The notes under the pieces were generated by a model that did not search any database, had not been told where the DNA came from, and worked only from the letters and a program-made list of their open reading frames with translations. DNA of 64,000 nucleotides from Candidatus Marinacidobacterales bacterium (GTDB lineage Bacteria > Acidobacteriota > Vicinamibacteria > Marinacidobacterales > DATDRI01), in the NCBI GenBank assembly GCA_965226495.1, contig OZ245365.1, positions 2,592,001-2,656,000 on the forward strand, read 5' to 3'. A program made the translations under genes and the position numbers. Below, piece after piece: positions 1 to 64,000 of the stretch (within the stretch, counting starts at the first letter, position 1; each line of letters starts with the position of its first letter).

Positions 1-16
1 GCACCAAGGAGGCCCC

Positions 17-496
17 ATGGGGCATCGCCCAAGACTCGTTGTGATCCTTTCCGGGATCTTTTTCACCGTCCTTCTTTCAGTGAGCGCCGGGTTTACCCAG
101 AGCACAGATCACACCTGGCCGAACCGCGTGCTCATCACCAACGATGATGGGATTGACATGGAAGAGATCCGCCAGCTAGCGCTGGCCTTTGCGCAGATTG
201 CGGAAACCTACGTCGTCGCTCCACTGGAAGAGCGGAGCGGTAGCAGCACTCACATCAACCTTCGCGGACCGCTTGGGCTAGCTATCACGCTCGAGCAGGC
301 CATCGACGCATTCACCATCAACAGCGCCTACCAACTGAATCAGGAGCATGTCACCGGCTCGCTCGAAGTGAGAAAGTTTGCCGATTTGATCGTACTCGAT
401 CGGAACCTCTTCGAGATCCCGATTGCCGAGGTATCCGACACAAAGGTGCTCATGACAGTGGTCGGTGGCAAAGTTGTCTATTCGAGTGAATCCTGA
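17..496 (+). pseudogene. Chimeric ORF: signal peptide + SurE N-terminus fused to the C-terminal tail of a YtcJ/amidohydrolase_3 protein
   Basis: RVLITNDDG..VVAP..RSGSS is the SurE N-terminal motif. After about aa 88 the sequence switches to ITLEQAIDAFTINSAY..GSLEV.KFADLIVLDRNLF..TKVLMTVVGGKVVY, an amidohydrolase_3 C-terminus. Both parts are far too short to be complete. Confidence 0.7.
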
Positions 497-582
497 CCCG
501 CTAGGGCGTTAATTGACTTGCCCCGCTATGCTGATATCTTCACCGCAGGAGTAGACGACGGAGTTATTTGGAGGGTGAACCC

Positions 583-2001
583 ATGAGCCTCGACTGGGAG
601 AAAGTCAAAGAAATCGACGAAAAGTACTACCTGCACATCGGGCAGTCCAACCGCGAATACCACCACGTCCCGGTCGCCTCGACCGAAGGCCGACACTTGA
701 TCATGCCCGACGGCACGAGGCTGCTGGACTTTAGAAGCCAGCTCATCTGCACCAACATGGGGCAGCGCCACCCGAAGGTCCAAGCGGCTATTAAGGAGGC
801 CCTAGATCGCTTCGGTCATGTGTATGAGTCCTACTGCACCGACTACCGTTCCGAGGCGACCATGCTCATTATGGAAGATATTCTAGGGGCCGATGGCTGG
901 GCGGGCCGACTCCGTTTCCTGAATACCGGCTCCGAAGCTGTAGAAGCATCGATTATCCTGGCCAAGCTCATTACCAACCGGCCGAACATCGTGAAAAGGA
1001 GCTTCGCCTATCATGGTTGGACGGAGGGTGCGCGCTACGCCTCTGGAATCCCGGGCGTTGCCACGGGTTCGGCATCGGATTCCGATCCAAAATCCATTCG
1101 CAGCTCGCCGACAGAATCCACGGTCGGGTACCACACGGTCCCGGCCCCTTATTGCTACCGTTGCCCGCTCGGGCTCGACTACCCGACATGCAAGACTTCG
1201 GACGGCACGCTCGGCTGCGTGAAGACGACCGAGGACATCGTCAAGACGATAGGTCCTGAATCGATCGCTGCGATCATCACCGAAGTCGTCTTCGGCGGCG
1301 GCGCCATCCACCCTCCCGAGGAGTACACTCCTCAGGTCCGCAAGATGTGCAAGGAGCTGGGCATTCTGTGGATCGATGATGAGGTGATGTGCGGATTCGG
1401 TCGGCTCGGCGAGTGGTTCGGATATCAGAAGTCTGACGGTGTGACACCGGACATCATGCCCTTCGCAAAAGGGGTCGGCAGCTCCGCCCTTCCTGCTTCG
1501 GGAGTTGTGGTGAGTGACGAGATCGCCAAGTTCTTCGATACGAATCGCTGGTGGACGGTGAGCACCTACGCGGCCCATCCGGTGGTGATGGCCGCGGTGG
1601 TCGCAAATCTGAAGGTGATGTTGGAAGAGAACGCGCCCCAGATGGCTGCAGAAACCGGCGAGTACTTCGGCCGTCAACTCCGCCAACTTCAGGAGAACCA
1701 CAAGTGCGTCGGTCTGGTGGACGGCTCCGGCCTTCTCTGGGCGGCCGAGATCGTCAAGAACCGAGAGACTCGGGAGCCATTCGTTAAGGAAGACCGTTAC
1801 TTCCGAATGGCGGGTGACGTCTCTGGCAACCCGAACATGATCATAGCGGGCAAATGTTTGGAGAAAGGAGTCTTGGTCGGAGACGTACTCCCGAATACGT
1901 TGCGCCTGGGCCCGGCCTTCAACATCACTCGCGACGAGATCGACTATGGCATCGAAGCTCTCGACGAGGGCCTGAAGGCCGTCGACGAGTTATGTGACTG
2001 A
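583..2001 (+). CDS. Class III PLP-dependent aminotransferase (omega-amine type)
   Basis: TGSEAVE, AYHGWT, WIDDEVMCGFGRLG, PDIMPFAKG (PLP lysine). ATG at 583 follows GGAGGG. Confidence 0.93.
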   Translation: MSLDWEKVKEIDEKYYLHIGQSNREYHHVPVASTEGRHLIMPDGTRLLDFRSQLICTNMGQRHPKVQAAIKEALDRFGHVYESYCTDYRSEATMLIMEDILGADGWAGRLRFLNTGSEAVEASIILAKLITNRPNIVKRSFAYHGWTEGARYASGIPGVATGSASDSDPKSIRSSPTESTVGYHTVPAPYCYRCPLGLDYPTCKTSDGTLGCVKTTEDIVKTIGPESIAAIITEVVFGGGAIHPPEEYTPQVRKMCKELGILWIDDEVMCGFGRLGEWFGYQKSDGVTPDIMPFAKGVGSSALPASGVVVSDEIAKFFDTNRWWTVSTYAAHPVVMAAVVANLKVMLEENAPQMAAETGEYFGRQLRQLQENHKCVGLVDGSGLLWAAEIVKNRETREPFVKEDRYFRMAGDVSGNPNMIIAGKCLEKGVLVGDVLPNTLRLGPAFNITRDEIDYGIEALDEGLKAVDELCD

Positions 2002-2125
2002 AGGATCTAGCGGCCCGTCAGGGCCGCCGGCCAGTCCGCCTTCGCCGCCGGCTACGGCGGGACCTCGCCGAAGCTGGGACGCGATCGGAGAGCCCAGCGA
2101 ACGCGGGGAGGAATTGTTAGTCAGC

Positions 2126-2403
2126 GAGCGCAGCCTTGAGCTGACGCGGAGTCGCGGAGCCGACGGAGCGTTCGGCGTTGGGGGTGGGGCCCCGACGCCC
2201 TGAGTGAAGACGGGGGCCCCGCGAGCGTTAATGCAGCCCTGAGCTCACGCGCAGCGGCGAGCCGGGGGAGGCCGCGTAGCGTGTAGCGAGCGGGGGTGGG
2301 GCCCCGCGAGCGTTAATGCAGCCCTGAGCTCACGCGCAGCGGCGAGCCGGGGGAGGCCGCGTAGCGTGTAGCGAGCGGGGGTGGGGCCCCGCGAGCGTTA
2401 ATG
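2126..2403. repeat. Intergenic 85-bp tandem repeat (2+ exact units plus a diverged upstream unit) with GGGGGTGGGGCCCC core; REP/BIME-like
   Basis: GCGAGCGTTAATG recurs at 2221, 2306 and 2391 (period 85). A diverged unit GAGCTGACGCG..GGGGGTGGGGCCCC lies at ~2138-2193. Confidence 0.9.
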
Positions 2404-2417
2404 AATTGGAGGACAAC

Positions 2418-3932
2418 ATGTCGACAGTGAAAGAAGCAGTACCCTCGACCGTGCGTAAAGGGCAGTTACTCATCGGTGGCGAGTGGCGTGATTCGGTAAG
2501 CGGGAAGACCTTCGAAACCACGGACCCCGCGACAGGCGAGGTCATAGGTGTGGTTGCCGAGGGGAACCGCGAGGACGTCGATCTAGCGGTCAAGGCGGCG
2601 CGACGAGCTTTCGATGACCGTCAATCGCCTTGGCGAGCCATGAGCGCGTCCGATCGCGGTCGCTTGCTCAACCGCATCGCCGCGGGCATCGCGGCGCGCA
2701 AAGACGAGCTAGCCCTTCTGGAGACCAGTGACAACGGCAAGGCGATCCTCGAGAGCTCCAACCTGGACGTCCCGTTCGCCGTCGACTGCTTCGAGTACTA
2801 CGCGGGACTCGCGAACAAGGTCTTCGGGGAGACGATCCCGACACCCAAGCCGTTCTTTACCTACACACTCCGCGAGCCGGTGGGGGTGTGTGCCCAGATC
2901 GTTCCTTGGAATTTTCCTCTCGTGATGTCGGCCTGGAAGATCGCACCTGCTCTGGCTTGTGGCAACACGGTGGTGTTGAAGCCGGCAGAGTGGACGCCGC
3001 TCACTGCTTTGGTTCTGGGAGAGATCTTCCAGGACGCCGGGGTTCCACCCGGGGTCGTGAACATCGTGACCGGATTCGGAGACGCATCGACCGGGGAGTT
3101 CCTTGCGTCTCACCCTGACATCGACAAGATCGCCTTCACCGGAGAGACGACGACCGGGAAGAAGATCATGAAAATGGCTGCCGACGGGATGAAACGCGTT
3201 TCGCTGGAGCTCGGGGGAAAGAGCCCATGCATCGTCCTCGATGATGCGGACATCGAACGGGTGGTCGAGACCTCCCTTCCCGGGTTAATGATCTGCCAGG
3301 GACAGCAATGCGCGGGGGCGAGTCGACTACTGGTGCAGAAGGCGATTCACCAGCCCTTCATGGAGAGGTACGTCGAGCGGACGCGGCAATTACGCGTGGG
3401 CGACCCCAAGGATCCGGAAACGCAAATCGGCGCGATCGCCAGCCTCGAGCAGATGAAGAAAGTGAAGAGCTACATCGAGCTTGGGAAGCAAGAAGGCGCT
3501 CGATTGGCGTGTGGAGGCGGGACTCCGAAGGGGGCACCCGAGCGAGGACTGTTCCTCGAGCCCACCGTTTTCGACGGAGTCGAGAATCGAATGCGTATAG
3601 CGCAGGAAGAGATCTTTGGTCCGGTGGTGTCCATTATCGAGTTCGACGGACTAGAAGAAGGACTCGCCCTTGCTAACGACGTCAGCTATGGATTGGCCTC
3701 CGCCATCTACACGCGCGATATTCGAAAGGCCCACTACTTTGTGGAGAACCTGCGCGCCGGCACCGTTTGGGTGAATACGTACGGACGCTTGTTTAATGAA
3801 GCGCCTTTCGGAGGCTACAAGGCGAGTGGGATAGGCCGCGAGCTCGGCACTCACGCGATCGACCTTTACACCGAGGTCAAGACCGTCCACATGGACACGA
3901 GCTTCGAACCGCCCATGCGCTGGTTCGGCTGA
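2418..3932 (+). CDS. NAD-dependent aldehyde dehydrogenase
   Basis: IVPWNFP, LKPAE, AFTGET, LELGGKSP, GQQC (catalytic Cys), EEIFGPV, PFGGYKASG. RBS GGAGG precedes ATG 2418. Confidence 0.96.
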   Translation: MSTVKEAVPSTVRKGQLLIGGEWRDSVSGKTFETTDPATGEVIGVVAEGNREDVDLAVKAARRAFDDRQSPWRAMSASDRGRLLNRIAAGIAARKDELALLETSDNGKAILESSNLDVPFAVDCFEYYAGLANKVFGETIPTPKPFFTYTLREPVGVCAQIVPWNFPLVMSAWKIAPALACGNTVVLKPAEWTPLTALVLGEIFQDAGVPPGVVNIVTGFGDASTGEFLASHPDIDKIAFTGETTTGKKIMKMAADGMKRVSLELGGKSPCIVLDDADIERVVETSLPGLMICQGQQCAGASRLLVQKAIHQPFMERYVERTRQLRVGDPKDPETQIGAIASLEQMKKVKSYIELGKQEGARLACGGGTPKGAPERGLFLEPTVFDGVENRMRIAQEEIFGPVVSIIEFDGLEEGLALANDVSYGLASAIYTRDIRKAHYFVENLRAGTVWVNTYGRLFNEAPFGGYKASGIGRELGTHAIDLYTEVKTVHMDTSFEPPMRWFG

Positions 3933-3941
3933 ACGGAATTA

Positions 3942-4036
3942 CCCTCACCCAGGCCCTCTCCCAGAGGGAGAGGGATTAGCGGAAGAGGAGGCCATTGTTC
4001 CCTCACCCAGGCCCTCTCCCAAAGGGAGAGGGATTA
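3942..4036. repeat. Two REP-like palindromes CCCTCACCCAGGCCCTCTCCC-N3-GGGAGAGGG
   Basis: Near-identical copies at 3942-3976 and ~4000-4036, each with a CCCTCTCCC/GGGAGAGGG stem. Confidence 0.85.
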
Positions 4037-4037
4037 C

Positions 4038-4157
4038 GTGATCGTGGTCATCTGGCTGTCGATAGGCGTCACGCTCGCGGAGTACCTCGGCGGTGCGCGT
4101 CGCAGTGCCCTCGAAAAGGCGGCGACGATCGTTTACGAAGATGAAATGAAGCCGTGA
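4038..4157 (+). CDS. Putative 39-aa small membrane protein coupled to the APC permease
   Basis: MIVVIWLSIGVTLAEYLGGARRSALEKAATIVYEDEMKP has a hydrophobic N-terminus. Its stop overlaps the permease start in GTGA (4154-4157). It is below the ORF-track length cutoff. Confidence 0.5.
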   Translation: MIVVIWLSIGVTLAEYLGGARRSALEKAATIVYEDEMKP

Positions 4158-5551
4158 GCGACTCCCCGACTGACTCCACTGGCTCCACTCTTAGGCGTGG
4201 CGTCGGCTTTCACACCGCGCTTGCCACGTCTCTCGGCATCGTCGTCGCCTCGCTCACCATAATCTCCCTCAACCAGGGTTACGGCTTGGCGGGATACCGG
4301 TTCACTTGGGCCATCCTGATTGCCTACGCCATCATGATCTGCAACGTGCTCTCGTTCGCGGAGCTCAGTGCCCTCGTTCCGCGCGCGAGTGGCATCAGCT
4401 CCTACACGTTACCTGCCCTCGGCCCGTTCATGGCGATCATCGCCACGCTGTCGGGTTATGTCCTCGTGAATTTGCTGGCCGGAGGCGCGGAGGTTCTGGT
4501 CGGCGGATTCGTGCTTCACGACGTGTTGGACATCAAGATCTCCGCCCGTGCCATCGCCATGTTTGCGATTGCTGCGCTGACTCTCGTCAACTTCCTGGGG
4601 ATCAAGGTCTACGGCGAGGTGCAGGTCGTGCTTGCGTATTTCATGATCGGCTCGCTCGCGCTGATCGGTGCCATCGGCGTCTTGGAGCCCGCGACGGTTT
4701 CCGCTTCCACGGCACCGGCAGCGGAGTCCGGAAGTCTTCTGAGCCTGGTCGCACTTGCCATCTGGCTCTTCATTGGTGTGGACTACGTCTGCCCACTGGC
4801 CGAGGAGATGAACAATCCGGAACGAAACGTTCCCCTCGCCATGCTGTCGGCGCTCACTATCATCTTGGTAGCCAGCCTTCTCTTCGGGTTGGCGGGCGTA
4901 CGCCATGTCGATCCGCAAGTGCTTGTCGATTCCCGCACGCCGCACGTCACGACCGCCCGGGCGATCCTCGGGCCGTCGGGTGGATACTGGGTCGCTTTCA
5001 TCAGCATTGCCGCGAGTGGTTCCACTCTCAACACCATCATCGCCGCGATTCCCCGGCTCCTTTTCGGGCTTGCACGTCAAGGGGCGGCCCCGGCGGTGTT
5101 CGCTCGGCTCCATCCTCGGTATCGCACGCCGTATATCGGCATCTTCGCGGTAGGGGCCGTGCTTCTCGCCACGGTGGCGTTCGGCCTGAGCTCCAAAGAA
5201 GGCATCATTGTCTTTATTCTGGCGGCCACCTTTTCTTACCTCATCACTTATGCAACGGCGCATGTCGATGTCATGGTTCTGCGCGCTCGTTACCCCGAGG
5301 CGAAACGACCGTTTCGGTCGCCCTGGTTCCCCTTGCCGCAGGTCGTGGGCCTGGTCGGGGTTTTCTACCTTTTGATGAATATTTCTCCGGAGCCGTCGAT
5401 GACCTCGAGCATTTACCTCCTCGCCGGTGGAATGCTCGCCGTGACCGCACTCTATGCGGCGCTTTGGATTCCCTTCCGGATGAAGCGCCCGCTGTTCGCT
5501 CCCGAGCCCTTGCAGCAAGAATTACCCAACGAAAACAAAAAGGAGAATTAG
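4154..5551 (+). CDS. APC-family amino acid/polyamine permease
   Basis: About 12 TM helices; SFAEL..P.ASG, LAEEMNNPERNVP, RLHPRYRTPY, RPFRSPWFP motifs. Confidence 0.93.
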   Translation: MSDSPTDSTGSTLRRGVGFHTALATSLGIVVASLTIISLNQGYGLAGYRFTWAILIAYAIMICNVLSFAELSALVPRASGISSYTLPALGPFMAIIATLSGYVLVNLLAGGAEVLVGGFVLHDVLDIKISARAIAMFAIAALTLVNFLGIKVYGEVQVVLAYFMIGSLALIGAIGVLEPATVSASTAPAAESGSLLSLVALAIWLFIGVDYVCPLAEEMNNPERNVPLAMLSALTIILVASLLFGLAGVRHVDPQVLVDSRTPHVTTARAILGPSGGYWVAFISIAASGSTLNTIIAAIPRLLFGLARQGAAPAVFARLHPRYRTPYIGIFAVGAVLLATVAFGLSSKEGIIVFILAATFSYLITYATAHVDVMVLRARYPEAKRPFRSPWFPLPQVVGLVGVFYLLMNISPEPSMTSSIYLLAGGMLAVTALYAALWIPFRMKRPLFAPEPLQQELPNENKKEN

Positions 5552-5555
5552 GCAC

Positions 5556-5790
5556 ATGACGGACGCGCCTCCCACCAAGATCTGGTATCAGAGCTTCATC
5601 GAACCTGGAAGGGATCCGCCCTACTTCGATAAGTTAGGGAGTTCCTCGGCACACTAGCGTTATGGGTACAGGCACCGCTCGCGCGGTCTCCTTCTCGACA
5701 CCCTCCGAAAAAGCGGTGCGCGAGTTCCTCGATTCACTTGCCTCGGGAGATGGTCATGAAACGCAAGCTAACGACACCCGTCGCCCGTTC
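5556..5790 (+). pseudogene. Internally deleted remnant, probably Asp/Glu/hydantoin racemase family
   Basis: MTDAPPTKIWYQSF..YFDKL after an AGGAG RBS resembles the racemase N-terminus and stops at 5657. It is followed by a C-terminal-like piece, GTARAVSFSTPSEKAVREFL. Confidence 0.45.
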
Positions 5791-6595
5791 AGTAAGCTAG
5801 CTCCTTACCTTTGTACTTGCGGAAGGTTTCTCGGGCCTCCACCTTCAACGCTTCGTCGTCGCCGGCCGGCGCCGGGTTTGGCGGAAAGAATTGGAGCGTG
5901 TCTTTGCCCCGAACCAATGTCGCGCCGTGGGTCGGAGCCGTCGTTTGCCGGACCGATGCCGCGATGTACGCCGTGGCGAACCCGATGCGCGGCTCGCCCG
6001 CTTCATTCGGCCCGGATCCGTGGACGGTGCGCGGGTGGTGCAGGGAGATCTGGCCGGCATCGAGCGTTAAGTAGGCCGCTTTCGTTGTATCCAATGCCGC
6101 GGTGATCTCGGGGCCGCGTGTCGAAAGATTATCCGGCTTCGGCTCCTCGACATGCGGTAGACGACCGCCCAAATGGCTTCCCACAACGCCGCGCACACAG
6201 CCATGCTCGGGATGGCTGTCCGTGAGGGCGACCCATGCCGTTACGGATTCGTCGCTATCGAAATGCTCGTTGTAGTTGTCCTGATGCCAGGAAACATAGG
6301 ATGTCGCGTCGGCCGGCTTGTAGAAACATTTGTTCTTCCAGGCCAGGATATTCGGCCCCAGGATGTCTTCGACCGCGTCCAGGACCCCCGCGTGACGAAC
6401 GAGCTCGTCCGCCCACCGCTGAACCAAGTGCACTTGCAGGAGATGGTTCTTGAGATCGTCGTCACACGACGCGAGCAAGTCCTCGGCACAGGCGCGGAAG
6501 TGGGCGACCTCTTGTGGGGAAAGGACCGGGATGCCATAAAGGAAGCCGTCCCGCCGATACGCTTCGAGCTGTTGGCTAGTCAGTCTTTTCCCCAT
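5789..6595 (-). CDS. Phytanoyl-CoA dioxygenase (PhyH) family Fe/2-oxoglutarate dioxygenase
   Basis: LTSQQLEAYRRDGF, WHQD, TAWVALTD, HHPRTVHGSGPN..R. Start MGKRLT at 6595. Confidence 0.92.
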   Translation of the reverse strand: MGKRLTSQQLEAYRRDGFLYGIPVLSPQEVAHFRACAEDLLASCDDDLKNHLLQVHLVQRWADELVRHAGVLDAVEDILGPNILAWKNKCFYKPADATSYVSWHQDNYNEHFDSDESVTAWVALTDSHPEHGCVRGVVGSHLGGRLPHVEEPKPDNLSTRGPEITAALDTTKAAYLTLDAGQISLHHPRTVHGSGPNEAGEPRIGFATAYIAASVRQTTAPTHGATLVRGKDTLQFFPPNPAPAGDDEALKVEARETFRKYKGKELAY

Positions 6596-6596
6596 C

Positions 6597-7454
6597 TCAA
6601 CCCCCCGTCCTATAACCGTATCCCTGCAATCGTGGATCATAGACCGATCTGAGCTGGTCTCCCAACAGGTTGACCGCCAGGACGACGAACGACATCGCCA
6701 GTCCCGGGAACGCCGCCACCCACCAGGCGTTCACCATGTGATTCCTTCCCTCCGCCAACATGAGTCCCCAACTGATCTGGGGCGCTACGACGCCCAAGCC
6801 CAAGAAGCTCAGGGCACCTTCCCCGAGGATCATCGCTCGCATCTCCAATGTCGCCACGACGAAGAACGTCGCACCGATATTGGGAAGGATATGACGAAAC
6901 GCGATCCGTGACGAAGAGGCCCCGGCCGCCCGAAGACCGACAATAAACGGACGTTCCCGGAGTGCGAGCGTCTCTCCCCGAAGGATCCGCGCGTACTGCG
7001 CCCATCCGTGGGTCGCGAGGACGAAGATGACAATGAAGATAGAGCGACCGCTGCTGGCAATGATGGAAATTGCGAGCAGCATGAACGGCAAGGCGAGCTG
7101 CGCCTCGATCACCCGCGAGACCACCGCATCCAACCACCCACGGTGGTAGCCGGCTAGAATGCCGAGGAGTCCACCGACCGAGGCCGAGAACACGACGCCG
7201 GCGATCGTGATGAAAAACGTGAGCCGTGCGCCATAGAGAAGACGCGCCGCCATGTCGCGGCCGAGATGATCGGTACCCAATAGATGCGTCACATCCCCAC
7301 CCGCCTGCCAGGCGGGCGGTCTCAATCGCTCCCTGAGATTCTGTTCGCCCGGATCCGGCAGCGGCAGCCAGGGGACCATCGCGGCGAGAACGAAGACGCC
7401 CGTGAGAATGATCGTGAGCGGCAACCACCCAGTCTTCCTGTTGCGTCGATTCAT
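6597..7454 (-). CDS. Peptide/nickel ABC transporter permease (DppC/OppC-like)
   Basis: LGTDHLGRD, RHILPN, LSFLGLG, SWGLML, GDQLRSVYDPR. Confidence 0.95.
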   Translation of the reverse strand: MNRRNRKTGWLPLTIILTGVFVLAAMVPWLPLPDPGEQNLRERLRPPAWQAGGDVTHLLGTDHLGRDMAARLLYGARLTFFITIAGVVFSASVGGLLGILAGYHRGWLDAVVSRVIEAQLALPFMLLAISIIASSGRSIFIVIFVLATHGWAQYARILRGETLALRERPFIVGLRAAGASSSRIAFRHILPNIGATFFVVATLEMRAMILGEGALSFLGLGVVAPQISWGLMLAEGRNHMVNAWWVAAFPGLAMSFVVLAVNLLGDQLRSVYDPRLQGYGYRTGG

Positions 7455-7463
7455 CGGGTCCGC

Positions 7464-8378
7464 TCAGATTTCCGCGTTACGGATACGCGGGTCGATGGCA
7501 CCATACAAAAGATCCACGGCAAGGTTAATGGCCACGAAGAGGCTCGCTCCGACGACGACGATGGCCTGTACGAGAAAAAAGTCTCGGAACTGTAGCGCCC
7601 CCACCGCCAGGGCACCAAGGCCGGGCCACGAGAACACGACTTCGAGCGTCACCACTCCCGAGAGCATTTGCCCCAAGTGAAGTCCGATGATCGTCACCAA
7701 CGGTAAAGCCGCGTTTCTCAATACGTGAACTGTGGCAACCCGCCAGTTCGACAAGCCGCGAGCCCGCGCCGCCGTCACGTAGTCTTCGCCCAAGACGTCG
7801 ATGGCACTCGAGCGGGTCACCCGGGCCACGCGAGCCATCGGGTAAGCGGAGAGTGACACGGCTGGCAAGATCACGTGCTGCCAGCTTCCGCTCTGGCCCG
7901 CCGGCAACCACCCCAACTCCACTGCAAAAAGAAGGATGAGCATCATGCCCAACCAAAAGAGAGGGAGCGATTGACCGATAAGGGCAAAGAACATCGTGAC
8001 GCGATCGACGACGGTCCCTTCCCGGAGCGCCGCGAAGAGTCCCAGTGGCACCCCGATTACCACCGCCAAGAGCATCGCGACTCCAGCCAACTGCAGCGAA
8101 GCCACGAGCCGACCGGCGATGAGTTGTCCATTCGACTGTTGGTACCTCAACGACTCGCCGAGATCGCCGGTAAGCAAACTCCCCATGTAGGAGATGTATT
8201 GCACGATGAGCGGACGATCGAGGCCGAGCTCTTGACGCTTCGCCTCGATCTGCTCGGGTGGCGCCACGCCACCGAGCATGTGAACAACGGGATCTCCGGC
8301 CAAGCGAACAAGAAGAAACGCGAGGGTGACCGCGAGAACCAGGGTGATGACACCTCCCGCGAGCCTTCGGAGCAGCAT
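7464..8378 (-). CDS. Peptide/nickel ABC transporter permease (DppB/OppB-like)
   Basis: LGLDRPL..QY, EDYVTAARARGL, HVLRNA, VFSWPGLG, IDPRIR. Confidence 0.95.
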   Translation of the reverse strand: MLLRRLAGGVITLVLAVTLAFLLVRLAGDPVVHMLGGVAPPEQIEAKRQELGLDRPLIVQYISYMGSLLTGDLGESLRYQQSNGQLIAGRLVASLQLAGVAMLLAVVIGVPLGLFAALREGTVVDRVTMFFALIGQSLPLFWLGMMLILLFAVELGWLPAGQSGSWQHVILPAVSLSAYPMARVARVTRSSAIDVLGEDYVTAARARGLSNWRVATVHVLRNAALPLVTIIGLHLGQMLSGVVTLEVVFSWPGLGALAVGALQFRDFFLVQAIVVVGASLFVAINLAVDLLYGAIDPRIRNAEI

Positions 8379-8396
8379 GCCTTCGCTCTCGCCCTC

Positions 8397-9935
8397 TTAG
8401 GTCTCGGATTTCAAGGAGACCGCGTGCAGATCCCAAATTTGATCGCCTCGAGGCACAAAGCCCTCGACCCGACCGGCGACGCCGAAACTCCGGATCTGGA
8501 TGTAAAGTGGGATGGGGCAGACTTCTTCGATGATCAAGAGTCGCTCGATCTGGTTGTACACACGGTCTTGCTCGTCACCGTCCGCGGTTGCCGCTTCCTC
8601 CACCAGACGATCCACGCGAGGATCGGAGCAATACGTCACGACGCTCTTGGTGGTCCAATAGGAACGGATGGGTCCGTCTTCATGGGCGAATGTGGGGATG
8701 GTGCTGATGAGATGCATTCCGCTCATGTCATCGGTCAGGAGTAGATCCAGGAAGGCTCCTTCTTCCATTGGGTCGCGCTCGACGGTGAATCCGGCGGCTT
8801 CCAGCATGCCCGCGATCGCCCCCCCCACTTCGTTGTCCAACATGTAGCGACCAACCGTGTAGTGGAACTCGATCGGAGGCAGATCGCCGACCTCCTCGAG
8901 AATGGCTCGTGTCGCGGCGAGGTCGTAGGTTACATAGTCGTCGTGTCCTCCGGCACTCGGGAACATTGGATGGAACAAGTTGGGATCCGAAATCGCACCG
9001 TCGGCTCCGAAGATCGCTTCGACGAGAAGCTCCGTGTCGATCGCGTGGGCGACCGCCTTCCTGACCCGGAGGTCATCGAACGGGGGCGCCCGCCGATTCA
9101 TCTGCAACATCATCTTAGTGAGCTCCGGGACCCGGAGCACGCCGGCGTCCGGCGCCGTTTCGACCATTTTGGTGAGCTGTGGAGGCAGGTCAACGACGAT
9201 GTCCGCCGCACCGGAGACCAGTAGGGCGGCCCGCGAGCTTGCCTCGGCACTCCAGCTCAAACGCACTCCGCCCAGAGTCGGCGCCCCGCGATAGAACTCC
9301 TCGTTCCGCACCAAGACGATCTCCCGCCCCTCGTTCCATGCCTCTAGTTCGAATGGCCCGGTTCCCACTGGCGAGAGTCCGACGCCGGTGGCCCCGACAG
9401 CGAGGTAGTGCTCCTTGGGAAACACCGGCACCATCATCATCATCATGGGAAGGAACGACAGCGGCTGTGAAGTCGTCACCCGCACGGTGTCCTGGTCGAT
9501 CGTCTCGATCGATTCGAGCGCCGCGAAGTATCGGGAGGAGACCCCCGTCACTTCGTCTCGTGCCTTCAGGATATTGAACGCCGCCACTTCGGCATCAAAG
9601 ACCTCGCCGTTGTGGAATTGGACGCCGGTTCGCACGTCGAATTCCCACGTCAAAGGTTCGAGCCGTCGCCAGTCGACCGTGAGGCCGTCCTTGGTCGCTT
9701 GGTAGGTTTTAGAGTCGGGAGCCACCAGTGCTTCGACCACCAACCGACTGACTCCCACGCTCGCTCGGCTGTTGTCGATGAACGGATGGAAGGAGCGAGG
9801 TTCCGAACCGAGAACGATCCGAATGCGGCGCTCCGCCGGATCCGCGTCGTCTGTCCCCGGCCCGCTCCCACACGCCACGGCGAGCAAGCAAAGCCCGGCT
9901 ATTCCACTCGACCTTGGTGACAGGAAACCTCTCAT
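8397..9935 (-). CDS. ABC transporter substrate-binding lipoprotein, family 5 (DppA-like)
   Basis: Lipobox LAVAC, GVQFHNG, PVGTGPF, PPFDDLRVRKAVAHAID. Confidence 0.93.
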   Translation of the reverse strand: MRGFLSPRSSGIAGLCLLAVACGSGPGTDDADPAERRIRIVLGSEPRSFHPFIDNSRASVGVSRLVVEALVAPDSKTYQATKDGLTVDWRRLEPLTWEFDVRTGVQFHNGEVFDAEVAAFNILKARDEVTGVSSRYFAALESIETIDQDTVRVTTSQPLSFLPMMMMMVPVFPKEHYLAVGATGVGLSPVGTGPFELEAWNEGREIVLVRNEEFYRGAPTLGGVRLSWSAEASSRAALLVSGAADIVVDLPPQLTKMVETAPDAGVLRVPELTKMMLQMNRRAPPFDDLRVRKAVAHAIDTELLVEAIFGADGAISDPNLFHPMFPSAGGHDDYVTYDLAATRAILEEVGDLPPIEFHYTVGRYMLDNEVGGAIAGMLEAAGFTVERDPMEEGAFLDLLLTDDMSGMHLISTIPTFAHEDGPIRSYWTTKSVVTYCSDPRVDRLVEEAATADGDEQDRVYNQIERLLIIEEVCPIPLYIQIRSFGVAGRVEGFVPRGDQIWDLHAVSLKSET

Positions 9936-9944
9936 GCGCGACTG

Positions 9945-11174
9945 TCAGGAGGCCGGGGCGTCGTTCCGCACGACCTCCCCGCCCTTCATGACGAAACGCA
10001 GCTTCCGGTAGGCCGAGATGTTCTCCAGCGGGTCCCCGTCGATGCCGACGAGGTCCGCGTATTTCCCCGGCCCTATCGTTCCGATCTGGTCCTCGACACG
10101 CAGCCACTCCGCCGGCTTCACCGTGGCGGCTCGCAGCGCCTGCCGCGGCGTCATGCCCGCTTCCACCAGATACTCGAGCTCCCGCACCGTAGCGGTCGTA
10201 CCCTCGAACGGCTCGGCGGGCAGCATGTCCGTCCCGAGAGCGACATTCACGCCGGACTCGATCGCGAGCTTGAGCCCCGCCATATGTGCCGGTCCTTTCC
10301 CGAGCGCTCTCTCCACCATCCACGGTGGCGCCTTAATCCGGTCGTAGAATTCCTTGCAACGCGTCACCAGGATCGTCGGCACCAGCCACGTCCCGCGCTC
10401 CACCATGAGCTTCACGACCTCCTCATTCAGCTCGTAGCCATGCTCGATACAGTCGAGGCCGCACTCGATCCCCATCTTGATGACATGCGCCGGCCCGACA
10501 TGCGCCGTTACCTTCTTGTCCCATCCATGAGCGACTTCCGTCACCGCCCGGAGCTCGTCGGGAGCCACCTGAGAGTCCATCCTGCCTTCGAACTCTCCTG
10601 AGATACCCCCCGAGATCATGACCTTGATGAGATCGGCACCGGCCTTGAGCTGCGCCCGCGCCACTTTTCGAAACTCCGCCGGCCCATCCGCCTCGACCGC
10701 GCCGGCTCCCCGGCCATGCCCGCCGGTGCAGGAAATCGCGGTTCCTGCCGTAAAGAGGCGAGGACCCTGGGCTTCGCCTCGGCCGATCGCTTTCCTGAGC
10801 GCGAGATCGGCGTGGCGTTTCTCCGAGACCAGTCGCAGCGACGTGGCTCCGGCGTGGAGCGCCTTGCGCGCATTGGAAGCGATCCGGAGTGCCAGCTCGG
10901 CATCGTTCTCGGTCGCGAGACGCGTCGCTTCCGCGCCCGGCAGTGCGAGGCAGAGGTGTACGTGCATATTGATGAGTCCGGGCGTGACATACGCGCCCCG
11001 GAGATCGAGGGTCTCCGTCACCCCCGCTTTCTTGGCACGCTCGACGACTTCGTTCGCGCTTCCCGACTCCACGATGCGCTCGCCCTTCACCCAGATGGCC
11101 GCGTCCTTGAGTGGCGCTTCCAGCGTCGCATCAACCATGTGACAGTTCGTCAGTACTAGCGCTCGCTCTTTCAA
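9945..11174 (-). CDS. Metal-dependent amidohydrolase (Xaa-Pro dipeptidase-like, amidohydro_1)
   Basis: PGLINMHVH, GADLIK, TAHVG, CIEHG, ALGTD, GKYADLV, FVMKGG. TTG start after an AGGAG RBS. Confidence 0.92.
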   Translation of the reverse strand: MKERALVLTNCHMVDATLEAPLKDAAIWVKGERIVESGSANEVVERAKKAGVTETLDLRGAYVTPGLINMHVHLCLALPGAEATRLATENDAELALRIASNARKALHAGATSLRLVSEKRHADLALRKAIGRGEAQGPRLFTAGTAISCTGGHGRGAGAVEADGPAEFRKVARAQLKAGADLIKVMISGGISGEFEGRMDSQVAPDELRAVTEVAHGWDKKVTAHVGPAHVIKMGIECGLDCIEHGYELNEEVVKLMVERGTWLVPTILVTRCKEFYDRIKAPPWMVERALGKGPAHMAGLKLAIESGVNVALGTDMLPAEPFEGTTATVRELEYLVEAGMTPRQALRAATVKPAEWLRVEDQIGTIGPGKYADLVGIDGDPLENISAYRKLRFVMKGGEVVRNDAPAS

Positions 11175-11279
11175 GTCTCGCTCCTATGTCATGGCTCTCA
11201 CTAGAACTTAGAGAAACTCTGCAGGCGGCCACTGTATGCAGGAGCGAATCCAGTGTCAATCTCGTGTATAACGGGATTC

Positions 11280-12677
11280 ATGACTCGTGAGTTGTGGCAG
11301 CTCGGCGTTGGCGCGTTGACGTCACGTTACCGAGAGCGGAAGACCTCGCCCAGCGAGGTCATGGCGGCGCTCGCCCAGCGAATCGAGCGGATCGAACCCA
11401 CCGTCAACTCCTTCGCTACGCTCACCCTCGACAAGGCTAGAGAAGAGGCGAAGGTCCTCACCGAAGAGCTGGCCCGAGGTGAGAACCGGGGCGCCCTGCA
11501 CGGGATTCCCGTCGCACTCAAGGAGCTCTTCCACGTCGCGGGAGTAGAGACCTCGTACGGGGCGACATTAATAAAGGTGGTGCCGGACCAGGACGCAGCC
11601 TCCGTACACCGTCTTCGTGAAGCCGGTGCGATCGTTATCGGACTAACCCGCTCCCACGAATGGGGTTGGGGCATCACCACCCAGCACCCAGATGGTGGGG
11701 GTACACGGAATCCCTGGGATCTCACCCGGGTGCCCGGCGGGTCCAGCGGGGGCTCCGCAGCGGCGGTCGCCGCGGGGCTCGTCCCTCTGGCGCTGGGAAC
11801 CGATACCGGAGGTTCCGTCCGCCAACCCGCGAGTTACTGCGGCGTCGTAGGCTTCAAGCCAACGTTTGGTCGAATCCGCCGGGGCGGCGTCTTACCGCTC
11901 GCGCCATCCTTCGATCACATCGGCATCATGGCTCGCGAATCCGGAGATACCGCGATCGCTCTCTCCGTTCTCGCCCGCGGCGCTCCTGAATTACCTAAAC
12001 CGCCTGAATTGCCGGTGCGGGGTCTCCGCGTCGGACTCGCTCCAGACTTGAACGTCCTCGAGCTCAAAACCGAGTACGCCACCACGTTGGATCACGTCAT
12101 CCAGCTCCTCACGAGAGAAGGTGCCATTCTTACCGAGCGGCGCGGGTTGGATCCCGATGAAGTCCTCGCTACCTACCTCACCATCCAAATGGCGGAGGCG
12201 TACGACGTGCACCACGACCGGCTCGAGACCTACCCCAAGAGGGCGACCGGCTATTCCGCGCGCATCCGTGCGCGCCTCGAAGAGGCTCAAACGATCGATT
12301 CGTCTCGTGTCGTGGAAGCTCGCGCGAACGTCCCGCGGATCCGTAAACGATTCGAGACGTTCTTCGAAGGGATCGATGTCCTTCTGACACCCGTTGCCGC
12401 CGCGGGCCCGTCCCTCGTCGCAAACCCAGATACCGTTTCACACCGAGGCGTCGAGGTTCCATTTCGAGATCTCGCGATGCACTACGTGATTCACCAGAAT
12501 CTCACCGGCTTCCCGGCTGTCACGATCCGCGCCGGCTTCGATGAAGAAGGCGTTCCGGTCGGTGTTCAGCTTACGGCCGTGCCAGAGAAAGAGAGCCTGC
12601 TCCTCCAACTAGCGGGGAAGCTCGAAGGGATGCTCGCGACGGACCGCCGAAACTGGCCGCCGCTCGAAGATGGTTGA
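11280..12677 (+). CDS. Amidase signature family protein
   Basis: LHGIPVALKE, PGGSSGGSAAAVA, LGTDTGGSVRQPA. Confidence 0.94.
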   Translation: MTRELWQLGVGALTSRYRERKTSPSEVMAALAQRIERIEPTVNSFATLTLDKAREEAKVLTEELARGENRGALHGIPVALKELFHVAGVETSYGATLIKVVPDQDAASVHRLREAGAIVIGLTRSHEWGWGITTQHPDGGGTRNPWDLTRVPGGSSGGSAAAVAAGLVPLALGTDTGGSVRQPASYCGVVGFKPTFGRIRRGGVLPLAPSFDHIGIMARESGDTAIALSVLARGAPELPKPPELPVRGLRVGLAPDLNVLELKTEYATTLDHVIQLLTREGAILTERRGLDPDEVLATYLTIQMAEAYDVHHDRLETYPKRATGYSARIRARLEEAQTIDSSRVVEARANVPRIRKRFETFFEGIDVLLTPVAAAGPSLVANPDTVSHRGVEVPFRDLAMHYVIHQNLTGFPAVTIRAGFDEEGVPVGVQLTAVPEKESLLLQLAGKLEGMLATDRRNWPPLEDG

Positions 12678-12761
12678 GCCTTCTGCCGGGAAGGAGGCGC
12701 CGCCCGGTGTGTGGATAGCTCCTAATCTACTCGGCCTGACAACCGTCACCTTCCTTTTCTA

Positions 12762-12790
12762 TTGACATTTCCGTGACCGAGGTGTAATTA
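12762..12790 (+). promoter_or_regulatory. Sigma70-type promoter candidate
   Basis: Perfect TTGACA at 12762-12767. The AT-rich -10 region TGTAATTA at 12783-12790 gives TGTAAT at 15-bp or TAATTA at 17-bp spacing, in an otherwise GC-rich context. Confidence 0.55.
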
Positions 12791-12794
12791 CTAA

Positions 12795-13145
12795 ATTAGC
12801 TTCCACGGTAGCTTACGCTTGCTACCGCGAACCGGAAAGGAGACACTTCGTGACTCCACCTGGCCATTTGAGGCCTTCAAAAGGCTGAGGCCAGCCGCAC
12901 GCATCACGCGAGCCTGGTCGCTTTTGAAGGTAGGCATACGAGACCGTTTTGACTTAGGTCCGGCCTGTAAACGTATCCTTAGATCGCTGAGCCGAGTTAG
13001 CGCCACAGAATACGGCGCCCCGCGCTCCGATCGGGTCCGGCTTCCAAAAGCCTTTCGGTCGGCTCCCCTAAGTCACTCACTCCTTAGGCTGCTTTCCCAA
13101 GCGGCCCGAAAAGGCGGGGTGTGCACGTGGCCACTCCGCCTTTTC
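12795..13145 (+). ncRNA. Unidentified ~350-nt highly structured RNA with a predicted pseudoknot
   Basis: At least 9 helices seen by eye. G-U pairs occur on the + strand. A 9-bp long-range pair links 12950-12958 with 13067-13075. There is an upstream promoter, a downstream terminator-like hairpin and no credible ORF. Confidence 0.65.
13108..13145 (+). terminator. Intrinsic terminator-like hairpin
   Basis: GAAAAGGCGGGGTG(13108-13121) pairs with CACTCCGCCTTTTC(13132-13145). The U-tract is short. Confidence 0.6.
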
Positions 13146-13285
13146 ACATCCACTGCTCCACTTGCGCGTCCCAACTACCGAAGGCTAAAATACGTCTCGC
13201 ATTTGGAAGCGTTGTCTAACTCCGAGGTGGGTGCCGCCACACCTTGGTCAGTCGAAATCGTCAACCGTATTGGGGGTCAGCAACC

Positions 13286-14314
13286 ATGGCAGAACTCGAT
13301 CCATCCAAGATCTTGCAAGTCGGACTCGGCTACTGGGGTTCGAAAACTCTACTGAGCGCCGTGGAACTTGGCCTCTTCACCGAGCTCGCACGTCAGCCGA
13401 TGACCGGAAAACAAGTCGAGGCGAAGCTAGGGTTGCATCCTCGCGCCACTTACGACTTCCTCGATGCAGTGCTTGCGCTCGGTTTCCTACGGCGCGACGG
13501 AGACGGCGCGGACGGCGTTTATCGCAATACCGAAGAGACCCAGGCCTTCTTGGATCGAGAATCCCTCCGCTACATCGGTGGGATGCTCGAAATGAGCAAC
13601 GCACGCCAGTTCGCCTACTGGAACGACCTCACCGAAGGGCTGCGCACCGGCAAGCCGCAAAACGAGGTAAAGCACACCGGCAAGTCGATCTTCGAGGTGC
13701 TCTATGCTGACCCCGCGCAGCTCGAGAGCTTCATGAACGCGATGGCCGGCATCTCGATGGGTAACTTCAACGCCTTCGCACAGAAGTTCGACTTCTCGCC
13801 CTACAAGACGATGTGCGACGTGGGCGGGGCGACGGGGCAACTGTCGATCGTCTGTGCGCAACACAATCCTCACTTGAAGTGTATAAGCTTTGATCTGCCA
13901 CCGGTGGCGCCCATTGCGCAACAGAGCATCGACGCCGCCGGGATGAGCGGCCGGATCGAAACTGCCCAGGGCAACTTTTTCACGGACCCCTTGCCCGCGG
14001 CAGACCTCATCACCATGGGCATGATCCTGCACGACTGGAACTTGGAGAAAAAGATGCACCTGGTCCGGTCGGTCTACGACGCGCTGCCCCCCGGGGGGAC
14101 GTTCGCGGTCATCGAAAACCTCATCGATGACGCGCGGCGGGAGAACGTGTTTGGCCTCTTGATGTCACTCAACATGCTGCTCGAATTCGGAGACGCCTTC
14201 GACTTCACGGGCGCCGACTTCGACGGCTGGTGCCGGGAGGTGGGCTTCGAGCGGACCGAGGTACTTCACCTCGCCGGGCCCGCGAGCACGGGCATCGCCT
14301 ACAAAGCTAAGTGA
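13286..14314 (+). CDS. SAM-dependent O-methyltransferase (Methyltransf_2 with dimerisation domain; ASMT-like)
   Basis: SAVELGLFT wHTH dimerisation region, CDVGGATG SAM motif, FDLPPV, GNFF, MILHDW. Confidence 0.93.
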   Translation: MAELDPSKILQVGLGYWGSKTLLSAVELGLFTELARQPMTGKQVEAKLGLHPRATYDFLDAVLALGFLRRDGDGADGVYRNTEETQAFLDRESLRYIGGMLEMSNARQFAYWNDLTEGLRTGKPQNEVKHTGKSIFEVLYADPAQLESFMNAMAGISMGNFNAFAQKFDFSPYKTMCDVGGATGQLSIVCAQHNPHLKCISFDLPPVAPIAQQSIDAAGMSGRIETAQGNFFTDPLPAADLITMGMILHDWNLEKKMHLVRSVYDALPPGGTFAVIENLIDDARRENVFGLLMSLNMLLEFGDAFDFTGADFDGWCREVGFERTEVLHLAGPASTGIAYKAK

Positions 14315-14324
14315 AGTGATCTGC

Positions 14325-15497
14325 TCATGTAGCTACCGTCCCGACGTCGAAAGCAACGGCGAGACGGTCGGCCACCGCGAGTCCATCGAGTGTCGGTCGG
14401 AGCGAGTCTTCTTCGAGCTCGACGAGTCCGTCGGCAGAGAGCTTCGCAACGAGGGTCTCGTTGATCTTCAGGAGGTCGACGTCGAACCGCTCGCGTACCC
14501 AGGCAAGATTTAAGCCGTCCTTGGTGCGCATGCGGAGCATGACCGCCTCTAGAAGAAAGTCCTCGTCGCCGAGCGTCTCTCGCCCATCGACCGCACTCTC
14601 CCCGCGGCCGATCTTCTTCTCCCAATCGAAAAGCGAACGCTCGTTCCAAAAACGGGAACGACCGTCGAAGGAATGGGCCGAGGGCCCCAGACCGAGGTAC
14701 GGAGTGTGGTACCAGTATTTCTGGTTGTGGCGCGAGCGGTGCGATTCGGAGCGGGCGAAGTTCGAGACTTCGTAGCCCTCATAGCCCGCATCGGCGAGAA
14801 ACTCATGCGTAAGGCGAAAAAGCTCGGCCTGTCGGTCCTCCGAAACCTCCATGACCTCCCCTTCGCTTTTCCTCCGCCCAAAGAGTGTCTGGTCGTGAAT
14901 CGTCAGCTGGTAGCAAGACAGATGATCGGGCGCTAGGGCGACGGCCGCTTCCAGCTCCTTTCGCCAGCCGGCGACCTCCTGTCCCGGACGGCCGTATATG
15001 AGATCCAGAGAAAGCTCGTTAATGCCGGCCTCGCGCGCGAGGCCGACACTCCGGCGCACGTCGTCAACGGTATGGTGCCGACCCAGCCACCCAAGTGCAT
15101 CGTCGTCCAACGCCTGAACACCCAGCGACAGCGTTCCGATGCTGAGCTCTCGGCAGACGGAGAGCGAAGAGGGGTTTACGTCTTCCGGGTTGGCCTCCAA
15201 AAACCATCGACAACTAGGGGCTAGCCAACCCTTCTCGGCAATGGCTTCTGCGATCTCCGATAGGCCCTCGCCGTAGAGGAACGATGGGGTCCCACCTCCG
15301 AAGTACACGGTGTCGAAGCCCCGAATCTCCTCATCGGCGAGATCGATCTCTCTCAATAGCTGTGAGACGAATCGCTCCTGCCGCGAGTGGTTTCCCGTGA
15401 GCACCGCGAAGTCGCAGTAGGGACAGATCGAAGAGCAGAAAGGAATGTGAACGTAGAGTCCGGGCTTACTCGACTTCGAAGACCGATCAGTCTTCAT
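14325..15497 (-). CDS. hemW: Radical SAM heme chaperone HemW
   Basis: LYVHIPFCSSICPYCDF, YFGGGTPS, EANPED, YEVSNFAR..SRHNQKYW, YLGLGPSAHS. Lies directly downstream of lepA. Confidence 0.92.
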   Translation of the reverse strand: MKTDRSSKSSKPGLYVHIPFCSSICPYCDFAVLTGNHSRQERFVSQLLREIDLADEEIRGFDTVYFGGGTPSFLYGEGLSEIAEAIAEKGWLAPSCRWFLEANPEDVNPSSLSVCRELSIGTLSLGVQALDDDALGWLGRHHTVDDVRRSVGLAREAGINELSLDLIYGRPGQEVAGWRKELEAAVALAPDHLSCYQLTIHDQTLFGRRKSEGEVMEVSEDRQAELFRLTHEFLADAGYEGYEVSNFARSESHRSRHNQKYWYHTPYLGLGPSAHSFDGRSRFWNERSLFDWEKKIGRGESAVDGRETLGDEDFLLEAVMLRMRTKDGLNLAWVRERFDVDLLKINETLVAKLSADGLVELEEDSLRPTLDGLAVADRLAVAFDVGTVAT

Positions 15498-17289
15498 CCG
15501 TCTTGAGGACGGCCACGAAGGCCGCTTGAGGAATCTCGACGGCACCCACCATCTTCATGCGCCTCTTCCCTTCCTTCTGCTTCTCGAGGAGTTTTCGTTT
15601 GCGGGTGATGTCTCCACCGTAGCACCTGGCGGTGACGTCTTTCCGGTAGGCGTTGATGGTCGTGCGCGCAATGATATTGCCTCCGATAGCCCCCTGAATG
15701 GCAATTTTGAACTGTTGCTTAGGAATGGCTTCGGCGAGACGCTCACAGTAGTGAAGCGCCCGCGGACGGGCCTTGTCCACGTGTACGAGCTGCGAGAGGG
15801 CATCGACACTCTCGCCGTTGACGAGAATGTCCACCTTGGCAATCTTCGTCTCACGATAATCGAGCATGTCGTAATCGAAAGAACCATAGCCCTGGGTGAC
15901 GGTTTTCAGGCGGTCATAGAAGTCGAAGAGCACCTCGGCCAAAGGTAGCTCCGAGGTGAGCTCGACCCTCCCTACCGCCAGGTAGTGGAACGTCGTATTC
16001 ACACCGCGGCGGTCACGGCAAAGCTCCATGACGACCCCCAAGTACTTCTCCGGCATCATCACCGAAGCCTTGATGTAAGGCTCTTCAGACTTGATGATCT
16101 GCATCGGATCCGGGAAGCGGCTCGGGTTGTCTATCATCACCACACCCTCCTTCTCGAGGGTGAGGCGGTATTTAACCGACGGAGCGGAGAGCAGCAAGGA
16201 GAGGTCGTACTCGCGCTGAAGGCGTTCCTGGATCACATCTAGATGCAAGAGGCCGAGAAAGCCGCAGCGAAACCCATACCCTAGAGCCGCCGAAGAGTCC
16301 TTCTCATAGGTCAGGGCCGGATCGTTGAGCGTGAGCTTGTCCAGTGCTTTCGTCAGGTCTTCGTAGTCGTCGGTGGACATCGGGTAGATGGAAGAAAAGA
16401 CGACCGGCTTGGCTTCCTTGTACCCCGGCAAGGGCTGTGGCGCTGGGTTCTCCTTATGGGTGATGGTGTCGCCGATGGCAATTTCGTGCACCGCCTTGAT
16501 GTTGGCGATCACGTAACCCACCGCCCCGGCGGAAAGCTCCTCTTGCTTTACCCGTTTGAGCTGGAGCAGTCCCACTTCCTCGACATCGTAGTCCTTCCCA
16601 CTGTGCATCAACTGTATTGTCTGTCCGGACTTCATGGTTCCCTGCTTGATACGGCAATACAGAACCACGCCACGATAAACGTCGTACTGTGCGTCGAAGA
16701 TGAGCGCCTGGAGCGGGGCCTCGGGATCGCCACTAGGAGCCGGTAGCTTCTCGATGATGGCCTCCAGAAGCTCGTCGATTCCCTGCCCCAGCTTGGCCGA
16801 AACGGGAATCGCTTCCAGGGCATCGAGCCCCAAATCTTTTTCAATTTCCTCTTGGACTCTGTCGATGTCGGCGGCGGGGAGATCGATCTTGTTGATGATG
16901 GGAAGCAACGTGAGATCGTGCTCTGTCGCCAGATAAAGGTTCGCAACCGTCTGCGCCTCGACACCTTGAGCGGCGTCCACCAGGATGAGCGCCCCATCGC
17001 TGGACATCATGGAGCGACGCACCTCGTGGGAGAAGTCCACGTGACCGGGCGTGTCGATGAGATTGAGTAGGTAGTCGCGTCCGTCCTTCGCCTTATAGTT
17101 CAGACTGACGGTGTTGCTCTTGATCGTAATCCCCCGCTCCCGCTCCAAATCCATGGAGTCCAGGAGCTGGTCACGGAAGTCCCGGTCGGCGACCCCTCCG
17201 CACCGCTGGATGAGGCGATCGGCAAGCGTGGATTTCCCATGGTCGATGTGGGCGATAATGCAGAAGTTTCGGATTTGCGTAAGGGCCAT
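15487..17289 (-). CDS. lepA: Elongation factor 4 (LepA)
   Basis: IRNFCIIAHIDHGKSTLADR, DTPGHVDF, GFRCGFLGLLH, KDVTARCYGGDITRKRKLLEKQKEGK. Confidence 0.99.
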   Translation of the reverse strand: MALTQIRNFCIIAHIDHGKSTLADRLIQRCGGVADRDFRDQLLDSMDLERERGITIKSNTVSLNYKAKDGRDYLLNLIDTPGHVDFSHEVRRSMMSSDGALILVDAAQGVEAQTVANLYLATEHDLTLLPIINKIDLPAADIDRVQEEIEKDLGLDALEAIPVSAKLGQGIDELLEAIIEKLPAPSGDPEAPLQALIFDAQYDVYRGVVLYCRIKQGTMKSGQTIQLMHSGKDYDVEEVGLLQLKRVKQEELSAGAVGYVIANIKAVHEIAIGDTITHKENPAPQPLPGYKEAKPVVFSSIYPMSTDDYEDLTKALDKLTLNDPALTYEKDSSAALGYGFRCGFLGLLHLDVIQERLQREYDLSLLLSAPSVKYRLTLEKEGVVMIDNPSRFPDPMQIIKSEEPYIKASVMMPEKYLGVVMELCRDRRGVNTTFHYLAVGRVELTSELPLAEVLFDFYDRLKTVTQGYGSFDYDMLDYRETKIAKVDILVNGESVDALSQLVHVDKARPRALHYCERLAEAIPKQQFKIAIQGAIGGNIIARTTINAYRKDVTARCYGGDITRKRKLLEKQKEGKRRMKMVGAVEIPQAAFVAVLKTDED

Positions 17290-17418
17290 AGATTTAGACG
17301 GTTTTTAAAGCGCGCAAACACTGTAGTTTAGCACGGTTTTCCCGCACGGGTGCGACCCCACCAACGTGAGCGTGGCTGGCGAGCCTCCGGCCAAGTGATT
17401 TAGAATCCTTCAAGCACA

Positions 17419-19527
17419 ATGATCGGGACCACTGTCACCCACTATCACATTACCGCCAAGCTCGGCCAAGGCGGCATGGGTGACGTCTATCGAGCGACCG
17501 ATCAGAAGCTCGGGCGTGAGGTGGCGCTCAAGGTACTACCCGACGAGATGGCGTCGAGCCCGGAAAGGTTGGACCGATTTAGGCGTGAAGCCAAAGCTCT
17601 CGCCGCTTTGGACCACCCGGGTATCGTCAGTGTGTTTTCCGTCGAAGAGGCCGTGGAGATGGGACCCGACGGCCTTGAAAGAAGAATTCACTTCTTGACG
17701 ATGCAGTTGGTCGAGGGCCGGTCCCTCGACAAGGTCATTCCGGACGGGGGGCTGCCACTTGAAACGCTCCTCAGTTATGCAACGGCGCTCACCGACGCTT
17801 TGGCGGCCGCTCACGAGAAAGGGATCGTACATCGCGACTTGAAGCCGGCGAACGTCATTGTCACCGACGGCGGACGATTGAAGGTCTTGGACTTCGGTCT
17901 GGCGAAGATCACGGCGCCACCAGACGAGAGGCTCGCCGACTCGGAGGCGCCGACCGACCTTCAGACGCGAGAAGGGGTCGTCATGGGGACGGTTCCCTAC
18001 ATGTCGCCGGAACAGCTCTCGGGCCGGACGGTCGATCATCGATCGGACATCTTCTCGCTCGGCATCCTTCTTTATGAGATGGCCGCGGGGCGGCGGCCTT
18101 TCGAGGGACGGTCTGGGGTGGAGCTCGGGTCTTCGATCCTTCGGGATACTCCTCCGCCGCTCAGCAGGGTGCGGCCGGACTTGCCGGCGGAGCTCGAGCG
18201 GGTCCTCTCGCGCTGCCTGGAGAAGGAACCCGCAACGCGGTATCAGAGCGCGTCAGAACTTTTGGAGGCGTTGGCGGCCCTCGGTCGCGGCGAGGAATCG
18301 AAGCCCCCGACCGGTCCGTCTCTTTCCCCGCCGCCGGGTCCGTCGATCGCGGTACTCCCCTTTCGAAATCAAAGCGGAGATCCGGAGCAGGAGGCGTTCG
18401 CTGCTGGAATTACCGAGGACATCATTGGTGGACTCTCGCAGAGTGGCCTTCTCTTCGTCATGGGGAGCAGTGCAACGGAACGCTACCGTAGTAAGACCGT
18501 CGATGTCCGGGAGATCGGCCGAGAGCTCGAGGCGCGCTACGTGCTACAAGGGGCCGTCCGGAAGGCTGGCGATCGGCTTCGCGTTTCGGCGCAGCTCGTT
18601 GACGCGTCGACTGGGATACAGGTGTGGTCGCAGAAGTACGATCGGAACCTATCCGCCAGTGACGTCTTCGATGTCCAGGACGAGATCCGCGAGCAAATCG
18701 TCGCGACGATCAGCGACGTCCATGGAATCATCTACTCAACCGGCCTCGAGGAAGCGCGGAGTCGCCCCACCGAGAATCTGGACGCCCATGAATGCGTCTA
18801 TGTGGCGCTAGCGTATGATAAAAAAATTAGCCCGGAGAACCACCTCCGTGCACGCGAAAGCTTGGAGCGTGCGGTCGAGTTGGATCCAGACTACTCCCTC
18901 GCCTGGGGCTATTTGTCTTGGATCTACACGGATGAGTACGTCTACGGCTTCAATGCCCTGCCCGATTCCATGCCCCGGGCGCTCGCAGCCGCCCGTCGCG
19001 CGGTCGATCTCTCCCCCAGGAACCACATAAACCGCTGGTTGCTATCGCGCGTCTACTTCTTCCGCCGGGAGCCCAGCCAGTTCTTCGCCGAGGCCGAGAA
19101 ATCGCTCGAGCTGCACTCGAGCGAAGGTACGACCCTGGGTCTCATTGGCGTGTATACCGCGTACGCCGGGAAATGGGATCGGGGACTCGCGCTGATGCGC
19201 AAGGCGGTCGTCCTGAACCCTCATCATCCTGGTTACTACTACATGGTTTTCGGCGCCGCCCACCTTCGCCAAGGCAAGTATGAAGAAGCGCTTCTCGAAT
19301 ACGAGAAGATGGATCTTCCGGGTTTTTTTCTGGCTCAGATCCCCCTAGTGGCAGTAAACGCGCACCTCCGGCGGGAGAGAGAAACGCAAGCGGCAATGGC
19401 ACAGCTTCTCGAGCTTCGTCCCGGCTACAATCTCGAGCAGTGCGCGGAGGACCTCCGTCGCTTCGGGTTTCCCAAAGATGTCGGGGAACCGCTGCTCAAA
19501 GGGTTGCGGATGGCGGGGTTGCCCTAA
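17419..19527 (+). CDS. Hanks-type Ser/Thr protein kinase with TolB-N-like and TPR domains
   Basis: LGQGGMGDVY, VALKVL, HRDLKPAN, DFGLAK, YMSPEQ, then SIAVLPF and TPR helices. Confidence 0.95.
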   Translation: MIGTTVTHYHITAKLGQGGMGDVYRATDQKLGREVALKVLPDEMASSPERLDRFRREAKALAALDHPGIVSVFSVEEAVEMGPDGLERRIHFLTMQLVEGRSLDKVIPDGGLPLETLLSYATALTDALAAAHEKGIVHRDLKPANVIVTDGGRLKVLDFGLAKITAPPDERLADSEAPTDLQTREGVVMGTVPYMSPEQLSGRTVDHRSDIFSLGILLYEMAAGRRPFEGRSGVELGSSILRDTPPPLSRVRPDLPAELERVLSRCLEKEPATRYQSASELLEALAALGRGEESKPPTGPSLSPPPGPSIAVLPFRNQSGDPEQEAFAAGITEDIIGGLSQSGLLFVMGSSATERYRSKTVDVREIGRELEARYVLQGAVRKAGDRLRVSAQLVDASTGIQVWSQKYDRNLSASDVFDVQDEIREQIVATISDVHGIIYSTGLEEARSRPTENLDAHECVYVALAYDKKISPENHLRARESLERAVELDPDYSLAWGYLSWIYTDEYVYGFNALPDSMPRALAAARRAVDLSPRNHINRWLLSRVYFFRREPSQFFAEAEKSLELHSSEGTTLGLIGVYTAYAGKWDRGLALMRKAVVLNPHHPGYYYMVFGAAHLRQGKYEEALLEYEKMDLPGFFLAQIPLVAVNAHLRRERETQAAMAQLLELRPGYNLEQCAEDLRRFGFPKDVGEPLLKGLRMAGLP

Positions 19528-19538
19528 GCGTTCGATAG

Positions 19539-19916
19539 CTAGTCCAGCACGATAGCATCGCCCTTTCGCACGATCCCTTCCACCAAAACAGCGCCGTACA
19601 CGCCGGCCATCCCTTTGTGGGCTTTGGCGACCGTCCGCAGGACCTCAGGATTGGATTCAGCCGTGTCGGGATCCAATGTGATCATCTTGCACCGCGGGTC
19701 GCGCTCGAGAATCGAGAGCACCGCCTTCGATCCGCTCCGAAGCGAGCGTCCGATGAAAGTATCCTCACCGAAGCCCCCGGCAGATTCCAGATCTACATAA
19801 ATGTTGGCGCGGAAACGCCGCGGGTCGACATCGTCGCCGATCTCCTCACCGAGTTGTCGGGCCGTTTGGACCGAGAACATCGACACCGGACGGCAATCCG
19901 TCATCGCCCGGTCCGC
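19539..19916 (-). pseudogene. 5'-truncated MOSC-domain protein
   Basis: DPRRFRANI, DPRCKMITLDP, GVYGAVLVEG..GD are present. The N-terminal barrel is missing. Confidence 0.75.
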
Positions 19917-20422
19917 GGGGCGGACCGGTTCTATGCTATTGACATGATCCGGTTAGAAGGATGGGCATTCTGGCTCGAAGAAATGATGATGCACGCGGGC
20001 TATCTCGATACCCGTCCCCAGCGGGCTCGTGAGATCGCCTACTGGCAGGCGGCGTTCCGCACCTGCCGCGCCATCGCCGACCTTAAGATGCACAGCAATG
20101 AATTCTCTCTTCAGGAAGCGATCGATTACGCCGTTGACTGCGCCCCTAACGGTTGGCTCATCCCCCAACAGCCCCCATGCCTGGTATGAAATGCAGACCA
20201 ACCTCCGCTACGTTGGATGGCACATGGGAATGGTCATCGGGAATGGTCATCGGCAAGCTCTCCATAAACCACATGATCGCCGAACGCGTACGGCAGGTGG
20301 GTGACGAGTTCAGTTATGAGGAATTCTTCGAGGAGTTTTTCTCTGCCGGTATCATCCCACTCTCACTCATCCGATGGCAGATGACCGGCCTCGATGACGA
20401 AATGCAAGTTCTGCTTCGATAG
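19908..20422 (+). pseudogene. 5'-truncated, frameshifted DUF885-family protein C-terminus
   Basis: EGWAFWLEEMM..RAIADLKMH..GKL..GIIPLSLIRW spans three frames. Breaks occur at a C-run (~20162-20166) and at a 13-bp tandem duplication GGGAATGGTCATC (20226-20251). Confidence 0.75.
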
Positions 20423-20430
20423 GTGACTTC

Positions 20431-20602
20431 AACGGTTGTTGTCTCTTCGGTCGTCCTTTGGGTATTCGTTCTTGTCGACGGGCGACGTTTGAAAATGAGA
20501 CACCTTTGGGCACCAATCGCTGCCACTCTCACCGTGGGGGTTTCGCTCGGCTTGCCTCTTTTCCTATATATGCGAGAAGCGAGACTCGCCCGGTCAGCGT
20601 AG
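20431..20602 (+). pseudogene. 5'-truncated DUF2834-like membrane protein
   Basis: VVSSVVLWVFVLVDGRRLKMRHLWAPIAATLTVGVSLGLPLFLYMRE*, with no start or N-terminal half. Confidence 0.6.
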
Positions 20603-20711
20603 CGGGTCCTACCGGTTGAAATCGCTTGCGAGGAAATAATAAGATCCGCTCCGGACAACAAACGAGGGAGTCGAATGACGACGAATAGCTACCGTGGAGA
20701 AGGAGAATAGG

Positions 20712-21125
20712 ATGAAACGAGAATCGGTGAATCCCTGGGATTGGGGTCTGAAATGGAGTATGGATCAGGGACAGATCGTAGAGGGTGCCACGCGGCATCT
20801 TCACTGCTCGGGGCAAGTCGCGCTCAAGCCGGATCCGGAGGCGGAGCACGGTGTTTCCGTGGTTTCTCCGGGGGACATTCGTGGACAAATGGAATCCTCT
20901 CTAGCCAACATCGATGCGGTACTGGCCAAAGCGAACATGAGCCGCAAGAACATCGTTGGCCTGCGATTCTTTACGACCGACATCGATGGATTTCTCGCCA
21001 ACTACGACGTCTACGCGAATTGGATTGCAGAGGCGGGAACCAGACCGCCTCAGTCGTTGCTCGGAATCCAGCGACTTGTTTTTCCCGAGCTCATGGTCGA
21101 GATCGAAGCCGAGGCGGCGGCATAG
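20712..21125 (+). CDS. RidA/YjgF family protein
   Basis: CSGQVAL, LANIDAVL, LVFPELMVEIEAEA. Confidence 0.88.
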   Translation: MKRESVNPWDWGLKWSMDQGQIVEGATRHLHCSGQVALKPDPEAEHGVSVVSPGDIRGQMESSLANIDAVLAKANMSRKNIVGLRFFTTDIDGFLANYDVYANWIAEAGTRPPQSLLGIQRLVFPELMVEIEAEAAA

Positions 21126-21145
21126 AGCAGACTACGGAGGTCAAC

Positions 21146-21496
21146 ATGATCAACGGTGCGCATTCGATCATCTACAGCAAGAGTCCTGATGAGGATCGCG
21201 CATTCTTGTGCGATGTCTTGAAGCTCCCGAATGTCGACGTCGGAGACGGATGGCTCATCTTTGGATTGCCCCCAGCCGAGGTGGCTGTGCATCCTTCCGA
21301 GAAGAACGACGTGCACGAGTTCTATTTCATGTGCGACGACGTCCAGGCGCTTATCGCGGAGATGGAAAAGCAAAAGATCGGCTGTAGTGAGGTGCAGCAC
21401 CTAGGCTGGGGTTTGCTCACACATGTCACTCTGCCGGGTGGTGGTAAACTCGGGATCTATCAAGCACGGCACGCTCGGCCGGAGAGTCGAAACTGA
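21146..21496 (+). CDS. VOC/glyoxalase (extradiol dioxygenase-like) family protein
   Basis: MINGAHSIIYS..DRAF..GWLIF.LPPAEVAVHP..GWG..LPGGG.LGIYQ. GGAGG RBS precedes ATG 21146. Confidence 0.85.
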   Translation: MINGAHSIIYSKSPDEDRAFLCDVLKLPNVDVGDGWLIFGLPPAEVAVHPSEKNDVHEFYFMCDDVQALIAEMEKQKIGCSEVQHLGWGLLTHVTLPGGGKLGIYQARHARPESRN

Positions 21497-23007
21497 TGAG
21501 CCTTTCCCGACGTCGGCTGTTGGCTCTAATGGGCGGGAGCGTCCTTGCCTCCTGCTCTTCCGATTCAATGATGGATTCCCAGACGCCTGGCGACGTCGAT
21601 GCCGAAACACTCCCGTTCGCCAGTCTGAGGGACGTCGCGCGCTTGATCGAAGCGAAGCGCATTTCCCCCGTCGAGCTTACTCAAATGATGCTCGACCGGA
21701 TCGCGGTCGTCGACCGCCGACTCAGAAGCTACGCAACGGTGATGGCCGACCACGCTCTGGCCGCAGCCCGTGTGGCCGAACAGGAAATTCACGCGGGAAA
21801 CTACCGCGGACCGCTTCATGGTGTCCCCATTGCAGTCAAAGATCTCTGCTACACGAAAGGTGTCCGCACCATGGGAGGGCTTGGCGTCTTGGCCGATTTC
21901 GTCCCAGACTACGACGCGACGGTCGTGTCGAAGCTCGAACAAGCAGGTGCGATTCTGCTGGGCAAGCTCAACATGACGGAAGGTGCGATGGCCGGGTACC
22001 ACCCAGATTTCGACATACCCGTGAACCCCTGGCGAGATGACCTGTGGGCGGGGGCTTCTTCGAGCGGGTCGGGCGTCGCGACCGCGGCCGGCCTCTGCTT
22101 CGCCTCTCTCGGTTCGGATACTGGAGGATCGATTCGTTTCCCTTCGATGACCAACGGAATCGTTGGCCTCAAGCCGACGTACGGTCGGGTGAGTCGGTAC
22201 GGCGTACTGGTCCTGGCCGCGTCATTGGATCACGTGGGACCGATGACCCGTCGTACCGCCGACGCAGCCATTGTTTTGGAGGCGATCGCAGGCTTCGATC
22301 CGAACGACCCGACATCGCTGGAAGCACCGGTTCCGAACATGCTCCAAGGGCTCGCCCGCGGCGTTGACGGCGTGACCATCGGTTTCGATCGGAGGTTTGC
22401 CACCGCAGGCGTCGACCCCGCTCTCGTCGCATCGATGGACGAAGCACTCGCCCAGTTGGAGCGATTGGGTGCAGAAGTGCGCGAGGTGGAGCTGCCCGAG
22501 TGGACGGATGAAATTCAACAAGCGTGGTTCACGATTTGCGCTTCCGAGGCTCGCGTCGCCCACGAAGCCAACTATCCCTCCCGCGCAAACGAATACGGAC
22601 AGTATCTTCGCGAGTTTCTTGCGCAGGCTTCAGACTTCACAGACGCGGACTACGCGGCCGCCAGCCAAATCCGCACCGAATTCAGCGACCGCTTCCGAGC
22701 CGCGTTGTTGAATGCGGATGCCATCGCGACCCCGGCTGGCGGTGTCCCGTTCGCCTTCTCCCAAGAATCGCAACGTGGTGGTATGGATCAATTCGATCGA
22801 TTGATTGAAAACCTCGAGCCGCGTTTCACTTTCCCGGCCGACTTCGCGGGCACGCCCACGATCTCCCTTCCTTGCGGATTCACAGAAGAGGGTCTGCCGC
22901 TCACGATTCAATTCATGGGTAGCGTACTGACTGAACCGATGCTGTGTCGGATAGGTCATGCCTACGAAGAAGCGACTGAGTGGCACGAGAAACATCCCGA
23001 CGTGTGA
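21496..23007 (+). CDS. Amidase, Tat-exported lipoprotein
   Basis: SRRRLL..LASC signal, LHGVPIAVKD, GASSSGSG, LGSDTGGSIRFPS. Confidence 0.94.
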   Translation: MSLSRRRLLALMGGSVLASCSSDSMMDSQTPGDVDAETLPFASLRDVARLIEAKRISPVELTQMMLDRIAVVDRRLRSYATVMADHALAAARVAEQEIHAGNYRGPLHGVPIAVKDLCYTKGVRTMGGLGVLADFVPDYDATVVSKLEQAGAILLGKLNMTEGAMAGYHPDFDIPVNPWRDDLWAGASSSGSGVATAAGLCFASLGSDTGGSIRFPSMTNGIVGLKPTYGRVSRYGVLVLAASLDHVGPMTRRTADAAIVLEAIAGFDPNDPTSLEAPVPNMLQGLARGVDGVTIGFDRRFATAGVDPALVASMDEALAQLERLGAEVREVELPEWTDEIQQAWFTICASEARVAHEANYPSRANEYGQYLREFLAQASDFTDADYAAASQIRTEFSDRFRAALLNADAIATPAGGVPFAFSQESQRGGMDQFDRLIENLEPRFTFPADFAGTPTISLPCGFTEEGLPLTIQFMGSVLTEPMLCRIGHAYEEATEWHEKHPDV

Positions 23008-23107
23008 CCATTCTGCCGGCAGCACGATAACGTCGCCAGGAGGTGGTCCCGTTCTCCGACCGGCTGCGGTAGAATACGGTCAGGCCCTTTGAGACAGGAG
23101 GTCGGAC

Positions 23108-23377
23108 CTGAAAACAATAGTGAATAAGACGCACGAACCCCTCAGGATTCCTTTGCCGCGGGGCAAGACCCTTCACCTGGGGCCTAGCCAGACCGGTCAA
23201 ATCGCAGATGAGCATCTAGAACACAAGCCGCTCGAACGTTTGATCGACGCCGGCAAAATCGAGTGCAAAGACGCCGTCTCCGCCAAAGGAGTTCAGCACG
23301 ACCGTGGACGATCTCCTCACGAGTCGACCCACGGCCATCAGGCTCGGGGTCCGTCGCAGGTCAAGGGCGACCGCTGA
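23108..23377 (+). CDS. Small hypothetical protein, probable CTG start
   Basis: ACAGGAGGT RBS is spaced correctly for CTG 23108 (KTIVNKTHEPLRIPLPRGKTLHLGP). The track start GTG 23120 is in the same frame. Confidence 0.6.
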   Translation: MKTIVNKTHEPLRIPLPRGKTLHLGPSQTGQIADEHLEHKPLERLIDAGKIECKDAVSAKGVQHDRGRSPHESTHGHQARGPSQVKGDR

Positions 23378-23442
23378 GGCGCGGTCGCGCCAGCGATGAT
23401 TCTTTCACGCCGATTTAAGAGATCTCTGGATCTGTCCTACGA

Positions 23443-23703
23443 TCAACGGTAGACGTCCTTCCGATGCCCGACCTTGACGACATAGACCAAGAGAGTCTCG
23501 TCCTCGATCGAATACACGATTCGATACTTGCCATGACGAAGTCGATACCTGTCCCGCCCGGATAGCTTTTCACAGCCTGGAGGTCGGGGATCGACGGCCA
23601 GGCCCCGGATCCGACGTACGATACGCTGGCGGTCGGCTTTTTTGTCGATGGCCTCGATTTCCTTGAGAGCCGAGGTCTTGATGAAGACCTTATATCTTTC
23701 CAC
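23443..23703 (-). CDS. Type II toxin, RelE/ParE family
   Basis: LAVDPRPPGCEKLSG..YRLRHGKYRIVYSI..VVKVGHRKDVYR. Confidence 0.93.
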   Translation of the reverse strand: MERYKVFIKTSALKEIEAIDKKADRQRIVRRIRGLAVDPRPPGCEKLSGRDRYRLRHGKYRIVYSIEDETLLVYVVKVGHRKDVYR

Positions 23704-23923
23704 GTCTCTTGAGATCTTTGACGACGCTCTCGAAGGGAAGATTGGGCTCGCGGGCGCGATCCTCGAAGGCCGATAGGTCTTCGGCGTCCTCGGCCAGCGC
23801 GAACTTCACAGCATCGTTCACTAGGTCCGAGATAGGCCGATCGGTCTCAGCGGCCTTCAGCCTTAGAGCCCGGTGGATCTCGGGGTTGAAATAAACCGTG
23901 GCGCGCTTCGGTTCCTCACTCAT
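23690..23923 (-). CDS. CopG/ribbon-helix-helix antitoxin
   Basis: KRATVYF.PEIHRALRLKAAETDRPISDLVNDAV..AEDAEDL. Overlaps the toxin start. Confidence 0.9.
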   Translation of the reverse strand: MSEEPKRATVYFNPEIHRALRLKAAETDRPISDLVNDAVKFALAEDAEDLSAFEDRAREPNLPFESVVKDLKRRGKI

Positions 23924-23958
23924 GCTAACATTTTAACGTTTAAACGTTGAAACGTCAA
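23921..23958 (-). promoter_or_regulatory. Leaderless TA promoter with an 8-bp-period operator array
   Basis: Minus strand reads TTGACG-17bp-TAAAAT-6nt-ATG. The + strand shows AACATTTT AACGTTTA AACGTTGA AACGTCAA. Confidence 0.75.
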
Positions 23959-24013
23959 GCCGTCCTGTGAGCCTTGGTGGACTTTTTTTCGGTACCGAAA
24001 TCTGAACATACTG

Positions 24014-25660
24014 TTACGTGGCGTCTTTGGCCTCAGCCAGCTCCGCCCGAGTAGCCCCCGCCGAGGCCAGCTCCACCAACTTCCCGTAGTAGTCCCGAGC
24101 CAATTCGGGCTTGCCGGCAGCCTTCGCCGCTCTTGCCGCTCCAAGATAAGTGTTGAAACGACGGGGTGCTTGGCTCATCGAAGCTTCATACTCCGCTAGA
24201 GCCTCCTCGGGACGGCCCATCTCCGCAAGCATGTCCCCTAGCTGCTCGTGCGCCGGAAGCACACGGCCCGGGCTGAGTCCGCTCTTATCGGTCTGACTTT
24301 CGAGCTCGGCCGCGGCGCGCATGAGTTCCACCGCGCGGTCCGATTCGTCCTTCGCCAGAGCGAGCCATGCCGTTGCTTGAAGCCTCAAGACCTCGGCGGT
24401 GTTGCGCGCCCAGACCATCTCGGCGCTTTGCATCTCACTTGCCAGCCGCTCGAGCTCGACCAGGTCGCGCTCTGCTTGTTCGGTCTGGCCACTGCGGGCC
24501 GCACCTACGACGCGCGCCCAGTAACGCAAAGCGACGGAGCCCCTAACCCAGTCGCTCCCACCCGCCTGCTCGGCAGCTTCGAGCGGCTCGAGGGAAGCGG
24601 CCGCTTCCCAATTACGTCTCTCGAACGCATATCGCACCGGGGCGGCGCCTGCGTTGAAGGCAATAACTCCGTTCCGCCAGTTCAGATTGTCTGTCGCGTT
24701 GATATCGTCGACGATAGCCCCCGCTTTCCCGTCCTCGCCTCGCTGCAAGTAGGCGTATACCAGATAGTCGAGTGCATGCATCTCGTTCATTTGCCCCTGG
24801 GCAACCCCGAAGCGTCGACCGCGCTCGCGCGCCGCTTCCGCGGAGCGGGTGTTCGCGTCGATGGAGTCCTCCCACATCCCCAGTTGAGTGAAGATGTGTC
24901 CCGACATGTGTAAAGCGTGCGGCATCGAGGTCGCGATGTCGAGGTAGCGGTGGGCGGCTTCGACCGCTCCATCGGCCAGCGCCGGATAGTCGTAACTATG
25001 GATGATGTAGTGGGCTAGTCCTGGATGGTTCGGCATATCGACGAATAGCGGCTCCAGCATACCGCCGGTTCGCTTCTGCACCGCATAAGTCTTGTCTGTC
25101 GGGTCCGCGTTACTCAGGAGAGCGAGCGCGTAGAAAATTTCGGCTTCCTTATCGTCCGGATTCTGCTCGTGCACCGTGGCCATCGCCTTTTCGTATCGGA
25201 TGGCGCGTGCCCGGTGCGGCGCGCCTGCTGGATCATCGAAGATCGTCCCAATCGCTTCGACGTAGAGTTTCTCCCGCTCGGTTGCCTCGAGGCTTCTTGC
25301 TTTTGCCACCGCGTCGGCACCCGATTTCAGCTCTTCGTCGCTCGGCGGCGCCCATAGAGGGTGGTAGTACGTCATGGCCACACCCCAAGCCGCCATCGCG
25401 CAGCCCGGATCCTCGGACGCAATCGTCTCGAACATTCCTCGCGCCTCGTCGAACTCGAACGAGTGGAGCGTGGCCACCGCACTGTCGAAGGCCACCTGGA
25501 CTTCTTCGGCGCAGGACGTCTCGAACCGCACATCCCCCACGACGTCCGCCGACTTCGCGCTTTCGCTAGGCGCGTCAACCTTCGTAGTCTCGGTACACGA
25601 TGCGAACACGAGCGAAAGGACGCAGACACTCGTCAATAACAAGCGGCTTGTTGCAAACAT
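24014..25660 (-). CDS. TPR-containing lipoprotein
   Basis: Lipobox VFASC; V.FETSC..F..AVATLHSF, HPGLAHYIIHSYD, PHALHMSGHIF; C-terminal TPRs. Confidence 0.85.
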   Translation of the reverse strand: MFATSRLLLTSVCVLSLVFASCTETTKVDAPSESAKSADVVGDVRFETSCAEEVQVAFDSAVATLHSFEFDEARGMFETIASEDPGCAMAAWGVAMTYYHPLWAPPSDEELKSGADAVAKARSLEATEREKLYVEAIGTIFDDPAGAPHRARAIRYEKAMATVHEQNPDDKEAEIFYALALLSNADPTDKTYAVQKRTGGMLEPLFVDMPNHPGLAHYIIHSYDYPALADGAVEAAHRYLDIATSMPHALHMSGHIFTQLGMWEDSIDANTRSAEAARERGRRFGVAQGQMNEMHALDYLVYAYLQRGEDGKAGAIVDDINATDNLNWRNGVIAFNAGAAPVRYAFERRNWEAAASLEPLEAAEQAGGSDWVRGSVALRYWARVVGAARSGQTEQAERDLVELERLASEMQSAEMVWARNTAEVLRLQATAWLALAKDESDRAVELMRAAAELESQTDKSGLSPGRVLPAHEQLGDMLAEMGRPEEALAEYEASMSQAPRRFNTYLGAARAAKAAGKPELARDYYGKLVELASAGATRAELAEAKDAT

Positions 25661-25752
25661 TTTAGGTCTCCTTGAAATCACCGGGCTTCAGGCACGGCGC
25701 ATCATAGATAACCGGGTGCAGGAGAGCAAGGGTGTGCTAGCGTAATGAGCTA

Positions 25753-26175
25753 ATGAGCGGTGAACGTATGAAACGGCGGATTAGCAGCGGAGCGCCCATC
25801 GAGGAAAAGGCCGCCTTTTCCCGAGCCGTTATTGAGGATGGCTGGATCTTCGTTTCAGGCTGCACCGGTGTCGATCCAAACAGCGGAAAGATATCGGACG
25901 ACGTCGAAGAGCAGGCCCGCGAGTGTTTCCGCTCTATCGAAGGCGCGCTCGGCGAAGCTGGGGCGAGTCTTCGCGACGTGGTGCGCGTCCGTTACTTCTT
26001 GACCGATCGCGCTCATGCGGAACGGCTCTACCCCATCTTCCGCGAATACTTCTCGGGCATCAGGCCCGCAGCAACGGCGGTCGTGTGTGCGCTTCCCGAC
26101 CCTCGAGCGCTAGTCGAGATTGAAGTCACCGCGAAGGTGCCAGAGTCCCCCGCGGAAGAAGGACAAAAGGCATGA
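25753..26175 (+). CDS. RidA family protein
   Basis: FSRAV..IFVSGCTG, DVVRVRY, RPAATAV..VEIEVTA. Confidence 0.9.
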   Translation: MSGERMKRRISSGAPIEEKAAFSRAVIEDGWIFVSGCTGVDPNSGKISDDVEEQARECFRSIEGALGEAGASLRDVVRVRYFLTDRAHAERLYPIFREYFSGIRPAATAVVCALPDPRALVEIEVTAKVPESPAEEGQKA

Positions 26176-26190
26176 GGAGTCTCATCGGAC

Positions 26191-27192
26191 ATGAAGCACG
26201 ATTACAAAGTTGAACGCCAGCCCATTGCCCGGCGCACGGTACTGAGCGGCGCCGCCGCCGGTTTGGTCGCCGCGGCCACTCCCCTCTTCGGCCAAGAAGC
26301 CACCCCGCCGGGTGTCAAGGGACCGCGGGTTTGGCTCGACCTGGATCAGAAGGAGCTCGATGACGCCTACGATCAGAGCGTCTACGCGCCGAACCTACGG
26401 CAGATCATCGGTCGGTGGATCACCAACAGCGAGGCCGTCCGCACGCGCTTGCCTACCCCGGAACGTCGATCCTACGGACCAACAAGTATCGAGGCTTTGG
26501 ACATCTATCGTACCGAACGTACGAACGCTCCCATCAATATTTACATTCATGGCGGCGGGTGGCGCTCCAGCGTTGCAAGCATGTATGCCTTCCCGGCCGA
26601 GCTCTTCGTCCATGCCGGCGCCCATTGGGTGGTGCCGGACTTCAACTCAGTCGACGATGTCGAAAGTAGTTTGATACCGCTAGCCGAGCAAGTACGCCGC
26701 GCGGTCGCATGGATTTACCGAAATGCCGAGAGCTTTGGTGGCGATCCGAACCGCATCTACGTTTCCGGCCATTCAGCGGGGGGACATCTGGCCGGCGTGA
26801 TCCTGACGACCGATTGGCAGAGGCTTTACGATCTGCCGCGGGACATCGTGAAGGGCGGTCTCTGCTGCAGTGGAATGTTTGATTTGGAACCCGTGCGGCT
26901 CTCGGCGCGGAGACACTACATCAAGTTCACCGACGAAATGGTGGAGACCTTGAGTCCCCAACGGAATCTCGACAAGCTCAGCGCCCCGGTGATCGTCGCC
27001 TACGGCTCGCTGGAGACCCCTGAATTTCAACGCCAAGCGCGAGACTTCGCGACCGCGGTGAAGGCTGCGGGCAAAGACGCGGAGCTTCTGGTCGCCGCTG
27101 GGTATAACCACTTCGAGGTCATCGAGACCCTGGGCAATCCCTATGGTGTCTTGGGCCGCGCGGTGCTGGAGCAGATGGGATTGAACGACTAA
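26191..27192 (+). CDS. Alpha/beta hydrolase, arylformamidase (kynurenine formamidase)-like, Tat-type signal
   Basis: HGGGW, GHSAGGHL, ETPEFQRQ, NHFE; ARRTVL twin-arginine. Confidence 0.85.
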   Translation: MKHDYKVERQPIARRTVLSGAAAGLVAAATPLFGQEATPPGVKGPRVWLDLDQKELDDAYDQSVYAPNLRQIIGRWITNSEAVRTRLPTPERRSYGPTSIEALDIYRTERTNAPINIYIHGGGWRSSVASMYAFPAELFVHAGAHWVVPDFNSVDDVESSLIPLAEQVRRAVAWIYRNAESFGGDPNRIYVSGHSAGGHLAGVILTTDWQRLYDLPRDIVKGGLCCSGMFDLEPVRLSARRHYIKFTDEMVETLSPQRNLDKLSAPVIVAYGSLETPEFQRQARDFATAVKAAGKDAELLVAAGYNHFEVIETLGNPYGVLGRAVLEQMGLND

Positions 27193-27202
27193 GCTGCTAG
27201 GG

Positions 27203-28375
27203 TCATTCGGCCTTCACGATCAGGTGCTCGATCTCTTTCAACGCAGCAATGAGAAATTCGATGTCCTCCGGCGTGTTGTAGTAGTGGAAAGCGGCGCGGA
27301 TGTTCCCTTCGCGGCCGGTGATGACGATGTCCCGCTTGCCGAGCTCACCCAATACGGCCGGCAAATCGTGACACGAAACAGAAACATGGGGCCCTCGTTT
27401 TGCCGGGTCACGGGGTGTCGCCACGAAGAAACCTTCCTCAGTACAGCGATCGATGAAGTGCGCGGTTAGCGCCTCAATCCAAGGACCTATCTTGTCTAGG
27501 CCAACCGACTTGATGAGCTCGATGCCTGCCAGACTATCGAATATCGCAGGGAACGCCGCGGAGCCCATCTGAAAACGGCGCGCGTCGGGCGCCTCTTTGT
27601 TTCGTTCGATTTGAAAATCGTTGAAGTCTTCCTGTCCGAACCATCCCGTGGCTGCGGGGTGCAGGCGGTCGAAGAGTCCCTCGCGCACGTAGAGTAGCGC
27701 CAGACCTGGTGAGCCGAACAAATATTTGACCGTACCGGTCATCAGAATATCGGCACCCATCTCTTGAACGTCGATGGGCCGGGTCCCACAACATTGGTAG
27801 TCGTCCACCACGAACAGGATGTCGTGCGCACGGCACTTTTCCGCGACCGCCTGCAGATTCAACCGATGGGCGGTGTTGTAGTAGACGTGCGACACCGTCA
27901 GAAGCTGGACCTTCTCATCGAGGATGTCGTCGAAGGCTTCCGGGGGCAGTTCTCCGTTCCGCGACCGCGCCCGCCTCACCTCGACTCCGCGTGCTTGGTA
28001 GGCCAGCCACAAGTACACCACCGACGGGAAGCTGAACTCGTCGAACGCGACCGCTGGGCGATCTCGCCAATCGAAACAAGACGCCAGTCCCCCCATCGCG
28101 GCCGTCACCGACGGAACGATGGCGATCTCGGACATCTTTGCGCCGATCATGTCGGCGAACGACGCGCGTAGCTCCTCGTGCTTCGCGGCCCATTTTGCCC
28201 AGGGAGCCCCCTCCTGGTCCCAAGCGTCCATGTACTCCTGCACCGACTTCATTCCGTCCCGGCTGAGCGCGCTTCGTGAGTTGTTGGCAAGATGGACCTT
28301 GTGCGCCAAGATCGGGAACTCTTTACGAAAAGTGAGGACTTCCTGGGGGGCGGTCACCACCGTGCTTTCGGGCAT
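27203..28375 (-). CDS. Class V PLP enzyme, kynureninase/cysteine desulfurase-like
   Basis: FRKEFPIL, FPSV.Y.W, VVDDYQ, TGTVKYLFGSPG, GWFG, HYYNT.ED. Confidence 0.85.
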   Translation of the reverse strand: MPESTVVTAPQEVLTFRKEFPILAHKVHLANNSRSALSRDGMKSVQEYMDAWDQEGAPWAKWAAKHEELRASFADMIGAKMSEIAIVPSVTAAMGGLASCFDWRDRPAVAFDEFSFPSVVYLWLAYQARGVEVRRARSRNGELPPEAFDDILDEKVQLLTVSHVYYNTAHRLNLQAVAEKCRAHDILFVVDDYQCCGTRPIDVQEMGADILMTGTVKYLFGSPGLALLYVREGLFDRLHPAATGWFGQEDFNDFQIERNKEAPDARRFQMGSAAFPAIFDSLAGIELIKSVGLDKIGPWIEALTAHFIDRCTEEGFFVATPRDPAKRGPHVSVSCHDLPAVLGELGKRDIVITGREGNIRAAFHYYNTPEDIEFLIAALKEIEHLIVKAE

Positions 28376-28458
28376 TCTCTCTCCTTGAAATTCGCGAACA
28401 TCACGGAATCGCCGTCATTGTAGACCAAGGTGTGAGCGCCCACCAATGAAGGCCGGGA

Positions 28459-30300
28459 TCACAAAGTGGTGAGACCCACACGGCGCGCCAGCTCGGAGAA
28501 TCGAGGATCGTTCTTTATTGGCGCCAGCCGCCAGTCGATGTTCATGCGTGACGTCACGAAGATCCGTTCGGCATAAGCTTCCTCTAGCGCGGCAAATGCT
28601 AGCTCCGTCTCTCCGAGCGAGGCGTGGATTGCTGCGACATGATACGGAGATAAATATTGGCGCGGCGCCTCCCGCTGAAGCTCCTCAAAAATGGCCCGTG
28701 CTTCCGCGGTTGCTCCGCTCTGTGCTCGAACGCAAGCGAGCGAGGTGCGATCTCCGGCTGCCTCGAAGAGATCGGCGGCTCTCCCCCAGTCACCCACCGC
28801 CATCAGAGTGTCCCCTAGACTTATCCGGGCTTGGTCGAAATCCGCAGCCAGCTCGAGCGTCTTCTCCAAATGGGCGACCGCTTCCTCGAGGCGACCGGCA
28901 TGATGAAGGGAATCTCCGAGAACCACGTTCGTCATCAGCCCGGTCGGATCGAGCTCCCAGGCCTTTCGGCGCAAAGCCAGGCTCTCCTCGAAGCGGCCGT
29001 GCGATTCAAGTAAAAAGCCGTACCACATATAAGAGATTGGAAAGTTCGGGTTCAGTTCAATCGCCCTCTGATAGGCTCCCTCTTCACCCTCCCAGTTCCA
29101 GTCAGCGCCGTGTAATAGCCCGACCGCCGTGTGGACCTCGGCCAAGGAGTCGTCGAGCTCGAGAGCGCGCAGCACCGCCGCCTTCATCTTTCGGGTGCCC
29201 TCAGCGGAGTCGATGTCCCCCCAAGTGACGAGCGGCGCGTAAGCGTAGGCGATGCCGGCGTAGGCCAGAGCGAACTTCGGATCAAGCTCTGTAGCTCGTT
29301 CGAAGGCGGCGACCGCCTTCAGTAGAGGTTCGGGGCTCCTCTGCTCAAAGAAGTAACGACCGCGCATGTACTGCTCGTAGGCCTCGAAGCTGGGCGTCGG
29401 CTGTTTCGCAAGCCGTGCACTTTCTTCGCTAGTCAGCCGGAGTGAGAGCTTGGCAGCCACCTGTTCAGAAACTCGATCCTGAAGCTCAAAGAGGTCGTTT
29501 ACCTCCTCCTCCTCGAGCACCTCCGCCCACAAGGACTGCTCGTCTTGGACTCGCAGGAGCCGGAGGCTCACCCGCACACGATCGCCCTCTCGCTGCAGAG
29601 TACCCTCTAGCACGTGGTCAACACCAAGCTTGCGCCCGAACTCGATCGAATCGGCGCTTTCCCCAGGGTAGCCGACGACCGCGCTCGTCGGGCGCACGGT
29701 CAGGCTCGAGACGTTGCTCAGCTTGGTGATCAACGTATCCGCCATGCCCAACCCTAGTGGAGCGGCATCTTCGCTAGGATCGAGGTATTGGAACGGCAAG
29801 ATAGCGAGGGAAGGTTTGCTGGGCGCCGGGTCGAAGTCGCTCGCCGGGACCGGTTCTGGAGACGGTGAGAGATGGAACCCAACAAAACCGATTACCATGA
29901 GTGCGGCCACGCCGACCGCGATCCGTTTGCCCCGGCCCGTCTCAGTAACCCCCGGAAGGGCCGCCTCGGTTGAAATCGGCTTGTCGAGAGAACCCACAAA
30001 CCGATAACCGTGGCGTGGGATGGTCTCGATGAATTGGGGTTTCGAGGGGGAGTCGCCAAAGGCGTTCCGCAATTTCAGGATCGCTTTATTGAGACTCGTG
30101 TCGTAGTCGATATGGACATCATCCGGCCATAAACGCTCGCGGAGTTGCTCACGGCTCACGAGCTCACCGGGCCGCTCCACAAGTACAGCGAGCACCTGCA
30201 GTGGCTGGTCCTGGAGTTTGCTCCGGGTGACGCCGCCCTTTTTGACGTCGCCGGACTCTAAATCAATTTCGAAACCCTGGAAACGAATGACGGTCGGCAC
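28459..30300 (-). CDS. CadC/OmpR-type winged-helix regulator with TM segment, TolB-N-like and TPR domains
   Basis: LQDQPLQVL..LVERPGELVSREQLRERLW, IETIPRHGYRF, SLAILPF, TPRs. GTG at 30300 follows a GAGGAGG RBS. Confidence 0.92.
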   Translation of the reverse strand: MPTVIRFQGFEIDLESGDVKKGGVTRSKLQDQPLQVLAVLVERPGELVSREQLRERLWPDDVHIDYDTSLNKAILKLRNAFGDSPSKPQFIETIPRHGYRFVGSLDKPISTEAALPGVTETGRGKRIAVGVAALMVIGFVGFHLSPSPEPVPASDFDPAPSKPSLAILPFQYLDPSEDAAPLGLGMADTLITKLSNVSSLTVRPTSAVVGYPGESADSIEFGRKLGVDHVLEGTLQREGDRVRVSLRLLRVQDEQSLWAEVLEEEEVNDLFELQDRVSEQVAAKLSLRLTSEESARLAKQPTPSFEAYEQYMRGRYFFEQRSPEPLLKAVAAFERATELDPKFALAYAGIAYAYAPLVTWGDIDSAEGTRKMKAAVLRALELDDSLAEVHTAVGLLHGADWNWEGEEGAYQRAIELNPNFPISYMWYGFLLESHGRFEESLALRRKAWELDPTGLMTNVVLGDSLHHAGRLEEAVAHLEKTLELAADFDQARISLGDTLMAVGDWGRAADLFEAAGDRTSLACVRAQSGATAEARAIFEELQREAPRQYLSPYHVAAIHASLGETELAFAALEEAYAERIFVTSRMNIDWRLAPIKNDPRFSELARRVGLTTL

Positions 30301-30664
30301 GAGCCGCCTCCTCGCGGATGGACGAAAACCCCGCGCGGAGCCTATCACGCGATGATAGGCGGCGGGAAATGGCCGCCGGCTAGAGAACACCGCGGGCAAC
30401 TCCCTTCTCGCACAATCACTTACTAGGGAAGAAATATTCCATAAACAAGGAATGGCCGAACCATGGAACGGATTGGGACCCCATCGTAACGTGCCCTCGT
30501 GATGATGGGACCCTCTCCAGCAACCAGGCATGAATCATCCAGAGTTCTGACCGATCTCTAACCCAAAAACGAAAGTCATAAATAATGTCATCGCGATACT
30601 TCTTGGCCGCTTTCTTGCTCAGACTACTGGCGGATTTCAGCACTTCTGCCCGCCGCAGGAATTG

Positions 30665-32064
30665 GGTGATGTCTTAAGATTCCTGTCAAAGAAAAACGAT
30701 GTATGGTTCCCCAAGCTCAAACCCGTCCCCGTCATGGGGACAGAAAAGGAGAACCATACATCATGGGAAAGGTACTACCGAGTCAGCGATTGCTCAAGCA
30801 GTTCGAGGAACAACTGGTATTTGGGGAGATGAATCTCTCGGAGATCGTCCGGTCGGGAGCTCAGATGATGCTTCAATATGCGTTGGAGCGCGAGGTGACG
30901 GAGGCGTTGGGTCGAAACTACTATGAGAACGCTCCGGCAACGACGAAGGAGAAGGGACGACGCAACGGGTATGAGTCGCATCGGGTCCTCACGGGCGAGG
31001 GAGCGGTAACGGTGCAAGTGCCGCAGGTACGAGAAACAGAGAAGGTGTTTCAGTCAAAGATTCTCGACGCCTACGTGAGCCGGACCGAGAAACTCGATGA
31101 ACTGATCGCGCGGATGTACGTCCACGGGATGTCGACGCGTGACATTGAGGCGACGTTCGCGGACGTGCTGAGCGGCACGGGTGTCTCGAAGTCGGTGGTG
31201 AGCCGGGTCACACGGTGTCTGTCGGAGGATTTCGAGGCGTTTCGAAAACGGGATCTCTCGAACGAGAAGCTGTTGTATCTCGAGCTCGACGGCACGTACC
31301 TGCGCTACCACCAAGGAGCGGAGAGGAAAGAGCCCATCCTCGTTGCGACCGGCTATCGCGCTGATGGGACGCGAGTTCTTCTTCATATCGGTGTCGGCAA
31401 CCGAGAATCCTACGAGAACTGGAAGGGGTTCTTGCAGGAGATGGTGGCCCGAGGAATGAGGGAGCCGTTGCTCATCGTGACGGACGGGAATCCTGGAGTG
31501 CTCAAAGCGATCGCAGAGGTCTTCCCTCGAAGCCTCAAGCAACGTTGCCAGAAGCACCGCCTCGAGAACATCCTGGGCAAGGCTCCGAAGGAAGTGCGCG
31601 ACGAACTCAAGGCGGCCATCCTTGAGTCGTTCCATGCGAACAGCTACGAGCAAGGGCTGAAGAAGGGTCGGGAGGTGATCGCTCGGTACCGTCAACGATT
31701 CCCGAGCGCGATGAAGTGCATGGAAGAGACCCTCGAAGCGTGTCTTCAGGCGCTACGCCTTCCTGCGGCGCATCACAAAAGGCTTCGCACGTCGAATCTA
31801 CTTGAGCGCACGTTCGGAGAGCACAAACGTCGCACAAAGGTCATTCCTCACTTCTTCACCGAGGAGGCCGCGATGAAACTCTCGTTCGCTGTGCTCTTGG
31901 CCGTCGCAAACAAATGGCGCGGCGTGAGGATGGATGTCTTCGCCGCTAGGAAAGTCGAGGAGCTTCGCAACGAGCTTCTCCCGCAAGGCACGTCGAAGGA
32001 ATCAGCAGCTTAACCGAGCGCGGGGAACCGTACGGAGATTTGACAGGAAAATTAAGACTTGACC
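30665..32064 (+). mobile_element. IS256-family insertion sequence, intact copy 1 (1400 bp)
   Basis: IRL GGTGATGTCTTAAGATTCCTGTCAAA and IRR rc GGTCAAGTCTTAATTTTCCTGTCAAA match at 22/26. 8-bp TSD AGGAATTG at 30657-30664 and 32065-32072. Confidence 0.95.
30763..32013 (+). CDS. IS256 (mutator-type) transposase
   Basis: RNGY, MYVHGMSTRD, LDGTY, VTDG.PG, QRCQKH, RTSNLLER..EHKRRTK. Confidence 0.96.
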   Translation: MGKVLPSQRLLKQFEEQLVFGEMNLSEIVRSGAQMMLQYALEREVTEALGRNYYENAPATTKEKGRRNGYESHRVLTGEGAVTVQVPQVRETEKVFQSKILDAYVSRTEKLDELIARMYVHGMSTRDIEATFADVLSGTGVSKSVVSRVTRCLSEDFEAFRKRDLSNEKLLYLELDGTYLRYHQGAERKEPILVATGYRADGTRVLLHIGVGNRESYENWKGFLQEMVARGMREPLLIVTDGNPGVLKAIAEVFPRSLKQRCQKHRLENILGKAPKEVRDELKAAILESFHANSYEQGLKKGREVIARYRQRFPSAMKCMEETLEACLQALRLPAAHHKRLRTSNLLERTFGEHKRRTKVIPHFFTEEAAMKLSFAVLLAVANKWRGVRMDVFAARKVEELRNELLPQGTSKESAA

Positions 32065-32340
32065 AGGAATTGATATGGGCCAGGCAGGCGGGTCGTCCGA
32101 CGCCTGATAGTTCTAATGGCGTCCGCTTACACAGCTAAGCGCGCTCGGTTTCATTGTCCACGAATGAAAAACGGAAAAAAACGAAAGGAGCGAACTCATG
32201 CAGTCCAAAAGGAGGGAGTCTCTCCTAGCTTGGCCTATTGCAATGGAACTCAGAAGTAGGCTCCAGTTAGTTTTTTGCGTACTCCTCATACTGGTTGGTT
32301 TATCAGAGCAAAAGGCCTGGGGACAGGCCAGTGTCACTGT

Positions 32341-33367
32341 CTCCGTAGATCCTAGAGCTGCTTTCTTGCATACGAATAGCGACAGCTCAGTTCCTGCGAC
32401 AATCGTAGATCTGGCGACGGAAGGGTTTGCTCCGGGCGACCTGTTGGAGATCACCTACGACTTTCCTCCCCCGGGTTATAGCATTTCCGGTGATTGTGCC
32501 CCAGAGAGGACCCTGCCTGAACAAATACGTCTATTGGGCGTCTTCAGCGGATCCGATACTCTACTCCCGAAGGCCGACTTAGCCCGCGTCCAAGACGCCA
32601 TCGACACCGTGCCTGACTTCACATCGAGTCCAACATTTTTTGGCACACAACCGACGGACATCCCAGAGGATTTCCAGGTCTCTCCGCCCAGCAGTTTCAT
32701 CATTGCAGTTCCCACCGGCGCTACTCATCTTTTCTTGGGGATGCATGACAGCTTTTATCAAGACAACTGTGTCCCTGGAAACAGTGCATCCTTTCCTCCC
32801 TTTGGAGCGGTAATAGTGACCATTAATCCCGCCCCAGTCGTTCAGCCTCCATTCTCCGTGGATCCTAGAGCTGCTTACTTGCATACGAATAACGACAGCC
32901 CAGCTCTTCCGACAATCGTAGATCTGGACGCGGAAGGGTTTGCTCCGGGCGACCTGTTGGAGATCACCTACGACTTTCCTGCCCCAGGTTTTAGCCATAA
33001 CGGTTGTAACTCAGGGTTTAGAACACCTGAACAGGTAGGTCTGCTAGGCGTCTTCAGCGGATCCGCTACTCTGCTCCCGAAGGAGCTCTTAGCACGCGTC
33101 CAAGACGCCATCGACACCGTGCCTGACTTCACATCGAGTCCAACGTTTTTTGGCGGACAACCGACGGACATCCCAGAGGATTTCCAGGTCTCTCCGTCCA
33201 GCAGTTTCATCATCGCAGTTCCCACCGGCGCTACTCACCTTTTCTTGGGGATGCATGACAGCCTTTATTTCGACAACTGTGTCCCTGGAAACAGTGCATC
33301 CTTTCCTCCCGTTGGAGCGGTAATAGTGACCATTAATCCCGCCCCGGTCTGCGTTCAGCCTCCATTC
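32341..33367 (+). repeat. ~510-bp intragenic tandem duplication
   Basis: CTCCGT(A/G)GATCCTAGAGCTGCT at 32341 and 32854. The encoded domains are near-identical except for one loop. Confidence 0.9.
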
Positions 33368-33827
33368 GGCCTGGTCAGTTGGTGGCCGGGTGATGGCGAT
33401 GCTGCAGATATTGTGGGTTCGAATAACGGTACCGTTCATGGTGGGGCGTTCGCAATGGGGTTTGTTGCGTCAGGAACCGGTCAAGCCTTTAGTTTTGATG
33501 GTGTGAGTGATTTTGTCTCGATTCCGGATGCTGCGAACTTAGAACCGCAGAACCTCACGATAGATGCGTGGGTCAAAGCTGAGACGGTAGGAAGTTTCCC
33601 CGATTTTCTGGGGCCCGTAATCATATCGAAGGATGTCCCAGGCGTCGGTGCTTCCTATGCCCTCTTCGGTCCTGGAAATACAGGCCGGTATACAGCCATT
33701 GTCGATACGGATAGCTCGACGCGGGCTCAGGTTTCTAGCATGAACGCATTTGCGTTCCTTAAATTCCATCACGTCGCTATGACGTGGGATGGAAGCGCGC
33801 TCAAGCTTTACGTTAACGGACTGTTAG

Positions 33828-34007
33828 CCCTAATGCAAAATCTTCGAAGCACGAAAACGCGAAACAGGTGGGCGCAGGCGAGAAGCTCGTGCTGGGGCAC
33901 CCGCTCGCCGCCACTATAGGTGATTCTGCACGGTGTATGCAAAACCTCAAGGTGCTATTCACGGGGCCAAAGACCTCAGACACGGTGACGTTTATTTGCG
34001 ATTAGGG
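33828..34007. mobile_element. 180-bp non-autonomous MITE
   Basis: Termini CCCTAATGCAAA and TTTGCGATTAGGG; 4-bp TSD TTAG at 33824-33827 and 34008-34011. Excision restores the reading frame. Confidence 0.85.
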
Positions 34008-35575
34008 TTAGAAGGTACAGCTGATATAGGAGCTCAAACCATACTCCATGGAACCGGTGAAGTGGGCATAGGGAGACATCCTTTTTTCGGCTCTCGGCAT
34101 TTCGACGGGCTCATCGACGAGGTCGAACTCTTCAACCGCGCTTTACTTCCAGAAGAAATCCAGACCATCTTCAATGCTCGCAGCGCGGGGAAGTGCAAGG
34201 CTCCGGAGAACCAGCCGCCGGTATGTGACGCCGGCGGACCCTACATTGTTGAGTGCGAGGGCTTGACAACGACCGTCCTGCTCGACGGGAACGACTCATT
34301 CGATCCTCCTGACGACGGCACTTTGGACTTCAGCTGGGATACCGACTGCCCAGGTGCAACTTTTAGTCCAAACGATGTCAGCCCGATACCGAACCTTAGC
34401 GTTGACGGCTTGGCGAGCTGTGAGGTTACTTTGACAGTCGTGGACGATGAGGGTGCGTCGGGTACGTGCGTGGGAGCGGTGACCGTGGAGGACACGACGG
34501 CGCCCGTGGTCGCGCTCAACGGTCCCTCAGAGCTGGCGCTGGAGTGTGGAGTGGACAGCTACACCGAGCTGGGGGCCACCGCAACGGACGGCTGCGACCA
34601 AAGTGTTACCGTCGCGATCGGAGGTCAGGTCGACGTAGCTACGCCGGGGACCTATGTGATCACCTACGACGCGACCGACGCTTCCGGCAACCAAGCCCAG
34701 CAAGCGGCGCGCATCGTTAACGTGGTCGACACGACGGTGCCCGTGGTCTCGAACACGATCGGCTCTCCGAATCCGGTTGCAGTGAACACGTCGTTCAGTA
34801 TCACCGCCGACATCGCGGATCTGTGCTCGAACGTCGACTCGGCTGAATACAGTCTCGACAACGGCGTTTCCTTCCAACCGATGGATCCCATCACGCCAGC
34901 TTCGAGCGTGAACCCATCGGTCACCGTGGTTGGTGGCATCCCTAACCCGACGCTGCTGTCCATCTGCGTGCGAGGTACGGATGAGGCCGGCAACGTCAGC
35001 GATGCGGAGTGCAGCTTCCTGCCCGTTTACGACCCTAACGGCGGTTTCGTTACCGGTGGCGGTTGGATCGACTCACCCTTTGGCGCTTACGTTCCGGAGT
35101 CGACATTTGTGGGCAAGGCTAACTTCGGCTTCGTTTCCAAGTACAAGAAAGACCAGAGCACGCCCAGCGGTCAGACCGAGTTCCAGTTCAAAGCCGGCAA
35201 CCTGAACTTCCACTCCGGCACTTACGAGTGGCTTGTCCTGGCCGGGCACAAGGCCATGTACAAAGGTACGGGCACTATCAACGGCGGTGGCAACTACGGT
35301 TTTATGCTGAGCGCCATCGACGCCGACTTGACGCCGAGTGTCGACGACGACCAGTTCCGCATCAAGATCTGGGACAAGGGCAACAACGACGCAGTCGTCT
35401 ATGACAACCAGATAGGTGCGGCCGACGACGACGATCCAACCACCACGATAGGCGGCGGCAACATCAAGATCCACAAAAGGAAGTAGCCCTTGAACTGCAC
35501 TCGGTCGAGATAGCAACGTTTGGCCGATGCGTCGAAGGGATTCGATGGATTGCCCCTCCTCCCAGCCGGGGCTAG

Positions 35576-37074
35576 CAGCCCGTTGAAAAAGTCGTATTCG
35601 GCCGCGATATTTCTCTGAAGACTCATTCGATGACGATGTAAAATTGCATCGCATGTCGATGAAGAAGAAAAAGAAAAGTCGCCAAGAGACTTTATGGATT
35701 CCACACGATGCGGTTGCGTCGAGTCCTGGTCACCCTTTTTATGAGGAACTCGAGCGGGTACTTCGAGAGGAAGAGTTTGACTCGTTTGTGGAGTCGAAAT
35801 GCTCGCCGTATTACGCGAAGAAGCAAGGTCGGCCGAGCATACCGCCGGGTGTGTATTTTCGAATGCTGTTGATCGGCTACTTTGAGCGCATCGATTCAGA
35901 GCGCGGGATCTGCTGGCGGTGTTCGGACTCACTGTCTTTGCGCCAGTTTCTTGGCCTTGGAATGGAAGAGCGAACGCCGGACCATTCGTCGCTGTCTCGG
36001 ATACGGAATCGACTTCCGCTGGAAGTTCACGAATCTGTATTTGGATGGGTGCTAGAAATTCTAGCGTCGAGAGGGATGATAGATGGCAAGACACTGGGTG
36101 TGGACGCGACGACGCTGGAAGCGAATGCGGCGCTTCGGTCAATCGTTCGTCGAGACACGGGGGAAAGCTACGAATCGTATTTGAAGGAGCTTGCGCGCAA
36201 GAGTGGTATCGAAGAGCCGAGCCGAGCGGACATTGCGAAGTTGGACAAGAAGCGGCCAAAGAAAGGGTCGAACAAGGAGTGGGTGAATCCGAACGAGCCG
36301 GATGCGGAGATCATGAAAATGAAGAGCGGGGGCACGGATATGGCGCACAAAGCCGAGCATGCTGTGGACATGAGCGGGGAAGGTGCGGTAATTGCCGTGA
36401 CGCTTCACGGAGGCGCGAAGGGTGACACAAAGAGCCTACCGGATACGCTGGAAAAAGCGCAGTCAAATCTGCAAGAGCTCGCGAACAACGCGGAATATTG
36501 TGAACGAATACATGAAGACGCGGGTCGCGAAGTGGTCGGGGACAAGGGCTATCACGGCAACGACATCCTGGTTGAGCTGGTCGAACAAGAATACCGGAGC
36601 TACATTTCGGAGCCAGAGCGAGGTGGCCGCAAATGGAAGGACAAACAGGCCTGCAAGCCGCCACCTACGCGAACCGACGTCGCATTCGCGGGACTCGAGG
36701 TAAGCGATTAATACGCCGTCGCGGCGAGTTACTCGAACGACCTTTCGCGCAACTACCTCGAAGCGGGAGGCATGCGACGAACGCATTTGCGAAGACACGA
36801 AAATATACTCGAGCGCCTTCACGCACGTGGCCGGATTCAATCTCGGGATTCTGATGCGCAATCTCATCGGCAAGGCCACGCCGAAGGAATACGCGGAGCT
36901 CAACGCCAGTCTGATCGCTGCTTTATTGCGCTTCGTCTCGACCATAGGCGCACGTTTTGCCCCGCTGCAATCCATTGGGCGTCTCAACTTGGCCGTTCCG
37001 CCGAATCACATCTTCCTTGAACTTGCCCACCAAACTTTCTCCGTGAGCAGAATCGGGACTTTTTCACCGGGCTG
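35576..37074 (+). mobile_element. IS1182/IS5-like insertion sequence (1499 bp)
   Basis: IRs CAGCCCGTTGAAAAAGTC and rc CAGCCCGGTGAAAAAGTC match at 17/18. CTAG TSD at 35572-35575 and 37075-37078. Confidence 0.92.
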
Positions 37075-37078
37075 CTAG
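35653..37078 (+). pseudogene. Frameshifted DDE transposase (DUF772-type N-terminus)
   Basis: GRPSIPPGVYFRMLL, TPDHSSLSR, VDATTLEANA, VGDKGYH. The C-terminus (ERPFA, GGMRRTHLR, AGFNLG) is spread over several frames after ~36650. Confidence 0.85.
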
Positions 37079-37091
37079 GGGGAGGGGCAGT

Positions 37092-38120
37092 TCATGGGCC
37101 AATTGGCACCGTTCGCCAGCCGTCGCTCTCGGTGAACTCTCGGGCGGCGAAGACCCAGATCATTACCTTCTTGTTGGCCCAATAGTCTGGGGTTGCCTGG
37201 GCACGCCGTAGCAGATTGATCCTCGCCGCAGTGGCTCCTGAGCCCCGCACGCCTACGAGGTCGACCGCGAAACCGAGTTCTAGAGCGAGTTGATCGGCGA
37301 GGCCGGCTCCCTCGGCGTGCATGTCACCGCCGGCGTGGAACACCAGCGTGTGACTGTCCCCCAACAAGACGACGGGGCTTGCAGGGCTGGATTCAGTTCC
37401 TACAAAACGCAGCGAGAGTTTTTCCTTGACACGTGAGGGTTCGTCCAAGGCCGTCCACAGGTCGCCGGTAATCTCTACCGTTTTCCACTCACTCTGAAAG
37501 TTTGTTTTTGGGATGTCCCCCAACTCGGTCCGGACCGAGTTGGCAATTTCCTCAGCGGCCAGGACCGTCGCAATCCCCGACCAGTGGGTGTCTTGTTGGC
37601 AATACATGAAACCATTCGAGTGCTCTCGGTTGGAGAGGAACAATGGCGTGAGGTCCAGGACCTTGATGCCCTTCTCACGAAGGAGCTCGTAAAACGCCTG
37701 ATGATGAGTGTCGAGGCGCGGTTGGGTCGCCGCCGCGGGCCGAAGTTTGTCCGGGTAGACGATGGCCTTCGGCGGTACCGGCACGAGCACAAGCTTGACA
37801 CCCATTTCGAGGAGCTGTTTGTGAAAATCGAGGATCGCCGGGAGCGGGTCCGCCCATTCGGGGCGTCGGGCCTTGCTCACCTGGGCTGCGGCCTCTCCCC
37901 AGAACTTCCCCGCGGCGAGGTGGCGCAATTCGGGGCCGAAGAACAACCAGCCCTCATTACCCTCGACGACGATACTTCCCTGCTCCTCGGCTGCCTGAGC
38001 TAGGGCCGACCATTCGGCTAAGACTTCGCTCGATGCGGGAGGTGAAAGGTCTGCGCCGTTGCACGACCCGATCAGCAGAGTCGCGCCCGTCACCAAGGGA
38101 CCGATGCGCAGCAGACTCAT
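37092..38120 (-). CDS. AlgX/AlgJ-family SGNH O-acetyltransferase-like lipoprotein
   Basis: G.EGWLFF, LVPVPPKA, QDTHWS, LLGDSH, FAAREF. Confidence 0.85.
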   Translation of the reverse strand: MSLLRIGPLVTGATLLIGSCNGADLSPPASSEVLAEWSALAQAAEEQGSIVVEGNEGWLFFGPELRHLAAGKFWGEAAAQVSKARRPEWADPLPAILDFHKQLLEMGVKLVLVPVPPKAIVYPDKLRPAAATQPRLDTHHQAFYELLREKGIKVLDLTPLFLSNREHSNGFMYCQQDTHWSGIATVLAAEEIANSVRTELGDIPKTNFQSEWKTVEITGDLWTALDEPSRVKEKLSLRFVGTESSPASPVVLLGDSHTLVFHAGGDMHAEGAGLADQLALELGFAVDLVGVRGSGATAARINLLRRAQATPDYWANKKVMIWVFAAREFTESDGWRTVPIGP

Positions 38121-39358
38121 TGCGGCGGCTGAGCGTTCTTGTAGATACGTCCGCCCTTCATGACGAAGACGACGTCCTTGACGCTGGTGATGTCCTCGCT
38201 GGGGTTCCCCGCGGTAGCGATGATGTCGGCTTCCATCCCGGGTGCCAGGATACCGATTTGATTTTGTAGGCCGAGGGACTCCGCGGCACGTGAGGTGGCA
38301 CTGATGATCGCGTCCATCGGGTCCTGACCGCCATCCCGAACGCGATAGACGAACTCTTCGTGGTTCTTCCCGTGCAATCCACCCAGCGCGTCGGTCCCGA
38401 ACACGATTTTCACGTGCTTCGCGAGGGCTCGCCGAAAAGTGTCGAGCCCGATCGCCATGCCTTTGTCCATGAAATCAAAACCCTCTTTGGTGTAGTTATC
38501 GATGCCGACGAACTTCGGCTGGTTAGCCAAGTAGTAATCAAGAAGAAGAAACTGTGGATCGTAGAACGTGCCGTTCTCTACCATCAGATCGAGGACATCA
38601 TCCGTCAGAGCGTTTCCATGCTCGATCGTCGTGCAGCCGGCTAGCACCGCCGCCCGCGCACCATCGGCGCCTTGCGCATGAACGACCGAGCGTTTGCCTA
38701 GCGCCTTGGCCTCCTGGCAGGCGGCCTGGATCTGCTCGTCGGTCATCGTCTGCTTGCCGCCGTCACGGATGCTCGCTGTCGCGAAGAGTTTAACGACATC
38801 CGCACCCTCGGCGACCGAATTCCGCACGAACTCGCGGATCTCTTCGGGAGAACCCGTGCTCTTTCTTGCCATTCCGATCGTCAGGAGAAGCCGAGGTCCT
38901 GGATTCCCTTCCGCCAGCCAATCCCTGAGCTCGCGGTCGAGAAGCGCTCGATCAGGCAAGGCACCCAAACTCTGGACGGTCGTAAAACCGGCCATCAAAT
39001 GCGCATAGGCGTTCGTGGCTCCGTAAAGAACGTAGCGTGAGGGTGCTTCATCGATCTCCGATGTAAGGCCGTGAAATCGATCGTTCGGCTCCATGTGGGT
39101 GCCGATGTGAATGTGGGTATCGATCCATCCCGGCATGACCGTCAGCTCGCCGAGGTCGTAGGTGACACCCTCCGCGGGGCCCGAGCCGACGCTCACGATC
39201 TGGGAGCCTTCAACCACGATCGTGGCGTCATGCAAGGTACGACCCTTCCCATCCAAGAGCGTCCCAGCTTTGATGACGATACGTTGCGTCTGGACCGCGC
39301 GGGCTATGTGCGGCAACAGGAGCGCAGCCAAGAGCGGCAGAACGGATCGCCACATCAC
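38117..39358 (-). CDS. Secreted amidohydrolase (amidohydro_1)
   Basis: PGWIDTHIH, GADVVK, VHAQ, IEHG, FGTD, FVMKGG. Confidence 0.9.
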   Translation of the reverse strand: MMWRSVLPLLAALLLPHIARAVQTQRIVIKAGTLLDGKGRTLHDATIVVEGSQIVSVGSGPAEGVTYDLGELTVMPGWIDTHIHIGTHMEPNDRFHGLTSEIDEAPSRYVLYGATNAYAHLMAGFTTVQSLGALPDRALLDRELRDWLAEGNPGPRLLLTIGMARKSTGSPEEIREFVRNSVAEGADVVKLFATASIRDGGKQTMTDEQIQAACQEAKALGKRSVVHAQGADGARAAVLAGCTTIEHGNALTDDVLDLMVENGTFYDPQFLLLDYYLANQPKFVGIDNYTKEGFDFMDKGMAIGLDTFRRALAKHVKIVFGTDALGGLHGKNHEEFVYRVRDGGQDPMDAIISATSRAAESLGLQNQIGILAPGMEADIIATAGNPSEDITSVKDVVFVMKGGRIYKNAQPPQ

Positions 39359-40653
39359 GCTTTCACCTTCGGTTTCGTTAAGGACAGCAAATGAAAGCTC
39401 GCGACAAACACGACGAGCACGCAGACCGCCGAGACCAAGAACGTTTTGCTTTGTAAGGTCTCATATAAGATGCCGCCAAGGAGCAGCCCGACAATACTCG
39501 CGGCGCTTCCGACGCTACTCGCGAACCCCTGCACCGCCCCTTGGTGTTTGTCGCCGGCGACTCGAGAGAGGATAGCAAGAAACGACGGCCACATAAGGCC
39601 GTTTCCTAGCGAGAAGAGGCTAGCACCCACGAAGAGCCAAGGCCGGGCGAGCGCCGTCAAGCAAACGAAGGCGGAAGCTAGGATGATCGCGCCCACCAGC
39701 ATTAAGACAACGTCCGGTACCTTCTTACTGACGCGGCTCAGGAGTGGCCCCTGAACGAGCACTGTCGTCAGGCCGACAAACGAAAAGAAGAACCCGATTT
39801 CGGTGATCGACCAATTCAACCCACGAAGCGCATGGACCGGGAAGGCAGTGTAGAAGAGGTTGAAGGCGATGAAGAGCACAAAATAGAGGGCCAGCAGGAA
39901 CGCGACACCTTTGAGCTTCAAAACCGCTCTGAACGTGACGGCATCTTCAACGACGTAACAATCCACCTGCTCCTGTCCGAAGACCTTACGAATGTTTGTC
40001 CGCTCCGGGTTCTCCTCCAAAGCGCACGGGTTCGACTCCGGCAGGTGAACCGCGATGACATAAGACGCCGCGAGAGAGATGAGAAGAGCCGCCAACACGG
40101 GTATCACTTCTCCGTATGCAGTCGCCCCGAGCAACCCCGCGAGCGTCGGCCCCAGAATGAAGCCGAGATTTCCCGCGACCGCCATCTTGCCGAAGTTCAC
40201 GTTCCGCTCGTCCTCGTCGGTGACATCGGCAAGGTAGGCATTTGCGACGGAGACGTTGCCGCCCGTGAGACCGTCCAAGGCCCTGGCCAGAAACAGGACG
40301 GCGAGCGGGAGGGTGAGCACAAAGCTCCCGACTAGCGGGGAGTCGACTTCAAGAAGCGAGGTCGCCGGCAGGAACAGCGCCCCGAGAAAGACGAACCACG
40401 AGGCGAGCGTTCCGATCTGGCTGACGAGCAGGATCTTGCGACGGCCCCGGACGTCGGACCAGCGGCCGAGGATAGGCGCACCGACCAACTGAAATGCGGA
40501 GTAAGTGGCGCCCATGGCGCCGTAGACGAGCGCATTGCCACCGAACGCGGTAACCAACGTCACCAGGAACGGAAGGACGATGCTAAAGCCCAGCGTGCCG
40601 ATGAAGTTTACGAGCAGTATCGGGAAGAGTGAGACACGCTTCGCGCTGGCCAT
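39355..40653 (-). CDS. MFS transporter (TetA/DHA1-like)
   Basis: GRWSDVRGRRKIL motif A, GLTGGNVSVANAYLAD. Start MASAKR at 40653 follows AAAGGAG. Confidence 0.9.
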   Translation of the reverse strand: MASAKRVSLFPILLVNFIGTLGFSIVLPFLVTLVTAFGGNALVYGAMGATYSAFQLVGAPILGRWSDVRGRRKILLVSQIGTLASWFVFLGALFLPATSLLEVDSPLVGSFVLTLPLAVLFLARALDGLTGGNVSVANAYLADVTDEDERNVNFGKMAVAGNLGFILGPTLAGLLGATAYGEVIPVLAALLISLAASYVIAVHLPESNPCALEENPERTNIRKVFGQEQVDCYVVEDAVTFRAVLKLKGVAFLLALYFVLFIAFNLFYTAFPVHALRGLNWSITEIGFFFSFVGLTTVLVQGPLLSRVSKKVPDVVLMLVGAIILASAFVCLTALARPWLFVGASLFSLGNGLMWPSFLAILSRVAGDKHQGAVQGFASSVGSAASIVGLLLGGILYETLQSKTFLVSAVCVLVVFVASFHLLSLTKPKVKA

Positions 40654-40714
40654 GAGCTCCTTTCGAGAGGAGCCAATTATAACGTCTGGACGCCGATTCC
40701 AGGCTTGTGCACAC

Positions 40715-40756
40715 TTTTGGATCAGACCCCGGCGACATTTTGGGGTCAGACCCCGG
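40715..40756. repeat. Short REP-like GGGGTCAGACCCC doublet
   Basis: TTTTGGATCAGACCCCGG and TTTTGGGGTCAGACCCCGG. Confidence 0.45.
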
Positions 40757-41705
40757 TTACTTCTGTTACTTTTCGAAACTCGGTGCGCCAGGTCGGAAAC
40801 GCGGGCGACCACGCCAATTCCTTCTTGGCTTTCGCGTTTACGGCACCGCGCTGCTGGGTCATGTAAAACACACCGTAACGGCCGACGGCGAGCCTCGCCA
40901 GGAACGTAGGTATTTTTCTGGGAGCGGGAGCATTGAGCACCGTCGCGTAGACCGGGAGCCATTCTCGAAGGAGTGTCGGTTCATCGTCTACGACGTTATA
41001 GATCCCGGGCTGACCGTGATCGAGAGCCATTACGGTCGCTGAAACCGCGTCGTCCACGTGAATGAATGAGAACACTCCCGAGCCGCGCCCGGCGATCGGG
41101 AGTTGACGCGCGCGAACCAGGTCCGCGACGGAACCGTCTTCGGCATAGGCGGTACCGGGCCCATAGAAGTACCCGTACCGAAGAACGACACCTTCCACTC
41201 CCTCGAGCGAGAGTACCTGTCGCTCCAATTCGGCGACGGCCTCCACGGAACGCCGCCACGGCCATGGCGCGTCCAGCCAGAGCGGGGCGTCCTCGTCCTT
41301 CACCGGTCCACCTTCAGGGGTGTAAACGAACGAAATGCTCTGGGCAACGATCCGACGCGCTCCGGCCAAGGCCGCGGCCTTTACTAGATTTCGGGTGCCC
41401 TCGGTGCGGATCCGGTCGTTCGGAGCGAGCTCCACCTCCATCTTCCGCGGGTCGATGGCCTTGGGTAGCGCGGTGAGCTGATGGATCACGACTTCCGGAT
41501 TGGCTTTCAGCAGCACCTCCTGGAGTCCCTTGACGTCATAGACGTCGCACTCGACATAGTCGGCGCCCGGGACGGCGAGCCCCCTAGCCCGGTCCAGGTT
41601 GCGGGTCATGGCGGTCACGGTGTGACCCGCTTCGATGAGACGCGGAACGAGCCGCCGCCCGACGACTCCGGTGGCGCCTGCCACGAATACTCTCATTTTT
41701 CCCAT
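40746..41705 (-). CDS. NAD-dependent epimerase/dehydratase
   Basis: VFVAGATGVVG, VIHQLTAL, LRYGYFYGPG, FIHVDDA, YNVVDDEP. Confidence 0.92.
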   Translation of the reverse strand: MGKMRVFVAGATGVVGRRLVPRLIEAGHTVTAMTRNLDRARGLAVPGADYVECDVYDVKGLQEVLLKANPEVVIHQLTALPKAIDPRKMEVELAPNDRIRTEGTRNLVKAAALAGARRIVAQSISFVYTPEGGPVKDEDAPLWLDAPWPWRRSVEAVAELERQVLSLEGVEGVVLRYGYFYGPGTAYAEDGSVADLVRARQLPIAGRGSGVFSFIHVDDAVSATVMALDHGQPGIYNVVDDEPTLLREWLPVYATVLNAPAPRKIPTFLARLAVGRYGVFYMTQQRGAVNAKAKKELAWSPAFPTWRTEFRKVTEVTGV

Positions 41706-41779
41706 CCTACTATCTCCGTCCCCATCTTACCCATTCAATCGGGTATCTTGTCTCCTACCATTGGGATCGGAGGGATGTC

Positions 41780-42541
41780 GTGACTAGCTTGAAGAAAAGA
41801 CTCGAGGCCAAGCAGTCTGTCATGGGGGCGCTACTCGGCCTGAGATCCCCGGACGCCGCGGAGCTAATGTCAGAGGCTGGGTTCGACTTTCTCTTGGTCG
41901 ATGCCGAGCACTCGAGCATCGGTCCGGATGGCATTTTGGAAATGATCCGGGCCATTGAACGGGGGGGCGCAACTCCTTTGGTGCGAGTGGGAGAAACTAC
42001 CGCCGCCAACGTGCAATGGGCCCTGGACGGCGGAGCAAGGGGAATTCTCTTCCCGCGTGTGCGCTCCGTCGAGGACGTCCAAGAGGCGGTGTCTTTTTGC
42101 CGGTATCCCCCGGACGGTATTCGCGGGCTGGGACCGGGCCGCGCGAGCGGTTATGGAGCGAAGCTCCTAGAATACGCAGCCAATGCGAATGAAGAGATCT
42201 TGGTCATGATTCAGGTGGAAACCCTGGAAGCGGTCGAAAGCATCGAGGACATCGCGGCGGTTCCTGGAGTGGATCTGCTCTTCATCGGTCCGGGAGACCT
42301 CTCACAAGTTCTCGGCATCCCCGGGGAGCTACACCACCCCAAGATCCGGCAGATCGGGAGTCGGGTTCTATCGGCATGCGCGATGGAAAAAATTCCGGCT
42401 GGAATCCTGGCGTTGGACGAGAAAACAATCGCTTACTGGAAGGAACAGGGCGTGCAATTCTTCGCCACCGGCTCCGATGCTCTCCTCCTCGCGATGTCCT
42501 GCCGCGACTCGGTGGACTTGTGGAATAAGCTGAGCAAATAA
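41780..42541 (+). CDS. HpcH/HpaI aldolase family
   Basis: GFDFLLVDAEHS, RYPPDGIRG, QVET, LFIGPGDLS. Confidence 0.92.
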   Translation: MTSLKKRLEAKQSVMGALLGLRSPDAAELMSEAGFDFLLVDAEHSSIGPDGILEMIRAIERGGATPLVRVGETTAANVQWALDGGARGILFPRVRSVEDVQEAVSFCRYPPDGIRGLGPGRASGYGAKLLEYAANANEEILVMIQVETLEAVESIEDIAAVPGVDLLFIGPGDLSQVLGIPGELHHPKIRQIGSRVLSACAMEKIPAGILALDEKTIAYWKEQGVQFFATGSDALLLAMSCRDSVDLWNKLSK

Positions 42542-42542
42542 C

Positions 42543-43490
42543 ATGCAGGCAGTTATCACCGACGGCTTTCGAGAAACATCCATCGAAGAGCAGGTCCTCG
42601 CTCCGGCGGGTATCCGCGTGGTTACGACAGAAGGAAGGCCGGAGGACGAAGCCCTCGAGCTGATCCGAGAAGCCGACGCTCTTTTGACCCTGGCCCGCCC
42701 GCTCTCGAGGGAGCTCATCTCCCAACTCACCCGCTGTCGAGTCATCGTTCGTTACGGTTCGGGGATGGACTCAGTCGACGTGAAAGAAGCGAAGGCGCGT
42801 GGAATCGTCGTGGCCAAGGTCCCGGATGCGTCGGTACAGGAGGTCGCAGCCCACTCGCTGGCCCTGCTGATGCTGTGCGCTCGCAAGCTTTGGGCCTTTC
42901 GACAGCTTCGGGACTTGCCCGTCGGCGATCCCGCCCCGGTAAACCCTCTGCGGCGCATGAACGAAACCGCTCTTGGCCTCGTCGGATTCGGAAGGATCGC
43001 GCAAACCCTAGCTGGCATGTCGGCTGGAATCTTCGGCAGCATCCGCGCCTACGATCCGCTCGTCGACACGTGGGATCCAAAATTGGATGTAGAACGTGCA
43101 GACTCGCTAGAAAACCTTCTCGAAAGTGCGGACTTCGTCTCGCTACACGTACCCCTCGACGAGAAAACCCGGCACTTACTCGGCCGCGCACAGTTGGCTC
43201 GAATGAAGCCCGGTGCGTCTTTGGTCAACACGGCTCGAGGCGGTCTGCTCGATGAGGTGGCGCTCGCGGAAGCCCTGGAGTCGGGGCACCTGGCGGGCGC
43301 CGGGCTCGACGTTTTGGAGGAGGAACCTCCGCCCTCGGACCATCCGTTGCTGGCCCTTCCCCAGGTCTACTACACCCCTCATCTGGCCTGGTACTCCGAA
43401 ACGTCTCGCGTCGAGCTGAGACGTCGGGTCGCCGACGAAGCGCTTAGGGTACTAACTGGTAAGCCGGCCTTGAATCCCGTCGTCGCCTGA
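42543..43490 (+). CDS. D-isomer-specific 2-hydroxyacid dehydrogenase (CtBP-like)
   Basis: GLVGFGRIA, SLHVPL, VNTARGGL, GAGLDV, TPHLAWYS. Confidence 0.92.
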   Translation: MQAVITDGFRETSIEEQVLAPAGIRVVTTEGRPEDEALELIREADALLTLARPLSRELISQLTRCRVIVRYGSGMDSVDVKEAKARGIVVAKVPDASVQEVAAHSLALLMLCARKLWAFRQLRDLPVGDPAPVNPLRRMNETALGLVGFGRIAQTLAGMSAGIFGSIRAYDPLVDTWDPKLDVERADSLENLLESADFVSLHVPLDEKTRHLLGRAQLARMKPGASLVNTARGGLLDEVALAEALESGHLAGAGLDVLEEEPPPSDHPLLALPQVYYTPHLAWYSETSRVELRRRVADEALRVLTGKPALNPVVA

Positions 43491-43501
43491 GCGGTCGCGA
43501 C

Positions 43502-44662
43502 CTAACCACCCCAGATATTCTCGTAAACGCGAAGCCAGTTTCCTCCGAGGACCTTGTGAATTTCCTCCGTCGACCAGCCTCGTCCGATAAGACCCCGAGT
43601 CACGTTGGGAAGCTCGGTGATGTCCTCGAAACCCTTCACGAATAGCCAAGGGGGCTCTCCCACCATGGTTTTCGGAATGGTGAAGCGATCGATCTCGGCT
43701 TCTACCGTTGGCTCCACTCGCCCGACGACGAAATCCGGACCCAGGCCGACGTGGTCCACGCCCACCAGCTTGCGTACATAGTCGAATTGGTCGAGATGCT
43801 GCTCCAACGTGGCGTGCGGGCTTCGCGGAATGTGAGCATCCTTTCGGTCACGCACGTGATAGTCGCTAATGGCAGATATCCCTATGACGCCTCCGGTTTT
43901 CGCGATGGCCTCCATGAGCCCGTCGTTAATACAGCGAATGTTATTCACGATGGCCGCGACATTGGTGTGGCTCGAGATGACCGGAACCCCCGGTGCCATT
44001 TCTATGGCATCAAAGCTCGTCTTCTCGCTGGCGTGCCCGCCAATGTCCAGGACCAGGCCCAACTTGTGGATCTCTTCCACGAGCCGCCGACCGGCCTGGG
44101 TCAGACCAATTTCCGGATCGAGGACGCCTCCCCCAAAAATGTTGGAAACTTGGTAAGAGATGCCAATGATGCGAATGCCCAGCTGATAGAAGGCTCGAAG
44201 GGCGGTTGGAGGGGGCTCGCCCCTCGCCTCCGCCAACTCATTGGCCGACTGCCAGGCGAAGACCAAAGCGATCTTGTCCTGCCGATCGGCCTGACGTACT
44301 TCGGCTATTTTCGTAACGGGAACCATCTTGTCCGAGTGCGCGTCCAGAAAATTGTAGAGATCGGCGAATAGTTGAACGTCACCCAGACCGCCGGCGCCTA
44401 CGCTCTTGGCCTGACAATTCACCCCTCCCGCCTTCAGCATCTCCAAATATTCCACGCTGAGCTCGGAAGGGTCGCATCCGTTGACCACCACCGTCGAGCG
44501 CTGAACTTCCCACGGATCCCGATCTAGACTCCGGTCTGCCAGGTCCTCCTGGGAAAGTCCTTGCCCTTCTCGCTCGAATGCCGTGGCCCTCCGCGTTGCG
44601 CCCGCCGCCATTGCGGTACCCACCGCCGCGGCCGCACTAAGGAACTCTCTGCGTTTCATCAT
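43502..44662 (-). CDS. Membrane dipeptidase (peptidase M19), Tat signal
   Basis: KRREFL, SHTN, IAKTGGVIG, GVDHVGLGPDF, KVLGGNWLRV. Confidence 0.9.
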   Translation of the reverse strand: MMKRREFLSAAAAVGTAMAAGATRRATAFEREGQGLSQEDLADRSLDRDPWEVQRSTVVVNGCDPSELSVEYLEMLKAGGVNCQAKSVGAGGLGDVQLFADLYNFLDAHSDKMVPVTKIAEVRQADRQDKIALVFAWQSANELAEARGEPPPTALRAFYQLGIRIIGISYQVSNIFGGGVLDPEIGLTQAGRRLVEEIHKLGLVLDIGGHASEKTSFDAIEMAPGVPVISSHTNVAAIVNNIRCINDGLMEAIAKTGGVIGISAISDYHVRDRKDAHIPRSPHATLEQHLDQFDYVRKLVGVDHVGLGPDFVVGRVEPTVEAEIDRFTIPKTMVGEPPWLFVKGFEDITELPNVTRGLIGRGWSTEEIHKVLGGNWLRVYENIWGG

Positions 44663-44671
44663 CCCTCCCCC

Positions 44672-45583
44672 TCATTCCATTCCGGCCATGTTCACACTGT
44701 AGTATACACTGCGCACGAAGCGTTCGATATTCCCTTCCCACGGACCATCGAAGGAGGACGTTGGCTTCGAAGCCACGACTTCATCGACACTCTTTCCGTC
44801 GTTGATCATCGTCTGCACCCTGTCTCGGACCGCGATGAGCATATCCCGGAAGGCCCGTAAATCATCTGGAGTGGCGAGGTCCCCGTGTCCCGGGATGATT
44901 TTGGTTTCGGAGCTCGAGAGCTCGAGCACCCGCTCCGCGGCGTGAATCATGCCGTTCACATTGCCACCGAAGTCGACGTCAATGAACGGATACATACCGT
45001 TGAAGAAATTATCTCCCATATGGAAGACCCCGGCCTTGGCGAAGTAGATGATGGAGTCGCCATCGGTGTGGGCGTGGTGGATGTGAAAGATGCGGATATC
45101 ATCACCGTTCCAATGAAACGTCACCGCGTCGGTAAAAGTGATTCGGGGTAAGGCGTCTGGCGGAGAAGCTGGCGTCTCATCCTGTCGGAGGATTTCGCGA
45201 AACTGGTCCACGCTCATCCGTTGCCGAACGTTCTCGTGGGCGACGATCATGGTCCCGCTCTTTCCAAAGTTCTCGTTTCCACCCGTGTGATCGCCGTGGA
45301 AATGGGTATTTACTAAGAAGCGCACGCCGTCTTCGGTGACGGTGCGGATTGCCGCCTCGATCCGTTCAGTGAGGGGCGCGAATTGATCGTCCACCAGGAA
45401 CGTGCCGTCCGAACCAGTGGAGAGACCGATGTTGCCGCCTCGCCCGGCCAACATGTAGAGACCATCCTTGATGGGGACGACTTCGATCTTGACGTCCGCC
45501 CACTCGTCTTGCGCACGGGAATCGGCGGGAACCGCGAGACTACCTAGAGCCAAAGCAACCAAAATCCATCGCACACCTGTCAT
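44672..45583 (-). CDS. Secreted MBL-fold metallo-hydrolase (cyclase-like)
   Basis: VDDQFAP, NTHFHGDHTGGN, AHTDGD, HMGD, IPGHG. Confidence 0.9.
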   Translation of the reverse strand: MTGVRWILVALALGSLAVPADSRAQDEWADVKIEVVPIKDGLYMLAGRGGNIGLSTGSDGTFLVDDQFAPLTERIEAAIRTVTEDGVRFLVNTHFHGDHTGGNENFGKSGTMIVAHENVRQRMSVDQFREILRQDETPASPPDALPRITFTDAVTFHWNGDDIRIFHIHHAHTDGDSIIYFAKAGVFHMGDNFFNGMYPFIDVDFGGNVNGMIHAAERVLELSSSETKIIPGHGDLATPDDLRAFRDMLIAVRDRVQTMINDGKSVDEVVASKPTSSFDGPWEGNIERFVRSVYYSVNMAGME

Positions 45584-45673
45584 TCGAAGCCCTCCATCGC
45601 CAAGACCTTCGGCCGGCTAACCATACCGCGTTGCCCCACTCTTGGCCAACCGCTTTGCGTTAGACTGTCGCCG

Positions 45674-46642
45674 ATGACTCCGCTGCGGCCGGTAGCGCTC
45701 GAAGAAGCCCGGGCGGCCGCCGAACGGCTGAAAACGATCGCCCTGCGCACACCTCTGATTCGTTTGAACGTCCAAGACGCTCCGGCCGAGATCTACCTCA
45801 AGATGGAGAACCTTCAGCCCATCGGGTCCTTCAAGATTCGACCGGCGGGAAACGCGATCTTCAGCCTTTCCCCGTCGCGGCGTGGCGACGGCGTTTACAC
45901 CGCAAGCTCGGGCAATATGGCACAGGGCGTCGCTTATGCGGCCCGAGAGCTCGGCATTCCCGCAACCGTATATCTTCCGCAGGACGCCGCCTCCAACAAA
46001 GTCGAGGCGCTGAAGAGACTCGGCGCTCGCATTCGCTCCTTGCCGAACGACGAATGGTGGCCGATCATCGACAATCACGGTCATCCCGATGAGAAAGGCG
46101 TCTTCGTGCATCCCGTCGCCCAGCAAGATGTGATCGCCGGGGATAGCACGGTAGGCCTAGAGATCGTCGAAGATCTACCGGACGTCGACACGGTGTTGGT
46201 GCCTTTTGGCGGAGGTGGCCTGGCGTCCGGAGTTGCGTCGGTCTTGCGAGAATTGAAGCCTAACGTCCGTGTGCTGGGAGCAGAATCCGATCACAGCACT
46301 CCGTTGTCGGCCTCGCTCGAGACCGGCCGGCCCGTCGAGCAACCTGTCGAGAAGAGCTTCGTTTCGGGAATAGGGATCGGCAGAGTGCTGGAGGAGATGT
46401 GGCCCTTGGTGACCGAGCTGATTCAAGATGCCGTCATTGCGAGTGCGCGGGAAATCGTGGACGCAGTAGCCCTCATGTCCGAACGTCACCGCATCGTCGT
46501 CGAAGGGGCCGGTGCGGCTCCTGTGGCCGCCGCGCTAGCCGGCCGAGCCGGAAGTGGAAAAATCGTCTGCGTTCTGTCCGGCGGCAATCTCGACACGAAG
46601 TATTTGGTCGATATCCTCGAAGGCCGGATTCCCCAACCCTAA
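45674..46642 (+). CDS. PLP-dependent threonine/serine dehydratase family
   Basis: LKMENLQPIGSFKIR, ASSGN, PFGGGGL, VEGAGAAPVAA, LSGGN. Confidence 0.92.
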   Translation: MTPLRPVALEEARAAAERLKTIALRTPLIRLNVQDAPAEIYLKMENLQPIGSFKIRPAGNAIFSLSPSRRGDGVYTASSGNMAQGVAYAARELGIPATVYLPQDAASNKVEALKRLGARIRSLPNDEWWPIIDNHGHPDEKGVFVHPVAQQDVIAGDSTVGLEIVEDLPDVDTVLVPFGGGGLASGVASVLRELKPNVRVLGAESDHSTPLSASLETGRPVEQPVEKSFVSGIGIGRVLEEMWPLVTELIQDAVIASAREIVDAVALMSERHRIVVEGAGAAPVAAALAGRAGSGKIVCVLSGGNLDTKYLVDILEGRIPQP

Positions 46643-46745
46643 CGTCAGTACCGGGCTTACTGCGTGGGAACTCGAGGCCGGAGTCCCCCCGGTTGCCCTG
46701 CCGAGGGGACCCATACCGTTTTCGCGTGCCGAATTCGGCGTTCCC

Positions 46746-47204
46746 TTAGGAAGTGGACTCTTCTGCGTGGACCTTAAGCGGAGCTGAGACACGGCCGCGA
46801 AGCAGGGCGTAGCTCGCACCTAAGATGGCACCATAAATGAGGTGGCCGATAAAACTGGGAAGCATCTGCGCTGCCGCGGCGGCATTCCAGTTGACACCTA
46901 GGCCCATTCCCATGAAAAGAGGCATGAAGGTTAATGGCCCCAGCAGCCACCAGGCTCCTCCATAGGCGAGACCACGGCTGAGCCCGCCTGCGACGTTTCG
47001 GATAGATCCATCGAAAAGCACACCAAAGACAGCGCCGATAAAGGCACTGATACCCATGTGCACGATGAACCCAAATCCTGCAGACGGGTGCCCAGCCATC
47101 TTGCCAATCATGGGCAACATTCCCATCAGCCCCATCATGGCTCCGAAGACGGCGCCGCCCGCCAGTCCACCGTAAATTCCTAACTTCATTCCGTTCGTGT
47201 TCAT
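46746..47204 (-). CDS. Met/Gly-rich 4-TM membrane protein with two intramembrane His
   Basis: GAMMGLMGMLPM, VHMGIS, GPLTFMPL, GHLIYG. GGAGG RBS. Confidence 0.8.
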   Translation of the reverse strand: MNTNGMKLGIYGGLAGGAVFGAMMGLMGMLPMIGKMAGHPSAGFGFIVHMGISAFIGAVFGVLFDGSIRNVAGGLSRGLAYGGAWWLLGPLTFMPLFMGMGLGVNWNAAAAAQMLPSFIGHLIYGAILGASYALLRGRVSAPLKVHAEESTS

Positions 47205-47442
47205 CTGAAAACCTCCTTGGCGATTCAGATCCGGTTTAAGGCAGGTTTACCTCCCGGTTTTTGAGATGCGCTCGGCTTTCTTGCTGTAACCTGCTGTCTG
47301 ATTGACCTTCACTTGCGAGTCGCCCAAGCCCGACCTAGGATTGGACTATCACCAGCGATTGACGCGGCATCTCCCTGCCCGTCTATTGAGTGCAGCGAAC
47401 CTTCGATTTCTTACACCCTGGATCGATGAGAGTCGAGTTGTG

Positions 47443-48057
47443 ATGACGACGAAGAACTCCGAGACCAAGGCGTCCCCGACGGATGATGTCGAGTTCGCGG
47501 CGCGAATTCGAAGCCGAGATCGCGAAGCCATCGAGGAAGTGGTACATAGCTACATGGGGCAGATCCTTCGTGCTGCACGGGCATCAGGCCTGAGCCCTCA
47601 GGCTGCCGAGGACGTGACCCAGGCCACGTTCGTGACGTTCATTGAGGTAGCCCCACGCTTTGAGGGAAGGTCCCACGTACGTACCTTTTTGTTCGGCATC
47701 CTATACAAGAAGATCGCTGAGGCTCGTCGCAAAGCGAAACGCGAACAGCAAACAGATCCCATCGAGGACGTCATGGAAAGTCGATTCAAGGCCGATGGAA
47801 GTTGGCAACGTGCCCCGAGAGTTGCCGACCTCCAGCTCCACGACGCAGAAATCCGACAGGCTATCGACGGCTGCCTCGAACGCGCGTCCACTCAGCAGAG
47901 GTTGGCCTTTGCGCTTCGTGAAGTCCTAGGGTTCACAACGGAAGAAATCTGTAACATTCTCGACGTTTCACGCACTAACTTGGGAGTTCTTTTGTACCGT
48001 GCTCGCAACCGCCTTCGGGAGTGTCTGGAGGCGAAGAGCGTGAGGAGGCAGGCATGA
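47443..48057 (+). CDS. ECF RNA polymerase sigma factor
   Basis: AEDVTQATF, FEGRSHVRTFLFGIL, EICNILDVS.TNLGVLLYRARNRLRECLE. Confidence 0.92.
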   Translation: MTTKNSETKASPTDDVEFAARIRSRDREAIEEVVHSYMGQILRAARASGLSPQAAEDVTQATFVTFIEVAPRFEGRSHVRTFLFGILYKKIAEARRKAKREQQTDPIEDVMESRFKADGSWQRAPRVADLQLHDAEIRQAIDGCLERASTQQRLAFALREVLGFTTEEICNILDVSRTNLGVLLYRARNRLRECLEAKSVRRQA

Positions 48058-48323
48058 TGCTAAATTGCCGTGAGCTGGCACGCATCGTCGCCAGCGACGA
48101 GATCGTCGAGGCCGCGTGGCCCCGAAAGTTGGGGGCACGGGTTCATTTGCTGATGTGTCGGCACTGCCGCCGCTACGCCGCGGAACTTCGCGCCATTGGC
48201 GCGGGGGCCCGGCGGTCGTGGGGCGCGGAAGCCCGAGACCCAGGAAGGCTCGAGCAGCTGGAGAGGAAGATCCTGGGGCGCTTCCCGAAGGGGTCGGCGG
48301 ACTCCAGTGCGTCGGACAATTAA
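48054..48323 (+). CDS. Zinc-finger (zf-HC2) anti-sigma factor
   Basis: MLNCRE..HLLMCRHCRRY; ATGA overlap with the sigma stop codon. Confidence 0.88.
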   Translation: MMLNCRELARIVASDEIVEAAWPRKLGARVHLLMCRHCRRYAAELRAIGAGARRSWGAEARDPGRLEQLERKILGRFPKGSADSSASDN

Positions 48324-48460
48324 AGGGCGGGGAATATCCCAACCCTACGATAGTCAACAAGGAGTGCCCCTCCGCGGCGGAACGGCTTCCTGAACTCAGA
48401 ACGAGGAACGAGAGCTGTCGGGGGCGCCAGCTCCGTTCCCCTGCCAGGATGCCCTAAAGC

Positions 48461-48934
48461 TTAGTCGGCAACGACAGACTCCATACGGCCGCGAACGTGG
48501 TAGGTGCTTCCGGGGCTGACAAAAATAGCCATCCGGATAGTGTGATATCCATCAAGCCGAATTTCAATTTCGTGTTTTCCGGCAGGCAGATAGAGTCTCT
48601 GAAAGACACCGTCGAAGTCATCTACGACACCGGCGTGCGCCTCGTCCACATAAACTTCAACCTCATCGCGGGATTCCTTCGGGTCGACTTCGATCCGGAC
48701 GGCTCCTTGGTTGGAGTTACGGTTCGCCCCATAACCATAGGGACCGTAACCACCATAACCGTACGGTCCGTAGCCACCATAACCAAAGCCATGCCCGTAG
48801 TAGCCATGACCGTAGTAGCCATGACCGTAGCCATACCCGTAGTAGTGCTGGGCATCGGCCTTGGCCGGCAGTAATACGGTTGTCGCCGCGGCTATTACCG
48901 CCACTAAAGCCAAAGTCTTCAATGTGTCTAGCAT
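48461..48934 (-). CDS. Secreted protein with a Tyr/Gly/His-rich low-complexity segment and PEGA-like domain
   Basis: Signal peptide ..AKADA; YYGYGYGHGYYGH..; VYVD..GVVDDFDGVFQRL.LPAGKHEIEIRLDGY. GAGGAGG RBS precedes ATG 48934. Confidence 0.85.
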   Translation of the reverse strand: MLDTLKTLALVAVIAAATTVLLPAKADAQHYYGYGYGHGYYGHGYYGHGFGYGGYGPYGYGGYGPYGYGANRNSNQGAVRIEVDPKESRDEVEVYVDEAHAGVVDDFDGVFQRLYLPAGKHEIEIRLDGYHTIRMAIFVSPGSTYHVRGRMESVVAD

Positions 48935-49196
48935 TAGAGTGTCCTCCTCATAGTGAGTGCGCCTTAGCACCCGCTCCCGATAGTGAGTGCGACGGAGGAA
49001 GGAATTCTTACGCTCGCGTGGCCGGAGAACGACGGCCTCACCTGTACCAGGGAGGCCAAGGCGCAGGTCTTTGCCCATTAAGGCGTAAAAGAGCCAATTC
49101 AAGGCGTAAGAAATCGTCGCCTTCTTGCACTCACTATCGAGCGAAGGAAGAGAATGTCCCAAAGCCGAGAAGCCGGCTTTCTATGGAGGTCTTGAG

Positions 49197-49346
49197 ATGA
49201 TCACGAGAGATATTAACGGCAGGAAAAGGCCCGAAGGTTGGGTCGAGCGCAGACGCCGCATTCGGAAAACGTTCGACAAGACAGAGCACGAAGCCGCAAC
49301 TGAAGGGGGCGAAGCGAGAGAATTGCACTCCAACCAGGAGGCCTAA
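49197..49346 (+). CDS. Putative 49-aa basic small protein
   Basis: GGAGGT RBS; MITRDINGRKRPEGWVERRRRIRK..; followed by an AGGCCT..AGGCCTTTT hairpin. Confidence 0.45.
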   Translation: MITRDINGRKRPEGWVERRRRIRKTFDKTEHEAATEGGEARELHSNQEA

Positions 49347-49504
49347 GGCCTGGGCAGCAAGGCCTTTTGTTCGTGAGGATGGCAGAAAACAAAGGCATTG
49401 TTAAGTCTTTCACTGACAGCGGCCCGTTGTGAGGGTAGAGTACAAGTGGAGGTATTCGCGGGAAGGGAGGCCCGTGGCCCCGAATACAGGAGCTAGACCA
49501 AGTG

Positions 49505-51698
49505 ATGAAACAGACGGCGCGAGAGGTACAAACCCACGAGACGACTAAGCGGGTTCATTGTTCGGAGATCTGGGGCGGCATTCGGAACTTCGATAACGAC
49601 GTCGCTACCAGGCCGGTAACGACGAGTCTATTTTCGAGTTCCTCTAGCGGAAGAAAAGGCGGAGATATCTACTATTTCAGCGTCTGCGACAACGACGCAA
49701 TCGCTCGGATCGCACTCGCCGACGTGTCGGGCCATGGAGATGGGTCAAGTCTTAATTTTCCTGTCAAATCTCCGTACGGTTCCCCGCGCTCGGTTAAGCT
49801 GCTGATTCCTTCGACGTGCCTTGCGGGAGAAGCTCGTTGCGAAGCTCCTCGACTTTCCTAGCGGCGAAGACATCCATCCTCACGCCGCGCCATTTGTTTG
49901 CGACGGCCAAGAGCACAGCGAACGAGAGTTTCATCGCGGCCTCACTCGGTGAAGAAGTGAGGAATGACCTTTGTGCGACGTTTGTGCTCTCCGAACGTGC
50001 GCTCAAGTAGATTCGACGTGCGAAGCCTTTTGTGATGCGCCGCAGGAAGGCGTAGCGCCTGAAGACACGCTTCGAGGGTCTCTTCCATGCACTTCATCGC
50101 GCTCGGGAATCGTTGACGGTACCGAGCGATCACCTCCCGACCCTTCTTCAGCCCTTGCTCGTAGCTGTTCGCATGGAACGACTCAAGGATGGCCGCCTTG
50201 AGTTCGTCGCGCACTTCCTTCGGAGCCTTGCCCAGGATGTTCTCGAGGCGGTGCTTCTGGCAACGTTGCTTGAGGCTTCGAGGGAAGACCTCTGCGATCG
50301 CTTTGAGCACTCCAGGATTCCCGTCCGTCACGATGAGCAACGGCTCCCTCATTCCTCGGGCCACCATCTCCTGCAAGAACCCCTTCCAGTTCTCGTAGGA
50401 TTCTCGGTTGCCGACACCGATATGAAGAAGAACTCGCGTCCCATCAGCGCGATAGCCGGTCGCAACGAGGATGGGCTCTTTCCTCTCCGCTCCTTGGTGG
50501 TAGCGCAGGTACGTGCCGTCGAGCTCGAGATACAACAGCTTCTCGTTCGAGACAGACGATCCCGTTTTCGAAACGCCTCGAAATCCTCCGACAGACACCG
50601 TGTGACCCGGCTCACCACCGACTTCGAGACACCCGTGCCGCTCAGCACGTCCGCGAACGTCGCCTCAATGTCACGCGTCGACATCCCGTGGACGTACATC
50701 CGCGCGATCAGTTCATCGAGTTTCTCGGTCCGGCTCACGTAGGCGTCGAGAATCTTTGACTGAAACACCTTCTCTGTTTCTCGTACCTGCGGCACTTGCA
50801 CCGTTACCGCTCCCTCGCCCGTGAGGACCCGATGCGACTCATACCCGTTGCGTCGTCCCTTCTCCTTCGTCGTTGCCGGAGCGTTCTCATAGTAGTTTCG
50901 ACCCAACGCCTCCGTCACCTCGCGCTCCAACGCATATTGAAGCATCATCTGAGCTCCCGACCGGACGATCTCCGAGAGATTCATCTCCCCAAATACCAGT
51001 TGTTCCTCGAACTGCTTGAGCAATCGCTGACTCGGTAGTACCTTTCCCATGATGTATGGTTCTCCTTTTCTGTCCCCATGACCGGGACGGGTTTGAGCTT
51101 GGGGAACCATACATCGTTTTTCTTTGACAGGAATCTTAAGACATCACCTGGAGATGCCGTGACGAGCATGAGCCAATGGATTTACGATGGGCTCGCGGCG
51201 AGAATGAACATTACCGATACCAATAGTATTCTTGCCGACTTGAACCGCCTTGCCAACGAGTTCGGACGCAAGGCCTTCACCACCGCGGTCCTGCTCAGCT
51301 TTCGGAAAGACAACTCCACCCTGTACTTCTCCTACGCGGGACACCCTCCGGTATGGATTCGTCGGAAGACAGACGGGGTGTGGCGGCCTCTCGTCGAGGA
51401 GCCGCAGACGGAGGCTAGCAACCTACCCCTGGGTATGTTCGCTGAATCTGCCTATGATCAGAAACAGCTCCCACTGAGCTCGGGCGATCGATTGTTCGTG
51501 CATACCGACGGCATCACGGATGCCTTCGACACCAACGGTGACCAATTCGGGGAGGATCGACTTCGATCCGTTCTGACGGAAGCGGGGGACAAAAGTTTGT
51601 TCGAGCTCAAGCACCGCGTTCTGGCTGCGATTCGCTTGCACACCGGGGGCACGTTAGGCCACGATGACGTGACTCTAATGGCGGTGGAAGTTAATTGA
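49505..51698 (+). pseudogene. PP2C/SpoIIE (RsbU-like) phosphatase disrupted by IS256
   Basis: GGDIYY..LADVSGHGD | AVTSMSQW..AGHPP..HTDGITD..DDVTL. The IS sits at 49743-51148. Confidence 0.9.
49743..51148 (-). mobile_element. IS256 copy 2 (1406 bp), transposase frameshifted
   Basis: Near-identical to copy 1 in inverted orientation. TSD TGGAGATG at 49735-49742 and 51149-51156. Carries a +5-bp insertion near 50553 and +1 near 49944. Confidence 0.95.
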
Positions 51699-51713
51699 TG
51701 TGTCGGGTCTAGA

Positions 51714-52884
51714 ATGGTGAGAAGAATTTCTAGTACCACGCTGGCGGTGGTCCTTTGGACCCTCTGGGCTCCCCAGCTCTTCGCACAAGATCACGCGCCG
51801 CCCAAAGTGCGCGTGACACCGGATTATCTTTCGGGACCAGAAGCCGAAGCGGCAGCCCTATTCGCAAACGTACTGCCAACCGTGGTGACGATCTTCACCG
51901 CGAGCCGGGCCGTAACACCCGACGGTGGACAAGACGAGCGGGGCATCGGGAGTGGGGTGCTCATTTCGCCGGAGTGCCATGTCCTTACCGCGGCTCACGT
52001 GATCGAAGGTGCGGATGCCATTCTAGTGAAGACTCACGACGGAAACTTGCACGCAGCGGAGCTTCTCTATAGCGAGTCAGGCGCGGACATTGCTCTCATA
52101 AAACTGGTGGTACCCGAACCGGAGCTCGCGCACGCCCGACTCGGTGACTCCGATCGGCTGGCGGTGGGACAATGCCTGTTCGTCATCGGCGCTCCTTTCG
52201 GTTTAGAGCTCCTTTTCCGTCGGGCACATCAGCGGCTTCCGCGAGTTCGACCGCCTCTATGACGGCACGATTCTGGCAGAGTTCATCCAGACCGACGCCG
52301 CCATCAACTCTGGCAACAGCGGTGGACCGGTCTTCAACTCCCAAGGCGACGTCATCGGTATTGCTTCTCGAATCCTAAGCGCATCCGGGGGCTCGCAAGG
52401 GCTAGGTTTCGTGGTGGCCATCAACACGGCGAAGCAGCTCCTGTCCCTCGAAGACCGCGCCTGGATGGGTATCGAGTCGGTCTTCCTGTCCGGGGAAAAA
52501 CTGGGCCAACTGTTCAACCTGGATCTGGAAGGAGCCCTACTCGTTCAGCGCGTCGTCAAAGGTGGCCCGGCCGATAAGGCAGGCTTGCGGGGAGGCTCCA
52601 TCCCCGTCAGTATCCAGGGACAAGAGATTCTGCTCGGTGGTGACTTGATCTTGGAGCTGGGCGCCCAGGAAGCCTGTCACAGTGCGTGCCTGGTGCGCGG
52701 CGGCAAGAGATTGGGGGGACTGGATCGCATCCCCGTGAAATTCCTTCGTGGCGGCAAAGTCATGGAGGCCGTCATCAATGTGTCGAACACCCGCCGTAAC
52801 TTTTTAAAACCAGCCGCCACCCCAAACCGAGGTGTCGGCGAACAGCTGATCCGGAACGAAGAATCGCCCCGCCCCAGGGTTTAA
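51714..52884 (+). pseudogene. HtrA/DegP-like serine protease with PDZ, single frameshift at ~52209
   Basis: GSGV..LTAAHV..DIALIK..GAPFGLE; the other frame gives SFSVGHISG..IQTDAAINSGNSGGP, then PDZ GGPADKAGL. Confidence 0.85.
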
Positions 52885-55019
52885 GGAGGAAACTGTCTTA
52901 CGTAGTGATCGTAGGTAAGCTGCACCCTAGACACATAGGCAACCACCTCGGAGCCACGAACGTATCCATACCTCGCCGTGCGATGATAGCGCGGCTGCTC
53001 CAATAGAAGCATCGCTTTTTCGGTCTGACCGAACCATCTATCGGCGTCAAACCTCATGCGAGTCGCCAGACGACGAGCGTCCTCCACGTGACCCTCGCCC
53101 GCGTTGTACGCCGCCAAGGCGAATCGAATTCGATGCTTCAAGTCAATTCTCCGGTCAGTCCTCGAAAGCAGCAGGGACATGTATCTAATGCCCGCGTGGA
53201 TGTTCGTGTCGGCGGCGCGGATATCCTCGAATCCCAGCTCCTGGGCGGTTCGCGGCATCAACTGAAACAGACCTTCCGCCCCTGCCCAACTGCGGCTCCG
53301 AGGGTCGAAGCGGCTCTCGCGGAACGCCTGCGCCGCCATGAGTCGCCAGTCCAAGTTGTATTGCTTGGAGTACCTCTTGATGAGTCTGTCGTAGGGCGTG
53401 AGGCGCCCGGTCTCGGAGGCGCGCCTCTCCTTGGCCCGTCGAATACCCGCGCTGTTCTGAAAATACCGCTTGAATATGACGTTATACGCCAATCCCCGGT
53501 AGGACTTGGAAATGAATCCGTCGAGGAAAGCCCGGAGCTTGGGATTGTTCTTACGAGTTCCGAAAGCTATCTCTCTAGGATGTGGTTCCTCGTCGGAGTC
53601 GACCAGCGAGGGCAAAAATACTGCGGGCTGCACATCGTCTCGATAGGCGAGCTCCGCATCCAGGAGATGGGAATCGGCCACTGTTAGAGGAATCGTCCCC
53701 TCACCGACCGCGGCCACCAGATCCTCGATCTCTAGCTCCTCCGATGCCTCCACGATCGTAAACGGCCCGACCACGTCCTGGAGCGCTTGCAGCGTGCGAA
53801 AGTAGCTCGTGGATCTCTGCACGTGAATCTCTCGCCCGGTGAGATCCTCGATGGAACGAAGTGGTTCCTCGGTGTCGGCGGGCTCGACAATCACTTCATG
53901 CACATACAAATAGGGGCGCGTGAAGGCGATCTGTTCTTGGCGGTCGGGGGTAATCGACATGCTGGCCGCGATCACATCCCCGCGGCCTTCGAGAAGCCAG
54001 GGGATGAGGTCCGCGAATCTCGGCGGCACAACCATCTCGAGACGCACCCCCGCGTCGCGAGCCGCCATCTCTGCAAGTTCGTAGTCGAAACCCATCAGCC
54101 TGCCGCGATAGAGAAAATAGTTCACGCTATTGTTCCGCGTCAGCACTCGGATGGATCCTCGCCGCTCTATCGCGTCCAGGTCACCCGTGCTGGTCTCCGT
54201 CGAATGCTCGGTCACGAAGTGGCCAATCACAAAACTATTGGCAGCGGCCAAGAGCTCGGGGTTTTTCTTCCGGACCGCCCATCCCACTTGTCTTCCTTCC
54301 GCAATGGGAAAGAGCCGCACGACCTCGGTGTTATAGCTTTCGATCTCTGCGAGTTGGTTGCTATCGACGACCGTCAGAGATCGGCGTCCTAGGGTCACGT
54401 CGTTGACGATGGATTCGGTATCCCGTTCCTCTTCGACGTAGATGACCCGAAAATTCAAGTGTAGTTCTTCGTCAAGTTCGCGAAGCGTCCGAGTAAAAGA
54501 GGAGCTCCGGCGTACGTGAATCTCGCGTCCCACAAGATCCCCCATGCGCTGCGGCAAGTCGGGATCGCCCTTTCGCCCCACCAACCACTCGGACACGGTC
54601 GCCGTCGGCCGCGAGAATGCTACCAACTGAGCGCGCTCGGGGGTCATGGTGAGTTGGGCGGCTACCAAATCTGCGTAACCCCGCAGCAGTAGATTGAGCA
54701 CCACGGACCGGTCTTCGACTCGTATGAGCTGCGCCCTTACCCCAAGCTGCGTCGCAAACGAAGCCGCAAGTTCTTCCGCTCCTACCGCAGTTCCACCACG
54801 GCGAAGCGTCTCTGTGGTGGCCGCGGTCACCAGGACGCGGAGCGTCCTCCGTTCTCGGATGCGAGCGAGATCAGCGGTGTCGACGAAGAGCCCGGACGAC
54901 TCCCTCGGGGAGCTGTGAATGAAGATTTCGGCTGGACCCTCGGAAGGCGCGCGACGCTCGCAGGCAAGGAATAGGGTGGTCGCGGCTAGCAGGGTCGCGG
55001 CCGGCGCACGCCACGACAT
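52881..55019 (-). CDS. MltF-like lytic transglycosylase with two tandem SBP (family 3) domains
   Basis: Lipobox FLAC; two SBP_bac_3 repeats; SLT motifs AQAFRESRFDP, GLFQLMP, LAAYNAGEG, YGYVRGSE. Confidence 0.9.
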   Translation of the reverse strand: MSWRAPAATLLAATTLFLACERRAPSEGPAEIFIHSSPRESSGLFVDTADLARIRERRTLRVLVTAATTETLRRGGTAVGAEELAASFATQLGVRAQLIRVEDRSVVLNLLLRGYADLVAAQLTMTPERAQLVAFSRPTATVSEWLVGRKGDPDLPQRMGDLVGREIHVRRSSSFTRTLRELDEELHLNFRVIYVEEERDTESIVNDVTLGRRSLTVVDSNQLAEIESYNTEVVRLFPIAEGRQVGWAVRKKNPELLAAANSFVIGHFVTEHSTETSTGDLDAIERRGSIRVLTRNNSVNYFLYRGRLMGFDYELAEMAARDAGVRLEMVVPPRFADLIPWLLEGRGDVIAASMSITPDRQEQIAFTRPYLYVHEVIVEPADTEEPLRSIEDLTGREIHVQRSTSYFRTLQALQDVVGPFTIVEASEELEIEDLVAAVGEGTIPLTVADSHLLDAELAYRDDVQPAVFLPSLVDSDEEPHPREIAFGTRKNNPKLRAFLDGFISKSYRGLAYNVIFKRYFQNSAGIRRAKERRASETGRLTPYDRLIKRYSKQYNLDWRLMAAQAFRESRFDPRSRSWAGAEGLFQLMPRTAQELGFEDIRAADTNIHAGIRYMSLLLSRTDRRIDLKHRIRFALAAYNAGEGHVEDARRLATRMRFDADRWFGQTEKAMLLLEQPRYHRTARYGYVRGSEVVAYVSRVQLTYDHYVRQFPP

Positions 55020-55080
55020 GGGCGCATTATCTTGAAGGCGGCCCCCCACAGGCAAATGTGTGGGTGGGATCATCTGAGTG

Positions 55081-56721
55081 CTAGTTGCTCAATTCTCCCC
55101 ACGTCGGCGTTTCAAGCTGCACGTCTTCGTTCGCTAGTTCGGTGCGGCTGATGCCGTCATACTGATCCGCCACATCTGCCCAGGGGCGTAGGCGCACGGA
55201 GATTTTATCTCCAGTACGAAACTGCGCGGCGTCCTGGAGGACGTGGTCGCGCATTCCCCAGATGTAGACCACGGCCTCTCCCCCACTCACGCCAGCTTGA
55301 TCGCTCTCGAGATTACCCAGGTGCACAGCGGTGATGTGGTCCGCGTAAGGAACCGTACCCGGACGTGGAATCGGTGCGATTTCTCGGATGATTCCGGATG
55401 CCACGACCTCTCCCCCGGGTTCCGGAACGAAGAACTGCCCGGGCGTGGCTTCGCCCAGACTGAGGTCCACAAGCTTCCAATCGCCAACGGCTAGCTCGCG
55501 TTCCGCAAACTGGAAAATCACGAGCCGCTTTCCCGCGAGGCGATCCCGTCCGCTCGCGAGCTCCCGTCCCAGAAGCTCCCTTGTCGCAAACGCTCCGTCG
55601 GCATTTTGAACGATCCGATCGATGGGCCGTTGCATGAGAAAGCTGAGCTGCTCGGCGAATCCAGCGGAGTCTCCCCAACCCATCTCGGCCAGCGAATAGA
55701 TATTGCTGAAGCTGTCGCCGAGGAGAAGGACATCTGCAGAGCGGCTCGCTTGCCAAGATGCCTCGTTAGCGGTGCGAATCCGTCGCACTCGGATCGGTTC
55801 CTTTGGAAACCGAGATTGCCCTTCAGGCAAATCCAACATACGTGCCACGTCACCCAGGTTTGCGACGTCGAAGTTCTCACGAACGAGGTCGCGGACGGGC
55901 ACCGGCGGTAGGTCGACGGTCTGCGCGATGAAGTCTCGGAGATGGGCCGCCACCAGCTCCATGGCTTCAGGCCTCCAATGGGTGTCGGTCATTAAGTATT
56001 GGTGCGCTCCGGATCGTCGTTGGGCTTCCGCTAGGACCGGGGCTGGGTCGAAGACCAGTACACCGCGCTCCTCCAGCTCCTCAACAAAGGAAGCATAGGA
56101 AGGTGGCCGCAGCGGATCGCCAACTCCTTCGAAACGGCGGCTGAATCGTTCCGGATGAATCGACGGCTTCACGGGCGTGGCCATCACGATGAGTTGAATG
56201 TCCCTCTGTTCTAGTTGGATCTTTAGCTGCAGGATCGCCCGGCGTGGATCGGAAGCGTCCACAAAGCTGGGCCCGGTCAGATAATCGAGACTGTCCCGAA
56301 AGAAGAGCCATGGCCCGCGCCCGATGTAAGCCTGCTCGTTGCCAGCGCCGAGGTCGGCGAGAAAGTATTGAACGGGCGGCCGTAGCAACCGCGCAAGAAG
56401 CGTCTTTTCGCCCGTATCGTCGTCGAAGCGTTCAAGCTCCTGGATGACCACACGGTTCTTCCGAAAGGCTCGCGTTGGCAACGACGCGTGCGCTTCACCC
56501 CTGAGTGACGCCACCGGCGACGCTACGGCGCTGACGAAGCGGGATACACGGCGTCGCAGGCTGTCCGAGCGGTCGTGGACGATTTCGGTGAGTAAAACGC
56601 CACCGACCAGCAGAACAAACTGGCCCACTAGCAGCCAAGCGGTCCCGCGCCCGACCGTCGTGTGGCCGACTTCCCTTCGGGCTATCTCCTCCCGGGTCTG
56701 TTGCAGCGATTTCTCGGTCAT
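55081..56721 (-). CDS. AlgJ/AlgX-family O-acetyltransferase with an extra C-terminal domain
   Basis: WLFF, PVKPS, TDTHWRPE, LLLGDSFSN, FAEREL. Confidence 0.85.
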   Translation of the reverse strand: MTEKSLQQTREEIARREVGHTTVGRGTAWLLVGQFVLLVGGVLLTEIVHDRSDSLRRRVSRFVSAVASPVASLRGEAHASLPTRAFRKNRVVIQELERFDDDTGEKTLLARLLRPPVQYFLADLGAGNEQAYIGRGPWLFFRDSLDYLTGPSFVDASDPRRAILQLKIQLEQRDIQLIVMATPVKPSIHPERFSRRFEGVGDPLRPPSYASFVEELEERGVLVFDPAPVLAEAQRRSGAHQYLMTDTHWRPEAMELVAAHLRDFIAQTVDLPPVPVRDLVRENFDVANLGDVARMLDLPEGQSRFPKEPIRVRRIRTANEASWQASRSADVLLLGDSFSNIYSLAEMGWGDSAGFAEQLSFLMQRPIDRIVQNADGAFATRELLGRELASGRDRLAGKRLVIFQFAERELAVGDWKLVDLSLGEATPGQFFVPEPGGEVVASGIIREIAPIPRPGTVPYADHITAVHLGNLESDQAGVSGGEAVVYIWGMRDHVLQDAAQFRTGDKISVRLRPWADVADQYDGISRTELANEDVQLETPTWGELSN

Positions 56722-56722
56722 A

Positions 56723-58180
56723 TCAGAAGATGAAATAGATGAACGGGTTGAATCCTTGTGTCGCTAGCACCGCGATCGAGGTCAGCCACAGCCCGACTAT
56801 CGCAACGGCCTTCAGCGGCGTAATGGTGCGAGTCCAATCCCACGTCTGCGGACACGTCCACGTGATGACAGCGGCAAGAAGAACCGTGCCCAAGTAGTAC
56901 GGTTGATACAGAATCCCACTCAAGAGTCCGGCAGTTTCGTGCACCGCCTCCAATCCGAACATACTTCGAAGATAGAGGAGTGCGGCGGGCAGATCCTCCG
57001 CCCGGAAAAACACCCAGGTGATCAGCACGAGCGTAAACGTCACGGCGCGGCGGCCGACCGCTGGAAGCCAACGGTACGGAGGGGACTTTCCGCGCAGACG
57101 CTCCGCGGCAAGCAAGAGACCGTGCAGGCCTCCCCAGATGACGAAGTTCCAGGCCGCACCGTGCCACAGCCCCCCGAGCAACATGACAATCGCCAGGTTC
57201 AGATAAGTCCGTCGCCGTCCGCGTTTGTTCCCACCGAGTGGAAGATAGAGGTAGTCCCGGAGCCAGGTAGACAGCGAAATGTGCCACCGCCGCCAGAACT
57301 CGGTGATCGACTGCGCGAGGTAGGGAGAATCGAAGTTCTTGGAGAAGACGAATCCCAGCATGAGCCCCAACCCGATCGCCATGTCCGAGTAGGCGCTGAA
57401 GTCGAAATAGATCTGGAACGCGTAGCCGATGACGCCGTACCAGGCATCCACGACGCCAACGGATCCGGCGTTGAATGCGACGTCGGCTACCTTCCCGCAT
57501 GGATTGGCCAGGAGGATCTTCTTCGCAAGCCCAACGCTCACGAACGCGATTCCGCGGGCGAATTTTGTCACTGTGTGCGTTCGCTGCGAGAGTTGTTCGG
57601 CCACTTCCGAGAATCGGATGATCGGGCCAGCAACGAGCTGCGGAAACATCGAGACATAACAGGCGAAGTCGATAAAATTGCGGAGCGCGCGGGCGTGCCC
57701 CCGATAGACATCGATGGTGTAGCTCATCGACTGAAAGGTGTAGAAGCTGATCCCCAGCGGCAATACGACCGTGATGGCCCTTTGTATCTCGAGCTCAGGC
57801 AGCCCGAGCCAGGTCACGATCGCGTCAAAATTGCCGGCGGCGAAATTGAAGTACTTGAAAAAACCCAACAAGGACAGGTTGGAGACGATGGAGAAGATCA
57901 ACGCGGTTCGCTGTGCCCGGGACCGCGGGTCCCCCGGCTCGAGCTGTTGGATAGGACTCCCCCCGTCGCGCAAGCGGTGTTTGGAAATCGCCAGCCCGCA
58001 GAAGTAGTCGACCGTGGTGGATCCCAATAGCAAGAAAACAAACAGCGGGTTCGCCCACCCGTAGAATAAGTAGCTCACCAGGGTGAGAACGAGGTGCTTG
58101 GTGCGGCGCGGGACCGCGTAGTAAAGCAGCAGTGCAGCGGGGAGAAAATAGAAGAGGAAGAGATACGAGCTAAAGACCAT
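56723..58180 (-). CDS. MBOAT O-acyltransferase (AlgI/PatA/DltB family)
   Basis: MVFSS..FL, LPLGISFYTFQ, FPQLVAGPI, DFSAYSDMA, FWRRWHISLS, GLWHGA, NPFIYF.F. Confidence 0.95.
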   Translation of the reverse strand: MVFSSYLFLFYFLPAALLLYYAVPRRTKHLVLTLVSYLFYGWANPLFVFLLLGSTTVDYFCGLAISKHRLRDGGSPIQQLEPGDPRSRAQRTALIFSIVSNLSLLGFFKYFNFAAGNFDAIVTWLGLPELEIQRAITVVLPLGISFYTFQSMSYTIDVYRGHARALRNFIDFACYVSMFPQLVAGPIIRFSEVAEQLSQRTHTVTKFARGIAFVSVGLAKKILLANPCGKVADVAFNAGSVGVVDAWYGVIGYAFQIYFDFSAYSDMAIGLGLMLGFVFSKNFDSPYLAQSITEFWRRWHISLSTWLRDYLYLPLGGNKRGRRRTYLNLAIVMLLGGLWHGAAWNFVIWGGLHGLLLAAERLRGKSPPYRWLPAVGRRAVTFTLVLITWVFFRAEDLPAALLYLRSMFGLEAVHETAGLLSGILYQPYYLGTVLLAAVITWTCPQTWDWTRTITPLKAVAIVGLWLTSIAVLATQGFNPFIYFIF

Positions 58181-58183
58181 CAG

Positions 58184-59617
58184 CTAGCTGCCGACATCGT
58201 AATAGAGGCGCAGTTCAAATTCGTCGCTGTCCATGACGAGGCGCTCGCCCTCGAGCTCGTGGTGCTCATCATACAGCCCGAGCGTCATTCGGTGAAGACC
58301 GCCTTCTTCGCGCGCCGCGGTGTCTAACACTTGGCCGTCTCGAATTACCCAGTGCGCCACGAGTAGCTTCTTTTCGTCGTAGCTCCCCTCGATCACTGCG
58401 ACGATTTCGTACTCGTTGACGAGCAATGCGCTGCGGTAGGGCGAAATCGAATCGGGCGTGGGGATCGGGAAAGCCTGGAGAACACGCGCCTCGACCACAA
58501 GGCGCTCGCGGGAGTTTTTGTCCGGCACGTGTGAGGGCCCACGCTGTGGATCTCGCCCCACGCGGCCCGCCGGCCGCTCACTTGGGTCAATCCAAGCGTC
58601 CGGATAGAAATCGGCGCGTCGGTTGTCCGACACCTTGACCCAGGCCTCGACCGTGGTGAAATCAGCTGAAAACCGCCCCAAGTGGATCTCGACCTGTTCA
58701 CCGCCGCCACGGATCTTGTTCGACGCAGTGCCCACCGTGTAGGGGCCAGTTATGGTAAGGAACCGGGGGTGGTTGGCCCATCGGGGATGGTAAATCTCGT
58801 AGCCATCGATTCCGGGCGCATTATTGATGTCGACTCGCCATCTTTCGTCACTCTCCAGATCCACCATGGTTAGCTTCCGGTGAGCGCCATCGAAATACCA
58901 GAAGAGTGGGTCGGCACCCGCTGACAGAGAGGTCCAACATCCCCTCCCTTTCCGATCCCAATCGCCCTTGGGGAGCTCCACCACACCGGCCCCAGGCCAA
59001 GGAAAGAGCCCGCCCGCGAGGCGGCCATCATCGGATACCTGAAATGTGTCCCCGCTGACGCGACGCCGATCCCACACCACTTCGTTAACATCCCATCGGT
59101 CGATTTGGTGTCGGGTCACGACTCCATAGGTGACGGGATCGGTTTTCTCGTCCGTACCAACGTAGACCCATTCAATATTCGTCTCTGGATCGATCCACGT
59201 TTCGAGGGCGAACCCTTTTCCGAGCTTGCGTAGGCCGGATCCATCCCAGTTCACGACGAACACCCGGTCCCGAAGACGGTTCGAAAACACGACGCGGTTG
59301 CCGAGAGGCGCAATCAGGGGCTTGGCGTAATTGCCCGGGGTGTCGACGATGGGGTGCTCGCCTCGACCGTCGTGGCTGTCGTAGCCCATCAAGCGCAGCT
59401 GGTCGGCCCGACTGCCGATGTCGGTCCCGTCGCCAATGTCCTGTGTCCAGACGATTCGGGTTCGTGCCCCGGTCAACCGTTCAATGTCACTTGGCTTCGC
59501 TGACGCCAGCCGCGTACTTGCGCGTGCCTGGTTACGTTTCCCGGGGTCCTCGGACGGCGCACACGATGTGGAAACAGCGAGGGCGAAAGTAATGAACAGT
59601 GATTTCTTTCGAGTCAT
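58184..59617 (-). CDS. Lipoprotein with TolB-like beta-propeller region and C-terminal domain
   Basis: STSC lipobox-like signal; G.RVVFS, VVNWDGSGLRKL, YHPRWANHPRF. Co-oriented 3 bp upstream of the MBOAT gene. Confidence 0.75.
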   Translation of the reverse strand: MTRKKSLFITFALAVSTSCAPSEDPGKRNQARASTRLASAKPSDIERLTGARTRIVWTQDIGDGTDIGSRADQLRLMGYDSHDGRGEHPIVDTPGNYAKPLIAPLGNRVVFSNRLRDRVFVVNWDGSGLRKLGKGFALETWIDPETNIEWVYVGTDEKTDPVTYGVVTRHQIDRWDVNEVVWDRRRVSGDTFQVSDDGRLAGGLFPWPGAGVVELPKGDWDRKGRGCWTSLSAGADPLFWYFDGAHRKLTMVDLESDERWRVDINNAPGIDGYEIYHPRWANHPRFLTITGPYTVGTASNKIRGGGEQVEIHLGRFSADFTTVEAWVKVSDNRRADFYPDAWIDPSERPAGRVGRDPQRGPSHVPDKNSRERLVVEARVLQAFPIPTPDSISPYRSALLVNEYEIVAVIEGSYDEKKLLVAHWVIRDGQVLDTAAREEGGLHRMTLGLYDEHHELEGERLVMDSDEFELRLYYDVGS

Positions 59618-59731
59618 GCTCCACTCATTTTCTGGCAGCGGCGTAGAACCCGCAAGTTGCTTACTCTAGCGCGTCGAAGTCACGTACACTAGTCGTTGGA
59701 GGCGGATACCCCGCACCGTCTGGAGGGCCCT

Positions 59732-60295
59732 ATGGGATTCGTACTCACTATCTTTGGCATCGTCGCCGGCGCTGTCATCCTCGTAGTTGGTTGGGCGGTG
59801 GCCATTTACAACGGCCTCATTCGCCTGCGAAACACCTGTGACAACGCCTGGAGCGACGTCGACGTCCAGCTGAAGAAACGATACGACCTGATCCCCAACC
59901 TCGTCGAAACCGTTAAAGGATACGCGAAACACGAGAAGGCTACCCTCGAGAGCGTGATCCAAGCCCGGAATCAGGCCATCGAAGCGCCCACGCCCGACGC
60001 CACAATCGCCGCAGAGAACGTGTTGACGGGCGCTCTGCGGCAACTCTTTGCCCTTTCGGAGGCCTACCCCGATTTAAAGGCCAACCAGCACTTCATACAG
60101 CTTCAGGGCGATCTCACCCAGATCGAAGGCGACATCGCCAATGCCCGCCGCTACTACAACGCAGTTGTCCGGGACTTCAACACGCGGCAACAGACGTTCC
60201 CGGCCAATATCATTGCCGGTTCGTTTGGCTTCCAACCGCGGATGTTTTTCGAGGCCGAGGAGGAAGATCGGAAGTCCGTTAAGGTTCAATTCTAG
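59732..60295 (+). CDS. lemA: LemA family protein
   Basis: YNGL..AWSDVDVQLKKRYDLIPNLVETVKGYA.HE, EAYPDLKAN, RRYYN..FPAN. Confidence 0.96.
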   Translation: MGFVLTIFGIVAGAVILVVGWAVAIYNGLIRLRNTCDNAWSDVDVQLKKRYDLIPNLVETVKGYAKHEKATLESVIQARNQAIEAPTPDATIAAENVLTGALRQLFALSEAYPDLKANQHFIQLQGDLTQIEGDIANARRYYNAVVRDFNTRQQTFPANIIAGSFGFQPRMFFEAEEEDRKSVKVQF

Positions 60296-60309
60296 CGAAC
60301 GAGCCAAAC

Positions 60310-62127
60310 GTGAGCACTTTGCGGGTCACTTGCCTCGTCTGGCTGGTCGGGGCCGCAGCCCTCGGAGCGGCACGACTTGCGAGCGCGACCGAGATCCACC
60401 AGTTCGATGTTTCGATTGTCCTCAACGCTGACAGCACCTTCGTCGTCACCGAAACGATCGAAGTCGACTTCGGCAACCTGCGGAAGCACGGCATCTTCCG
60501 GACGATCCCCATTGACTACGACCGGACGGAGACCGTTGCGGGCGTCCCGATAACCGCTCGCTACTCCATCCGTCTACACGTCTTGAATGTAAGGGACAAG
60601 AGCGGACGCTCCATTCCGTTCACCACCAGGAAGGAAGGCCGCAACGTTTTCGTCCGAATCGGTGACCCCCGGCGGACCATCACGGGCCGCATCAGCTATG
60701 TGATCACCTACAACGTCCAGAGGGCGATCAATCACTTCGAGAATCACGATGAGCTCTATTGGAACGTGACCGGGACGGAGTGGGACTGGCCGATTCATTC
60801 CGCCAGCGTGCGGGTCCGGTTGCCAGCGGGCGTAGAAGCCGAACGTCTGATGCACAAGACGTTCACCGGTCGTTGGAGCTCGAGAACGACGAACGCTACG
60901 GAACAACTCACCGAGGACCTCTACTTCGCCGAAGTTGCCGATTTGGAAACGGGCGAAGGTCTCACCATCGTTCTCGGTTTTCCGAAAGGAACTCTCGCGC
61001 CACCGTCCGCATTGCAGGAATTCTGGTGGACTATTGCCGACAACATTCTTTTCTTTCTGGTAGCCCTCGTCCCGCTTTTCGTGCTGTCCGTCTTGTCGTG
61101 GTTCTATCTGCGAATTGGCCGCGACCCCGGTCGTCGGACACCGATCGTGGTGCAATACGAGCCGCCGGCCGAGCTCTCACCGGCGGAAGTCGGTAGCCTC
61201 ATAGACGAGACGATCGACACGCCGGACATTGTCTCTACCGTCATCGACCTCGCCGTTCGAGGGCACCTCAAGATCCACGAGGAAAAAACGACGAAGCTCC
61301 TCTTCCTGTCGGAAACCGACTACCTTTTCGAGAAGCTCAAAGACGACCTCGAAGACCTGTCTGAGCACGAACGCGAGTTCTTGACCGGACTTTTTGGATC
61401 TAGCGACTCCGTTTGGCTGTCCAGCCTGAAGAACGAGTTCTACACGACCATCCCCCCGATCCGGAAGGCCATCACCCGCCAGATGCTGGCGAAGAAACTG
61501 TTTCCCAGTGACCCCGAGAAGACTCGCAGCCGCTATTTCATCGTCGGCATAGCGGCCGCCGTAGTCCCGTTTTTCTTGGGTATCTTCCTTCACAAGACAG
61601 GTGTCGTGACCGTCGGCGTTCCCTCGCCAGTAGGCGCGTTCCTCGTTTTCACCGTCCTCTGCTTGGTTTTGACGTTCATCATCATCCGGTCCTTCTCCAG
61701 AGCCATGCCTTCGAAAACACGAAAGGGAGCCCGCCTGGCCAGATACTGCCTGGGCTTCAAGGAGTTCATCGAACGCGTCGAGAAAGACCGCATCGAGCGG
61801 ATGGCCAAGGACGACCCGACTCTGTTCGAGCGGGTTCTTCCCTACGCCGTTGTCCTCGGCGTTGCCGACGAATGGGGCGAGCGGTTCGCGGGCCTTTTGA
61901 GCGAACCCCCGGACTGGTACGTGTCTCCTTCCTGGAGCCACGGGTCCTTCCATCCGGGAGACATGGTGAACAACTTGGGTCGAGGCATGCACGCCATGGG
62001 CTCGACCTTGACGTCGCAACCGAGTAGTAGCGGGGGCAGCGGGGGCGGAGGCGGCTTCAGCGGCTTCAGCGGTGGCGGCGGGTTCAGCGGGGGCGGCTTT
62101 GGCGGGGGCGGGGGCGGAAGCTGGTAA
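60310..62127 (+). CDS. DUF2207 membrane protein
   Basis: VTETI, HGIFRTIP, ELYWNVTG, LPYAVVLGV, Gly-rich tail ..GGGGGGSW. This is the usual lemA partner. Confidence 0.92.
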   Translation: MSTLRVTCLVWLVGAAALGAARLASATEIHQFDVSIVLNADSTFVVTETIEVDFGNLRKHGIFRTIPIDYDRTETVAGVPITARYSIRLHVLNVRDKSGRSIPFTTRKEGRNVFVRIGDPRRTITGRISYVITYNVQRAINHFENHDELYWNVTGTEWDWPIHSASVRVRLPAGVEAERLMHKTFTGRWSSRTTNATEQLTEDLYFAEVADLETGEGLTIVLGFPKGTLAPPSALQEFWWTIADNILFFLVALVPLFVLSVLSWFYLRIGRDPGRRTPIVVQYEPPAELSPAEVGSLIDETIDTPDIVSTVIDLAVRGHLKIHEEKTTKLLFLSETDYLFEKLKDDLEDLSEHEREFLTGLFGSSDSVWLSSLKNEFYTTIPPIRKAITRQMLAKKLFPSDPEKTRSRYFIVGIAAAVVPFFLGIFLHKTGVVTVGVPSPVGAFLVFTVLCLVLTFIIIRSFSRAMPSKTRKGARLARYCLGFKEFIERVEKDRIERMAKDDPTLFERVLPYAVVLGVADEWGERFAGLLSEPPDWYVSPSWSHGSFHPGDMVNNLGRGMHAMGSTLTSQPSSSGGSGGGGGFSGFSGGGGFSGGGFGGGGGGSW

Positions 62128-62185
62128 TATTCCGCAGGTCTAAACTGACTCTCCGTTCTAGTGATCGGGGCCAGGAGGACGTTCA

Positions 62186-62542
62186 ATGACCGACAACCGT
62201 GCACACGGCTGCACTGTGTTCCCTCTTGAAGAGTTAGAGGAGGAGCCGTCCCGAACCAACCAAGGCGCTTTCTTCGCTCGTATCCTTGGCGAAAACCGCC
62301 CCGAAGCGTGGGCACTCTACAAAGCACGGATCGAGCCTGGTTGCGAGTTAGCCCCCCACTCTCACGCGGTATCCGAGACTTTCCTTGTCGTCGAGGGGAC
62401 CGTGCACTGTGTCCTGGAGGAGGTCACGATCCAGGTTAGATCAACGGAGGTAGGCCGCCTCGAGAAGAACGTCGTTCACACCATTCAAAACCGAGGCGAT
62501 ACGGCAGCCATCATGCTAACGATTCTCTCCCCCGACCTGTAG
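62186..62542 (+). CDS. Cupin domain protein
   Basis: PHSH..ETFLVVEG, HTIQNRG. Confidence 0.8.
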   Translation: MTDNRAHGCTVFPLEELEEEPSRTNQGAFFARILGENRPEAWALYKARIEPGCELAPHSHAVSETFLVVEGTVHCVLEEVTIQVRSTEVGRLEKNVVHTIQNRGDTAAIMLTILSPDL

Positions 62543-62575
62543 GCCAGTCTAGGAGCAGTCATTTCAAGCACTGAC

Positions 62576-64000
62576 TCATTCGGAGAAGTTGACAGGTATA
62601 CTGGCACCCTTGAGCATGCTGATGAGCCCGGTCTTGTCGGTTGCCTTCATCCAGGCTTCTTTCGGCTCTACTTTCTTATCTTTGACGTGCGCCAATAGGC
62701 TGTCATTCATCGTGGTCATGCCTTGCCGCTTCGATGTCTGCATGATCGAGGCGATTTGAAACGTCTTTCCCTCGCGGATCAAGCTGGCGACGGCCTGGTT
62801 ACCGAGAAGGATCTCTAGCGCCGCGAGTCGACCCCCGCCTGTCTTCTTGCACAGGACCTGGGCTACCACTCCCTTCAGAGCGTCGGAGAGCATCACTCGG
62901 ATCTGGGCCTGCCGGTCTGAAGGAAACTGGTCGATGATGCGATCGACAGTGGAGACCGCTGTCGTCGTGTGAAGAGTGCCGAAGACCAGGTGCCCGGTCT
63001 CTGCAGTCTCGATAGCAATGGCGATGGTCTCGAGGTCACGCATTTCTCCGACGAGCACGATATCGGGATCCTCGCGAAGTGCAGCGCGCAGTGCGTCCTT
63101 GAACGACTCGGTATGTCGGCCGACCTCCCGTTGGTTCATAAGGCATTTCTGGTTTTGGTGCACGAACTCGATGGGGTCCTCGATGGTGATGATGTGATCC
63201 GATCGGTTCTTATTGATGTAATCTACCATCGCGGCCAGCGTGGTCGATTTTCCGGAGCCGGTAGGGCCGGTGACGAGCACCAGACCCTTGGTCAGGTTGC
63301 AGAGATCGAGCACTGGCTTGGGTAGACCGAGTTGCTCAGCGGTCAAAATGTCGAAGGGGATTTGACGCACCACGGTCCCGACCCCCTTGCGATCTTCGAA
63401 CACATTAACCCTGAATCGGGACACCCCCGGGATCTCGTAGGCCAAGTCGGCGTCTCTTCTGGTCTTGAAACGCTCCCGAACATCGTCGGACATGATGGGC
63501 AGGAGGAGATTCTCGATTCTGTCGGAAGTGAACGTTCCTCGATCGTTCAAGAAGCGAATCTCACCGTCGACCCGCATCACGGGCGCAACGTCGGCTGAGA
63601 GATGCAAGTCAGACGCACCCTCCGAGACCATCGATTGGAGAATCTGGTCGAACTCGGAGCGACCGTTCCCCGCCTCCACACTCACTCGCGTCTGAGTCAC
63701 CGGTGACGTCCCTCCATTCGTCGGCTGCACACCTTGCACTGTCCCACCATTCGGCGGGCTGGGTGCAGTTGGGGTTGGGGTGGATGGCGGATCAGGGGCC
63801 TCCTGGCTCGACGTCGGTACGCGTCGGAGCTGGATGGCGATCGTTCCATTCGGGCGATGAAGAAAAATCTCGTAGGTCTCCCCGCCATGCGTCACAGTGA
63901 CCGTCTTCGGAGTCTTCGCTAGAGACTCTACCCCGTCCGGTCCGATGACGCCTTGGGCGGTGTTCTCCAGAATCGTTTCCTGAAGCGGCTCTCGTCCCAG
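62576..64000 (-). CDS. pilT: Type IV pilus retraction ATPase PilT/PilU with N-terminal extension (5' end outside the window)
   Basis: ASDLHL, GLVLVTGPTGSGKSTT, TIEDPIE, ALREDPD..GEMRD, AETGHLVFGTLHT. The frame is open to the window edge. Confidence 0.93.
   Translation of the reverse strand: MGREPLQETILENTAQGVIGPDGVESLAKTPKTVTVTHGGETYEIFLHRPNGTIAIQLRRVPTSSQEAPDPPSTPTPTAPSPPNGGTVQGVQPTNGGTSPVTQTRVSVEAGNGRSEFDQILQSMVSEGASDLHLSADVAPVMRVDGEIRFLNDRGTFTSDRIENLLLPIMSDDVRERFKTRRDADLAYEIPGVSRFRVNVFEDRKGVGTVVRQIPFDILTAEQLGLPKPVLDLCNLTKGLVLVTGPTGSGKSTTLAAMVDYINKNRSDHIITIEDPIEFVHQNQKCLMNQREVGRHTESFKDALRAALREDPDIVLVGEMRDLETIAIAIETAETGHLVFGTLHTTTAVSTVDRIIDQFPSDRQAQIRVMLSDALKGVVAQVLCKKTGGGRLAALEILLGNQAVASLIREGKTFQIASIMQTSKRQGMTTMNDSLLAHVKDKKVEPKEAWMKATDKTGLISMLKGASIPVNFSE

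Follow-up and report, generated by a model that had tools for sequence, protein, structure and literature searches.

A single-copy, self-contained gene for a structured noncoding RNA (ncRNA) occupies positions 12754 to 13148 (+) of the window, i.e., the 64,000-nucleotide stretch analyzed here, which comes from an uncultured acidobacterium (Candidatus Marinacidobacterales). It is very probable that the gene is real, stands alone, and belongs to a new, so far undescribed ncRNA family. The best overall explanation, to which we assign a probability of about 0.7, is that of an independent gene for a stable, structured RNA of approximately 340 nt that represents a new family and acts in trans; the RNA would thus not be a leader of the adjoining O-methyltransferase gene. 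An undescribed stand-alone structured RNA had been proposed in a preliminary description of this DNA, and the proposal is supported by the absence of an Rfam match, the single genomic copy, covarying homologs, variable neighbors, and presence in RNA libraries.

The gene lies in a 608-bp gap between the stop codon of an amidase gene (12677) and the ATG of an O-methyltransferase gene (13286). As the preliminary description had stated, this gap holds no credible open reading frame (ORF); we found no conserved ORF and no Pfam match within it. A protein-coding gene or pseudogene was ruled out on this basis, together with 18 of 20 alignment gap runs that are not multiples of three and open frames that differ among homologs. 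The GC content of the element (0.56 to 0.59, versus 0.57 to 0.68 nearby) is ordinary. The 6.34-Mb genome carries one full-length copy, and the 12 other matches are 15 to 26 nt long, with E values of at least 0.63. No direct or inverted repeats flank the element, and no tandem repeats were detected inside it; a miniature transposable element (MITE), which the preliminary description had named as a refuting outcome, or other repeat was thereby ruled out. Searches for a mobile-element origin gave no matches among viral contigs, plasmids, and phages. The features of the gene are as follows (percentages are cells paired).

12754-12790 (+), putative promoter block: T-rich TTTTCT, -35 element TTGACA (12762-67), 17-nt spacer, and -10-like TAATTA (12785-90).
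12795-12805 (+), predicted start region and short 5' leader, placed by the spacing from the -10 element; A12795 and A12798 are invariant, and no RNA-library contig reaches into it.
12806-13148 (+), the RNA itself, about 340 nt; 12806-13124 is covered by RNA-library contigs, and the conserved block stops past the terminal hairpin.
12806-12827 (+), P1 hairpin, 7 bp (12806-12/12821-27); 85.7%, with L042 misaligned here by MAFFT; in one pair, UA becomes CG.
12834-12864 (+), most conserved block: GGAAA, the P2 hairpin, and then ACCUGGC.
12839-57 (+), P2 hairpin: GGAG-A-CAC/GUG-A-CUCC with a variable triloop; seven pairs invariant in six of six sequences.
12850-12888 (+), 12-codon frame (MTPPG...), with AAGGAG 7 nt upstream of its GUG.
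12862-12875 (+), P3, a tentative small GGCC/GGCC hairpin; 91.7%, no covariation.
12876-12928 (+), P4, a long hairpin: 12876-83/12921-28, internal loop CUGAG, 12889-94/12914-19, and 12895-98/12908-12.
12929-12945 (+), P5, a small hairpin (12929-32/12942-45); 91.7%, one pair changed on both sides.
12951-13074 (+), domain II: helices PL (12951-58/13067-74) and PM (12960-66/13056-62) around a three-way junction.
12977-13035 (+), PA, a long irregular junction hairpin with a variable tip (GCGCC/GGCGC in the window, a GAAA-capped extension in G003 and L042).
13039-13052 (+), PB, a short GGCUU/AAGCC hairpin; 90%.
13075-13086 (+), pyrimidine-rich joining strand (ACYCAYUYC...), which together with 13071-76 is complementary to both halves of P2.
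13087-13106 (+), P6 hairpin with a UUCCCA loop; 94.3%, changes on one side only.
13108-13148 (+), terminal G+C-rich hairpin and UUUUC: arms 13108-26/13127-45, 19 nt each; 97.8% across homologs, one pair changed on both sides.

Six distinct homologs were identified, namely, those of three genomes of one family (G000, which is the present genome, G002, and G003) and three metagenome sequences. Full-length homologs were found in just two of 60 relatives, G002 (82% identity) and G003 (74%). Model R1, built on the 5' domain, recovered G000, G002, and G003 from 55 genomes of the order, and a metagenome scan added L044, L043, and L042 (L041 is the same sequence as L042). Under strict filters, R1 detected only G000 and G003 in a sample of 151 genomes of the class, R2 detected the same two in the same sample, and R1 detected only G000 in a sample of 151 genomes of the phylum. 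A search of genome contigs for the exact P2 motif returned the two known metagenome-assembled genomes plus the motif-only matches L030 and L031. The distribution is therefore narrow and patchy, with the element present in two of the seven other genomes of the family and at different loci in the two genera. In G001, a genome of the same genus, the RNA was lost via a rearrangement that also cut the methyltransferase gene, and it is thus dispensable in at least one lineage. No hidden copy was found upstream of the G004 methyltransferase gene, beside the G001 remnant, or beside the Peptidase_S9 orthologs of G000, G001, and G002 (best scores, 12.3 and 11.5 bits). Where present, the element has been kept at 74 to 86% identity with compensated pairs, while its flanks have diverged beyond alignment.

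The boundaries of the gene are sharp. In all six sequences, conservation sets in abruptly at TTTTCTaTTGACA and stops a few bases past the terminal hairpin. The promoter block is invariant, or nearly so, in the six distinct loci, and the sequence just upstream of it is unalignable; homology with G002 starts at window position 12754. Transcription would proceed from a conserved sigma-70-type promoter (TTGACA, 17 nt, TAnnTA), probably starting within about 12795 to 12805 as judged from the -10 spacing. The -35 hexamer is a 6-of-6 match, with a 17-nt spacer, and the -10 element (TAATTA, TATTTA, or TAACTA) ends in A in all six sequences. A sigma-70-type promoter is expected to have its hexamers 16 to 18 nt apart, with A at position 2 and T at position 6 of the -10 element, and this final T is usually essential; a simple scanner called no promoter because the last base here is A. 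In this genome, a similar promoter, TTTCTTGAAA-17-TAGAAT, precedes the 6S RNA gene. At the other end, the RNA would terminate at the G+C-rich hairpin with its short U-tract, which is probably an intrinsic terminator; a terminator scanner called no site there because the U-run is short (four U). The preliminary description had credited the element with its own promoter and terminator: both TTGACA and the terminal hairpin are present and conserved, and neither was called by a scanner.

Contigs assembled from RNA runs X1 and X3 (one study), X2, and X6 (three studies in all) cover 12806 to 13124; such contigs show neither strand, level, nor true ends, and DNA may be present in RNA libraries. One of the libraries containing the element is labeled as a sponge metagenome. 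The X2 and X6 contigs, from two studies, both begin exactly at 12806, and the X6 contig carries 24 nongenomic letters before that position, which we take to be Illumina adapter. The 5' end may therefore be 12806, the first base of P1, as either the true start or the product of trimming of a leader of about 9 nt. The preliminary description had suggested looking for coverage ends near 12795 and 13145; the element is indeed found in RNA libraries, with contigs spanning 12806 to 13124. Across the amidase and O-methyltransferase genes (11200 to 14400), X1, X2, X3, and X6 gave no contigs save for a 40-nt match at 11485-11524 with unlike flanks, and this missing cover carries no weight. Neighbors without contigs are the pattern that an abundant small RNA would give; we did not count it as evidence.

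All of the complementary segments named in the preliminary description, and TTGACA, were found where it had placed them (by script and repeat search). They comprise 12806-12/12821-27, 12839-57, 12873-83/12921-31, 12889-94/12914-19, 12932-40/12972-79, 12989-95/13059-65, 13087-94/13099-13106, the 9-nt pair 12950-58/13067-75, and the GCGCC/GGCGC, CCCG/CGGG, and GGCTT/AAGCC arms. Our model of the fold has two domains. The 5' domain would consist of P1, the invariant P2, and the long P4 hairpin; the 3' domain would be a long-range helix around a three-way junction, followed by two hairpins. P4 is paired in 94 to 97% of cells, and six of its pairs change on both sides. P3 and a 3-bp extension of P4, as first proposed, fit the data equally well, and P3 is accordingly tentative. 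In domain II, PL is paired in 95.7% of cells and shows UA/CG covariation, and PM is paired in 86.5%.

Two elements of the topology first proposed were revised. A four-way junction closed by 12989-95/13059-65 gives way to the three-way junction because that closing helix clashes with the better supported 12960-66/13056-62; it lacks covariation and is paired in 76.5% of cells, with four of its seven pairs departing only by unpaired cells. The three-way topology recurs in the minimum free energy (MFE) folds of all six sequences folded singly. A pseudoknot had also been proposed, of which one strand pair (12950-58/13067-75) is a real long-range helix. The helix that it would cross, 12932-40/12972-79, is weak, being paired in 72% of cells, and holds only in the O-methyltransferase subgroup; the X6 variant contig would break it, so the pseudoknot is not demonstrated. 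P5 is incompatible with this same helix, and the X6 variant (12945 C>T) leaves its P5 pair as G.U.

A scan of many candidates picked out three alternative pairings, which we list as candidates: CUGAG (12885-89) with YUYAG (12978-82), GGAAAGG (12834-40) with CCUUUUC (13139-45), and the P2 region with 13071-84. The alternative pairing of the joining strand with P2 lies 2.2 to 7.2 kcal/mol above the MFE in the six sequences. Only C/U substitutions occur within the joining-strand motif (13077-83); a gap and an A/G change are seen in the columns that adjoin it. A pairing of PB with the 5' untranslated region of the methyltransferase mRNA is not conserved in G002 and was taken as chance.

Statistical comparisons indicated that the plus-strand fold is more than chance. 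The MFE of that strand is -145.6 kcal/mol, versus -119.95 ± 5.92 kcal/mol for shuffled sequences (z score, -4.33; none of 100 shuffles was as good). The curated structure has 104 pairs, with 91.0% of cells paired versus 34.5 to 49.2% when partners were slid, and a covariation score of 0.186 versus 0.040 to 0.093; the structure was partly derived from the same six sequences and is thus favored over the slid controls. The covarying homologs called for in the preliminary description were found: across the six distinct sequences, 13 pairs change on both sides, versus a shuffle mean of 7.5 ± 2.0 (at least 13 in 4 of 500 shuffles) and 2 to 6 in slid controls, and with six sequences of one family relatedness alone can beat the shuffle control. 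The number of further pair types was not above that of shuffles (49 versus 48.0; 203 of 500 shuffles reached 49). The X6 variant contig carries a compensated pair in PA (13004 C>T with 13014 G>A). Plus-strand transcription, previously proposed from G-U wobbles, is favored by 55 G.U cells versus 17 A.C cells. Alignment of subgroup B to model R2 by covariance model was poor (45.5 and 19.3 bits), and single-sequence folds were therefore relied on. Invariant columns are more frequent among paired (115 of 208; 55%) than unpaired (41 of 143; 29%) positions, which leaves few conserved nucleotides in junctions or loops such as would mark a ligand- or catalysis-centered RNA; in the model, unpaired stretches stay invariant over 3 to 4 nt at most.

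Few bacterial RNAs longer than about 300 nt have complex conserved folds, and the understood ones are ribozymes or the cores of ribonucleoproteins (RNPs). We tentatively hold protein binding to be the most likely mechanism, at less than even odds: the transcript may be a stable, protein-bound RNA, either an RNP scaffold or a protein-sequestering RNA, with the invariant P2 block as the recognition site. Nothing in the conservation pattern positively indicates a protein partner.

Several readings instead connect the RNA with translation, and each is unlikely. The first is a new class of large translation-directed RNA, in which P2, which locks a perfect Shine-Dalgarno (SD) motif and a GUG, would form a switch with 13071-84. 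Such a switch would either act on 30S subunits as a decoy site of initiation or permit translation of the Pro-Pro-Gly microframe, whose stalling would report the state of the translation apparatus. If so, the RNA would be a sensor or a sequestering RNP, not a passive scaffold.

Somewhat less likely still is a trans-acting base-pairing RNA, or anti-SD mimic, in which a pyrimidine-rich strand (13071-84) would target mRNAs by pairing at their purine-rich ribosome-binding sites. The strand is complementary to AAGGAG, and its variation by C/U only keeps pairing with G. However, P2 offers the strand a partner within the RNA, so that the complementarity need not point outward; even the longest invariant unpaired runs measure only 3 to 4 nt, and Hfq-type RNAs would usually have a longer U-tract at the end.

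We give slightly less credence to a small mRNA or dual-function RNA, in which the 12-codon frame would be translated. Its Pro-Pro-Gly, an EF-P-dependent stalling motif, could arrest ribosomes and alter the fold of the 5' domain. AAGGAG, the 7-nt spacer, GUG, the 12-codon length, and the position of the stop codon are kept in six of six sequences (TGA becomes TAA in L044), and the residue changes look conservative (K/R and G/A). However, the variable sites (3, 5, and 4 at codon positions 1, 2, and 3; a small sample) show no third-position excess, and the K-to-R change is compensated across P4 (columns 90/134; AU in four, GC in two), which indicates RNA constraint. In addition, the SD motif and start codon are both locked in the invariant P2 hairpin, and by a rough estimate, an SD motif, start codon, and 12-codon frame would be expected in about 1 of 20 random 350-nt sequences.

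A ribozyme or self-processing RNA, with the 12806 end as the product of self-cleavage just upstream of P1, is improbable; a ribozyme was among the roles suggested in the preliminary description. The RNA is large and multidomain with a long-range helix, as a ribozyme might be, and the contigs of two studies share an exact start at 12806, which lies about 9 nt past the predicted one. Ordinary 5' trimming, or a true start at this position, would account for the end just as well. No self-cleaving family (such families include hammerhead, hepatitis delta virus-like, twister, pistol, hatchet, and glmS) matched in Rfam at an E value of ≤10, and conservation is poor among the unpaired and junction nucleotides (29% invariant), unlike in catalytic cores.

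A cis-acting leader is equally improbable. In this reading, given by the preliminary description as an alternative, a large riboswitch or attenuator would govern read-through of the terminal hairpin into the O-methyltransferase gene. That gene (PF00891 plus PF08100) lies directly downstream on the same strand in four of the six loci, and the upstream gene differs in all six (amidase, S-adenosylhomocysteine hydrolase [AdoHcyase]-like, Macro, divergent adh_short, unknown, and F420 oxidoreductase-like). The AdoHcyase NAD-binding domain encoded upstream in G002 is a loose link to S-adenosylmethionine, and an antiterminator is conceivable, since in five of six sequences GGAAAGG (12834-40) is complementary to 13139-45, the 3' arm of the hairpin (the outermost pair is G-G in L043). 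However, the downstream gene is a convergent Peptidase_S9 gene in the other two loci, so the RNA does not keep a constant same-strand position upstream of one gene. G003 has the RNA and no O-methyltransferase homolog, and G004 has the methyltransferase (59% identity) and no RNA. In the four methyltransferase loci, a conserved promoter-like element (TTGCnn-17/18-TAnnAT; AAnnAT in L043), recognized by consensus resemblance only, lies between the hairpin and the gene (13162-13191). Moreover, no aptamer family matches, and a 300-nt sensor would be unusually large. The variable neighbors, which the preliminary description had named as a sign of a trans-acting RNA, thus make a leader role unlikely and its large attenuator disfavored.

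Least probable is a nonfunctional element (a conserved relic between genes, a mobile element, or carryover of DNA into RNA libraries), which the patchy distribution (two of seven other family genomes), the different loci in two genera, and the loss in G001 would suit, but which is opposed by the single copy without flanking direct or inverted repeats, the lack of a plasmid, phage, or viral-contig match, and the 74 to 86% identity and compensated pairs kept between unalignable flanks.

A stable, trans-acting RNA of a new family would matter for several reasons. Each new class of large RNA has so far been a possible door to new biochemistry, and the regulatory RNA biology of this acidobacterial group is essentially uncharted. 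The portions of the literature covered contained nothing on regulatory RNA in these Acidobacteria (supplements, which lay outside that coverage, might list candidate motifs), and the parts of PMC11109978 and PMC8632094 consulted contained nothing on this RNA. Being compact, with defined ends, and already showing up in public RNA libraries, the element is directly open to experiment. Its importance is tempered by the very narrow known distribution and the loss in one congeneric genome.

Comparison with known families placed the RNA outside all of them. No Rfam 15 family (4,227 models) matched anywhere in the 64-kb window at the gathering threshold. At an E value of ≤10, only three chance-level matches were obtained in 12600-13350 (14.3 to 15 bits; E values, 5.2 to 8), and the five homologous loci gave three matches (E values, 3.7 to 6.5), none inside the element. 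This covariance-model search agrees with the preliminary description, in which the RNA could not be matched to tmRNA, RNase P RNA, signal recognition particle (SRP) RNA, 6S RNA, raiA, group I/II introns, or common riboswitches. A divergent housekeeping RNA was rejected because the four housekeeping RNAs are found elsewhere in the genome, each scoring above its cut-off: 6S RNA (RF00013) at G000:C1:1663744-1663919 (107.6 bits), RNase P RNA (RF00010) at C1:4679515-4679886 (301.1 bits), tmRNA (RF00023) at C1:5341135-5341482 (174.1 bits), and SRP RNA (RF00169) at C1:5762994-5763093 (71.6 bits). Sponges of the CsrB/RsmZ type carry many GGA motifs in hairpin loops; by sequence inspection, the only clustered GGA motifs here are two at 12834-42, one of them inside the P2 stem, and this type was also rejected.

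Like 6S RNA, of which a genome usually has one, the transcript appears to be a stand-alone stable RNA, and the 6S promoter of this genome is likewise T-rich directly before its -35 element; however, it is about twice as long and branched, whereas 6S RNA is a rod with a central bubble. With tmRNA it shares a length of about 350 nt, a high degree of structure, long-range pairing, and a short internal reading frame. In contrast to tmRNA, it has no tRNA-like domain (ARAGORN found no genes in 12500-13400), its frame has its own SD motif and start codon, and the peptide is presumably unlike tmRNA degradation tags. Riboswitch and attenuator leaders resemble it in being structured, in lying upstream of a gene (four of six loci here), and in ending in a hairpin with a U-tract; they differ in that the downstream gene here is not constant, a separate promoter-like element precedes the methyltransferase gene, and no aptamer model matches.

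The closest systems are the raiA motif RNA, OLE, ROOL, and GOLLD, which are orphan large structured bacterial ncRNAs, restricted to certain lineages. The present RNA differs from them in lacking an Rfam 15 match at an E value of ≤10, in its host, an acidobacterial family, and in being known from six sequences, and it is smaller than OLE, ROOL, or GOLLD. Like them, it may be abundant, though the contigs here give no level. In common with these four, it is a lineage-restricted RNA of several hundred nucleotides with many helices, specified by a stand-alone gene with what appear to be its own promoter and terminator.

The element (12754-13148, + strand) is a conserved, self-contained, structured RNA that is present in RNA libraries and independent of the neighboring genes. 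It lies in an intergenic gap of 608 bp, with an amidase gene upstream (11253-12677) and an O-methyltransferase gene downstream (ATG at 13286). The sequence features reported for this gap in the preliminary description were all present, at the coordinates given there, in a scripted check and an inverted-repeat search. A MITE is ruled out because only one full-length copy occurs in the window's genome, a single contig of 6.34 Mb; a repeat search revealed no flanking repeats, and TRF no tandem repeats, at the element. Rightward, the O-methyltransferase is followed by a HemN-like radical SAM gene and LepA (opposite strand) and a Ser/Thr kinase, and a paralog of the amidase (PF01425) occupies 21496-23007, 9 kb downstream.

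Among 60 related genomes, full-length homologs were found only in G002, of the same genus (82% identity), and G003, of another genus in the family (74%). Exact scans for the hairpin P2 recovered the same two MAGs plus two motif-only matches in genome_contigs, four real homologs (L044, L043, and L042, which equals L041) plus one motif-only match in metagenome contigs, and none in viral contigs. Six distinct sequences are known (the window's genome G000, G002, G003, L044, L043, and L042). Two covariance models were also used, R1 for the 5' domain and R2 for the 3' domain; across the order (55 genomes), the class (151 genomes, both models), and the phylum (151 genomes), they yielded no further homologs. 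Of the 7 other genomes in the family, 2 were found to have the RNA.

In all alignments, similarity begins at TTTTCTaTTGACATT and stops a few bases past the terminal hairpin; by BLAST, the G002 sequence aligns with the window from 12754 onward. The conserved upstream block reads as a -35 TTGACA separated by 17 nt from a -10 (TAATTA, TATTTA, or TAACTA), and a similar arrangement (TTTCTTGAAA-17-TAGAAT) occurs at this genome's 6S RNA gene. A simple scanner called no promoter and no terminator at the element, since A is the last base of the -10 and the run of U is four long; we therefore regard the block as only a probable promoter and the terminal hairpin as only a probable terminator. GGAAAGG at 12834-12840 is able to base pair with that hairpin's 3' arm (CCUUUUC, 13139-13145) in five of six sequences, the outermost pair being G-G in L043, and this may be mere A-rich/U-rich complementarity.

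The preliminary description associated variable downstream genes with an RNA acting in trans, and the neighbors do vary: the upstream gene differs at each of the six loci, and downstream lies the O-methyltransferase at four and a convergent Peptidase_S9 gene at two (G003 and L042). G003 has the RNA, and no methyltransferase homolog was found there; in G004 the methyltransferase is present (59% identity), and no RNA was found upstream of it. The G004 ortholog (L048:1501-2517) was reported to contain one in-frame TAG. G001, of the window's genus, retains only the last 46 methyltransferase codons (L050:1489-1638, 87% identity); its homology to the window begins only at 14157, after unrelated DNA, so that the RNA was lost through rearrangement. 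Part of this unrelated DNA resembles window 23063-23377 on the opposite strand. Peptidase_S9 adjoins the RNA in G003 and L042 but not in G000, where the ortholog lies 1.46 Mb off (around C1 4068250) with an 82-nt spacer to its convergent gene (L056:3417-3500), so the two genera carry the RNA gene at different loci. Finally, a promoter-like TTGCGC-18-TAAAAT (13162-13191) lies between the RNA hairpin and the O-methyltransferase, and its counterpart is common to the four methyltransferase loci (TTGCnn-17/18-TAnnAT; AAnnAT in L043; alignment A8). Together these patterns favor an autonomous gene and argue against the fallback initially offered, an attenuator of the O-methyltransferase; a cis-acting leader is highly improbable.

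The + strand of 12790-13150 folds at -145.6 kcal/mol, whereas dinucleotide shuffles average -119.95 +/- 5.92 (z = -4.33; none of 100 folded equally well), and the - strand gives z = -2.89. RNAalifold predicted 107 pairs from the six sequences, 13 with a compensatory change. Because MAFFT misaligns the variable middle, each sequence was folded singly, and the 3' domain adopted an identical topology in all six:

12951-58/13067-74, + strand: PL, long-range helix, 6/6 single folds
12960-66/13056-62, + strand: PM, second helix, 6/6 single folds
enclosed 3' domain, + strand: three-way junction bearing PA (hairpin, long and irregular) and PB (hairpin, short)

For the curated structure (104 pairs, counted on alignment A5), 91.0% of cells were paired versus 34.5 to 49.2% in slid controls (partners shifted 1 to 3 columns), and the covariation score was 0.186 versus 0.040 to 0.093, figures inflated by relatedness and by derivation of the structure from the same six sequences. 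There were 13 two-sided pair changes (2 to 6 in slid controls; shuffle mean, 7.5 +/- 2.0; 13 reached in 4 of 500 shuffles), a count open to the same two sources of inflation. Further pair types did not exceed shuffles (203 of 500 reached the value). Comparative support for the predicted fold is good but not conclusive. The earlier view that wobbles favor the + strand agrees with 55 G.U versus 17 A.C cells.

The preliminary description is partly confirmed. Its sequence features are real, and its 9-nt pseudoknot pairing is a genuine long-range helix that may or may not be pseudoknotted; the pseudoknot details and the four-way junction are not upheld. The closing helix 12989-95/13059-65 is 76.5% paired, lacks covariation, and competes with PM, and helix 12932-40/12972-79 is 72% paired and confined to one subgroup; the four-way junction is therefore replaced by a three-way one. 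The P4 internal loop CUGAG (12885-12889) is complementary to YUYAG at the PA base (12978-12982) in all six sequences, one position being GU, GC, or AU depending on the sequence; picked from a scan of many candidates, it could be a tertiary contact.

Nine RNA-library runs in the run index contain part of the element. Contigs of four runs from three studies (X1 and X3 share one) were aligned to 11200-14400:

12835-13117: X1 contigs
12806-13087: X2 contigs
12845-13083: X3 contigs
12806-13124: X6 contigs, four pieces

Contig depths ranged from 7.6 to 55.5, and contigs carry neither strand nor level information. In two studies (X2 and X6) a contig start coincides precisely with 12806, where P1 begins. 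The X6 contig has 24 nongenomic letters directly before it, presumably sequencing adapter, so that many fragments would terminate there, which hints weakly at a genuine end of the RNA. An X6 variant carries 13004 C>T with 13014 G>A, a compensated pair at the PA tip; its changes at 12973 and 12975 fall in a junction of the present model and would break helix 12932-40/12972-79. Contigs of X2 and X3 also match 40 nt within the amidase gene (11485-11524; 90 to 95%, with dissimilar flanks), probably an amidase motif that is conserved and stems from other organisms.

Invariant columns make up 55% of paired versus 29% of unpaired positions, unlike what a metabolite- or catalysis-centered core would be expected to show. 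Conservation is strongest, by a wide margin, in a 31-nt block (12834-12864) around P2, whose invariant stem and variable loop point to a helix that would be recognized sequence specifically. This pattern favors a stable, protein-bound RNA that would act in trans, a tentative reading to which we assign a probability of roughly 0.35. Translation of a small frame (12850-12888) is possible but unlikely: AAGGAG and, after 7 nt, a GUG at 12850 open a frame of 12 codons (MTPPG[HD]x[RGK]PS[KR][GA]) whose length and stop position are kept in 6/6, but the SD and GUG are buried in the invariant P2, one residue change is compensated across P4, and variable sites at codon positions 1/2/3 number 3, 5, and 4. 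More broadly, of 20 gap runs in the alignment, 18 have a length not divisible by three, open frames are unlike between homologs, and the longest frames had no Pfam match. A ribozyme is judged improbable given the low invariance of unpaired columns, and an RNA that base pairs in trans is given scant credence. The strand after PL (13071-13084) is complementary to both P2 halves (12838-12855; AGGAG/CUCCU and GUGACU/AGUCAC), at 2.2 to 7.2 kcal/mol above the MFE in the six sequences; a conformational switch of this kind is no more than a lead.

As to known RNAs, 6S, RNase P, tmRNA, and SRP RNA, none of which the preliminary description could match to the element, have their true genes elsewhere in the genome, above cutoffs, and ARAGORN found nothing at the element. 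Rfam 15 gave no match at gathering thresholds in the whole 64-kb window, as anticipated for a novel RNA, only three chance-level matches in 12600-13350 (E values of 5.2 to 8), and no family match on the five homologous loci. No description of such an RNA was found in the abstracts and main-text passages searched. The original proposal of an undescribed stand-alone structured RNA is thus supported by the lack of an Rfam match, its own conserved boundaries, varying neighbors, and presence in RNA libraries, and set against the known families it appears to represent a new one.
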